Of a stretch of 64,000 bases of DNA, positions 1 through 64,000 are shown piece by piece. The stretch spans positions 496,001 through 560,000 of the forward strand of contig NW_027191453.1 in assembly GCF_011745625.1 (NCBI RefSeq). Reading direction: 5' to 3'. The notes beneath the pieces are model-generated. The model had not been told where the DNA came from and made no database searches. It saw only the letters and a program-made list of their open reading frames with translations. Made by a program: the position numbers and the translations under genes. Source of the DNA: Cladosporium halotolerans (lineage: Eukaryota). Positions within the stretch are counted from its first letter, which is position 1. Every line of letters begins with the position of its first letter.

Positions 1-386
1 GTAAAAATGTATTCATGGTAAGCTGTGTGAGTCGCTGTTGCATCCATGGGGAGATGCGTGGTTGCTGTATAGTTTGTGTCAACATGTACGCGTCTAGATC
101 TACTCCACAAGTCATATTTTCACCTTTTCGTCAGACTCTGAGTAAAGGGCTAGCGATAGCACGCACCTTGAGAGCTGTGAATAGCTGCTAGGACACAGCC
201 AGCTCGTCTGGTAGGGAAACTGATAAAGTAAATTCATGGTCTCCATCGGCGCTCGCCTACCTAAGCTCTGCCGAACAGGGTCAGGTCCAGCCGGGTCGGC
301 GCGTGGCTGATGCGGGGTCCAAGGGCGCGGGCGAGCCCTGAGAGCCTCGAAGCTCGAGTCGCGTGCGCTCGCCGGCCTCCAAACGC

Positions 387-411
387 TGATAAAGTGATAA
401 AGACTCTTATC
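387..411. promoter_or_regulatory. Cluster of three GATA (HGATAR) sites upstream of FUR1, with TATAAA at 470-475
   Basis: TGATAA 387-392, TGATAA 395-400, CTTATC 406-411; a further TGATAA at 221-226. TATAAA lies about 100 bp before the ATG. Confidence 0.5.
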
Positions 412-569
412 TGCTTCTTGAATTACCTGATTCACTTGTCCTCACGCGAACACAATCACTCGCCGACGCTATAAATTCCTCCACGCCTGACTCTTCCTCC
501 ACACCCTACCGCAAGCTCTCCGAGTTACGCAGAGCAAAATCCACCAAAAAACCCTCCATCTCCGCAGCC

Positions 570-1509
<940 letters not shown>

Positions 1510-2489
1510 TCGAATGTCCGCACGAACGAAGAAAGTCACGAGCTTCAGGCCTCGAAAAGGCAAGGCTACCCGAGAGTTCTGGGTCACACCGTGCGGCACG
1601 GGGCGCCTGCATTAAGTATCAATACTTCCTAGGTACATCAGCAGAAACATGCTGGCAGGTCGCTCCCGTACTGTAGTAGACCACTAGCCTCGATTTCTAT
1701 TGGAGGAAAGACGTACACCTCCGCGTGAAGATCCAGCCAACTGTCTTAGCTGAGGAGATCGTCGGCCGTGATCTCGGAGTAAGCAAGACGTCTTTCACGT
1801 TGGGAAGCGAGTTGATGCAACTCGCTCAACGATCGGGGCTGTCCATAGAAGTCGTTCTGCATGTAGAGTATAGTCTGCGAACTCGTTGAAAATCACGTGC
1901 ATCGATCAAAATAACATCGTTAAATTTCCGTAGACCGTCGAAAATGACCAAGCCTGACCGTGAATGTACCTAATGTACGCTTCACATGGGCGTGTGCCGC
2001 GCACTAATTTACCGCAAACTTGAGTTCCTGGCCCCCAATGAATTCCTGGACTACAGACAAGTATCTCAATGGTGAACTCGTATGCTAAGAACATGGGCCA
2101 GACGGCATGAGCTGTGTTCGAGGTGCGGAGAAGCTTGGGATGGTGTCGGCAGCTTGCTTCTCAGCGGCAAGATCTCATTCTGATCGTTCATGCTTGATGG
2201 CATTGCCTCTTAGGCTCTCAGACGGAAGAACAGCAACGGTTAAATTGAGTTTAACCCATTTTCAATCGATAGCTGATCCTTTTCAAATTCCATTGTCATT
2301 GCATTGGTTTCCATCAGCCCTACGGATTTCAATTCCCGAAACCCTGACGCAACTTGCTCAGATCGTCGGGATAGGATACCTATTGCCGAGCGACAAGACC
2401 ACCTCAGTTGAACGCGTATTTATCGACGAGAGCAGACCCATCTGCTTGATTGTGGCTACTCAATTGTTTACGCAGTCACTTCTCCAATA

Positions 2490-3776
2490 ATGCCACCCTC
2501 TGCCACGCGCCCCGGCGTGACAACCGCGGTAGCGGCATTTGCGACACTAGCCACCGTCGTTGGCGCTATCCACTACCTCGAGATACCATCTTTGCTCTCA
2601 CAGAGAAAACGATCGAGGAAAGTGGAGAAGCGCTGCTACGACACTGAAGAAGAATACTCGCTTGCAGCATTCAAGACTCTGACCTCGCAAATCACCCTCC
2701 CCACAACCTACCCTCTCGCTATCGACGTCCAGAAGAACATACCGATCTACGACTGCTCCGGCTTCAAAGGAACCGAGACCGAAGCGCTCAAAGACGAAAT
2801 CTTCCACATCCTCTACCACGGCCCCGGCGTCTTCGTCTTTAAACATTTCTTCACAAACATGGCCACCCTCGACGCCGCCAACGCCGCCTTCGCATCCATC
2901 ATCGCCTCCGAGCAAGCCCAACCCGCCGGCGCCAAAGGCGACCACTTCGCGCCCGCGTCCGCCAACAGCCGCATCTGGAACTCCTTCTCCAAGCACTGCA
3001 TCCGCGACCCCGCCTCCTTCGTCGCCTACTACTCGAACCCGCTCTTCCGCCTTGTCAGCGAAGCCTACCTCGGCCCCGCGTACAAGCTCACGACGCAGCT
3101 CAACGTCGTCAAGCCCGGCGGCGCCGCGCAGGTCTCGCACCGCGACTACCACCTCGGCTTCCAGACGGCGGAGGCCGTCGCGCGCTGGCCGAAGCCGATG
3201 CACGACGCCAGCCGCCTGCTGACGCTCCAGGGCGCCGTCGCGCACTCGGATATGCCGCTTGAGAGCGGGCCGACGAGGCTGTTGCCGTTTAGTCAGGGGT
3301 TTGGGGAGGGGTTCATGGCGTACAGGCGGGGGGAGTTCGATGCGTATTTCTTGGAGAAGTACGTTGCGCTGCCGCTGGAGAAGGGCGATGCGGTGTTTTT
3401 CTCGCCGGCGCTGTTTCATGCGGCGGGGGAGAATCGGACGGCGGATTTCGAGCGCAGTGCGAATTTGATCCAGGTGTCTTCGGCGTTCGGGAAGACGATG
3501 GAGACGGTGGATTCGCTGCCTTTGGTGGAGAAGTCGTGGGATATCCTCAGCGAGAAGTGTCGGAAAGAAGGTCTTAATGATGAGGTCGAGGCATTTGTTT
3601 GTGCTGTTGCAGAAGGGTATCCGTTCCCGACGAATTTGGATCGCAGGCCGCCGGCCCCGGGCGGTATGGCGCCCGAGAGTGAGCAAGATGTTCTGATGCG
3701 GGCACTTAGTGACGGATGGAACAAGGAGGAAGTGACGGAAAAGCTTACTGAGATGCGCAAAGCTAGCGGTGCTTGA
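2490..3776 (+). CDS. Phytanoyl-CoA dioxygenase (PhyH) family Fe(II)/2-oxoglutarate dioxygenase
   Basis: 428-aa ORF with PGGAAQVSHRDYH (HxD), ESGPTRLLPFS and LEKGDAVFFSPALFHAAGEN (distal His); hydrophobic N-terminal segment. Confidence 0.85.
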   Translation: MPPSATRPGVTTAVAAFATLATVVGAIHYLEIPSLLSQRKRSRKVEKRCYDTEEEYSLAAFKTLTSQITLPTTYPLAIDVQKNIPIYDCSGFKGTETEALKDEIFHILYHGPGVFVFKHFFTNMATLDAANAAFASIIASEQAQPAGAKGDHFAPASANSRIWNSFSKHCIRDPASFVAYYSNPLFRLVSEAYLGPAYKLTTQLNVVKPGGAAQVSHRDYHLGFQTAEAVARWPKPMHDASRLLTLQGAVAHSDMPLESGPTRLLPFSQGFGEGFMAYRRGEFDAYFLEKYVALPLEKGDAVFFSPALFHAAGENRTADFERSANLIQVSSAFGKTMETVDSLPLVEKSWDILSEKCRKEGLNDEVEAFVCAVAEGYPFPTNLDRRPPAPGGMAPESEQDVLMRALSDGWNKEEVTEKLTEMRKASGA

Positions 3777-4147
3777 GCTTCATTATTCAGTTCATTATGA
3801 ATTCTTGGACAACAGTGTACCATGCCTCCATGCTACTGGTAATTTGTCCAATATACAGCCCAATGATATCTTCGGCGGTCGTGAAAGCGAACAGTAGAAT
3901 AGCCATTGCTCTCGTGCTGCTCACCATGTCTGGTGAACGATCTATACTGCCGTACGGTGGAATGTGTGAGAACATTCGCTCGTTTTTGGCCGGCAGTGAT
4001 GCCGGACACCGGGCTGCGGATCACATGGAAGCGTCATGCCCGGTGATGCAGAGAGCCGTGTGCTCGGCTTGATGTTTGTGAACGCCATCTTGGGTGATAG
4101 TCATCGTTGCTGTATTCAGTCGAATCACGCGATGCCAAAGCATGACT

Positions 4148-5050
4148 TCAACCTCGCCGGGCACTGTGAAGCATATCTAAGAGCACGTTCTGCTGACTAG
4201 CAGGCTGAGGCGGTGGCTGCTGGAATTGAGGCGGAGCCACTGGCGAGTTTGAACTGCGAAAGAAATCCGTGTCCGGGTTCGACATAAACTTGGGTTGTTG
4301 AGGATATTGAGGTGCAGGTTCTGGCACAGTCTGCGCGGGCCCTTGCTGTTGCGCTGGCCTTCCGAATAGATGCATCAAGTCAATCGTCTGAGATTGCTGT
4401 GGTTGCTGAGGCGCTTCCATTGGAGGCTGTGCTTGGTGTTCGAACCCGTCCAGACCATACTGCTGCGGAACCTGTTGGGCCTCTCCGTATGCCTCTTCAG
4501 CGTGCTTCCTCCCCTCCTCCGCTCTCATCGCACACTCCTCAATAGCCATGGCCACAACCTGCTGCGTACTCGGCGTCACGTTCTCTTCTGAAAAGATCCA
4601 CAGACCATAGATCTGCAGCGTGCCGTCCTCGGCAGGCGTCTGCAAGATCACATAGCTGTCCGTGATCTCCACATTATTCGCGCTCTCCAACTCTACTATG
4701 AAATTGTCGAGGCTCTTGCGGTTCAGAATGATCACGCTGTAACGCGAGTGACTTGCGCCCGCCAGCTGGCACACGAAGAGCGTGCCCTCAGTCCCGATCT
4801 TTTCCCATCCTTCCGTCTCGGGCGAGAAAGAGTAGACCACGGCGAAGGGCGCGATTTGCACGATGCGCTCGACTTCGGGGCAATAGCGTCGCAGGACCAG
4901 GAGATTCAGCTCGGTGTTTGTGCGCGTGGGAGGCGGTGCGATGTGCGCGGCCACGTTGTCCGTGAAGGTTGCTGTGTCGGTTTCGTAGTCGGAGATGGCG
5001 GGCTGCGGTTGCAGCTGTGCTGCGCGGGTTGAGCGCTTTTTGGGAGGCAT
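4148..5050 (-). CDS. DCP1: mRNA decapping subunit Dcp1 (EVH1 domain plus Q/P-rich tail)
   Basis: ELNLLVLRRY..APFAVVYSF..WEKIGTEGTLFV..IILNRKSLDNF..IYGLWIF is the Dcp1 EVH1 signature. Confidence 0.85.
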   Translation of the reverse strand: MPPKKRSTRAAQLQPQPAISDYETDTATFTDNVAAHIAPPPTRTNTELNLLVLRRYCPEVERIVQIAPFAVVYSFSPETEGWEKIGTEGTLFVCQLAGASHSRYSVIILNRKSLDNFIVELESANNVEITDSYVILQTPAEDGTLQIYGLWIFSEENVTPSTQQVVAMAIEECAMRAEEGRKHAEEAYGEAQQVPQQYGLDGFEHQAQPPMEAPQQPQQSQTIDLMHLFGRPAQQQGPAQTVPEPAPQYPQQPKFMSNPDTDFFRSSNSPVAPPQFQQPPPQPASQQNVLLDMLHSARRG

Positions 5051-5454
5051 CGGAACGGCGCTCGAAGTGAGCTTGTGTAGAAAATGATGTGGTTGCCGCG
5101 GTTTATGGGTGTTCTAAGTTTGGCGGTGTTCGTAGTGCCCAATCGCAAACATGTGCTTGCTCGCATGAAGTCAATCGCGATCAGCAAGCTTCAGCCCAGC
5201 GCAAGCCGGCGCGACAATCACTGCCACACTCCAACCATCCAGCGATGCCCACGCGACCCACCCAAGCCGCTGACGGTAGGTCTTCTGGACCCAGCTATGA
5301 TCGAATTTCTTGCCTATGCGCTCAACCTAGACCCGCTGTGAACCGCCATTTCCCATTTGTATTCCTGCGCATCCGCGACTCTCTGCATCATGACTCTCCC
5401 AACGTGCCGTTAACAGAGGACAATCGCGACTTTGTGTGATCGACGTCTAGCGCC

Positions 5455-8400
5455 ATGCCTGGCACCAGGTCCAGGCCCGTGAGCACGAGCACCACCAGCA
5501 GCTTGATGCAAGACGTGCCTGGCGGCTTTCCGGCGCGCGAGGAAGTGGACGAGGATGAATCGACTTACCAGAGCCTGACGCAGGCCGTTCACGCCCGGCG
5601 CGCCGAATACGTCAAGCCGAAGCAGCTGCGCATCAAGGTCGGAACGTGGAACACGGCATCGTTCAAAGGCGCAGAGAAAGACATTGGCGGATGGTTTATA
5701 GGCGGCAAAGGCGTGGCGGAATCGCTGGCTGGGCTGAAAGTGGGCGACCAGAACCAAGTGCACAATGGTGACGAGATACCAGACCAGGCTGGATTGGATG
5801 CGCGGGAGGACGTTGCTGCGCAAGAAGCGAGATATGCGCGCAAATCGTCAACCGTCCCCGAAAACGATCCCGGCTCGCTCCCGGGCGGCGAACATGTAGG
5901 CCTGTATGTCTTGGGCTTGCAAGAAGTCGTCGATGTCAACTCGGTATCGGAAGCCCTAAGACCCTACACCGACCCAGCAGTCGCAAAGAAGTGGAAGGTC
6001 GAAATCGAAAAGGCTTTGCCCAACGGCTATACACTAGTGGCTGAGCAGCAGCTCATTGGGCTGCTGCTTCTCATCTATGCTGCCCCGGATATTGCCAGTG
6101 AAGTTCGTTCGGTCAGTACTACAAGCGTTGGAACGGGCTTGGGAGGCTACATGGGAAACAAAGGTGCAGTTACGGCAAGATTAGTACTAGGAGACACAAC
6201 ACGCCTCGTTTTCGTCAACTCGCATCTCGCAGCCGGCTCAGACAAGACATCTTTGGAGCGCCGCAACTGGGATGCCTCGCAGATCGTGAGTCGAACTCGC
6301 TTCGAAGCCATCTCGGACGCCATGGATCTATCACAGACGTCTGGAGAACAGATTGGCGATGAAGACTTTGCTTTCTGGGTGGGAGACCTCAACTACCGGT
6401 TGGAGGGCATTCCTGGAGACGATGTGAGACGCTTGCTAATGCTGCACACGCGTAATGAGTACGATTTGAGCCAGCAGTCGGCGCAGAAGGTTGAAAAGGA
6501 GATCGAGAACGCGACGGACGCTGTCAAAGACCGAGTCGAAAACCGTCTGAGCACTGATTCCAACAATTCTGCGGTTTCTGCTTCCAATGCAGAGTCAAGC
6601 GAGAGCATCGACAATGCTGAAGAAGAGCCAACGCTGGTGGACGAAATTGAGGCTAGCTCCGATCCTACATCTTTGCAGACAACGCTCTCGTCATTGTTAC
6701 CCCACGATGAGTTACATCAGCAGATGAAAGCACGGAAGGCATTCCACGATGGGTGGCAGGAAGGTCCGATCAATTTTCTGCCAACGTACAAATACGACGT
6801 AGGCAGCGTGGGCGTTTTCGATTCTAGTGAGAAGAAACGTGCACCGTCTTGGTGTGACAGGATTCTCTACCGCACCCGCCGTGAGAAGCTTGCTTATGAA
6901 GCTACTGTGAAGGAAGAGGAGCTCGCCAAGAAGAAGGATGAAGAGATGAAGGCCAACGGCACCGACCAAGCTGCCCAGGAAGATGAGATTCTTTACGACT
7001 ACGACCCTGAAGCTGACGGCGGCGATATGAACGATTACGATGAATATGACGAAACACTTGACGCACCTGAGAATGTGGTCATTACGAAGGAAGGGTATGT
7101 GGATGAGATCAGCCTCGAATACTACGCTGCACATCAACGAATCTTGTCCTCCGACCATAAACCGCTGGATGCAATTTTCATGCTCAAGTACGACGCAGTC
7201 GACGCAACCCTCAAGGCAAAGGTCCACGCGGAGGTTGCTAAGGAGCTCGATAAGGTCGAGAATGACAGCAGACCAACTGTGACCGTCGTCGTAGATAAGC
7301 ACCGCCCAGACGACGTCGAGCACTCTGATGAGGATCCGGCGAGCTTTGAGGGCGTGTGGTTCGGTCATGTACGATGGGGTCAAGCCAAACATCGCGGTCT
7401 CACTATCGCAAATACTGGCAGGGTACCCGCAAGCTTCACTTTGATCGAGCGACCAGTCGGGCCCGGCCAAGCTCCTGGTGTTGCGCCAAAATGGCTCAAT
7501 CTGAAGATGAATGATCAAGACCTGTCCAGCTCAGTCGCAAACACGGAGCCTATACACCTCGAACCCGGAGAGACTGCCAACGTAGAGCTCGAACTCCGCG
7601 TATTCGACATGCACATCGTCCAAGCCTTGAACGAAGGCATCAAGCGCTTGGAAGACATCCTCGTGCTCCGCGTCGAAGGTGGCCGTGATCACTTCGTGCC
7701 TGTCCGAGCAGAATGGTCAACTTCCTCTCTGGGCCGGTCTATAGACAAGTTGATCCGAATTCCCGAAGGCGGCATCCGCAGGCTCCAGAGCCAACGCCCC
7801 GACAGCAACAAAGGCGTCCAGTCAGCTTCCCACCCTCGCTCCGGCTCTGGATCCACCAAATCCGCGGCCTCCAACAACTCCTCCCGAGTCTCCCTCGACG
7901 AGGCTCCAGTAAGGTTCTCAGCGCCCCGAGAATTGTTCCGGCTGACGGAAGCGGTAGAAGAGCTGAGCGCCCGCGTCATCGCCGAGCACGAAATGACCGC
8001 CTCGGAAGACTCGCCCAATCCCCCCTGGCGCTCACACCCGGCCTGGCCCTTCGACGCCGCCAGCTGGGCCGAGCAAGGCACAGAGCAGTGGAACGCCGCC
8101 CTCTCGGACGCCTGCAACGCGCTCGACGAAGATACCCCCCTCGAGCCCGCCCTCGACCCTGCCCTCCCCAAGCTCCAGCGCCTGCACGTCCTCGCCAGCC
8201 TTCTCCTCACCTTCCTCGCCAGCCTGACCGACGGCATCGTCCCCGCGCCCCTCTGGCCCGCGCTGGACTCCTACCTCGCCGACGCCGAGCGCGCCAAGCG
8301 CAAGCCCTCCGTCGACGAAGAGCGCACCGCCCTCCAGGAGCTCCTCCTCTCCCACGCCTCCGCCAGCCACAGCATCTCCTTCGTCCTCATCACCTCCATG

Positions 8401-8682
8401 CTCGACCGCCTCGTGCAGGAGACGCACCCCGCCGCGCGCGAAGCCCAGCTGCCCGAGCCGCCCACGAGCCCCTCGCGCCTCGCTATGGCCATGCCCTTCC
8501 GCCGCCTGGGCAAGCTGCCCGCGGCGCCGGAGCGCGAGGTCGCGGCGCAGGCGCTGGCGCGGGTTTTCGCGCCCGTGGTGGTTAGGGCGGAGACGCCGGC
8601 GGGCGAGAAGGCGCGCGCGCTGCTGGAGAGGAGGAGGGGGGAGGTGGTGGAGGTGTTTTTGAGGAGGGAAGGGCAGGCTTGA
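5455..8682 (+). CDS. OCRL/INPP5B-like inositol polyphosphate 5-phosphatase with ASH-like and degenerate RhoGAP-like C-terminal regions
   Basis: 5-phosphatase motifs VGTWN, LGLQEVV, GNKGAV, FVNSHLAA, FWVGDLNYR, PTYKYD, PSWCDRIL, SSDHKP. These are followed by LTIANTG..EDILVLRVEGGRDHF and a PRELFRL helical region. Confidence 0.9.
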   Translation: MPGTRSRPVSTSTTSSLMQDVPGGFPAREEVDEDESTYQSLTQAVHARRAEYVKPKQLRIKVGTWNTASFKGAEKDIGGWFIGGKGVAESLAGLKVGDQNQVHNGDEIPDQAGLDAREDVAAQEARYARKSSTVPENDPGSLPGGEHVGLYVLGLQEVVDVNSVSEALRPYTDPAVAKKWKVEIEKALPNGYTLVAEQQLIGLLLLIYAAPDIASEVRSVSTTSVGTGLGGYMGNKGAVTARLVLGDTTRLVFVNSHLAAGSDKTSLERRNWDASQIVSRTRFEAISDAMDLSQTSGEQIGDEDFAFWVGDLNYRLEGIPGDDVRRLLMLHTRNEYDLSQQSAQKVEKEIENATDAVKDRVENRLSTDSNNSAVSASNAESSESIDNAEEEPTLVDEIEASSDPTSLQTTLSSLLPHDELHQQMKARKAFHDGWQEGPINFLPTYKYDVGSVGVFDSSEKKRAPSWCDRILYRTRREKLAYEATVKEEELAKKKDEEMKANGTDQAAQEDEILYDYDPEADGGDMNDYDEYDETLDAPENVVITKEGYVDEISLEYYAAHQRILSSDHKPLDAIFMLKYDAVDATLKAKVHAEVAKELDKVENDSRPTVTVVVDKHRPDDVEHSDEDPASFEGVWFGHVRWGQAKHRGLTIANTGRVPASFTLIERPVGPGQAPGVAPKWLNLKMNDQDLSSSVANTEPIHLEPGETANVELELRVFDMHIVQALNEGIKRLEDILVLRVEGGRDHFVPVRAEWSTSSLGRSIDKLIRIPEGGIRRLQSQRPDSNKGVQSASHPRSGSGSTKSAASNNSSRVSLDEAPVRFSAPRELFRLTEAVEELSARVIAEHEMTASEDSPNPPWRSHPAWPFDAASWAEQGTEQWNAALSDACNALDEDTPLEPALDPALPKLQRLHVLASLLLTFLASLTDGIVPAPLWPALDSYLADAERAKRKPSVDEERTALQELLLSHASASHSISFVLITSMLDRLVQETHPAAREAQLPEPPTSPSRLAMAMPFRRLGKLPAAPEREVAAQALARVFAPVVVRAETPAGEKARALLERRRGEVVEVFLRREGQA

Positions 8683-9445
8683 AAGGGAGCTTGTTTCGGT
8701 GAGTGGTGGTTTTGGGAAATCTGCGACGCGGATAGTCGCGTTTGTGTTGCTGCTCGTCTTGCTTTCTCGACGACAATCTATGTACACCGAACTGCCAGCA
8801 TTAACAAGGCGTTGCGTCCCTCCTACGCCTGCCTGACCGGAGAGACCGTCTTGGGTCCTGTCCCAGCTACCTGACTCCTGATCCATCCGTCCTGTCCTGT
8901 CGGCCTGGATTACTAGCTGTAACGCCCTCCCTGTGCCGATCCCATCACCGGGCGCGTGGCCCTCCCGAAATTACAAGTTTCCTTCCGCGTAAAGTCCCCC
9001 ACCTAGCGCCCCAGCATTTGGAGGGGGCGCCGAATCCGAATCGAAGCCCTTCCCCGGCCGCGGCGAGCGGAGCATCGCAGAGCAGCAAGCGCTTTGCCGC
9101 GGCGAATGTTCCCTCGGAGTCGACGTTCGACGTTCGACGTTCGACTCGCCCGCCGGCCGTCGTCCAGTGGAATAGACGGTCACGTGCCAACACCGCCAGC
9201 GCCCCGCCGGAAAGAATAGATTCCGCTGGATAAAGACGCAGCGCGAAGGCCGGCCTGCCTGCCTGCCTCGAAGCTCATCACAAGGCGGCATGCGCACAGC
9301 GCAGATAACTCCATAGACCCCCGCTCGCTCGCTTGCCTTAGGCAAGGATGAAAAAAAAAAAAATCAAAAGCGATCAGACAACCAAACAAGATTGCCTCAG
9401 CCCAGATAGAGACGAAACCCGCCATTTAAAAAACGCGTTCGTCGC

Positions 9446-9739
9446 TCAGCGCCCGCTCTCGCTGACCTCGTCGAAGTCCGGGAACGAAATGTACCCGTCG
9501 CGCTGGTGCACGCAGTCCTCCCAGCTGCGGCGGCGCTCCATGGCGGCTTCCGGGGGCGGGGCCGCGCAGCTGCGGCGGGGGGAGGCGGTGCGCGAGGCGA
9601 CTTGCGAGAGGATGTTTTTGGCGCTGCCGTTGGTGTCGGGGCGTTGGCTTGGTGGTGAGGGACGGTCGGAGGTGTAGGAGTGTTGGCGGTTGATGGAGGG
9701 GGGCAGGATGGTGGGTGGGGTGATGGGGGATTTCTTCAT
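9446..9739 (-). CDS. Small S/P-rich hypothetical protein (about 97 aa) ending RRRSWED..DGYISFPDFDE
   Basis: First ATG at 9739, after a C/A-rich leader typical of 5' UTRs in this window. The C-terminal motif looks protein-like. No family recognised. Confidence 0.5.
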   Translation of the reverse strand: MKKSPITPPTILPPSINRQHSYTSDRPSPPSQRPDTNGSAKNILSQVASRTASPRRSCAAPPPEAAMERRRSWEDCVHQRDGYISFPDFDEVSESGR

Positions 9740-12700
9740 CTTTGGTTGTTGGTGAGGAGGTCGAGGAGAATATTTGACTTGATCCAATCAAGAATTGGGG
9801 TTGTTTGTCGAGGTTGAGCTTGTGTTTATTTCGACGACGAGTTGCTCCGAGGTGGATTGTTTGGTTGGTGTGACGTCGTAGTTGTATGTCGTGGAACGTG
9901 AGTGGCGACGAAGGTGAGTTTCGGTTTCCAGGATGTGCCAGGTTGTTTCAATGTGTTTCAAGACGACAGCAGAGAGCAGTGTCAACAACGGGTGGTGGCA
10001 ATGGTATAACGGTTGGGGCTGCAGTTGAGAGCGAGAGGCGGACGAGCGATGGAAGCGAAGTCTTGTAATAGCAAGCCACTTCGTAAGGGTGACACGGAAC
10101 ACGAACAAAACAAGGTACCGCGCGGGTACCGTATACATACATATCTTACCGCGGCCGGACACGACGTAGACGGTACACACCTCCTCTCCCCTCTCGCCCT
10201 GTGCCGGGGCCCACTGGGCGATGGGTGACGGAGGGTCGCCGCCGGGCAGGGCATGGCATGGCCTTGCAGCGACTCGATCCCCGACGACACGCGCGTCTCC
10301 GCCCGCCGGGTCCCGCAGGGCCTCAGGCGCGAATCAGATGGCAAGGCCGCCGGCTGGTCGGGCTGGCGTGCACATGCGCTGTCCTGCCCACGCCGGACAG
10401 ACACAGTCTGGACCGCCGCGCCCTGCCGACATGCGACGGGCCGGCCGTCCAGGGCGCGCGCGAGGGGAGGCGTTGGCGCTACTGCGCGCAGGCCGTGGGA
10501 ACGGTGGTCGACGGCCGCCTGCCCTTGCTGCTTGGCGGCAGGCCGGCGATCTGAGATGCGTGTGCGTTGCAGGAGGAGGTGCCCAGGCGGTAGTAGCAGT
10601 AGTAGTGTATGCGCTGCGGCAGCACGTCGCGTGTCTGCTCGCTGCTTGCTTGCCAGCCTGCTTTGCCTGCTGCTGCCTGTCTGCGCTGTCGCTCATACTG
10701 CAGCGCTACGCTGCACTTCCACGCAGCCTGCGGTGCCCCTCGCTGTCATGCGGACGAGCAGCTGGAGTGGTGGTGGGGCCTCGCCCGGGCTGGAGACACG
10801 ATGCTCTGTCTCTCACTAACTGCTGTGTGCACGCCTACCTAGCTACAAAGTTACCACCGTGTGAGCGCATGCTGACGACGACAACGGCGGCCGAGAGAGG
10901 GGCAGGTCTCATCTCGTCTCGTCTATCCCTCGCCTCGCGCAGCACCCGCGCCCGCACCGCACCGCGACGGCTAATAATCTGACCGCCAGCGAGGAGGGGG
11001 CGCCTGCTGGCTGGCTAACCGTCGCCCAAGGACGGGTCGGTGACACGGCACATCCAGCAGCCAGGCAGCGACGTGTCGACCACGCCCGTCGACCCAAGAG
11101 GCTTTTCGGCGCCCGCCCGCTGTGGCTGCCATGTGCCCGCCCTGCCCTGGCTACTGCTGACATGCCCGACGCCTACCTTACTACATACCTCGGTGCTGAT
11201 TCCTGGCTCTGCTCTGCTCCACTCCCGCCTACCGCCTGCGGTCCTGCGCCCATTCAGATGACCCGCTTCCGTTCCCGCCCGCGGGCAGCACCGCGCCGTT
11301 GGCAAGTCGCCCGCCCGGGGCGCTCGGAAGGCGAAGACTACTTCTTAGATCAGAGCGAGGATCATGGGTGTGACGTGGAGCCACGGCCATCGCGACGTTC
11401 AGGCCGACGACGGCACGCCTTCTGGCGCGTTTCGCATCGGCCGCCGCACGCACTGCGCTGTTCTGGCGGTAACACACCGACTCCTCACTCGCAGCCTCGC
11501 TGAATCAATCAATATCTCCCCCCTAAATTGCCCGCCGGATTGAGTGGGCGGTTTTACCGACGAGATTGGGCCCTTTCAGCCGACGGCTGCAGCCGTGCAG
11601 ACCACAAAGCTCACACACTTAGTACTCCGCCGCCAAAATGCAGGCACGGAGGACCGACTGGCGGTAAGGCGGGCAGTCCAGCGCACCGGCGATAATCATC
11701 TCGCGACACAAGCCAGCCCTCCCTTCGAGTCATACCGTTAGCACGCCGGGCACGCATTCTCTCGCACCTGGCCCCGTCCCGCGGGCGCCCGGCTCCTTCG
11801 AGTCGTCCGTCCACTTTCAATCGTTGATCCCAGCCCGGCCACGTTTCCAGACAGCCTCCTTCCCTGACCGACAAACGTGCCATCGCGATTCGAGGTCCGG
11901 TAGCGTGGTTCGGGGAGAGGGCTTCCGGGCTCGCGTAGCGTGAGTTTCGCGAGCACTTTGTTTCCGTCTGCGGACGGGAGCGAGGGAGGCTCGTCGGTCT
12001 GATGCTGGCGTGACGAGTACAGATCCCATCACACACTTGCGTGCAGCCCAATATGGGGGGTTGAGACGGAGAGCAGGTTTTCCTGCCTTCTTGCTTTTTT
12101 GGCGGCAGATGGCTTCATGCGCTGCTAATCTGGCGAGTGCGTTGTAAGTCATCTGCGCACGAGATCAGGCTTATCGTGGGTCGCAGCCACTGCATAAACT
12201 CCGTCACGGGCGAACAACGCGGTCACAATAATGATCACAACATTAAAGACGATGTCTGCTCGTACGAGACAGAGTTCGAAGCTGTCGTAGATCCTCCGTG
12301 CCGGAAAATCACTGTCACGAAAGCTGATCCCTGGACCGGCACCACTGCCGCTCCGGAGTTGCTGCCGTGTGGTTTGGCTGGGAGCGCTTCCAAACCTTCT
12401 TGTGATGTGATGACGGGAGAATTACTGCGAAGTCTGGCTGTCATTAGTACATCGGGTGAATGTACCAGACGTCTGCAAAAGCTTGTTAAAGTAATGATTG
12501 AGTGATGACATTACTAAGATTGTGTTTTGATGCCCAGGGAGCTGATGTGACATGTTGGTCTCTTTGTGCGGGGGACATGCTGATCTAGGTACATGTGCTT
12601 GCCGATGTCCTGTTCCGACGCCATTGCATTGTCTGGCGTCGGTCCAATACTACGACAGATTATCAAAGTGCGATTCAGCAGGCGATCGGTAGCGACCAGC

Positions 12701-13172
12701 CAGACTCGAGTGCCTATGCCAATCGCACAGTACAGTTTGGATGAAGCAAAAATGTGTTTGAGCATCGTGTGAGCTTCTCGTCTCCAGGCTTCGAGGATTT
12801 GGCTCTGGTCTATCGACAGGTTTGACTGTTTACCTGGCGATTTCTGCGTGGTTTTCGGATACAGTACTTCTCATGGACCTCCAGCGACTCTTAATTACAC
12901 ATGCTTTCGCACTCACATGCGGCCCCTTCACTCTCAAAGAAAGAGATGAGATGAACTGATGATCCCGAGTGGTGAAGCCAACGCCCGCAAAGCCGTCGAC
13001 CCGCACCACCCACAAAGCGCACCACCGCCGCGAAAACTTCACGCCGTCCATACACACAGTGTAATAAACCCAACCGACGCGACAACACACAAGGATCCAG
13101 CCATCCTATTCGTGCCTCATTTTCCTTCCCTTTCTTTTCCTCCCACCCCACAAAAACATCACTAAAAAAAAC

Positions 13173-14685
13173 ATGTCCCACCCCCTCTCCGAACGCGACC
13201 TCCTCTTCCCCCACGCCTCCACCAGCCTGCGCGACACCCTGCACACGCTCAAGCGCAGCAACCTCAGCATCCGCAACCGGCTGCGCAGCATCGCGTCGGA
13301 CGGAGCTTTCGTCTCGCGCGTCGCGGAAAGCTTGCGGTTGCCGCTCGTGGCCAACGAGCGCTGCGGCAGCTGGTACATGGACGCGGAGGGCAAGGCGGGG
13401 AGCGCGTACTTCAAGTCGACGGACGGGCACTTCGGCGAGTGGGGGTTTAGTCTGAGGAGGCTGAATTTGGGCGTGCTGGGGGTTGTGGGGGGTCGGGGAG
13501 GGTATGTAGGATTTTTTCTTTGGCTTTGTGTTTGTCATTTGATATTGATATTATATATGATTTGCCACCATGACTTCCGTCTTCCTCCCACCCACCGTTC
13601 TGTCACGAAGTCTGATCCAGCAAGATCGAAAAGCTAACCGACGACCGAACAGGTGCATCATCGTCGACAGCACGCGGCGCGGCAAGAGCATGCCCGACGC
13701 GCTGTCGAAGACAGTGGGGATCTGGATCGTCGTGATGAACCGCCTGCTCTTCGACGACCGACCCGACTCGCACGAGCTCCTGACGCCGGCCGAAGTGGTC
13801 TCCGACTCCGAACACGCGCAGATCGAAGAACGGCTCGATCGGTTCGTGCGAGAAGCGCGGGCGCTGCAGCTCGACTTGGACGACCTGCGAGCGAGAGTGA
13901 AGAAGCCGATGCGGCCCGTTTGGGTTACTCCGGCGACGAGCCTGGATGAGTTGGAGCCGCCGTCGGAAGAGGATTCGTTCAATACGGTCGTGTTGTGTAC
14001 TGCTTCTAGCAAGCCGTCGGTTGGGGTCCGCGATGATCCTGATTATGTGCAGGGAGCTGCTGACGATCACGAAGCGTGGTCGTGTGGGCTGACAGCGCCT
14101 GAATTTTGGAGGAACAAAGAAGTGCTATTGGCGACGAATGAGCACGATCTTCCAGCCAAGATAGCAGAAGTGATGCAGACTCCCGCTAGAGATGGCGATG
14201 TCAGACCACCGGTCTTGATCAAGCCGACCGCTTCGGTTTTCATTGGGGATGCGGCCACAGTGGAGCAAGCAAGCTCGACAGTAGCCGCCGTTGTATACTG
14301 TGGAGCGAAGCTCGACGCCAACGTCGGAGAAAGCATTGAAAAGCGTGGAGCCGTGTTCATCCATCTGTCATGCACAAGTGGCAAGAACGGGAGTCGTCAA
14401 TTGCGCGCATCCTTGCCAGCTCTGGACGACCTGCAAAAGGTCAAAGACCAAGAGCCCAAGATACTCATCGTCGGTGAAGATAGCGAAGACATGGCCGTTG
14501 GAGCTGCCCTAGCAGTCATTTGTTCATACGTCGACGAGACCGGTAAGCTGGACTGCACCAATCGTCGACCAGTTACGAACAAGGTCGAAATCAAGAAGCG
14601 GCTAAGCTGGATCATTGTCTCCAAGCCGGACGCCGCTCCCAGTCGCGCGACACTCCAGAGCGTGAATTCGTACCTCATGGGGTGA
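13173..14685 (+). CDS. RIT1: Initiator tRNA A64 2'-O-ribosylphosphate transferase Rit1, 2 exons (13173-13501, 13653-14685)
   Basis: LSIRNRLRSI, PLVANERCGSWY, SAYFKSTDGH, GGCIIVDSTRRGKSMPDALSKT, YVQGAADDHEAW and PSRATLQSVNSYLM. Intron GTATGT..CTAAC..AG. Confidence 0.93.
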
Positions 14686-14707
14686 TCTATTCGCGGATAC
14701 CATGACT

Positions 14708-16453
14708 TCAATCGTCATCGCTGTCCGATCCGTCATCCGTGAGCCACTTGCTCATGTACGGACCGTCGAGCCAGTATCCCAGACGCTTGTAATATCCGCG
14801 GACACCCACTCCAGAAATGACAGCGATCTTTGAAGAGCCGTGTTCATCACGGGCAATCCTCTCAGCTTCTTGCATCAGCAGCGTGCCATAGCCTTGGTGC
14901 TGACTCTTGCCCTTGACACGCTCGTGGATGGGGACTGCAGAGCCGTACACGTGCAGCTCACGGACCAGACTGCTCTGCTGGCCGGTCAACTCCTCGCGGT
15001 AGGTGTACTTCTTGGTGCATTTCCTGAGGCGAAGCAGGCCGATGAGGATGTCCTGCTTAGGATCCTCGTAAGCCAGGAACGTCTCCCAGCCGCCGTTGGC
15101 GACGTAGTCGCGGCGGACCAGCTCGACTTGGTTCGGCCTGATCTTATGCTTGACTTCGTTGACACCGACCTCGCGCGTGCGCACATCGCGACAGCTGGTG
15201 CCGAAATCTTTCATGCGAGCGAGCGCCAACTCGCGGAGGTTGCCGTTCTCAACACCAGAGGTGACCAGGGGCATGGGAATGTCACGCTGAACACGATAGA
15301 TACGGGTCCAGGGCGGGATGAGGGCGAGGATGCGTGCCACCAAATCGATAAGCACGTTCGGAGTGTAGTTCTTGTATCGCCCAGTCCGCCACAGCTCGTA
15401 CAGACCGGTGCCACGGATGACCAGTGTAGGGTAGATTTTCAGACCGTCGGTGCGGAAGCCAGGGTTCTCAAAGTATTCCTGGAACTGGAAGAGATCGCGC
15501 TCGAGACCAACGTTGGGCAGATCAGGCATCATGTGAGAGACGACCTTGAACCCTGCGTCCTTCGACATAGCGAATGTCTCCATGACGGCCTTGACGGTGT
15601 GCCCACGGTTTGTGTCTCTCGCAACGTCCTCGTACAAGCTCTGAACACCGACTTCGAGACGAGTGCAGCCATATCTGAGCATGTCTGACAAATGCGGAGG
15701 CAGACAGTAGTCTGGTCTTGTCTCGATTGTGATACCAACACACTTTGTGTTGCTCATCTCGCCAGCCATAACCGCCTCTTCCACATTGTTCGTCTGATAG
15801 CCCGACAGCGCGTTGTGAAGCTGGGAAATGAACTCTTCTCTGTACTTGGGGCTCAAGCTCATGAATGTGCCTCCCATGATGATGTACTCCACCTTATCCA
15901 CGCTGTGCCCCATATTCCTGATCTGATCGACTCTGCCTCTTGCCTGCTCGAAAGGATCGTATCGTGCCCGGATGGCACGCATACTCGTGGGCTCATATCC
16001 AGTGTATGACTGTGTCGAGTACTCGAAGTCGCTGTCCGGACCACCAGGGCAGTATACGCAAATGTTTCCAGTGTAGGCAATATGGGGACATCTGTGCGGC
16101 TTGCACATGACAGCCACGACAGCAATACCAGAAGCACTTCGAATCGGCTTCGCAATCAGCTTGGGCAAAATATATTTCTTGTAATGCTCCGGGACGGCAG
16201 CAATAATGGCTGTGAGGGGTGGCAAGATCGAGAGGTAGTGCTTCTTCGCAACCTGACCTCGCAGGGCGTTAAGGTTGATATCCTTCTTGACGCCCGTTTG
16301 TTGTGTCTGCTCATAGTCCTCGACCAGGGCGTTGGCAATGTCGGCGCATGCGCGCATGTAGCGCTCGTTTTCGGGTGCCAATTTCTTGAGGTTGGCCGCG
16401 CCCATGCGTTTCCCTTTGCCAATTACCGGCTCGGTCATGGTGGCTGTCGCCAT
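14708..16453 (-). CDS. ELP3: Elongator subunit Elp3 (radical SAM plus acetyltransferase), intronless
   Basis: [24 protein letters not shown] radical-SAM motif, [21 protein letters not shown] and GPYMSK. Confidence 0.97.
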
Positions 16454-16855
16454 GACGGCGGAGTATGTTCCTGAGATTGGCGTGCGCTCTCGGTATCAAA
16501 CTCCTCGTGGAATGGGCCCTGGTTATGCAGTCGTCCAGTACAGTAGAAATGTTTCTCGTGTCCCAAAAGTCGGCCTCTGCAATCGATAACTCAGAGCCTC
16601 AAAGTCTCACACCAGATGGCGGGGCGCCGGGCTGCTCGCGCGGCTCGGCGCGGGCGATTGCTTGGCTTTCGGGTTGTTACGGTCTTCGGCGGGAGCTTTT
16701 CGGAGACCTCGGGGGAGCTCTCAAGCAGCTTCTGCTTGCTGCTTGCGACCTCAGCTTCTATTCGCACTTCAATACCCCTTGAGATACCCCCACCCCTCCC
16801 CTCCAATCCCTCCTTCACTCGCTCTTCCAGGCGTCGACGGAGCTGTAGGGCCAAC

Positions 16856-18068
16856 ATGCAGTCCCTCCGCCAACCTCTGACCCGCGCTGTGCGCTCCGCC
16901 AACCTCACCCGCTCCGCATACTCCTCTGTCGCGCCCTCGACCGGCTACGCGTCTACCAACTCCAACCTGCGCATCTCCGACCAGACCAAGGTTGTCTTCC
17001 AGGGCTTCACCGGCAAGCAGGGTACCTTCCACGCCCAGCAGGCCATTGACTACGGCACCAACGTCGTTGGCGGAACCAACCCCAAGAAGGCCGGCCAGGA
17101 GCACCTTGGCAAGCCCGTCTTTGCCAATGTCGCCGACGCTGTGAAGCAGACCGGCGCCAACGCCTCTGCCATCTTCGTCCCTCCTCCTCTCGCCGCCGCC
17201 GGTATCGAGGAGGCTATCGCTGCTGAGATCGGCCTTGTCGTCTGCATTACTGAGGGTATCCCCCAGCACGACATGGTCCGCATCACCGACATCCTGAAGA
17301 CACAGAGCAAGACCAGACTGGTTGGCCCTAACTGCCCCGGTATCATCGCTCCGGTAAGCATACCCTTCATCCATACCGTCCATACGTTCCCCTGGCCTAC
17401 GAGCGCAAGCAAAAAGATGAGAAAATATATACAAAACATGATAGGAAGAGTATGAGCTGTTACACAGTTTTGATTACTCTAGAAACACTCTGATATCGAC
17501 GTGATACCAAACACAATCGTACCTCACACCTCTCCGAGTGCAACCCACTAACGCACCCTCCCAGGGCCAATGCAAGATCGGCATCATGCCCGGCTTCATC
17601 CACAAGCGCGGCCGCATCGGCATCGTCTCGCGTTCCGGCACTCTGACCTACGAAGCCGTCAACCAGACGACGCAAGCCGGCCTGGGTCAGTCGCTCGTCG
17701 TCGGCATCGGCGGCGACCCCTTCAGCGGCACGAACTTCATCGACTGCTTGAAGGTCTTCCTCGAGGACCCGGAGACGGACGGCATCATCATGATCGGCGA
17801 GATTGGCGGCTCCGCCGAGGAGGACGCGGCCGACTTCCTGCGCGAGGCCAACAAGGAGAAGCAGAAGCCCGTCGTCTCCTTCATCGCCGGCATCTCCGCG
17901 CCGCCCGGCAGGCGCATGGGCCACGCCGGCGCCATCGTCTCCGGCGGCAAGGGCGGTGCTGACAGCAAGATTTCCGCGCTCGAGTCCGCGGGCGTCATTG
18001 TTGAGCGCAGCCCTGCGGCTCTCGGCAAGACTCTGCGCGAGGAGTTTGTCAGGAAGGACATGCTTTAA
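16856..18068 (+). CDS. LSC1: Succinyl-CoA ligase alpha subunit, mitochondrial, 2 exons (16856-17353, 17565-18068)
   Basis: Arg/Ser-rich presequence, [38 protein letters not shown] and the phospho-His motif RRMGHAGA. Confidence 0.96.
17411..17496 (+). ncRNA. Candidate intronic box C/D snoRNA guiding LSU rRNA 2'-O-methylation
   Basis: Box C-like AAGATGA 17414-17420. Guide ATGATAGGAAGAG 17438-17450 is the reverse complement of conserved LSU rRNA CUCUUCCUAUCAU. D' ATGA 17452-17455, C' TTGATTA 17470-17476, D CTGA 17490-17493, about 55 nt upstream of the CTAAC branch point. Confidence 0.7.
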
Positions 18069-18388
18069 GCGGAGAGCCTGTTTGAGAGAGAGCGGCTTTC
18101 TTTCCACTGTTGTTAATTTTACGCGGGCTCCAGTTTCAGAGCTCTTTTTTGTCGAAGGCACCTTTTTTTTGTCGTCTCATGGTGTAGCGCATATAGGACT
18201 GGCTCATTCATCCCCCCGGGCGGTCTAAACTTGTACAGTCACGTCATCTCTTCCGAAATCACGCTGCATTCTGCTTCAACTGTCTCAAACCCCATTTCGT
18301 ACAGTGACGATTCTGCGTAATAATTGCATGGCGTCTTCACGGTCTACCTCCAATCACTCCCATCCAACCCACGTAGACAAACCAACCC

Positions 18389-20371
18389 CTACCTTACACT
18401 AACCCCCGCGCCCTTCCCATCCCTCTCAACGTGCTCCGCCTCCCCGTAGCCCCCATCCTCCTCAAACGCCTTCCCAGAAGCATCCCCCGGCGCCGCCTGC
18501 GGCCCGCCGTGCGAGATCTGCTCGAGCGAGCGCCCGCGCGTCTCCACAAGGCCGAACCACGCGTAAAAGGCGATGACGAAGTCGAACAGGCCCCAGAGGA
18601 GGAAGGTGCCCCCTGTGACGGTGTTAGTAAGAGGTAGAGGAGGGGAGGGATTGCGGGGAGGGGGAGAACGTACAGCCCATGTTTTTGATCATGTAGGGGG
18701 TTGTGAGGGAGAAGACGAAATTGAAGAGCCACTAGAGAGAGAGAGACTGGTTAGTCGATGCGCGGGTGAGGGATGGAAATGGGATTGCAACGACGGACCT
18801 GGCTCGAGACGCCGACGGCAATGCCCGGCTCGCGCGTGCGCGTCGGGAAGATCTCGCTCACGTACGGCCAGGGCAGCGGGCCCCAGGAGAAGTTGTACGC
18901 GATGACGAAGAGGTAGATCAGCGCGATGGTGGCGATGCCGGAGGAGGTGATGGCGCCGTTCTCGGCTGGGTAGGTTTTGACGACGGCGGCGGTGGAGATC
19001 TGGCACGCGGCCATGAAGAGCGCGCCGAAGGTCAGGATGCTGCGGCGGTTCACGGTGTCGGCCACGAAGAGGACGAAGGTCAGGCAGGCGGCGACTTTGA
19101 TCGCGCCGAAGATGGCGGTCAGCAAGAGGGAGGAGTTGTCGCGGTCGCCGACGAGGAGCTTGAAGTATTGGGGGCCGAAGTAGGCGAAGCTGAATTCGGT
19201 GTTAGTATCTCAGCGGTCCTGTGGGCGGGATTAAGATGGTATTCTTACGCTGTGGCTCCGGTTGCTTGTTGGGCGGTAAAGACCGCTGCAGCGGTTACGG
19301 TACGTCTCCAGTTGTGCTTGTCGACCATTTCTGAAGAAAGTCAGACACACATTCTCTCGTCAAAGGTGGCATGATACTGACCGATCAACCTGAATCCTTC
19401 TCTGGCATGCATCTCATGCTCGACGCCGTTTCGAATCTCTTCCATCTCGAGCCTCGTACCTTCATCATCGCTCGCTCTGATCCACTTCAGGCTTGCCCAA
19501 GCCTCGTCGTGTCGACCGTGGACCGTCAGCCAACGAACTGACTCCTTCAACGTGAGCATGCCGAGGCCGAGCAGACCGGCTGGAAGCATCTGCAAACCGA
19601 TAGGAATCTGCCATTGTCGGGATTCAGTGTTCGGAATGTCTCTGGCGACTCCGTAATCGACCCAGTAGGATGTGAAGATGCCTGGCAATCGATCAGTCGA
19701 GCCTTACTATGGGACTTGACACCCGACCATACCGAATGTGAACATGAGTTGATAGAAGCTGCCAATTTGCCCACGAAGCTCTTTGGGTGTCATCTCACTG
19801 CTGAACATTGGAACAACGACACTACTACCACCGAGGCCAAGTCCAGCGATTACTCTTGCGACATAGAAGGCAGAAGTCGAATGCGTGTTGATGGTCTGGA
19901 TGATGACGCCACCGACGAAGATGGCTGAACATATCATAATAGCTTTCTTGCGACCGAGCCTGATTGTAGGTATCATCTCTGATCAGCTTTGTTGTTGCAA
20001 GACTAGCTCGTGTTGCATGTGACATACTTGTGAGTAATTGGCCAGATTAGGAAGCAGGCGACGAATGCACCCAACTGCTGCAGACCGTTGGCCAAAGACT
20101 GCACTCTGGTCGCCTCCGCTTTGGTGTATCGAAAGTCATTTTCGTACGAGGTGAGGGTGAGAACACCGCCGCTGCAGACACGTCAATACTGTCAGACAAC
20201 AGGTACAAGAAGAGAAGGCCGCACATGATGCCGCTATCGTAACCAACTGTGAACGGTGTCAGCGTACACTCCGCGTGCTTGCACTTGGCATCACGTACAC
20301 AAGAAGCCGCCGATACAAACAACAACACCCAAATAGTAGGCGCGAAGCTTTCCGCCCGTCGTTAGAGCCAT
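18389..20371 (-). CDS. MFS sugar-porter family transporter (quinate permease-like), multi-exon
   Basis: Exon fragments: YYLGVVVCIGGFL/FGYDSGI, RLGRKKAI, VPMFSSEMTPKELRGQ, QWQIPIGLQ, ESVRWL, YNFSWGPLPWPYVSEIFPTRTR and ETRGRSLEQI. Exact internal exon boundaries not all resolved. Confidence 0.88.
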
Positions 20372-20636
20372 CGTTGCGCGCTCGGCAGGGTCTTGACTTG
20401 TGTCTTCAGAATCACGGCGGGAGCGAGGTAAAAGAGAGGTCGAGGGACCCGGCGCGTCGAGGTCATCCTCTCCCTCTAGATCAGCAACCCCGCGGCGATC
20501 CATGTCTCTGGGTCACGGTTACACCGCGAAAGGTAACAAGTGACACCCGAACCGGCTGCTCGGCGTGTCTATGCATTCACATAGCTGCAGGTGGGATTAT
20601 GTGATTGTCCAGCTGCCTCCTCGATAGGTCAGGACA

Positions 20637-20683
20637 GATGGTGTGATTGCCCTGAGGCGGCTGAAATGCGATGGTGTGATTGC
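20637..20683. promoter_or_regulatory. 14-bp direct repeat GATGGTGTGATTGC (2 copies) resembling a CYS-3/MetR bZIP site
   Basis: Copies at 20637-20650 and 20670-20683. The core ATGGTGTGAT matches ATGRYRYCAT at 9/10 positions. It lies in the divergent promoter of the MFS and sulfatase genes. Confidence 0.45.
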
Positions 20684-21295
20684 AGCACACCTCTCCTCCC
20701 GGGCTAGCTTCGCCAAAGGGGAGTTTGAAGTTTATTGCAGATTCGGGATCCTGGATAGCAACAGCTGGAAGGTGATGAATCTCGAATCTTAGCGGCGTGG
20801 TAGTTGTCTTTCCAGAAAGTCAGTTTGGATCAGCAGCATTCTCCTGGCCAAATAGGGAGATCTCGTCGCATGTTGTTGCGACATGGGCACGTGCGACAGG
20901 AGCAGGAGGATCTGGGGACACGCCATCGGGTCCACTCCGAGGTGTGGAGAAATGGCGCCAGCGCCAGCCTCCCGCGACGCTTCTCACCACCAAGCTTCTG
21001 CCTCCTACCGCCCCAAAAGCATCGAGTCTTTGTCAAAAGAGGGCGATAAGACATGTCGAGATAACACATCTCCTCGGCCTGCTGCTAGGCGTGCACGTTC
21101 AAGTCGTTTCAGAGAGCGTCTCGTGCTCTGGGTATGGATCTCTCATCTGCTGCACTACCATGTCGGTAAAGGCAGGCCTGCAGTGGGGCTCATCGTCGTT
21201 CCTGCGGGGAATACCACCTCACTCGCCAGCTAGGCTCGATCAACAACAAAGTACCGTGAGGACTCCAGACACGCGTTTCCACTGACTTATATTGA

Positions 21296-23336
<2,041 letters not shown>

Positions 23337-23512
23337 GGTGGAGGGGTTGTCGATTCACTCACATGTGATTGCTTTGAGAGCGCGAGTGCGTGGCGGGAGG
23401 CCGTTTTGCGTCTGCGCGTAGCTGTAGGCTCGAGCAATCGACAAACACCTCCACGCCTACAAAGTAGATCTCACCACAACATCCCCTCCAACACACCCAC
23501 CATCCCCCAATC

Positions 23513-23903
23513 ATGTCCCAAAAACCACCACCCAAACCCGCCAAACTCAAGCTCCGCCGACGCGCCGCTCCCTCGACGCCAGAACCGCTCACAGGAGCGC
23601 CCACGCCCCTCTCACGCCCCAGCACCAAATCGCAGCCCAAGAACCCTGCACGCAAAGACGCGCAGCCGCCCAGCGTCCCGAAAACACACAAGTCTGCCCA
23701 CAGCAACGAGCCCGACGACATCAGTTTCGAGCAGCTGGCCGAAATGCTCGGCGACGACAGTACGCATTACAACGAAGCGAGCCCATTCCACCTCAGCCGA
23801 AACCAAACGCTGACGTTGGACAGTGTTGAGCCTAAACGCGCTGTTCCACGCCGACGCCGACGCCGACGCCGGCTCCGGCGCAGCGGCCGCGGCGGACGGG
23901 TAG
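23513..23903 (+). CDS. Small basic hypothetical protein (about 108 aa), 2 exons (23513-23759, 23824-23903)
   Basis: ATG after a C/A-rich leader; intron GTACGC..GCTGAC..CAG. The spliced frame reads ..ISFEQLAEMLGDDMLSLNALFHADADADAGSGAAAADG*. Confidence 0.45.
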
Positions 23904-24448
23904 TGAGAAGACAGGTGCAGAGGGCCGGACGCCTTGCGGGCAGCGGACAAAGGCGGGCTCCGCGGAGGAAAAGCGCTTTCTTGATGGTTGTCGGGATGGT
24001 CCTGTTGTTGATGTGCCGCTGTGGATTGTCAGATTGCGCGCGCGCGGACGTTTGGAAGTCGGGAGACTGGTGGGTGGGGCTGGCACGTGACGATGAAGTT
24101 TAGCTTGGCTTCCAGTGGCTAGGTACCTACATTACTCGAGCTGCGCTTGCGGTACATCAGACTTGCGAAGGTGCGTTTGCGTCCTGTGAAGCTCTGCCTT
24201 CAGTGCCAACATGAAAGCGGTCTTTGTATCAGTCGGATCACTGAGCGACTGCCGCCATAAACGCAAAACGGACGAGCCACAAAATGACGAGGAAATCCAT
24301 GTTTGTGTTTGTTTGAACGTCATCTGAATTCATCAAACTATTAACTATTCCATCTTCCGGGAGTGTCTCGTAATTTTCATTTCCATGAAGAAGAAAGAGA
24401 GAAAAAAGGAAGAGATCCGCATCGTCGGCGTGAAAGCCCAAAACGCGT

Positions 24449-26246
24449 TTAGAAGACGGAACCCTTGCGCTCGACGTCCTCGGTGATCTCAGTACCGAGC
24501 TTGCCACCGGACTTCATGCCCATGTCGGCGGCGTAGGTGGAGGTCGGCTTCCACTTGGCGGAGGTACGCGGGGTGGTCTGCTCCATCATCTTGTCGACCT
24601 GCTCGAGCGAGAGACCCTTAGTCTCGGGGACGAGGAAGTAGGCGTAGATGAAGGCGCAGGTGCAGAGAGCGCCCCAGATCCAGAAGACGTGGGACTTGAG
24701 GTTGCCCTCGTCACTGTTCACCATGTAGGGGGTGATGACGGCGATGATACTGCGAGCGAAGTCAGTATATGAGTGTAGTGTGTTTGGGAAATCGAGTGAA
24801 ACTTACGTGTTCCACAGCCAGTTGGAGGCGGTGGAAAGAGCGACACCACGGGAACGGATCGGGAGAGGGAAGATCTCGCCGATAACGATCCAGGCACCGG
24901 GACCCCAGGTGCTGGCGAAGAAGAAGATAAAGATGGCAATGAAGGCGATCTGAGCGTTGACAGCGGAGATGTTGTCGGCGACAGTCTCACCAGCGGCGTT
25001 CTCGGATGTGTGGTTGAAACCAACGGTAACACCGATGATGGCGACGAGGAACTGGCAGATCAACATGCCAAAGGCGCCCCAGACGAGCAGAGGACGACGA
25101 CCGAGCTTCTCGACGGTGTAGAACGAGATCGGGGTGGAGCAAACGTTGACGAGGGTGAAGATCAGGGAGATCAGGAAGGTGTTGCTGATGGCGCCAGTAG
25201 ATGCAAGGAAGGGGGTGGAGTAGTAGAAGATGAAGTTGACACCAGTCCACTGCTGCATCATCTGGAGAGAGGTACCGAGGATGGTCTTGCGCAGGTTGGA
25301 GTTGGACTTGAAGACGGAGCCACGGAAGCAGTTGGCCCAGCCCTGGACCCAGCCGCCGGCAGGGATGATGGAACGCTCGTACTCCTCGTTGGCGACGATC
25401 TCGGAAAGCTCAGCCTCGATGTACTCGCTGTCGGCGGGCTGGCCACGGAGCTTGGCGAGAGACTGACGAGCCTTCTCAACACGGCCGCGCTTGACGAAGT
25501 ATCTGGGGGAGTCGGGGAGGAACAAAAGACCACCACCGAGGATGAAACCCCAGAGGAACTGGATGGCGATGGGAATGCGGTACTCGCCGGTATCGCCGCG
25601 GTTCTGGACTCCGTAGTTCACGCAGGCAGCAATGAGGAGACCGAGGGTGATGGCGAATTGGTATCCGGCAACGAGAGCACCGCGAACCTTCTTCGGGCAG
25701 ATCTCGGACATGTACAAGATGACGATGGCGGACTCGAAACCGACACCGAGACCGGCAACGAGACGACCAGCAACGATGAGGCCGAGGCCAGAAGAAGCAA
25801 CCTGAAGAATGACACCTAGAGCGGATTGTTAGTGACTGATTGCAACATCGACAATAGACCTCCCAAGGCGACTTACCGACAGTGTAGATACCGCAACCAG
25901 CGATGACAGTCCACTTGCGGCCGATGATGTCGGCAACGTCACCAGCGATGATCGCACCGAAGAAAGTACCAGCAGAGAGAATAGAAGTGATCAGAGAGAG
26001 CTTGCTACCAGCAAGCTCCTCGGCGCCAGGGCCTTCGACCAGCTGGATGAAAACAGGGGAGGCAGTGACACCGTTGATGTAGCCGGAGTCGTAGCCGAAG
26101 AAGATACCACCGAGAGAGGCGAAGGCGCACATGAGGTAGGCCTTCCAGGTAACGGGAGCCTCGATGCGCTCGACATCGGCGGTGGCAGACAGGCCGCGAA
26201 CGGGGGCGGCCGGGGCGGCGGCGACCTCGCTTTCCTTCTCAGCCAT
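24449..26246 (-). CDS. High-affinity glucose/hexose transporter (sugar porter), 3 exons (26246-25877, 25815-24807, 24749-24449)
   Basis: GGIFFGYDSGYING, DIIGRK, YMSEICPKKVRG, LPDSPRY, QMMQQWTGVNFIFYY, WGPGAWIVIGEIFPL and PETKGLSLEQVD; strong codon bias. Confidence 0.93.
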
Positions 26247-29200
26247 GGTTGAAGGAGATGTTGTTGTCGCTCTCGTGTAGGGGTGTTGTGTTGTGTTTCC
26301 GTGTGTTAGGGGAAAGGTAGGTTGGTTGGTGGTGCAGGGAGAGCGAGTGGAGGCGGACAAGGAGCAGTCACACGAATGTGCAGCCAAGAGCCTTTTGAGG
26401 GTGGTGAATGGGGAGGGGAGAGCAACATGGCGGGCGGGCAGGTGACCTTTATGAGGCGGCGGCGATGCCAGTGCCTGCGCATGTGAGGCGCCTCTTCCTG
26501 GGCCACCTGGGGAAGGCACGAACAATGCGGGGCGCTCGATGGGGGAAGGCGCGGCAGAAGCACGTGCCGCCGGTCGCGAACGCAGACCATTGGTCGGTGG
26601 GGCGGATTAGCGGGCTAGCGCGCACGGTGGCGGCGAGCTAAAGGACAAGCGAGCGTGACCTCCGGCCTGCCTGGCCCAGCACGCGCATCACCGCGACCGC
26701 GCGGGCCTTGGGCTGCGCGCGCCGGCGGCGCCTTCACTACAGCGTGCTGACAGAGCGCGGAGTTTGGGTGGAGTTGTAGTGGCGTTGACCATGAGTGCCC
26801 AGCGGCTGTGAGTGCCCAGTGTGCTCGCTCACTGCCCAGCGCGCGCGCGCCCGCAGGCGTTGCTGGGTGAAGACGGCGCGCCACATGGCTCCCCGACCTG
26901 CTGCTCTCCAGCGCGCGTCTACCCGTCTGGGGTCGCCCCTCTGGGGACTTCCAGCTGCTGTTCCAGCCGGGCGTGCCAGGCACAGGAGGCACGCTCCGAT
27001 CGTACAACGGCTCCGAGCTAGTCACGCTGCCCGCTGCCCGCCACCCGCCAGTCCCATTATTTGGCCTCGCCCTTCATTTTTGTGTCTATTTTAGCGAGAT
27101 TGCGCACTGCCTATACCTCTCGTCATCATCTGTTTCGCCCGAGCCGCAGACTTGAACCCATCTCCACGCCGAGGCCCGCCGCACGGCCGGCTCCCGTAAA
27201 ACATTTTTCAGTACTCGCGACGCAGCGGACGGGTCGTGCGTGCGTGCGTGCTGGCTGCTCATCGCCAATACGCCGCCCGCATCTGGTCATGCACTCGCCT
27301 GCTCGCTTGCACATGTCAGATGGCCCTGCGCGGGCCCGTCCGCGCCCCTTTCACGCATCCGGCGCGAAGGGCGTCTCGACGGCGACGCGGATTGGGCGCG
27401 CGCGGTGGTGTAGGTAGCATCTGAATTCCGCGCGAGTGACCCGGCAACCCCATCTTCCTCACGCACCTCTCAGCCGCATATGCAACCCGGCGGCGGCGGG
27501 GCAGAGCGTCTCATCTCGGTCCGCGCACCGCGCACCACGCACCATGTCGCCGCCCGCCGTCGTCACAACACGAGCGCGCGCGCGCGGGCGGTTTGGCCTG
27601 GTCGTCGCCCGGGTGCAACCCTGACGTGTGGCACCACCTGTTTGTGTCGCGCGCGGCTTGGCGCTCACCGCGGCCGCGCCCTGCGAGTCGGTGGCGAGCG
27701 CCGGCGGATGCCATGGTGCAACTGCCAACCAAGCGTGCGGTGCGGCTCAAGCAATGGTGGAGTGGGGACGCGGCGGGCGTGGCAGGTAAGAAGCTACAAT
27801 TAGCTGGGGTTGGCGGGAGGGTCGAAGGGGGTTCCAGAAGGATTTAGCGTGCAGCGCGAGGGTGGCCGCTGGGTGGTGCCTTGGGGCCAAGGCTAGCTGG
27901 GATAGGGTCGAGTGCCGAGGGTCGCAAGAGCGGGACGCCGCGCCGGTGGCACGCAGAGGCTCGAGGCGGCCTGAGGCGGACCAGCCAAAAGCTTGCGGCG
28001 CACCAGCAGCGGCCAGCAGCAAGGGGACGCGAGTGGAGGGCAGGCGGAGTGGAGCATGGAGAAAAAACGGGAGGGCTGCGGATCCCCTCGTGTCGTCCGC
28101 ACAGTAGTGCACACTCTCCAGGCCCTCCAGATTTGCTCCCCATGGCACAATCGGGCCTTCTCACCACTCCCAAGGCGCGCGGCCCACGACACTATTGCGC
28201 GCTCACACACTACACCGCCGCCTGCCGCTGAGACTCCACCGCGCCGCCGCCGCCGCCGCCGCCATCTCTTGCTCCATCCCACTGCGGCGCCTCTGCGTGG
28301 CATCATGTGCTCGCCGTGTCCGCTTGACCCGCGGTCGCCGCTCGATCTCTGACTCAAATCTTAACTGCGCCGCCTTAGATCGCTTGGCTGCCATACCGCT
28401 TACCGCTTGCGGCTACGGCGTCCGGTTCTGCCAAAGAATCACGCGACGGCCGCTTTTTCGGCATGTCTGCACGGCGCGATGCGCGTGTCAGCGCATGCAA
28501 GACATCCTTCAGCACCTCCGCAAGGGCTCCCTCCCTTCGCGAGACATAACAAAGGACGCGGCGCGCAGCCGGTACCCGAGTTAAGCGAGCCCTCGGCGGG
28601 GCATCTGCGCCCTTCTCACGTGCTGAGGGACTGCTCAATTATTGCTCGCGCGCGATTAACGACAGTGCGTCTTTCGCTTATTCGCAGCATCCTCTACCGG
28701 GCACATCAAAGCTCCCTTCACACGCAGAGCTACCGGTGCGGCCGCTGGCCGGCCGCGCACAAAGAACGCCAGAATGTCATCGCCATCGTGTGACTTTCTT
28801 GCCCTTCCCTGACAAATTTTCCTCTTTGTCGTCTCGCCTCGCCACGCCACGCCATCATTCCCGTCCCCTTTCCCTTTCCTTGCCGCGCGACAGGCAAGCC
28901 CGGTGGAGTCGCGCCGGCCGGCACTTGGTGGGCATCCCGCCATGTGGCTCTGTCGCCGCGCCGAAGCGCTACCTTACAAGACGTCCAGGCTCTTCGGCGA
29001 TCTCCATCGGCTCTTGACGGAAGGCTAACCCACGTTGCGGCAACAACTCTCGACAACGGCTTGGTAGCCGTTTGAGGGCAAAGCCACACGACAGGGTTCG
29101 GTCTGTAATGGGGCAGAGGGAGAAGAAAATAAAAAAAAGTTGATCGCACGATGCGGTAGGGCTTCCCCCAAACTCTCTCCTACGAGTCTGCGACTGATGC

Positions 29201-29506
29201 TCGGCCCACCGCGGAGTTTTGCCCCTGCCTTATTCTCCGGCCATGCGGGATGAATTTCACGAGCCGAGTCATGCCCTCCGCACGCCTGCCCTTTCGCGAA
29301 AAGAAAACCAACCAAGTCCAATCACCGAACCCAGCCCTACTCACAGTACCTTTAGTCCAGAGCGAGCTGATTTCCGTTGAGCCCTCCAACCCTGCCCCTC
29401 CCAAACACCTTCCTCCCAAATCTCCCTGCCCTCCCCCAATCTCAACAAACCACGCCTCTCTCCCCACACACACACACCCCACCATCCCTCCCCCCCCCCC
29501 CCGCCT

Positions 29507-30589
29507 CTACCGCCTCCGACTCCCCCCAAAACCCGTCGACTCGTACGTCGCCCCGCTCAAACCCCCAGGCGGAGAAGACGAGCTCGCCCCTCCGCTCCGG
29601 AACGACGGCCGCGACGCGCTCTGCCCGCCACCGCCTCCGAACCAATTCGACGGCCCCGCCTGCCCTTGCTGCGGCGCGTTGCGACTCCCCATGGCGTAGC
29701 CTGCTGCTGCGCCGGTCGCGGCGCCGGTGAAGAAGCCTGGGCGCCAGGAGGATGGGTTGGAGGAGGTGGAAGAGCGAGGCGAGGGTTTGGCGTGGGGAGT
29801 GTAGGGCGGGGGAGGGTCGTCGTGGCCGTCGTCGTTGTCGTTGTTGTCGTCGTAGCCGTGGCCGCCGGTGTTGGGGGTTCGGCGGCGTCGGGGATGAGGG
29901 ACGGCGCCGCCGCCGTTGTTTGTGAAGACCGAGCGGAGGATCAGAGCGACGATTCCTGGGAGTGGTGAGGGTTAGTGCCAATTTCTTTACCCCAGCCCAG
30001 TCCAGTCCATTCCAACACAAAAACAATCAAGAGAGGTAGCGCAAAAGCGAAAACAAAACAGAGAAAGAAACCCACCCAAAAATATCGCCCAAAACACAAC
30101 CTCAAACGCCCTCTCCCCCAACCCCTTCTCCCCCCCTCCTCCTCTTTCCCCGTCCCCAAACCCCCCCTTCTCCCCGCCATCCCCAAACCTCTCCCTCCCC
30201 CTCTCAGTAAGCACCAACCGATACTCAACCCCACAGCTCCCCTTGAGCACCCACTCGTCCTCCGGGCCCTCAAACCCCTCGCACACGACCTCCGTGCTCC
30301 CCAGCCTGAACTCCTCCGGCAGCTCCGCGCGGCACGTCCACTGGACGTCCTCTTTGCCGTACTCGGACCCGGCGTTCGTGCAGCGCATGACGTCGATCGT
30401 GTGCAGGGCGCAGGCGGAGCCGCCGACGCAGGTGAGTTGCGGGATGGGAGGGGTGCGTCGGGAGGTTGTGAGGGAGGCGGAGCGGAGGGTCAGGGCTTTA
30501 ATGCTGGAGAGGAGGATGGGGGAGGGGGTGGGAGGGGCTTGAGCGAGAGTGATGGGGAGGAGGGGGAGGAGGAGGTGGGTGGGCTTCAT
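29507..30589 (-). CDS. SARAF/TMEM66-family single-pass membrane protein, 2 exons (30589-30076, 29955-29507)
   Basis: Signal peptide; ALTL..TTSRR..PIPQLTCVGG..C..DVQWTC..VVCEG..VLKGSCGVEYRL luminal domain; one TM; cytosolic PPPPY; C-terminal STGFGGSRRR. Confidence 0.88.
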
Positions 30590-32234
30590 TGTTGGTTGGT
30601 TGGGTGGTGTTGTGAGGTTTGTTGTCGGGTTGTGCGCGTGTCGTCGTTGTGGGTGGGGATGTTCGAGAAGGTTGGTTTTTCCTGTTTGTTCGATAATCTC
30701 TTCGATGCTGTTAATTCAATCTTTCATGTTCCTTTCGCTCGTTTTCTGATTTGTATTGCAACTCGCCCTCGCCACCGAGTCGTTTGTTGCAACGTATATT
30801 CAATGTCCAAGGTCGGCCAGCTGTGGCGTCACTGGCGCCTGGAATGATCGGCGTTCGCTGCGTTGCTCTCGTACCGATGCGCACGATTGGGCACGTCGTC
30901 TGCTTCTTCAGCCCTACGAGGCAGGCTGACTTTCGCTTGATGAGACATCGACGGCGAGACGACGTACATAAGTAAATCAATCTACCACCAGCACGGATCT
31001 TCGGCGTGCTCTCGACAAGAGAACAATATGGTCCAAGTTTAAGATTAGAATTCTAGCGGCTTCTACTTCTGATGGCTCGTGCTCTTTTCTATGTAAGATC
31101 ACTGGATATCCTCTCTTACCTGGAACTTCGATTTCTGTCGGAGATATATAGTACGCTACAAAAGGTGATATGGCATGCATGGCTGGGTCAGCTAGCGGCA
31201 TTGAAGACTACCCACATCGACGGCATTCAACGCAATGGCAGCTGTTGTTATGTCAATTTGTTTCTTGTTCACTGTGTTGCGCTGTCTCTTGTTACTACAA
31301 TAAACCCCAATGGCGCGGTGAATTTTTGCGGATACTCAACCCTTTCGACACGACTGATAAAAACAAACACGCGATTGATAGAAATACATAACCGATAGAA
31401 GTTGAGTGATTCCTCCAAAGACCGATCCTAGGTAGGCCAGCGGAGAGCGAACCTTCTTTTCTTCTCGCATGTGTGGTATCGAAGTGGTTCTGAAGCGCAT
31501 AGCCAGGACCCCTCAGCGCGTGGCGCGTCACCATCGACGAGCGGCTATTAAGACAGGAAACCCCCAGGATACGTCCCCTACGACGTCTTCATGCTTTCTG
31601 GTCACCATTTTTTCCCGATGGTTAGTCTTGCTCCTCAAGGCTCATAGGTCTGGAGGGGCGTTGGGTGGTATGTCGTTAAAATTTGCTTCAATGTGCAATT
31701 GGGGTAGAGGTTCAACACCCTTCAAGTGACATTTCTGGGGATGTATTGAGACCTCAGTACGTGTAACAAAAACGGTAGAATGTCCCTCTGTGTGAGGTGA
31801 TGTGGCTTTCGAGCAAGGGATTTGGAAGACCGGTGGAGGTGTGTGTGGCACAGCTTCGGAAACTGCAGTTGCTAAATCCTGCAAGGGAGATTGCATTGTC
31901 ACTGCATGGAGAAGGCGGGACTGTTACTCAAAGGTGCATTTGCTATGCCAACGAATTCGTACCCGCCCCTTGATGTCGTTGCAGGGGTATCATACTCCCA
32001 CTCTCGGCCCCATGTCCTGTCGTGCTGCCCACTGGCATGTCACTGAGTGTGACATCGTTTACGTCTTGGTTGCGCATCTCAGACCGCAACTTCATCTTGA
32101 CCCGGTCCAACGTCAACCGAGTATTGTGTGTTCCGCCGGCAGAATTGGCGCATGCACGCTTCATCCATCGCGCAATCCCTTCGCCCAAGCGTTTAACCCT
32201 CCCCACGAATCTCAAGAAAAAAGCCTCACACCCT

Positions 32235-32867
32235 TCAAGCCTTCGCCTTCGCCGCCAACCCCCCCTCAACATCCCTCAACAACGCCTCCAGCTCCCCCAA
32301 ATTCGCCTTCTCCGGCCCCGCCCTCTCGAACTCCACCCCCTGCCTCAACCAATCCCTCGCCTCCTCCAACCTCCCCATCTCCTTCAAACACTGCCCCCGC
32401 CTCCACCACCCCTTCACGTTCCCCACCCTCTTCATCTCCGTGCTGATCTTCGCGTCCAGCGCCCCCTCCGGCCACGCCTGCTGCCCCATCATCGCCTGCG
32501 CGCGGTTGCCATGCAGCGCGCTCAGCTCCTCGCGCACGAGCCCCGACGCCTCCCACGGCGGCCGGTCGAGCGCCATGCGGATCGCCAGGTCGTACATTTT
32601 GACGGCTTCCGCGAAGGCGCCCTTTTTGAACGACGCGTTGCCGCTCTCGCGCAGCTTGCCGATCTGCACGCTGCGCTTGGGGTTCACGGGCGCGGGCGGC
32701 GGGATGTTTTGGTTGGGTGTGTCGAGCGCCACGATGTGGCGGTGGAAGCGGTTGAGTTCGTCCAGGTGGTCGGCGAGGTTGGTGTTAGGGCTCGAGAGGG
32801 CTTTGGTTTCGGCGTCGAGGTGGAGGGGGAGGAGGGTGAAGGTTTCGGGGCCTTCGGGGGCGGCCAT
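32235..32867 (-). CDS. SEC72: Sec62/63 translocon subunit Sec72 (TPR)
   Basis: ETFTLLPLHLD, PPPAPVNPKRSVQIGKLRESGN, MALDRPPWE, NRAQA and KGWWRRGQCL. Confidence 0.85.
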   Translation of the reverse strand: MAAPEGPETFTLLPLHLDAETKALSSPNTNLADHLDELNRFHRHIVALDTPNQNIPPPAPVNPKRSVQIGKLRESGNASFKKGAFAEAVKMYDLAIRMALDRPPWEASGLVREELSALHGNRAQAMMGQQAWPEGALDAKISTEMKRVGNVKGWWRRGQCLKEMGRLEEARDWLRQGVEFERAGPEKANLGELEALLRDVEGGLAAKAKA

Positions 32868-33472
32868 GGTTGTGGGAGATGGTTTGGTTTTTCTTTTTGT
32901 AGTGTGTTTGGTGGGATGTGAGTTAGGTCGAGTAAGTGTGTGTCTGAAGTTCAATGTTCGAATGTAGCGTCGCGGCAACGAAGTCAAGATGACAGCTAAT
33001 CACATGCAAGGAAGGCAGGTCCGCTGCAGGCGCTAGGCGGTACCCCAGACGTCTGCGTCGGAGGGACGGGAGATCGGGAGCTAAGCTGTTGGAGGAAACA
33101 TCTAAACAAATCGCTGGGTATAAGTTTAGAAACGTAGGCGCTGTGGGTATATTGACCAGCGCCGTTTCAGCGTGTTCAGCACGTCTCAGGTCGTCTCGAA
33201 CCCTGCGAACGGCCTGGAGCCCTCGCATCACCCACCCACACACCTCTCCCCGCCGCTTCACCTCACGACCGTGCTCGACACGTCAGCAACGAACGGCTGA
33301 GGCGTAGCACCAAGCCCGCAGAACAGCAGTAGTGCACATCCCTCCGCGCACGTCCTGTATACACCACTTCCTCTCCGTACATACCCCACCGCTCCCTGTC
33401 CACCACTCGCCGTATCCTGTCCGCAGGCCACCCAATCCGACGAGGCTCTCCCCTCAACCCCCGCCGCCCACC

Positions 33473-34520
33473 ATGCGCATCGAACAGACCTACTTCCAAA
33501 AAGCCAAAACCCTCTTCCACGCCTTCCAAGCCCTCTTCACCTTCGTCGCCGGCTGCCTCGCCCTCGCCATCCTCACCAAAGCCGGCAACCATGGCGGCCA
33601 AGTCGGATTCTACTTCGCTCTCGTGAGGCCTACCCTACCACACCCACCTACTGTAACAATCCCCTCCAGCTCCCCACTAACAACCCCAACAGTGCTTCCT
33701 CAGCATCCCCGCCCTCATCTACCAAGTGATGGTCCCCATGTGGACGCGCGCCTGGCGCCTCGCGAACGTCTACGCCTACCTCGCGCTCGACCTCCTCTTC
33801 GCCCTCCTCTGGTTCGCCGCCACCGTCGCCCTCGGCGTCTGGCAGGCGAACGGCATCAAGCAAGGCGCCAAGGACCACGCGGACGACGACGAGGGCGCGG
33901 ACTCCGAAGGCGACTGCGCGACCTGGGCCTACGGCAGCGCCTCCAAGTGCAAAGTCGCCAAGGCCGGCGTCGGCTTCGGCGTCGTGGTGTTCCTGCTCTG
34001 GTGCTTGACGAGCGCGGTCAGTGTCTGGATGGTCAACAAGTATCGCAAGACGGGCGTCGTGCCCGGAGCGAAGAATGGGGGACGAGGAGCTTTCCAGCCG
34101 CAGCCGTTGGACGAGTCGGGCAAGGACGCTTGGTCGACGCGCATCGATGAGCCGGACGATGAGGATGGGGAAGGTGCGCCGGACGAGAGGAGGAAGTACG
34201 GCCAGGTGCCGGAGTACGATGAGCAGGAGCACGGGTACAACAACGGTGGAGGGGGAGCAGGGCTGCTGAGGACGACGTCGGACCGTAGTAACTTGGACGT
34301 GCACCCGGGCAGGCGCTCGCCGATGGATTCGGACGCGAGGAGCACGGCGCCTTCGGGGTACGAGGATGGGATGGCGCCGAGTGCGCTGAGCCCGACGGGC
34401 GTGACGAGTCCGATGGGGTTTGGGCAGGGGTACGGGCAGATTAATCCGTTTGCGAACCCGGATCCGTATGAGGCGCAGCAGCCGGGCGGGAGGGTGCAGT
34501 TCCCGCCGGCGAATTATTGA
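33473..34520 (+). CDS. MARVEL-like four-TM membrane protein, 2 exons (33473-33622, 33693-34520)
   Basis: Four hydrophobic helices including ALDLLFALLWFAATVAL and C..KAGVGFGVVVFLLW; acidic tail ending GRVQFPPANY. Canonical intron with CTAAC. Confidence 0.8.
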
Positions 34521-34708
34521 GGTGGGAGGAAACGGTGGTGTGAAATCTTGTTGGTTTGATTTTCTCTGTCTTTTTGATTGTTTGGGGAAGCGAGCATGGC
34601 GTTCCGCAGGTGTTTCTGTCTCTTTTCTAGTCCTCCGGCCGCGATTCTGGCAACCGGCAAAACAAAGCAAAAGCATAACATAGTTGTATTGTACCCAGGC
34701 ATACTCAT

Positions 34709-35458
34709 TCATGCCTCCCTCTCCTCCCTCTTCCTAAGCACCAACCCAAACCAAACCCTCCTCCCCACCCACTTCCTCGCGCCCTTCCTCACCCCCTCCC
34801 CAAACCCCTCCAGCATCCCCTCATCGACCTCCACCTCCCTCACATCCCCCACACGCTCCAACCCCGCCTCCCTCGCCGCCTCAACACTCTCCCGCACCCC
34901 GTGCACGAAACTCTCCCCCTTCAACCGCACCCCGCCCTCGTCCTTGAACCCCGCCTGCGTCCCCGCGCCCATGTCAGGGTGCATGTTCGTCACGGCCGCG
35001 AGGCCGCCTGGCTTGAGCAGCGACGCGAGCGTGCGGAAGTACGTCTGCAGCGGGATGTGCTCGAGGACCAGCGTGCTGGTCACGCCGTCGAAGGCTGCGT
35101 CGGGCAGCGTGGAGGAGGAGGGCGAGAAGGGGTCGCAGAGCGCGAAGCTGACGGTGTCGGGGCACTTGGCGCGCGCGACGGCGAGCATGGCGGCGCTGGA
35201 GTCGCAGGCTGTGAGGGCTGGTGGGTTGGGCCAGGGGTGCGCGGCGAGGAGGAGGGTTGTGCGGCCGGTGCCGGAGCCGAGGTCGAGGAGGGTGAGGGGT
35301 TCGGTGTTTGGGCGTTGGGAGAGGAGGGCGGAGAGGGTGGGGAGGAGGGAGGTGGTGAGCTGGGCACTGTCGATTGCTTGCAGGATGTTGCCGTCTGTGT
35401 CGTAGGTAGGCGCCCAGAGGGTGTAGAGGTCGGAGGTTGTGTGGTTTGTGGAGGCCAT
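34709..35458 (-). CDS. Class I SAM-dependent methyltransferase
   Basis: YTLWAPTYDTDGNILQAID, motif I LLDLGSGTGR, DSSAAML, FDGVTSTLVLEH and LKPGG. Confidence 0.88.
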   Translation of the reverse strand: MASTNHTTSDLYTLWAPTYDTDGNILQAIDSAQLTTSLLPTLSALLSQRPNTEPLTLLDLGSGTGRTTLLLAAHPWPNPPALTACDSSAAMLAVARAKCPDTVSFALCDPFSPSSSTLPDAAFDGVTSTLVLEHIPLQTYFRTLASLLKPGGLAAVTNMHPDMGAGTQAGFKDEGGVRLKGESFVHGVRESVEAAREAGLERVGDVREVEVDEGMLEGFGEGVRKGARKWVGRRVWFGLVLRKREEREA

Positions 35459-36543
35459 TGTTGGTCTTGTGCTGGGTTGGTGGTGGTCTCTGATTGTTGT
35501 GGTAAGTGATTCAGACACAGTGGAAGTAAGCAGTCGTGGAGTCGGTGTACTGAGAGCGGTGATCAATCTTATATTGTTGGGTGTTGCTTTTTGTGACTCT
35601 CAATTAAACTTTCTCACTTTGCCGCGTGGTAATTATGAGTCTTGTTGTATCGTCTTCATCTTTTCATGAAGATGCACCTACGTGCATGGTACTTTTGCCT
35701 TCCCATGTGTCCAAGTGGGTGCTCAGACATCTGTTGTCCTGTCTGTGTTTACAATGGTCAGTGGGCAAAAGCATGGTGGTCTGCAGGTAGCTTCCTGAAA
35801 GACGACAAAAGCTTGGAAGATGCCCGTCTCCGCGGACCCTCGCATCTTTGCGAAAGAACCGTCACCGGCAACACCAATCTCAGTCGCAATCCGTGGCACT
35901 CGGCGAACGTCTGGAAGGCCTTCGGATGACTTGGCAGAGGAGTGAAGGGTCGGAGGCGTACGGATGTGCTGGACGATGGCGAGACATCGTCCGCCCACGA
36001 GGCTCCCACCAGGCTCCGGATGCCCGCAGAGGCTGGCAGACGGCGGCAGTGGACGGGTGACTAAAGCGGACATCCGATTGGCGTCGGATGATAGCGAGAA
36101 GCGTCAGCAGCGCAGGCGCTCGCAGATCGTTCGCATGCCGGGCTGCAGGGCAGCGGCCGGGTAAAGATTCTTCCAGAGTTAAATGGCTGGCTCGTTGTGC
36201 GGGGCAAGACTTTGGAGAAGCGGCCACGGCTTTGTCGCGCGTGGCGGGGCTGGATGATTGACAGCCCGCGCGTCACTCATTCTCCCATCCCAAAGCCGCG
36301 CTCAATGCCGTCCATCGACGCCGAAGTCCCTGCCGACGCCATCATGTGCGAACCGCGCCCTTGTCTGACACACCACATAAAGATCGTCTGCGCCCGTAGG
36401 TGGATTTCCTTCCAGCTCCAGTTCTCATTTCAATCGCCCTCTCCCAACTCCCTCATCCCTCCAACGCCACCTCTTCCTTGATATATCGCAACCACCAAGT
36501 ACATCCCTTATCCAAAAAGGTCTCCGGCCAGCACCACAGCACA

Positions 36544-37629
36544 ATGTCCACCCAACAGCACGCCGACGCCCCTGCGGCCACCCACAAGTACGACCCCAAC
36601 TTCACCCAGAACGTCATCGACACCTGCGGCCCCAACACCAGCCCTCGCTTCAAGCAGATCTTCGCCTCCGCTGTCCGCCACCTCCACGACTTCACAAGGG
36701 AGGTCGACCTCACTCCGGAGGAGTGGCTCGAGGGTGTCAACTTCTTCAACGAGGTCGGCAAGACCTGGGCCGAGTCCAATGGCAAGCGCAACGAGATGCA
36801 CAGAATGTGCGATCTTGTCGGTCTTGAATCGTGAGTACTAGATATCATCTGATTCTCAGTCACCCTCAATCTAACTTTTTTCACAGCCTCGTCACTGAAA
36901 TCGCAAACTACGTCGAGACCGAAGACCCCAACTACGCTCCCACCTCCGCTGCCATCCTCGGTCCCTTCTGGTCTCCCAACGCTCCCTGGCGCCAGCTCGG
37001 TGACTCCATCATTCAAGATGCCCACGAGGGCCAGGTTACCTACATGCACGGTGTGGTTCGTGACCTCGTAACCCACGAGCCCATTCCCAACGTCACCTTC
37101 GACATGTGGCAGGCCAGCAGCAACGGCAAGTACGACTTCCAGGACCCGGCCCACACCGACAACAACCTGCGCGGCAAGTTCAAGACCGACGACAAGGGCG
37201 AGTACAGGCTCTACTGCCTCCGCCCGACCGCCTACTCCCTCCCCACCGACGGCCCCTCCTACAAGTTCCTCCAGGCCGTCGACCGCCACCCCATGAGGCC
37301 CGCCCACATCCACCTGATGGTAAGCTCTAATCTCCGCGCCCTCACCGTTCCGAGCCATTTCCTAACAACACCGTTCACAGGTCACCCACGACGCCTACAA
37401 GCCCGTCGTTACGCAGATCTACCCCAAGGACGACCCCTGGCTCGCGACCGACACCGTCTTCGCCGTCAAGGACGACCTTGTCGTCGACTTCAACCCCATC
37501 AAGAACCACCCGCCCACCGGCGAGCACACCGGCCCCGGCGGCCCCGCCACCCGCGAGCTCGAGCTGAACATCGTCCTCGCTCCCAAGGGCATGGCGGCTA
37601 ACAACGCTGATCCCGTGGAGAAGAAGTAA
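36544..37629 (+). CDS. Intradiol ring-cleavage dioxygenase (catechol/hydroxyquinol 1,2-dioxygenase), 3 exons (36544-36830, 36887-37319, 37381-37629)
   Basis: [56 protein letters not shown] and [11 protein letters not shown]; Tyr/Tyr/His/His iron ligands. Confidence 0.93.
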
Positions 37630-38231
37630 AAGATTGAGATCGATTGCATGATGAGGTTTATCTGGTTGGGCACATGATGTACATACGCGCCGCCGGTCTT
37701 GCTTGCATTTGGTTTTATTTGTTTAGATTTTGCCGCATTTTGAGCGAGTTAGCTGCATAGCACCGTTTACGAACAACAACGAAAAGAAAAAACAATTGAA
37801 AATAAATTCGCTACCGTCAGCTCCACGTTGCAAAATGAAGTCGAGTGCCCCGGCCATTACCAACGCTTTGTGACCACTCGACTGCACCCCGCAAGCACAC
37901 AGCAACGACACGCACTCTCCAGCACCGGCATGAAAACCATGCTATGAAGCTCCCTCCCGTGCGAAACCGAACACACTTGCCTGAGTCGGCGTTCGCGGAG
38001 CGACGCACGTCCCTACGCCTCTGAACATCTTGCCACACGATGAAGCAGACGGACCGAGCAAGCATCCACAGTGCAACCACATCCACATCTCCAGTCCCAA
38101 CAAGAGCAAATCTCACTGGATAACGAACCTACAGCGCTATCCGAACGCCCAATCACACGTCAAAAAACGCCAACGCCCTCCCAACCCTCATATCTCATCA
38201 CTAGTCCAAACAGCCCCTCCCTATCCACACC

Positions 38232-40456
38232 TCAACTACACCCACCACACTCCCCACTCCCCCCCTTCTCCCTCCCCCCAAACGCCAACCTCGACAACCC
38301 GTCCACGACCCCCCGGATCCCCCCTTTCCCCGCCGCCACCTGGCTCGGCGTGCTCGAGTAGCTCGGCGGCACGTCCATGCAGGGATTCGACGTGAAGAAG
38401 TTGCGCGGGCGCAGCAATCTGTTCCCATTCCAATCGTCAGCATTCTGTCCTCTTTACTTCCTTTCTTTCCAATTTTGTTTTTAACTTACACAGTCATCGG
38501 CTCCGCCGGCATGACGGGGAAGTCCTCGGGCGAGGGGAAGTGCGTCAGCCCGAAGGTGTGCCAGAGCACGACGTCCTCTTGGTCAAGGGGCGTCGAGGGC
38601 GCGGCGGCGATCCAGGCGGGCAGGCCTTGCGAGGGCGAGCCGGAGGTTTGCGGGACGTGCCGGCCGGCGGGGTGGAGTTGGGCGTCGTCGTCTGGTGGAA
38701 AGAATGTTAGATTCGGGGCGTGGGGAGGGAGTGGGAGTGTAGGTGGCTTACATTTCGTAACATGCACGGCGTGCCGCGCGAAACCAGCGCGCTTCCAGAC
38801 CAGGCTTCCTTCCTTGGGCAGCAGAGGCGGCACTTCGCGGCTGACGAGCTTGTACGAGACGGGCTTCTTGGAGAACGGGTTGAGCTTGCCCGTGTTGGCC
38901 ATCTCCCAGGTGCGGCTGAGCTGGCCGTCGTAGTCGCTCATGCCCGCGCCCATGGTCTCGACCTTGGTCTTCCTCGCGTAGAAGGCGTTGCCGTAGAAAT
39001 TCTCCTCGCTGCCCACGGGCGCGTCCGCGGCCACCGCGTCCGCGACGAAGACGGTGTTCGCGGGCCCGTCGACGTTGGGGTCCAGGCGCAGGCAGAAGAG
39101 GTGCTGGTGGTTGTGCGCGTTGACGCCCGGGTAGACTTCCGTGCCCCAGGGCGCGGCGGCCTCGCCGGGCGCGAGGGCGTACGTGTTCAGGATGCCCGTC
39201 AGCTTGATCTCGAGCTGGATGGTGCCGTCCTGGTGGAAGATCCAGTACACGCAGTACTCGTAGTTGGCGGCGGTGAAGATGTGGGAGATGAGCAGCTTGC
39301 GCGCGCGCGTCACGGTCGTCGACTCGTCGCGGAAGTCCGTGTGCTTGAACAGCACGCCCGCGTCCTCCTCGTGGATGCAGATGGCGTTTTTGATCGTCGT
39401 CGGCTCGCCGGCGCGGTTGACGAAGTCCGCGTCCAGGTAGTGGATCGCGCCTTTGCAATCGCAGCCGAGCGCGAGCGAGTTGGTCATGTACCCGCCGCCG
39501 TACTCGCCGAGGTCGAAGGCGTGTTTGCGCTGGTGGGGGCGTTCGGGATTGCCGTAGGGGACGACCATTTCGGCGAGGGAGATGCGCCAGAAGGTGGGGC
39601 GGATGGTGCCCTTGTCGTTGTAGGTGATGTTCGACAGGACGATGCCTTCGCGATAGTTGAAGCCGATGTGGACCGACCAGTTCTGCCATTTGAGCGTGCG
39701 GCCATCGATGCTGAATGAGACGCCATCGGGTTGTGTGATGTTCAGAGGCTTGATGTCTTTTCGGAAGCCAGTCTCCTTCTTGATCGCTTCGGCGTGATAG
39801 TTGATAGGCTTGGCCTTATTGAGTTGCCTCCTCACTTTCGGCACGTCGATATGAATGATCTTCTGTGTGTCGGCATTATAGATAGGGCAGAAGTCCAAGG
39901 GATACGTGTACTGGCAGTCATCCGGGTGTGGGCGGTAATACATCAGAGCCTGCTGCAAGCGCACCTTGCTGCCGAAGCGCTCGTCGTAGCCGATTGTCCA
40001 CGGGTCGCAGTAGACCTTGAGCATATCCTCGGGCGGGATCCCGACAATTCCGCATTGCTTGATGACCTCCGGATCTTTTCGCACAACCGATTCCACATTC
40101 TGCAGGTCCTCCATCGTGATTAGCGGCTGGACGCCTTCCGTCAATTCCCAGGACAAGATCTTGCCCTCGTCGAGGTCCACTAAGCCATCGTATACTTTGC
40201 TGCCACGACCGATCGTAACAACGTCCGCGATCCTCTTCGGTCTCTTCACACCCTCCGTATTTTCGACCCATCGCAACATTTCGGCCTTCGGGGGCTCGTA
40301 GAGCGTGACGGCGTTGAAGAAGACATCATTGTAGGATTCTCTGACGATCGCGACTGCTTTCGCGATCTCATCTTTCGTGAGGGGATCAAAAGGGTGGTGT
40401 TCAACTGCCTTGCCCGACAGGTGGGAGCTCATCTGCTGGAGGCGTTCCAGCACCAT
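38232..40456 (-). CDS. Peroxisomal copper (TPQ) amine oxidase, 3 exons (40456-38752, 38691-38490, 38418-38232)
   Basis: HPFDPL, AFDLGEYG, LGCDCKG, TPQ motif ANYEY, Cu ligands HNHQH and THFPSPEDFPVMP. N-terminal PTS2 RLQQMSSHL. Confidence 0.95.
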
Positions 40457-40590
40457 GTTGTCGGTCTCGTCGCTCTTTCGTATTCTCGCTATGCAGTAAT
40501 AGTGGTCCGCCTATGGCAACCTTTTTAGGAGCAAGAAACAAGAGGTGCTTATGAAATATCAGAGACAACAGAGATCAGACCTGTACCTAC

Positions 40591-40813
40591 CTTATCCAAC
40601 TTATAGCTCTTACCCCGGCCGACATTGGCCCAGCCTTATCAATACATGTACCTTGTCGAGCTCCAAAATGTCCATCGCACGCGGCGAAGTGTGGGGAAGA
40701 GGGGGATTCGAGAGGCTGATAACCGAAGCGCTATGCCGGTTTCGGAGCCATTTCGCGCGATGGTGGAGAGCTCGCCATAGCCGGCCCATAGCCGGCCGGC
40801 AATGGGACTTATC
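40591..40813. promoter_or_regulatory. Four GATA sites upstream of the amine oxidase (AreA/NIT2-type)
   Basis: CTTATC at 40591, 40635 and 40808; TGATAA at 40717. There is also a near-tandem CCATAGCCGGCC repeat at about 40775-40797. Confidence 0.55.
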
Positions 40814-41125
40814 GCGGCGCGTGAGCTGACACTTGCCATCGACAAACACCACCGGGGAAGATGTTTTGGTGTGACTGTTGCTGACGGGAAGAACATTCGG
40901 GGGCCTCGGGCTCCGAAAGGCGCTGCTTTACGTGAATGCATTGTGAATGGATCATGTGGAGGCAATCGTTGTTGGCCTCTGTGCAATGGCACCAGAATCC
41001 GCGCGATTCGCTGCCAATACAGTCAACGTCCTTCAGTTCACGTCTTCACAGGCGATGCAGAGAATGTCAGTACGTTCGTTCCGCATGCCCACCTTGCCTT
41101 TCATCAGCAATATTTGCCAACAGAC

Positions 41126-43637
41126 TCATACGAGTATCAAGCGCCGCTGCTTCCCTTTCCTCACCAAATCGTCCATATGTTCTTCAACGCCAAGCCAGTG
41201 AAGGTAGACATCGCCGACGAGCACGGATCTATTCATGGCCTCCGTCCGACGGTACAGTGCGAACGAGCTTAGGCGCCACGGTATTAGGGAACAAGACGAT
41301 CTCGTCGCCTGGCTGTGCCGCAGCGTCGGCCATAACGAGGCCGAGACGCTCATTGTCGGTCTGGGCGAGTTTCAATTCCGCCAGGCTCTTGAGAGTCTGA
41401 TCGCAAGAGACAACGCGCATAGCTGCTTCTGTTGCGTGCGACGCTCCTCCAGGCCAGCCAATCTGCGACGTCGAAATGTTCAAATCTTGCATCAGAGCCT
41501 CGCGAGCGTCAGAGCGTGGGCGGAAAGACTGCCACCTTCGTAGCTCTGTGAGGAGAGATTTGAGATCGTTGTCTGCACTTTCAATGAAGTCATTGAGATG
41601 TTGGTATTCGTGCGGTCTCATGCTCAGGCTTGGTGAAGCATTGTGGGAAGGGTTGAGATACCGTTCGAAGATCTAAGCAGCTGTCTCCAGTAGGCTTTGA
41701 TGATATCAGATCCGGCCTCCTGCTGTGTTGGCGTCCTCGTCGAAAAATTTCTTAATCGTATTCAGCAGACCAAAGCCCCATTCCGTTTCCAGCGCTTCTT
41801 GCATGTGCAGTCTCCTGCCTATAGTGCCATTGCAAGGCATCCTTGAGATTTGGTCGTAGTACTGGCCATAGTAAGCCAGGTAGCGTAATACTTCACAAAG
41901 GGAACCTGGATCCCTCACTGAGTCTAGGCCTTCCAGGATCGTTATCTGGAACCTCCCGTCGTCGTTTGGACTGGCTATGGCTTTGAAAAGCCAAGGGTAC
42001 TCTGACAAAATTTCCAAGCCAGCTCTTGCGAAGACCTCGTCCTGTTGCAAGGGTCTGATTTCGGACAACGCCAGAGGTCTCTCGATCAGTGACTGCAGCG
42101 AGTGCGACGAACACGGAGAAGGCAGCGCTTCTGCGTGGCACTGCCAACCGTTCTTCTCATGCATGCGGACATAGAAGAGGAAAAGCGTTTCTGCTATACG
42201 CTCTTCGGTTGATGACTCAGGAAGCGAATGATCGACAGCAATATTCCCTGCTTCTTTGAGATGCCAACAGCTCATCCGCCAAGCCATGAACTTTGAGTAC
42301 TTGGGCCCAATGATTTCGATCGCAACAGTTTGCCTATCCCATTCAGAGACATAGAGCGCGCTTGGTTCCAACTCAAAAGGAAGGCGAATCCTTCCCACAG
42401 AAGTCACTGATCCGATTGAGATAGCTGGAGCAATCAATATGTTCTCGCCATACTGGGATATCGTGAAACGCATTGGGCCGTCGTGGTGCAGGTCTATGCT
42501 GTCGAAGCCCTCAAGTCTAGGCAAGGAGGCAGCTCGTTTTGAAGAAAAATCCGGGACCCATGAAGGAAGGCCATCAGTAGAATACGTGCTTGATGGCGAT
42601 GACCCAAGGCTCGTGATATCTAGCGAGTGCAATCGAGTGATGGCAGTCTCGGCAAGCTCAAGGAATACATCTCGGACTGGACGTTTGTAATCGGCCACGG
42701 TCAGATCTGCAGAAAGACCTCGCGTCAAACCTAGGAGTGCAAAAAGTTTGTCGCGAGGATCGGTGGCGTCGAAGTTGTGAGTCCTGTTGAGCAGGTAGAA
42801 AAGATTATCTGCGTACGACTGGCGGATCTCGAAAGCCCCGGGCAACTGGTTGCCAGCATATCTGAGTCGAGGAGGGATTCTAGCCTTTGCTCGTATCTCT
42901 TGTAGCACGCGTAAACGGTTACAGTCTTCTGGTAATCCCGAGTCAAGTGCAGCGCTAACAAAGGTCGGCCAGTCCAAGCGGTCATTGCCGCACATGATCA
43001 AATGGTTGGATGTTCCAAGAGCGACTTCTTGGACTATCCTACACCCTCAACTTGTCAGCAGATGAATATGCGTTGGCTTTGAGCTTGCTCACCATACTTG
43101 CGACCAATATCTGCGTTTAAGTAAATTGCTCAAACTAGTGCAAGTTGTTGTCATAGTAGGTCCTTTCTCGAAAATGACCTGGACGGCTTGATACCAGCGC
43201 ATGTATTCGAACACATCGCTGCTGCCATCCAACTCAACACCAAGCCATACGATCACTCTGTGGGCACAGCGGTAGATATTGCCCATCTGCTGGACTTGGG
43301 CAGCCGTCTCATTCGCGTCTTCCTGATTGATGCACAATGCGTCTATCCAGACCACGCAACTTTTCCCAAGCTGTCGGAGAGCCAGTAGAGCGGCCTGCAG
43401 GTTCTTGGTAACTCCCACATGGATGCCGTTGACAAGCACGAGATTGCTGCGTTCGTCAGTGCCCCACGTATACGAGAGTGCCTCGTAGTTAGCGCCGACC
43501 AAAGTGGACCTGAAAAGTGTGCACTCCAGTGGCGTGTCTGACTCTCCTCGACGGATGCGTAGAAAGCGAGTCTGCAGGTGATCGTCAGAAAGCGGTAGCG
43601 GGCCGTAGAGTGCACTCGACCAAGCCTTTGCGGCCAT
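41126..43637 (-). pseudogene. HET-domain (heterokaryon incompatibility, HET-6-like) gene with disrupted C-terminus
   Basis: YEALSYTWG, VTKNLQAAL, WIDALCINQ, QVQQMGNIY, and YWSQVW/IVQEV across intron 43092-43039, then ATDPRDKLFALLGL and LPSWVPDF. Stops at 41706 and 41673 precede an in-frame LGLV..AQPGDEIVLF segment; VLVGDVYLH is in a shifted frame. Confidence 0.75.
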
Positions 43638-44442
43638 CAGAGAGTCTGATCGCTGATAAATCGAACAAGTCGCATTTGCGCTCGATTATAGATGCTGTGA
43701 ACAGAGCCAGATTGGAAAGACGAGGTTGTTCCGATCCTGGCGCCTGAGCTGAGTCGGCTCTGCTAGGTCACTCCGCCATTGCTGGCGTGGTGCCACATTT
43801 CACCAGGATGCATAGCCATTGGCATGGCTAGATAAGCTGAGACGCAAGTATGACATTGCCTTGACTATGCGGAAGCCACCGGTGAGTGCCAGCGATTGAG
43901 AATGTTTATACAGACATGCGAAATCGCGCCCAGATTGAAGTCTGACGTACAGAGTGATCTGCATCATCTGTTTCTTCATTGGCTGGATCTCGAGCCACGC
44001 TAGTAAATTGTCGACCATCGCGTTACATGTTACATGTAGGCGTTTAGTGAACGGAACGACGACGTCTCGATGACAAGGATTGATTGGCTTTTCGCCACTT
44101 TTTTCCTGCACTAACGCGATGTCTGTACTAGTCATCCATCATCGTTCGATCGCAGTCACATGCCGAGTGCGCATAGGTGCAGCGACAACCCTCGATCCCA
44201 CCATGCTGTTGTCACGTGAATACAAGTCTTCATCGAGCACGTGGTGGCAAAGATGAAGTGATTCGAGTGATGCCAGCGATCACGCGTTTGAACGCAGAAG
44301 TGATGCCTACGTCTCACCGGTCCGTCGTAATTACAGCCTGCCGCCTATCTTACCTTGTCAATGACTCTTGGTGACACGAAGAACCTCGCAACACTGTTCA
44401 TCAAGACCACTGCAATTCTTACTATCGCACTGCAAGAGTAGC

Positions 44443-45228
44443 ATGTCGAACGCCATGACTAGCGACATTGAAATGACGGACCTTGCCACCGACGTCAACA
44501 CGTCTCCGGACGTTGTCACCAATGAGCAGGCCTTGCCACAGCCTAGCTCGACCGACAACAGTGCCATCACCCCCACGCTGGGTCCTGCCTCTGTAAAGAC
44601 TCGCAAGACCGGCACCTACGTTAGCGGCGGGACCAATCACCAAGTAGACCCCCTCTCCCTGCCGTGAATCCTTCCTCTTCGGCCACTAATATGATAGATT
44701 GAGTGGCTCGAGGCTGCTGAAGAGGCCGCCATGTCCGAATTGCCGGCTAGCAAGAAGCCGAAGCTGGAGAGCGGTACCCATGCAGAGGAGGGCATCAACG
44801 CAGCCAAGGAGCACCATCACGGCGAGCATCATGCGGTCCCGCCGCAGGTTGGAACCATGGATAAGGAGCCCGACCACGACGACTCCGAAGCTGATTCGGC
44901 CATTGCAATCGACGACGTCTCCGCGGAGCCTGCCAACCTCGAGCCACCGAGGACTCCTCCGCCGACCAACGCCTCACTTTTGCAGCATGCGATTGCCGTC
45001 GCGGCCGCTCAGGAGGCTCCCAAGAGACCGCATTGTTCGGTTGCCCGTCTCGCCAGGCGTGACCTTTCTGCCACGTTCATTTCGCGTTCTGCCGCTGCCA
45101 CTGCCATGGCTGAGCGCGCTCATTTCTTCAATTCCGATGAGGATTATGAGGCTCAGTACTGCCTGACCAAGCGTGCAGAGAGAGCCACCGAGGCCGAGAT
45201 CCCGCGCGCGACGTTCCAATTCTCCTAA
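44443..45228 (+). CDS. Low-complexity acidic hypothetical protein, 2 exons (44443-44643, 44698-45228)
   Basis: Intron GTAGAC..CTAAT..TAG joins two ORFs in frame. The product has an NLS-like PASKKPKL. No family recognised. Confidence 0.55.
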
Positions 45229-47247
45229 TCAGGCTGGGTGCTCCGATTGGGCTCCGATGCGGCTTTGTGGGTGGCAGACATGGCGCGGGATGTGATGAGA
45301 AATTGTAGTGCGAACGGGCACGGATAGGAGGGTACGGGATTTGGAAATCGAGACAGTTGAGCCGCCTCTGGGCGTGGGCGGAGTTGGGCGACCATCGAAC
45401 ATAACTTATCTGCGAGCATCGATAAGACCTGGGCGAACTTTGTTTCTAATGGAAATTGTCCGGGTACCGAGCAAACCCTTACCCAGTGGCTATCCCCCGC
45501 TGAATTACTTGTGTTGATACACTGTTACACTGCCCACGTTGCCGTGCTGGCGTGAAGGACGTGGATATCCCGTGGGAGTAGGCGTTGGAGTACCTAGGCT
45601 CTACTTGCGTGATGCGGTCGGCAGTAGCACCACCCTCGATTTGCAATTCGATGCTGCTAGTTGAGACCGTCCGTCGGCGCGGCCAGCCGCCTGACTCTTT
45701 CACCGTCGATTGACTCTAGCGATCGGACCCATGTAATTGCGAAGCGCTCGCCTACCTTTGCCTCCCACCACGCGCTCTCAGGCGCTGCCCCAAAAAGCGC
45801 AACGCAGATCGCTTTCGTGCGCAAGCGGAGCGGCAAGTTTTTTGGCCGTGCCCAACTAGCCGGCCACGGTATGTCACCGTACATGCGGCGGGAGTCATGT
45901 GTATGTAGCCGTTCGAAGCGCGCCAGCAACGAGCCGATAGCGATCGGAGATCCGGGGGCACGCCAGCGGCGATGAGCCTGGAGTTTGGGGGCGCGTGGCC
46001 GAGCGATCGATGTGCTGGCACTGGAGAGCCGCACTGTTATCTGCCCGTGTTGCCTGGCCCCGTGCCTCTGATACGCTTTGGGAGTCGACATTTTAGCCTC
46101 CCCTGCCAATCAGGCACGCACCCAATACCATCACCCAGCACGCGCTTTGGTGCTGGCTGAAGGGCGAGCAGCGCTGCTTGCGCGTCTACCAAGGCCTACC
46201 CATGTCCCCGAGCCGTGTTCGCGCAGATCTATGGATCCCATGTTGCGCAAAATGCTCTCCAGCACCACGAACCCCCCTGCCGCGGCGGGTGTAGTACCGT
46301 GACAGGCCTGCACACCTTGTCGAGCAGCACTCCCTTCCGTCTTCCGCGGCACCCCCGCGACGTCGAGTTTATCCATCAGGCCATACTCGAACTGCCTCGA
46401 ACTGCATGGCGGCCGCATGGACGCGCTCCCAGGCTGTGAGCAGCGCCGCCCACCGCGTCGGTGGGATCTGCCCCCACGCGCGCGCGGCATGATCTGGTTC
46501 ACGCCTCGTCGAGGAGCCTCCAGATAGGCTGCGGGGGGTCGCCGTGATGCGCCTGTTCCAGAGCTCGCCGGGCACGCATGAGGTGCTCCCGCCAGCCTGG
46601 GTCGATGGCGCTCACTCGCGCTGCCTTGCAGGCACCGTCACATCAAGCCATGGCCCGTCGGTACCGCTGGCGGCAAGGCTCCCACCCACATTTCGACCGC
46701 GGCGCCGGTCATCTGTACGATCCGAGCTGCGTTTCGATCTCTCCTCCTATCGCGACTGCAGCTTCACTCGACGCGGCTGCGAGCTCGCTTCGCCGTTGCG
46801 CCAACCTTGACTAGCCAACCCTCGTCAATCCTCAGCCTGCCCGCCCACTCCGCCTTGACCGCGGCAGGCTGCGTTCTGCCGCCCCATTTTAGGGCGGGAT
46901 GTCTGGATTGACAATCACCAAGCTTCGTCATTTGGCGATCAGACCTGCGTGGGCATGGACTTTTGGATGGCACGCCGGTGCATATCACCCCGTTCCCCCT
47001 CATATGCCATGTAGGTGCAGCATACTTCAGCCTTTTCCCTGACCTCAAACTCAAACCTTATCGAAATCGTCACATGCTCTCATCCTTCTTCTAAGACAAG
47101 TCCGTCGAACCGTGCTTGCCCTTAGCAGCTCATAGCAGTGGTCGGCCTAATTACACCTGCCTCCTCGGCGTTACTACTACATCTCAGGACTGACGTCGAA
47201 GCCCTGGGTGCAAGAAATTACCGACGTTCTAGCAACGATTGACGACA

Positions 47248-48558
47248 ATGCAGGGGGTTATCGCTGATGGACAGCCTAACGATGCGTTCCAGAGGCGGAT
47301 GAGCCAAGTCCAGTACAGTTCGCTGGACATGGCGAACATGATTGCAGCTTTCAACGTGCCGTTCCGCCCTGACGAGCTGAACTCTGCGTCTGGATCAACG
47401 CCTGTACAGCACAACATGACCCAACAACCTCTCACGAATCTCGCCCCAACGATGGCTCCCTGCGATCTCTTCAATGCGAACGCCGGTCTGGACATGAACA
47501 CCTCGTTCAGCGATCCATACAACTTGGCTGCTGCTACTATGGGTCACCCTGCAACGTTTGGATCGTTGTCGTGGCCGTCTGCTCCTATCGTACCTCAACT
47601 TCCCCGTGACCCAAGCTGCAGTACCGTTTCTTCGGATCCATACATCAAGTCAGAAGACGAATCGCCAGTGCATTCGTCACAGCTCCTCTACGACACAACC
47701 GCATATACCTCTCCTGCCGAATATTCCAGTGCCTTCGACAGCTCAGACGACAGCAAACCCGTCATCTTCAAAACCGACATCGACAACCTGATGCGTGCAA
47801 TCCAGTCCAAGCAACCAGACGAAAAGGAATCCCAGCGAAGCTCATCCGCCACAAAATCCCCATCCACATCTCCCCCAACACGCAAAGCCAAACCTAAGAA
47901 ACGATACCAATGCGCAACCCCCGGCTGCAACAAAGCCTTCCACCAAAAGACGCACCTCGACATCCACACCCGCGCGCACACGGGTGTCAAGCCCTTCTTA
48001 TGCAAGGAGCCCTCCTGCGGGCAGCGCTTCAGCCAGCTGGGCAACCTCAAGACGCACGAGCGGCGGCACACCGGCGAGCGGCCCTACCACTGCGACATCT
48101 GCGGCAAGACGTTCGCGCAGCACGGCAACGTGCGCGCGCACAAGGTCGTGCACACCGCCGCGAAGCCCTTCGTCTGCAAGCTCGACGACTGCGGCAAGCG
48201 CTTCACGCAGCTCGGCAACCTCAAGTCGCACCAGAACAAGTTCCACAGCGCGACGATTTGCCGGCTGCGCGAGCGGTTCGCGAACATCAAGGAGGGTGAC
48301 GTGGTCGAGGAGTGGGAGAAGGCGCTGTGGGAGTACTTCGTCGGGCTGTACAAGAATTGTAACAAGGGTATCAAGGGGAGGGGCAAGGATCGGAGGATCA
48401 GCAATACGTCTGCGGTGCCTGCGGCGTCTCCCGCCGCCGCATCTGGACGGCGGGACAGCTTCATGAGCATAAGCATGGCCGCCCAGTCTTGCAGTCCCGC
48501 TACTTTGCCGGGTGTGGTGCCGCCTGCGCAGGCGTTCATCATGCCTCCAGGCATCTGA
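47248..48558 (+). CDS. AZF1: C2H2 zinc-finger transcription factor, AZF1-like (4 fingers)
   Basis: [51 protein letters not shown] and the post-finger [15 protein letters not shown] motif. The start codon is uncertain. Confidence 0.85.
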
Positions 48559-49289
48559 AGAGTGGTCGACAATGCCTTTGAGACAGGTTGGAGCTTGTTC
48601 GTGTTTCCGCATAGAAATCACTACGGCTACATCGTTGATTTTGCATGGAGCGGACCGTACAGGATTGTTGTCTGTTATGTTGCACGGCTCTAGCATTTTC
48701 GTTAGGGCGCTTTGTTTTGTACGATACCTACCTACACCGAGTTACGATCTTATGACCAGTGAGTGTTAGATACGAATTGTATACATTCGTTATACATTAG
48801 TTTGATCGTAATAGTTGACGATAAAGTTCGGAAGATTTGATTTTCCTCTTTCAGCCAGGTTTGTCGCTTTTTGATGTAAGCTAGTGTTGCGTCTTTATGG
48901 GTTGCCGCAGACACGTCGAAGTCGAGCTGGAGTGAGGGCTTGATGAAGCTTGACGACACATGACGTGGGGCGGACGACAGCACCGTTTTCTCACCTCTAT
49001 TTTCTCAAAACAATGGGCCACGCTGTCTGACTCCATGACATGCAGTCTTATGCATGTCGATCATGCCACGTTCAAGGCCCATACCGCGATTGCAGAGAAA
49101 TCAGGTTCTAATTCGCGAAGATGCAGGGGAGACTGGTTTCGGCGGCCGTCTCGCCACACTGACTTCATCCTGATGGCTGAAGCCCGCACACATTCGCAGG
49201 CGATGTCACCGCCGTGTAACCCACAAGATAGCTTACCTCTGCCAGCTTTAGATTACCCTGAAGTTCCTGCTTTCCTACAATTTATTTTC

Positions 49290-50276
49290 ATGTCAAAGTC
49301 CACATTGACCACCTTCATAACCCAACTCCAACGCAACCTCCGCCAAAACCTCACCGCAATGACTTCCACAGCAGAACCCACCTCCCTCTCCGCCCGCTCT
49401 CCCACCCCGACACAAGGCCACGCAGACCCCAAACATCCTCACCTCGAACACGCCCCCGCCGCCAAATCCCTCCAAAAACAAGCCCACAAGCAGCTCTGCA
49501 CCGTCAAACCCCTCTCCATCACCGCCTCCAAAACCGACCCCGTCAAATCCTTCGCCGCATACCTCCACACCCCCCAAAACTACCACCGCGAAGCAACCGA
49601 GGGCCGCGAGAAGACCGCCGCGATCCTCATGTCCGGCGCGTCGGGCGGCGTCGCGGGCCCGTCCTCCATGTACCTCTCGATCGCGGACAAAGTCGCCAGC
49701 CTGCGACGCGGGATTCCGGTCCTTAGAATGGATTACCGCTACCCGGCGCGCAACAAGTACTGCGTGCCGGACGTGCTGGCGGCGATGGACTATTTGAAGC
49801 GCGGGTTCGCGGTGGAGCGGTTCGTGCTGGTCGGGTGGAGTTTTGGCGGCGCGCCGGTGTTGACGGTTGGGGGGATGGATGAGAGGGTCGTGGGGTGTGC
49901 GGTCGTCGCGTCGCAGACGGAGGAGACGGAGGGGATGAGGCGGGTCGGGGAGAAGAGCTTGCCGCTGCTTTTGATGCATGGGACTGCGGATGCAGTGCTG
50001 GGGGCGTCGGGGTCGGAGAGCTTGTTTGAGAGGTATAAGCGGTGCGTTAGGGAGGATTGTGGGGAGCTTAGGTTGTTTGAGGGGGATGATCATGCTTTGA
50101 CGCGGAATTCGAGGGAGGCGGAGGCGATGCTGTGCGCTTTCATCATGAAGTGTGCGGGAGAGGAGGTTGCTGAGGATGAGGAGGAGGTTTTGGAGAAGAC
50201 TCTGGTGGGTGAAGAGGAGAAGGTGAAGGTCATGGAGGAGGCAGGAGATCTTGGGGAGCCCGAGAGTGTCAGATGA
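49290..50276 (+). CDS. Alpha/beta hydrolase fold protein (start 49290 or 49359)
   Basis: Nucleophile elbow VGWSFGG, LLMHGTADAVL (Asp) and EGDDHAL (His). Confidence 0.85.
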   Translation: MSKSTLTTFITQLQRNLRQNLTAMTSTAEPTSLSARSPTPTQGHADPKHPHLEHAPAAKSLQKQAHKQLCTVKPLSITASKTDPVKSFAAYLHTPQNYHREATEGREKTAAILMSGASGGVAGPSSMYLSIADKVASLRRGIPVLRMDYRYPARNKYCVPDVLAAMDYLKRGFAVERFVLVGWSFGGAPVLTVGGMDERVVGCAVVASQTEETEGMRRVGEKSLPLLLMHGTADAVLGASGSESLFERYKRCVREDCGELRLFEGDDHALTRNSREAEAMLCAFIMKCAGEEVAEDEEEVLEKTLVGEEEKVKVMEEAGDLGEPESVR

Positions 50277-51158
50277 GATAGTTTAACAGATGCCTCAAGG
50301 ATGGCATAATGAGTACTCCTTTGAATGGTATTCTAAGGCTTGTTGCAGGCCATACGTGTGCCAAGACATATCACAATACCCCTATCGACCAGTCTATTTG
50401 TGAGTTTGCGACGCGTAACGCGTGACGAAGGGCACAGACGGGGAGGCGCATATCGTACGCCGGTAGACACCAGCCACCTCTCATCCGAAAGTTTATAGGC
50501 TTGGAAGACGACGACGTGCTCAGATATGTTCATAGATTAAGGCTTTCCAGGTAAAGTCCACTCTCAATAGTGCTTCATCTTCCGGAACATACAGTGAAAC
50601 AGATATTATCACTATATCATAAAACCTCGTGGACCTCGAGCTTTGGCGATGAGCGATGGGGCACTCCATATGATGTGCATGGGACGGTAAAGGAGCGGCC
50701 CGCGCCCGAACCGGCCGAAACGCAGAAAGTGAGTTAGGTAGCGCAAGGCGGAACCCAAAATTGTGGCGCCTCTCTCCGGCGCTCTCACGGTCCGGGCGCT
50801 GTGGTGGGGAACACTAGGTACGGTAACGGCTGGCGCTTCTCAATCTCTCCTACCATCTCTCTCTACCCAACCACGCTTCCAGTCACGGGACGCGCGACCA
50901 GGCAACACTTATCGCCCGGAATCTCAACTCCATCACCCTCTTCACGCGCCCGACCGCACACGGGCCTGCACGTCGACACAGGAGCCGGGACCGCCTGAGT
51001 GACCCGCGGATAGCGCGTTTGCTTGCTGGACCCATCGCGACAAGGCTGAGCGCTGTCGCACCGCCATTTGACACGCCGAATCCTCCTCCTCGCCCGCCAC
51101 CTCGAACATCACAACCACAACGCATCGCCGCGACCGATCCATTGGCACTGCAGCAAAC

Positions 51159-53314
51159 ATGTACAACGCGCATCGTGGCATGGGCCCGCCCGGGCCTCCT
51201 GCGCCTGGCGCTCGCCTTGCCGAGCTACTGGAGCAGGTGCGCGCCGAGTTCGAGACTCAGGCCGGCCGCTCGAACGAGCATGAACACCAACGTAAGCTCT
51301 CCGCGGACCTTGCTGGGGTGGTCTAGATGCGGCGCAGACGGACGCGTTTTGGCGCACAAGGAAAAGACCAGCACGCGCGCCTGTGCCCAAGCACCCGCTC
51401 TGCGCTGCTCGACGGCCACTATATTTCACTCTGATATGATGCTGACCTATTTACGGGCATAGTACATGCTCAGATGCAGGAGATGGAACTAATTAGGAGC
51501 AAGATTTTCCAGCTTGAGCAGAGCCACCAGTTGAAGCAGGTCCAGTGAGTGTTTACTAGACGATCTAACACTTGAGGACCAAGGATTAACATTGTACAGG
51601 TACGAGGAAGAACTGACTCGTCTTCGGCGTGAGATGGAGCAGAGAGGTGTCCCTCCTGGCAGTGGTCCTGGTGGCCCTTCGCAGCCTCCACCACCCGCGA
51701 TCGGGCACGGTCCTGCCAACCTGTTCCAAGGCATCATGGCTGGCAGCGCTGCTCAAGGCGGTCCGGGTCTCGCGCCGCCTCCTCAGGAGCAGCAAGGTCA
51801 GCCTGGCATGCCTGGCCACATGCAAGCTCCCAGCGCGCCGGGCTTCAATGCCCCCCCGGCCCCCCCTCACAACCCATTTGCGTACGGTGGCCAGCCTCAA
51901 GGACCTGGCGTCAATGGATACGGTCCCCAGCCGCCGCAGCCAACTGCTTCTCCAGGTCCAGGTAAGCCGCGTGTTGGTGCTGGTGGCCGTCTTGATGGCC
52001 TCGCGACGCCTCAGCAAAGCCAGCCGAATCCGTACCCAGGCTCACCTAGTGTAGCACGTCCTACGCCTCCTCCTGCTCACCAGGCCCCGCCGCCGCAGAG
52101 CGTGCACGATGGGTTCCAGTACACTGGTAATGAGCTTGAGGAGATCGGCAACAAGCTCTCTGACCTTGAGCTTACCAAGCTGCCTTCCAGCTTCAAGCGT
52201 ACTGGCGAGGATTGGCACGCAGTGTTCAACCCCCGCGCCATGCGCAGACTCGATGTGGACCTCGTGCACAACCTCGTTCACCAGAGTGTTGTGTGCTGCG
52301 TTCGCTTCAGCGCTGATGGAAAATATGTCGCTACCGGCTGTAACAGGTCAGCACAGATTTTCGACGTTGTCACTGGTCAGCAAGTCTGCCACCTGACCGA
52401 CAACAACACCAACCAGGATGGCGATCTATACATTCGCAGCGTCTGCTTCAGTCCTGATGGAAGGTACCTGGCAACCGGTGCGGAGGATAAGATCATCCGT
52501 GTAAGTTTAATCTGAGCTAATACTTTTGCATTCATCTAACTGTGAACGCAGGTCTGGGAAATTGCCACCAAGCGTATCCTGCACCAGTTCGCTGGCCACG
52601 AGCAGGACATCTACTCTCTGGACTTTGCCTCCGATGGTCGTCACATCGCCTCCGGTTCTGGTGACCGCACCATCAGGCTTTGGGACATCCAGGAGAACCA
52701 GTGCATCCTCACTCTCCAGATCGAGGACGGTGTTACCACCGTTGCCATCTCGCCCGACAACCGTTTTGTCGCTGCAGGCAGCTTGGACAAGAGCGTGCGT
52801 ATCTGGGACACCCAGACTGGTGTGCTCGTTGAGCGTACCGAGGGCGAGCAGGGCCACAACGACAGTGTGTACAGTGTTGCGTTCTCTCCTGATGGCCGTC
52901 ACCTCGTTTCTGGTTCTCTCGACAAGACCATCAAGATGTGGGAGCTCAACAACGCCGGCTTCTACAACCGCGCTGGTAGCCAGCCCAAGAGTGGCAAGTG
53001 TGTCAAGACCTTCGAGGGCCACAAGGACTTTGTCCTCAGTGTCGCCCTCACTCCCGATGGCCAATGGGTCATGTCCGGAAGCAAGGACCGGGGGGTCCAG
53101 TTCTGGGACCCGGCTACTGGCCAGGCTCAGCTCATGCTGCAAGGCCACAAGAACTCTGGTATGTCAAACAGGTCGTCCTCTTTCAGGCGTTTGCTAATAC
53201 ACTCATCCAGTCATCTCTGTGGCCCCGTCTCCAGTCGGCGGTCTCTTTGCCACCGGTTCTGGCGACATGAAAGCCAGAATCTGGCGCTACGACCCCTACC
53301 GTGGCCCGCCTTGA
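51159..53314 (+). CDS. TUP1: Transcriptional corepressor Tup1/RCO-1, 5 exons (51159-51291, 51463-51544, 51600-52500, 52552-53158, 53211-53314)
   Basis: N-terminal [23 protein letters not shown] domain. WD40 repeats [54 protein letters not shown] and [12 protein letters not shown]. Confidence 0.96.
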
Positions 53315-54893
53315 ACATGACGACCAGCCGCTTTAATAAGGTTGCAGTAATGGAAAGCAAATTTGTTCAATCTTGGTGTCGTGGCGCGGCATTTTCATGG
53401 TTCGCCTTTCGGTTGCAACGCCAACACGGTCGTCGATCTAGTCACGCCGAGTGTCTCGCCGCAGGAGTCTTGCGCGCAGTCCGGGATGAATGCTACCACG
53501 GCGGGAGCGGTCGAAATTGGCAACAAACAGCGGATAGGCACATGGCGGGAAAAAACATCAAATCTGACGCAAATGACGAACCGGCGAAGAAAGCGCACCC
53601 CTTGATTTCTTTGGCGATGCGATGACCTTTGTTGCTGGGCGAAAAAATCCTTTGTCTCTTGTCTGTACGTGTGTAGGCTTCTATAACGTTTTTTCACCTT
53701 CCCCCACAAATCACTGAGCTCGGTTTTGCGTGAAGACAGCACGGAGCCTACGCTACCGACTATCAGCAACGAAGTAATAAAATATAGCCAGTCGACGTCT
53801 ACCGGCCGTATGGAGTACGGCCGACATCCGGAGAGCCCGTCGCTCTGCGTGGACGCGGAACTTTGCACATCCGGCCGGCCACCGACTCCCGCCAGCGGCC
53901 AGCCACGCAGCGTTTCTTCAAGCAGCGGTACTCAACATTTCTGCTGCGGAGCGTGCCCCGTTCCTTGAAAAGTGGAGCCCCGTCGAGCCCTTTCTCCACG
54001 GCAACCAAGAGGCGCCCGCGCGTTAACACTTCTTCGAGAACCTGCTGCCCGGCGGCTTGCCCGCCCGCTGTGCATGAGGTACATACCGGGCACGCGCGCT
54101 TTTCCTGCATGCGTGACGTGTCTCAAAATAATGCAGAATGGAAGGTTTTGCACGTGGCTGAAGAGAGTGAGTGTCGATGCCGTCGCCGGGAGCCATGGTG
54201 GAGTGCTTGCGTGGACGGTCGAGGGCTCAGTGTAAACAGTCGCCATGCCCAGTCAAAGTGCTGTGCAGCAGGGTAGTTCTCCAGTATTTCTTCTGGAGCG
54301 TATGCGAGACGGCAGCGAAGTACTGCACGCAAGACGTCGTTCCTGACGAGCTGGCGAATGAGGGCACGTGTTCTGCGTGGGAGGCAGCTCGGGTTTGGGA
54401 GCGAGACGCGAGATGAGATGACCGGCGCCCGCTGTTCTGTGCTGCGCCTCGCTCGTCACTACTTCCGCCCAGCCCAGGCGGTCGCATTCGCCATCGCCTG
54501 GGCACGCGCAACTCTACTAGGTACATGGTGTGACGGCAGCCCGCCTGATGTATTGTACATTCTCTTCCTACATTTTAGCATCTCCTGCGCGACTTTCCCC
54601 GTCCTGCCTCCACGAACAGACTTGCTCGGCAAAAAGCGTCTAAGTTCGACTGGCCTCTGAAACGTCGGGCCCCTATTGAGATTACCCACTGCTAGCAGCT
54701 CGGCCACGCGACACCAGCCGTGCCCGGCACGTCGCTCGTGGGCCCGGAGATTGGGACAGACATACTACCACTGCTGCTGTCAGAAAGTCGCAACGCTTGT
54801 TCACTCTCTTCCTCCACCTCCCGCCCGCGCCCTATCCTCAATCCTCCAACCTACTTTACCACCTCGCGGGCCGCTAGCCTCAACTCTGCCACC

Positions 54894-55993
54894 ATGCGCC
54901 GCGGCGCTGTGCTCTTCCTGCTGTGCACCACCGCCATAATCCTCTTCCTGGTGCACTCCGTCTGGACACTGCTTACCCTGCTGGTGGCCGACGGCTCCGA
55001 AGATGCCATCTCGAAAGCCGAGCTCCCGGCGCCTGGCAGCCCGCTCATCGATACCCGACCACAGTTGATCCCCAAGATCATCCACCAGACATACATCAAC
55101 ACCTCTATCCCTGAGGTATGGCGGGAAGCGCAGCAGTCTTGCCTCGACCTGCATCAGGCGCCGGAATGGGAGTACAAGCTGTGGACAGATGCGGACAGCC
55201 TGCAATTCATCCACGACGAATACCCTTGGTTCTACGAGACGTTCAAGAACTACCCCTACCCAATCCAGCGCGCCGATGCGATTCGCTACTTCGTCCTCAA
55301 CCACTTCGGCGGCATCTACATCGACCTGGACGACGGCTGCAACCGCGAACTTGAGCCGCTCCTGTCTTACCCGGCCTGGGTGCGCAAGACAATGCCCACC
55401 GGTATCTCCAACGACGCAATGGGCGCGGTCCCTCACCACCCGTTCTTCATGCGCGTCATCGAGCAGATTCACAACTACGACCGCAACTGGATCCTGCCTT
55501 ATATCACAATCATGGGAAGCACCGGTCCGCTCTTCTTGAGCGTCATGTGGAGGCATTGGACCGCCGACGGTATGAACGTCGGCGACGGGCCTGAGGGCGG
55601 CCGCGTGCGCGTGCTCTTCCCGGACGAGTACAACAGCCACTCCTGGAGCTTCTTCACCCACCACCTGGGCAACTCGTGGCACGGTAAGGACGTGCAGCTG
55701 ATCTTCTGGGTAAGTTTCCCTTGGGAATCACTACGTTCCACATCTTGAATGAATTCTGACTCTCCCCGCAGATGGCACGCAACTGGGTCCTCGTCACCCT
55801 CATCGGCTTCATCCTCGGCGGCGCCGTCCTCTGCTTCTGCTGGTGGTCCTACCGCCGCTACATCCTCGTCTCGCACTCCGCCTCCGCCGACATCCCGCAG
55901 TGGAAGACCGCCTCGATCCGCTCGCGCCTGCCCTTCTGGCGCCGCGCGAGCGCGCAGAAAGAGTACGAGCTTGTATCGAGGCACGAGGTGTAG
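54894..55993 (+). CDS. SUR1: Mannosylinositol phosphorylceramide synthase catalytic subunit (GT32), 2 exons (54894-55709, 55772-55993)
   Basis: N-terminal TM, IPKIIHQT, YPIQRADAIRYF, GGIYIDLD (DxD), PTGISND, STGPLFLS, SWH and a C-terminal TM. Confidence 0.88.
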
Positions 55994-56663
55994 GGCGTTT
56001 TATAAGAGGAGGGGAAACGATGTGTTTTGGGGTTTTCAATTTTTTTTTTTGTACACCTTGTGGTCGTGCACAGCGCCGGCGTTATATAATCCTACCTTTA
56101 TGATCGCGCACATTTTGGTGTGCCGGGAGATGACAACAACAAAAAAGAGAACAAGAGCGGAGACGGCGGGCTCGAAGTGCTCGGCCTGCTGCTCCCAAGT
56201 ACACAGAGAGAAAACCTGGCTAGGGCAGGAGGGAACGGGAAAGCCTATGAGGATCTATTGCAGTTGAATTTTAATTAAGAAATCAATTCGATTCTGAATG
56301 AGTATCTAATTCCACGCAGAGGGGAATGTGAGTATGTCCTTGTTCTATAGTTGAATCGTCGAACATTCTTTTCTCCCTTTCAACGAGCCGCATACCTGCA
56401 ATAAATTACTGCACGTGTGATCTACCCAAGTTCAATCTCGAGCGCTCCGTGGGTAGCGAAGATGCAAACCCAATGGTTTGACGGCACGTGATCCGCGCTG
56501 CCTGCCTGAGACAGCCAGAATCTTGGCGCGATCAGCCGACGCGGGCCGCACCGCCCATTTGCGCACCTGCGACTTTCGAATTTGGGCTTGCCGCACTACG
56601 ACAGCGAATCTCCAGGCGACCACCGAACCAACACACCGAAGACATCCGGACAACACCGTCAAG

Positions 56664-57074
56664 ATGCCTGTACGTACACCCGCGACCATGCAACGACACC
56701 ATCGGCATGCCGTGATACGGACATGCTAACACTGCGACAGTCCCACAAGTCGTTCCGCACCAAGCAGAAGCTGGCCAAGGCCCAGAAGCAGAACAGGCCC
56801 ATCCCCCAGTGGATCCGCCTGAAGACTGGCAACACCATCAGGTATGGATAGCCCTGAGATCCCGGCTGGATTGGACATGCGGAGCGCGAGGATGGAATGG
56901 ATGGAGGGAAATGCATGGGCTACGGAGTCTTGCGCTTCGGCGATGCAGACTTGAGATCACGAGAGTGGCAAGGCAGGGCAAAGCCAGAGAAGAACCTCTC
57001 CGCTGACCACGATATCGTCGAACAGGTACAACGCCAAGAGGAGGCACTGGCGCAAGACCCGCATCGGTATCTAA
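56664..57074 (+). CDS. RPL39: 60S ribosomal protein L39 (eL39), 3 exons (56664-56669, 56741-56841, 57026-57074)
   Basis: Spliced translation [51 protein letters not shown]. Confidence 0.97.
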
Positions 57075-58247
57075 GCGACTCGCCTACGATGCTGGAGCAG
57101 GATGCACACGTCCGCGGTCGACCGAGCCACCACGACAACCACGACTTCAAACTCTTCTCGGACCGGACTGGAGGGATCGAGGCAGCGTGGCAGTAATACC
57201 AAAATTCAACGGGAAAATGGAAAATTCACATATTACGACCACGCGAACTCTGCTGCGCTCGTCTCTTTCACACTTTTTTGGCATGGGATGGGCGCGTTTT
57301 TGCTTTGACGATGTGAGGATTGTTGGAATCACACACTGGGCCCTCCCTTTTGGCCTCTTTGCACGGAGGCGGGAGGTCGGCGTCCTGCTTTAGCTGTGGT
57401 GTAGTGGATGGAAATCGATGATGCGTCAAGAATACCCTGTCATTTCCTTCGTTCTGTTCTTTCATTGTCACGCCGATATGCTCCTGCGGAATCACCTTTG
57501 CAAGAGCCTCTTCCTTTGTCGGTCCAGAGTCTCCGCCATCGCTCTAATGGAGCAGGTTCCAACCCGTGGCAACTGAGTGCAATCAGATACTCGCTCCTGG
57601 GATAATATGATGATCTCATGGGTTCAACTGATAAAATCTTCAGGCAGTCATCTAAGCTCACGATGTGGGCATCACGCATCATGGCCACCGACGAATGTAC
57701 ATTTCGGACAGCGCTTCTCTGAATCGTTCGGCGAGTACGGACATTTGACATCAACATCTCGGCCTTGAACCGAAGAAGCTCCACGCTCAGGATTCGCATT
57801 CCTATCATCAACATGTATTTGTTCTTCATCTGATACGGATGCAGGCCTCGGCACCGGGGACCCTTCAATATATTGAGTGACTTGACCCGCTGACGTGCTT
57901 CACTACAAATCTCCGGCGTAGACAAGGAATTTATCCACTGTTGAATTAGCGCTTCGGGTCCTCGAAGTGATCAAGTCGCATGGCAAGGCTCATGACACGA
58001 CCGACATGCTCGATGCGTCAGGTCATTTCGATATGTGAGCTAGTCTCTGGCGCTGGACACCTGACAGCAAGATTTAAGCTTTGGTCAGCATGTTGATGGA
58101 TTGATGACAAAGTGACCGAAGTCAAAAGCGAAGGCCTGAATGCTATCAGTACATGTTTGAGTATATTACAGAGCAATCCGCCATCGAGGTCAGTATGTGC
58201 AACCACCTGCCTAGACGACACCTCACTCGCCTGCATCGATCATCAAC

Positions 58248-58691
58248 ATGGCTTCAAAACACCCACCTCAGCAAAATACGCGCTGGCCAACAGCCAACAA
58301 TGGCAACCAAGAAGCCGCCTACCCACTCCAAGACATTGTCGTCCCGGCAATCATCCTGACCACTCCGCAACGCACAACCGGGACTCTCGCCGACGCCCGA
58401 CTTTCCTTCGACACCGACTCGCTGTTCTCAGACTCGAGCACCATCAGACCGCCGCCGAGTCCCACCTCGCGACAAGTCCAACTGACGCGCCGCCGCAAAT
58501 ACGCCATTCGTCCCTGCCTCCGCGACTGCTGCGGCCTGCTCTTCGTCCTGCTGTTCATCGCTATCCTCGGCGCTTCGATCACCGGTATCGTTATGCTGGT
58601 GAATTACCATAAGGCACAGTCTACTGCGAAATATTTGGAGGATTGTAAGCTCAGTGGCAAGTGTGGTCCGCAGGGTGGGTTTGGGCGTTGA
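58248..58691 (+). CDS. Small single-pass membrane hypothetical protein (147 aa)
   Basis: S/T/P-rich N-terminus, basic RRRK, then CC and a hydrophobic helix GLLFVLLFIAILGASITGIVMLV. Confidence 0.6.
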   Translation: MASKHPPQQNTRWPTANNGNQEAAYPLQDIVVPAIILTTPQRTTGTLADARLSFDTDSLFSDSSTIRPPPSPTSRQVQLTRRRKYAIRPCLRDCCGLLFVLLFIAILGASITGIVMLVNYHKAQSTAKYLEDCKLSGKCGPQGGFGR

Positions 58692-59211
58692 GCGCGGTCT
58701 GAGGTTCTACGTTGATTCATCGATGGTTCGGAAGCAGTCGCAATCGTTACCTGCATTGAGAATGGACGTCTTGTACTACCGGCGGTGATAGACATGCCTC
58801 TGGGCTGTAATTCACCATGACCTAAGAGTCTTTTCTCACCACTTGCTACTTGTCTCTGATGACTAAGTCTGCTCGATGTTGAGTATGGAGGTCAATAGCA
58901 CGGTCCGTCAGCGTGGTAACTTCGCACATGATCGCGGCGGTAAGCAGATATATGTCTGGGCGAACAGGCGTCCCACTTGATGACCACGCGACACAGGCAT
59001 CCTTTGTCCTCAAAAAATGTCCATTAGACTTCTGAAATTCTAGCATGGCTATTTCACCCATCCTCAGTGTCTATTATATATATGCAAGCTATCATGTCAT
59101 CTCTAGTTTGCTCCAAATAATCACACCACAGCAACGCTTCGGTCAACACACAACATACCACCCCATCAATTGCTCACCACGATCCCACCGAAACCCAACT
59201 TCACCGCTATA

Positions 59212-59687
59212 ATGTCTCTCTCAAAAGGCACCGAGCTTCTCCCCCTCTACTCCCTCCGCCCAAACCCGCCTCCCAGGTACCACCATCATCCCCTTCCCCT
59301 CCCCTCACAACCACCAACTAACCACTCTCCTCCAGCGCCTCCAACCCACCCCACCCCACCCAAGAACAAGAACGCCGCGACAGCCACCAATCCGACTCCC
59401 CCTCGCCGCCACCCCCAGCCTACGCCACGCACCCAATCTCCGACGCGCCTTCGCCCCCGGCCTACATCCAACCGCACATCATGCCCAGCCGGGCGGTAGC
59501 GAGGAGGCAACGCTGGCCCTACGACGGCAGGGACAAGACGAGGTTCTGCGTGGGGCTGTTGATCGCGCTGCTGGTTGTGGCGGCTTTTTTCCTTGCTGTT
59601 TGGAAGTTGGTCGTTGGGCAGATGGGGGGTGGGGAACAGGGGCGTGAGGGGAGGGAGGGGGAGGGGGGAAGGTTGGGGTGGTTGTGA
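59212..59687 (+). CDS. Small PY-motif single-pass membrane protein, 2 exons (59212-59276, 59336-59687)
   Basis: TATA-like TATTATATA at about 59072. Intron GTACCA..CTAAC..CAG fuses two ORFs in frame. LPLY and two PPAY motifs precede the TM FCVGLLIALLVVAAFFLAVW. Confidence 0.65.
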
Positions 59688-60026
59688 GTCTTCGTTAGTC
59701 CGGTGGGTTGATCTTGATTGAGTGGTTGATGTTGAGTCCGATCCTGGTGTGAGAAGGGAGCGGTGGTCGATTTAAGAGGTAGAGGGGGGAGTTGGTGTAC
59801 TCTGATGTATTCGATAATGAGGTGGGTTGTAGATTCGAAGGAAGAATAGGAAGTGCGAAAAAAAAACACATGAAAGAGGGTTCGACGGGCAACTTTATGC
59901 TCAATATATGGATTTCCCAATAGGGTATCAACAAACGCTATGATAGAAATGTTCTATGCGATGATTTCTTTTGAACGCCTCGCTCCCAAAAAGACATCGA
60001 ATCCAAAATGCTCACAAATGCAACAC

Positions 60027-63000
60027 CTACTGATGCTTGCCCAAACTCTGCAAATTGACCAGCTCGAAGTACCTCCCCTTCTGCGCCAACAGCTCCGAGT
60101 GCGTCCCGCTCTCCACCACCCTGCCCTGATCGAACACGTAGATCATATCCGCCTTCTGAATCGTCGACAAGCGGTGCGCGACAGCGATCGTGGTACGACC
60201 CTTAGCCGCCAAATCCAGCGCCGCCTGCACAACCTTCTCGGACTCCGAGTCGAGCGCGCTCGTCGCCTCGTCGAGCAGCAGCACCTTAGGGTTGCGCAGC
60301 AGGGCGCGGGCGATGGCGATGCGCTGCTTCTGGCCGCCGGACAGCATGCTGCCCTTGCTGCCGACGACGGTGTTGAAGGCGTCCGGCAGGCTGAGGATGA
60401 AGTCGTAGATGTTGGCGTCGCGGCAGGCCTGCACGATGGCCTCCTCGGGCACGTCCTCGGGCTTCGTGTCGGCGCCCAGCAGGATGTTGTCGCGGATCGT
60501 GCCCTGGTAGAGCGTGGGCTCTTGCGAGACGAGCGCCAGGTGCGAGCGGTAGTTGTTGATGTTCAGGCTGCTGATCTCGTGGCCGTCCGCGTACACGCCG
60601 CCGACCAGTGGGTCGTAGAAGCGCTCGAGCATGGCGATGGTGGTCGACTTGCCGCAGCCGGAGGCGCCGACGAGGGCGACGTACTGGCCTGGCTTGACGG
60701 TGAGGTTGAGGCCGCGGAGGACGGGCTGCTCTGGGCGGGTGGGGTAGCGGAAGTGGACGTCGCGGAACTCGATGGAGCCTTCCATTGTCTCGAGGACCTT
60801 GCCCTCAGTGCTCCAGGCGTCGATCTTAGGCTTGCGGTCGAGAAGGATCTTGAGCTCCGCAGCGGCGTGCTTGGCCTTGCCCATGTCAGGGGCGAAGGAG
60901 AAGATCGTGCCTGCGGATTGGGAGCCGAAGATGACAGCGGTGAAGACAAGGAAGAACTGGAACCCGCTGTACTCGCCAGAGCTGATGAGGGTGCCACCGT
61001 ACCAGAAACCGAGAGCCATGCAGAGGAAAGTGAGAGACTGCGAAGCGGCGTACAGCGTGGACGACCAGACGACACTGCGAAGAGATTTGACTTGCTGGGA
61101 TACCAGTTGCGCGTGGTAGTGCTCCCACACGTCGTCTTCGCGAGTGAGGGAGGCGACGGTACGAATGGCGGAAGTGGCCTCACAAGCGTAAGATGCGGAC
61201 TTCTCGTAGGCCTTCTTCGCGGTGCTCTGGAAGCGGGCAAGCATCCAGAAGCGAAAGAAACCACAGCCGAGAAGGATAGGGACGGTGGCGATACAGACAA
61301 GAGCGAGCTTCCAGCCGACGGCGAGAGCTACAACGCAGCAGGCAACAAGAGTGGTAGTCACCAGAAGGATGGTGCCAAGAGTGGTACCAGACATACCAGC
61401 CAAGTGGTTGGTCTCGGTACTCAGGAATGAAGTCAGAGCACCCGCGCTGTTCTCCTCGCGGTCAAAGAACTCGATGTCCTGTCTCAGCATGTAGCGGAAA
61501 GCCTGGTCGCGAGCGCGGTGAACGAGACGCTCACTGCAGAACGCGAAAGCAGTACCTTGAGCCAAGAAAGAGACGAGCTGGACCATCGCCAGCATGAAGT
61601 ACATCCAAGACCAGAAGTTGGCATCAGAGCGCAGCTCAGCATAGCGAGATTCCGGCAGAGACAGCGCCATAATGGACTTCGCGAAGAAGACGGACTGTGT
61701 GGGGTTGCCACCACCGCAGATGATAGCCCAGAACAGGCCAAAGATCATCCATCCCATTTCGGGCTTGTTGAACGATGCGACGAGCCTGACGAGCGTCCAA
61801 AGCGAGTACTTCTTCTCCTTCTCCTCGGCACGGTTCTCGAGGATCTTGCTTGACTCCGATTTGCCAGTCTTGGTGCGTCCAAGCTCGAGGTCATTGGGAT
61901 CGGTCTCGAACTCAGCCTCGCCCTTCTCGAGCTCGAGAGTCTTGACCTGAGGGTCTGTTTCGTCGAGGCCGAGAATCTCGTCCTCGTTCTTACGCTCGTT
62001 CTCCTGCGCGATGCGTTGAGCCTCGACCAGGTTGAAGTACGCGGCCTTTTTCTCCAGAAGGTCATCGTGCGTGCCCTGCTCTACGATGCGACCTTGCGAC
62101 ATGACGACGATGTTGTCGGCGTTCTTGATGGTGCTAAGACGGTGGGCAATGACGATGGTGGTACGACCCTGGGCAGCCTTGTCGAGCGCGGCTTGCACGA
62201 CACCCTCACTCTTGGTATCAAGCGCGGAGGTCGCTTCGTCGAGAAGAAGGATCTTGGGATCGCTGACAATCGCTCTGGCGATGGCAATACGCTGCTTCTG
62301 GCCACCACTGAGCAGGAAGCCGCGCTCGCCGACGTTGGTCTCGTAGCCCTCAGGGAGCTGGGTGATGAAGTCGTGGGCGTTGGACATGCGCGCTGCGTTC
62401 TCGACGAGGTCCTGGATTGCCTTCTCCGAGGCACTCTCGTGCTCGGTACCGATGAGACCGTGACGAATGTTGCCAGCAATAGTGGTGGCGAAAAGAGTGG
62501 GCTCTTGCGAAACCAAGCTGATGTGCTGTCTGAGCCAGCGCAGGTTCAAGTCTTGCACGTTGTGGCCATCTAGGTATACAGAGCCACCCACAGGGTCGTA
62601 GAAGCGCTCCACCAAGCCAACGATAGTACTCTTACCACTGCCAGACGCACCGACCAGAGCGGTCGTCTTTCCTGCGGGGATTTCCAGGTTGACGTCTTCC
62701 ATAACAACGACCTCAGGTCGCGAAGGGTAGATGTGGCGGATGTTGCGAAGTTCAACATTGCCCTCGACGGTGTCGAGCTTCTTGCCGGTCTCAGACTTCG
62801 GGTCCAGAGGAGAGACACGGTCGATGGTAGAGAAGATCTTGACACCAGCGGCGGTTGCGGTGGTGAAAGCACCAATGTTGGGAGCTACGTTTCCGAGGGA
62901 GAACGCGCCGATCATGACGGCTAGCAAGACTGTGACGACCTCGTTCAAGTTCATCTCGCCCCATACCAGGTACCGCGAACCTTGCCAGAAACTCAGAGAG

Positions 63001-64000
63001 TAGTTGAGATAGACGTACGTCATCAGGAAACCGATCATGCTGCCGAGAATGGCCTTCATCTTAAAGCCCGATTTCTCAGCGGCAGTCAGATGCTTGTCGT
63101 ATTCCAGAGCGAGCTTGTCCTGGGTTCCGAAAGCGACGGCGTTGCGGATAGAGCTGATGACTTCCTCGGCGACAGTACCACCCTCTGCGTAGGCCGCCAG
63201 AGACTCCTTCTGCCATTTAACAATGAGCTTGCCAAGAGAGCCCATTGTGAAGACAATCGCGAAGATGGTAGAGGTGAGAATGAGGGTCAATTTCCAGTAC
63301 TTGACGAATCCGATAATGTAGGCAGTAACGAAAGTCGCGAGCGCGGTCAGAGTGAGTCCGACCTTCTCCGAGATGCCGTCCTGAACAAGGTTTGTGTCCG
63401 CAGTGATACGAGTGGTGATTTCACCAGCGCCGCGAGCATCGAAATATGCAATATTCTGGCGCAGGATGCCCGCCAGGTATTCTTCTCTGATCTTGGCCGC
63501 CATGTGCTCGCCAGAGTAGATGAATCCGACTGTAGAGATGTAGATGGTTACAAACTCTCCGATCGCCAGATAAATGAAGTAGATCGTCAAGTGGTTGACT
63601 GTATGGCTGAAGTTGGACAGATCTGCAGTACCGCTGCTGAAGTTGCCGATGCTTCCTGTGAGTTGGCCAAAGACGACCGTCATGAGCGGTAGCACAGCAC
63701 CAGCGACAATGGCGCAGAAAGCGCTGATTGCGATGATGATAAGATCATTGGTGGTAGCGTAGCGGTACAGGCGGAAATATGTCACCTTGACGGGCGGTGT
63801 CTCCAGCTGATGCCTCAATATAGCAGCCTCGATCTCTGGCAGATGTGCGAAAGGATCATTTTCTTCCTGCTCTTGCTCTTTGGTCGATTTGGGAGGCTTG
63901 GAGTCTAGCCGGACAAGAGGTGCGGGCTCTTCGCCGGTCGGGTTGGGAAACGGCGCTTGACCGAGGGCAGCCTTCTCTTGGTCGGCGGCTATGACATCGC
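60027..64000 (-). CDS. Full-size ABCB/MDR1-type multidrug transporter; 5' end lies beyond the window
   Basis: TMD-NBD-TMD-NBD layout, two Walker A motifs (GASGSGKST, GASGCGKST), two LSGGQKQRIAIARA and two LLLDEATSALD. The frame stays open to position 64000. Confidence 0.96.
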   Translation of the reverse strand, partial: DVIAADQEKAALGQAPFPNPTGEEPAPLVRLDSKPPKSTKEQEQEENDPFAHLPEIEAAILRHQLETPPVKVTYFRLYRYATTNDLIIIAISAFCAIVAGAVLPLMTVVFGQLTGSIGNFSSGTADLSNFSHTVNHLTIYFIYLAIGEFVTIYISTVGFIYSGEHMAAKIREEYLAGILRQNIAYFDARGAGEITTRITADTNLVQDGISEKVGLTLTALATFVTAYIIGFVKYWKLTLILTSTIFAIVFTMGSLGKLIVKWQKESLAAYAEGGTVAEEVISSIRNAVAFGTQDKLALEYDKHLTAAEKSGFKMKAILGSMIGFLMTYVYLNYSLSFWQGSRYLVWGEMNLNEVVTVLLAVMIGAFSLGNVAPNIGAFTTATAAGVKIFSTIDRVSPLDPKSETGKKLDTVEGNVELRNIRHIYPSRPEVVVMEDVNLEIPAGKTTALVGASGSGKSTIVGLVERFYDPVGGSVYLDGHNVQDLNLRWLRQHISLVSQEPTLFATTIAGNIRHGLIGTEHESASEKAIQDLVENAARMSNAHDFITQLPEGYETNVGERGFLLSGGQKQRIAIARAIVSDPKILLLDEATSALDTKSEGVVQAALDKAAQGRTTIVIAHRLSTIKNADNIVVMSQGRIVEQGTHDDLLEKKAAYFNLVEAQRIAQENERKNEDEILGLDETDPQVKTLELEKGEAEFETDPNDLELGRTKTGKSESSKILENRAEEKEKKYSLWTLVRLVASFNKPEMGWMIFGLFWAIICGGGNPTQSVFFAKSIMALSLPESRYAELRSDANFWSWMYFMLAMVQLVSFLAQGTAFAFCSERLVHRARDQAFRYMLRQDIEFFDREENSAGALTSFLSTETNHLAGMSGTTLGTILLVTTTLVACCVVALAVGWKLALVCIATVPILLGCGFFRFWMLARFQSTAKKAYEKSASYACEATSAIRTVASLTREDDVWEHYHAQLVSQQVKSLRSVVWSSTLYAASQSLTFLCMALGFWYGGTLISSGEYSGFQFFLVFTAVIFGSQSAGTIFSFAPDMGKAKHAAAELKILLDRKPKIDAWSTEGKVLETMEGSIEFRDVHFRYPTRPEQPVLRGLNLTVKPGQYVALVGASGCGKSTTIAMLERFYDPLVGGVYADGHEISSLNINNYRSHLALVSQEPTLYQGTIRDNILLGADTKPEDVPEEAIVQACRDANIYDFILSLPDAFNTVVGSKGSMLSGGQKQRIAIARALLRNPKVLLLDEATSALDSESEKVVQAALDLAAKGRTTIAVAHRLSTIQKADMIYVFDQGRVVESGTHSELLAQKGRYFELVNLQSLGKHQ

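Follow-up and report, generated by a model that had tools for sequence, protein, structure and literature searches.

The closest described systems are box C/D snoRNAs directed at helix 90 of the LSU rRNA. Nc CD3 of Neurospora (EU780927; Liu et al., 2009, PMC2780460) is a 90-nt, cDNA-cloned and northern-positive RNA with a D' guide listed at 14/0 for 26S-Um2840, a site that, in the available parts of that paper, is predicted rather than mapped in Neurospora. Table 1 of the same paper gives it no homolog in either yeast and names 'snoR29' as the Arabidopsis homolog, which conflicts with the targets G2392/G2410/U2411 given for SnoR29 in PMC8053127. Its location entry in the available table is blank; by the count of table rows (45 intron, 1 exon, 8 intergenic, with nine intergenic in the text), Nc CD3 should be intergenic. 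In Drosophila, Me28S-U3344a/b (CD56a/b; RF00526) are intronic in Stt3A, a protein gene unrelated to translation, and the guide RNA is expressed (PMC6770171; bioRxiv 10.64898/2026.05.21.726978). Their target, Um3415 (old 3344), precedes the A-loop uridine 3454 by 39 nt, with a MethScore of 0.974-0.979 in four controls that falls to 0.82-0.89 after fibrillarin knockdown (Sklias et al., 2024, PMC11014333); U49 of the fly is also predicted to reach it. Table 1 of that work marks the equivalent site 'Dm' only among the six species compared, i.e., as not methylated in yeast, human, Arabidopsis, Xenopus, and Dictyostelium. Neighboring helix 90 sites are guided in Arabidopsis by U49 (C2880) and SnoR64 (U2884), corresponding to yeast C2879 and U2883, and the available data list no Nm at the equivalent residue, Arabidopsis U2883 (Wu et al., 2021, PMC8053127). 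In Chaetomium, where we find the equivalent residue to be U2841, a pseudouridine two bases upstream is placed in the 'H90: cluster at PTC' (PMC12723226, supplement). A survey of fungal snoRNA families, the Neurospora ones included, may hold Dothideomycete members of the CD3 family (Canzler et al., 2018, PMC5824354).

The element examined here lies in a 64,000-nucleotide stretch of the Cladosporium halotolerans genome (hereafter the window), within the intron of a gene for the succinyl-CoA ligase alpha chain. The relevant features are the following:

16856..17353, + strand: LSC1/SUCLG1 exon 1, succinyl-CoA ligase alpha, codons 1-166 (PF02629)
17354..17564, + strand: LSC1 host intron, 211 nt, phase 0, GT..AG, branch motif CTAAC at 17548-17552 (splice joint in contigs)
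17409..17496, + strand: predicted mature box C/D snoRNA, ~85-90 nt, with ends placed by the usual trimming a few nt beyond boxes C and D
17414-17493, + strand: box C to box D span of the snoRNA (boxes and spacing)
17414..17420, + strand: box C, AAGATGA, 6/7 of the consensus, U2 changed to A (sequence)
17438..17450, + strand: D' guide, 13 nt, antisense to LSU rRNA helix 90 (pairing with own LSU)
17452..17455, + strand: box D', ATGA (sequence)
17456..17468, + strand: D'-C' hairpin with a CTGT/ACAG stem, stem at 17457-17467 (covariation)
17470..17476, + strand: box C', TTGATTA, its TGAT invariant in 22 aligned sequences and outside the search pattern
17477..17489, + strand: spacer ahead of box D, without a working guide (chance likeness to the U45/CD17 guide)
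17490..17493, + strand: box D, CTGA (sequence)
17565..18068, + strand: LSC1 exon 2 including the stop codon (PF00549)

Removal of 17354-17564 fuses two in-frame exons into a 333-aa protein with the CoA-binding and ligase domains of LSC1 (PF02629, PF00549), and the exon 1 product matches a protein named from C. halotolerans at 100% identity. The exact 211-nt skip with GT..AG ends is seen in contigs from three of the four public runs examined, representing three studies, of which one is on record as RNA and two are guessed to be so; the fourth contains unspliced LSC1 DNA with zero differences from the window, of which it may be the source. The three spliced runs have zero cover over the intron, as assembled contigs, which cannot reveal a small RNA. 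A preliminary description of this DNA had called the intron longer than typical, and a crude splice-motif survey of the window agrees, with 14 of 27 candidate introns measuring 49-71 nt and several of the longer candidates probably false. It had also singled out an AT-rich unit of about 80 nt, and the GC content is indeed 29% at 17411-17496, as against 56% for the remaining intron and 58% for the window overall. Box C begins 60 nt past the donor, and the end of box D is 71 nt from the acceptor and 58 nt from the branch A; the main donor distance of Neurospora intronic snoRNAs is 41-60 nt in the available data (PMC2780460). Upstream of LSC1, and head to head with it, is the intronless tRNA-modification gene ELP3 (14708-16453, - strand), the two start codons being 402 bp apart; a tRNA search of the 64-kb window returned none.

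Boxes C, D', C', and D occur in the order described previously, together with the CTGT/ACAG stem, though the U2 to A change in box C had gone unmentioned. The element thus combines a box C (RUGAUGA, 6/7), a box D (CUGA), a stem-joined D'/C' pair, and an antisense stretch in the 10-21 nt range at D', and model R1, the training set of which included the window, has a single match in the window at 72 bits. A 4-bp terminal stem is missing. In the predicted fold, the 3' end of the guide (17446-17451) may pair back with the bases following C' (17474-17481); among 22 homologs, the two innermost of these pairs are kept in 21 and 20, and the third in six.

The pairing was evaluated on the species' own rRNA, using rDNA assembled in the same genome. 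The guide forms 13 Watson-Crick pairs and one G-U with LSU positions 2839-2852 (duplex of -21.9 kcal/mol), in agreement with the pairing described earlier. The fourteenth pair is nonetheless doubtful, as the base at D'-1 covaries with the final C' residue (C'7) in 20 of 22 aligned homologs as U-A, A-U, or G-U, and hence belongs to the C'/D' stem; the G-U pair with rRNA probably does not form. By the D'+5 rule, A17447 (D'-5) stands opposite U2843 of the own LSU, 39 nt before the A-loop uridine. With this uridine at U2921 in yeast, the predicted target is yeast U2882, in line with the uridine proposed earlier. The further statement that S. cerevisiae is not known to carry a 2'-O-methyl at this position fits the 'Dm'-only entry and the absence of a yeast homolog in the two tables cited above. 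The window holds 15 perfect 13-mer antisense matches to rRNA, and only this guide is followed by a D'-like box; genome-wide there are three exact matches to the guide, of which the copy in the LSC1 intron is the sole snoRNA-like one, diverged paralogs being judged by the exact 13-nt pattern and one DNA search only. A second run of 14 pairs (12 Watson-Crick, two G-U) between 17468-17481 and LSU 351-364 was rejected as chance: it spans C', ends 8 nt before box D, and its D-side part reaches -7.6 kcal/mol.

Compared by eye with Nc CD3 as published, the window snoRNA has the same 13-nt guide right before an N-ATGA (D'), the same target, an AU-rich spacer after box C, a D'-C' hairpin, and a length of about 90 nt. 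It differs in its altered box C, which is canonical in Nc CD3, and in its setting in the LSC1 intron, Nc CD3 being by inference intergenic. With the Drosophila Me28S-U3344 RNAs it shares the target, the D' register, and 17 identical letters over the guide and D'. The search of Rfam suggested in the preliminary description returned nothing in the window at gathering level. Among weaker matches RF00526 ranks best, with 25.2 bits (E 0.044; gathering score 50) and only the 5' half aligning, and across 20 homologous loci the best fungal homolog reaches 35 bits. On its sequence, the window snoRNA should work like the Drosophila guide while falling below the RF00526 cut-off, and it is best filed with Nc CD3. 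The U49 and SnoR64 identities drop out, since the D' register falls on U2882, which is three bases away from the target of U49 and a single base from that of SnoR64. A further fungal candidate, Afu-198 of Aspergillus fumigatus (RF01500; Joechl et al., 2008, PMC2377427), is a 130-nt intergenic RNA with predicted targets Cm2856 and Um2859. RF01500 has no match at E<=1 in the present genome (38 of 805 first-look candidates scored) and none in the 20 homologous loci. Its Um2859 is probably U2882, by an offset of 23 derived from other rows of the Afu-198 table and yeast numbering.

A metagenome scan with a pattern of box C core, guide, and D' yielded 109 stretches (80 with full flanks, 29 with ~300 nt on each side), among which near-identical contigs recur, such that counts are not counts of species. 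The guide, D', and C core are invariant in them because they were built into the pattern; the C' and D boxes, which were not, are present in 92 of the 109, the remaining 17 including cut contigs, variants missed by the pattern, and chance matches. The D'-C' hairpin shows two-sided changes at all five of its pairs, with 87% of cells paired as opposed to 36-53% for slid partners, in 22 sequences hand-picked for spread and with the structure derived from the same alignment. A model built from 22 homologs, with Nc CD3 outside the alignment, recovers 20 of 24 held-out pattern matches at 51-78 bits, whether intronic or free-standing, while three matches with little beyond the guide score 27-32 bits. 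In 22 of the 109 stretches the host is the LSC1 intron after codon 166. The 21 complete introns of these 22 loci (one is cut short) are 199-237 nt long, with box D 69-85 nt from the 3' splice site. The host proteins are 79-98% identical, and their nearest named proteins, among the matches listed, come from Cladosporium, Hortaea, Friedmanniomyces, Recurvomyces, Elasticomyces, Saxophila, and Vermiconidia, suggesting Capnodiales-like fungi as the bearers of the LSC1-hosted form.

Apart from the LSC1 group and a second intron group discussed below, there are 77 stretches, of which 55 are complete by pattern and 42 distinct. A close terminal stem (at least 4 bp) is present in 36 of the 42 distinct copies, and splice signals on both sides in one of the 36 with enough flank; hence, most of these other copies look free-standing. 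The neighbors of such copies (e.g., L036, L039, L047, L048, L088) vary by group and include genes for a SacI domain protein, diphthamide synthase/DUF7729, a PITH domain protein, and an aminotransferase.

The boxes, the pairing with the species' own rRNA, and the conservation of C' and D bear out the earlier reading as a box C/D snoRNA, and we propose with high confidence that it is a single-guide RNA of the Nc CD3 type. It would be transcribed within the LSC1 pre-mRNA, freed by intron splicing and debranching, trimmed to ~85-90 nt, and assembled with Snu13, Nop56/58, and Nop1 (fibrillarin). Its guide would then pair over 13 nt with helix 90 of the pre-LSU rRNA, and Nop1 would methylate the ribose that faces D'-5, i.e., yeast U2882. 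The local basis for this proposal is the boxes, the splicing of the intron, the complementarity to own rRNA, and the fact that homologs keep C', D, the hairpin, and the position of the intron. From elsewhere come the expression of the Neurospora counterpart and the measured methylation of this base in the fly, whereas the steps of processing, of protein binding, and of methylation in the present species are extrapolated from the known box C/D pathway.

It is conceivable, if very unlikely, that the element is a true descendant of the family that is weak or decaying in this lineage, leaving U2882 partly methylated or unmethylated. Snu13 normally binds U2 of box C, and the U2 to A change, together with the missing terminal stem, would cut accumulation. 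The branch of the window intron in our intron tree is long (0.61, as against 0.02-0.13 for the end branches of other Cladosporium-like LSC1 copies), related Cladosporium-like contigs have a second copy that the syntenic spacer of this genome lacks, and the guide is missing from both yeasts, as far as the Neurospora survey reports. However, the same box C position is altered in seven of 14 distinct LSC1-intron copies (canonical in the other seven) and in all ten copies of the second intron group, which keep all other elements; this makes 17 of 24 distinct intronic copies overall and argues against recent decay. Likewise, ten of the 14 distinct LSC1-intron copies have no close terminal stem, so a missing stem is normal for the intronic form. 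In the window, moreover, the guide, D', C', D, and hairpin are all intact.

Equally improbable to our mind is an active role for the host, in which the snoRNP would control LSC1 splicing, or the intron would tie rRNA methylation to the expression of the TCA cycle. The constancy of host and spacing across proteins of 79-98% identity could be read in this way, as could the head-to-head arrangement of LSC1 with the tRNA-modification gene ELP3. Against this, LSC1 is not the host of 87 of the 109 family members, any intronic snoRNA should show conserved spacing, and ELP3 adjoins LSC1 in just two (L056, L087) of the ten homologous loci with ~1.5 kb upstream. The related remark that a TCA-cycle gene is an atypical host was half right: this host is conserved across a whole fungal group, but a non-translation host was already known for the same site, namely Stt3A of the fly.

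A double guide, with the D side also acting on the SSU U45/CD17 site through methylation or as an extra pairing arm, is less likely still. The partial U45-like match noted earlier holds as letters: eight of ten agree in register with the U45/CD17 guide, the top value among 58 distinct D sides (next best six), and eight contiguous pairs form with the SSU at -11.5 kcal/mol. By eye, 11 letters are identical to Nc CD17/U45, the 18S-Am154 guide, in the same register before box D. As a working guide it was rejected: mismatches fall at D-4 and D-5, the latter being the target base, no duplex of at least seven Watson-Crick pairs starts at box D, and the closest relatives match at only four to five of ten letters. 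Part of the match comes from C' itself and from bases engaged in the back-pairing with the guide, and we read it as chance helped by these. An intact U45-type D guide (duplex of -17.6 kcal/mol) is found elsewhere in the genome, at L119 (G000:C112 near 364507), in an intronic CD17-type double-guide snoRNA with a non-canonical box C.

In some relatives the D side does carry a perfect guide sequence. The LSC1-intron orthologs L021, L033, L053, L063, and L105 (with near-copies L059, L067, and L096) have a perfect guide of 9-10 nt before box D; in these five distinct sequences it is aimed at the residue corresponding to own LSU A2289, the Neurospora CD14/U79 site, and it is missing in the Cladosporium copies, indicating that the D side is labile within the LSC1-intron group. 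The window D side was also considered as a decayed CD14/U79 guide and set aside, its agreement being five of ten letters, a value that free-standing copies also reach in four of 41 cases. Five pattern matches for a CD14-type gene elsewhere in the genome include none with a clear C..D layout.

Least tenable of all, at a near-zero probability, is a chance AT-rich intron with a fortuitous rRNA match: the empty Rfam result at gathering level and the 10-mer rRNA antisense matches in 2850 of 5000 dinucleotide-shuffled introns would allow it, but the actual configuration of a 13-nt perfect antisense with a D'-like box arises in three of the 5000 (66 without the box), and it is ruled out by the conservation data, with C', D, and a covarying hairpin in the homologs and 22 loci with the same intron, alongside the cloned Neurospora counterpart.

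The guide and its target are already known, as Nc CD3 and Drosophila Me28S-U3344 share guide and register, and only the move into the LSC1 intron looks new. Searches of a largely open-access body of literature found no snoRNA in a succinyl-CoA ligase intron, no 'Um2882/U2882' with 25S rRNA, and no snoRNA intron transposition in Cladosporium. The present analysis contributes a guide RNA that is unannotated and missed by Rfam, with zero gathering-level matches in the window, and a predicted ribose methylation in helix 90, near the peptidyl-transferase center, that is apparently common to filamentous fungi and flies. Single rRNA methylations usually have small effects, and the biological consequence is therefore expected to be modest. 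The better use of the finding is evolutionary: closely related moulds have the family in free-standing, LSC1-intronic, double-guided, and intron-duplicated forms, so that host switching becomes testable. As judged from the homologs, the family would be free-standing in most fungi sampled, and its entry into the LSC1 intron would date to an ancestor that Cladosporium shared with the Teratosphaeriaceae/Extremaceae-like fungi.

The intron-duplicated form is a second snoRNA-bearing intron copy seen in ten Cladosporium-like contigs (L015, L030, L041, L052, L061, L076, L080, L097, L099, L110; e.g., L052:1327-1949). There, an intron-like unit of 194-210 nt lies between GPI2 and an FMN dehydrogenase gene, these neighbors having been checked by Pfam on L052 only. 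Donor, branch site, and acceptor, plus an AG just before the donor, are present in all ten, and no LSC1 coding remnant was found around the unit in these contigs. The 3' tails of the second copies resemble those of LSC1 introns of Cladosporium relatives (z 0.9-7.1, nine of 16 comparisons above 3), as against one of 32 above 3 for other hosts, and z of 2.0 at most for the window intron. In a tree of 26 introns, with the row for L053 shortened, the ten second copies join six Cladosporium-type LSC1 introns at 96/96.

The simplest history suggested by these sequences is capture in LSC1 followed by duplication of the whole intron within Cladosporium. In a fuller version, which we offer tentatively and regard as somewhat more doubtful than not, a free-standing guide would have been captured in an LSC1 intron at the Capnodiales-like root, and some descendants would have gained the CD14/U79 guide. 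In Cladosporium a copy of the whole intron would have landed after an AG in the spacer that separates GPI2 from the FMN dehydrogenase gene, where it would still be spliced from a new non-coding host, before being lost in the lineage of the window. If true, this would be a natural spliceosomal intron transposition kept by its cargo; the alternative is a segmental duplication of which the exons have decayed. In the present genome, the syntenic GPI2 spacer (L129:1205-1501, G000:C276) is ~190 bp shorter and without the snoRNA, and the family model has no match in it. A test for a relic in this spacer gave z values of 3.2 and 3.5 against two of seven introns, with at most 2.0 against the other five, amounting to a weak resemblance to the 3' half of the second intron copy.
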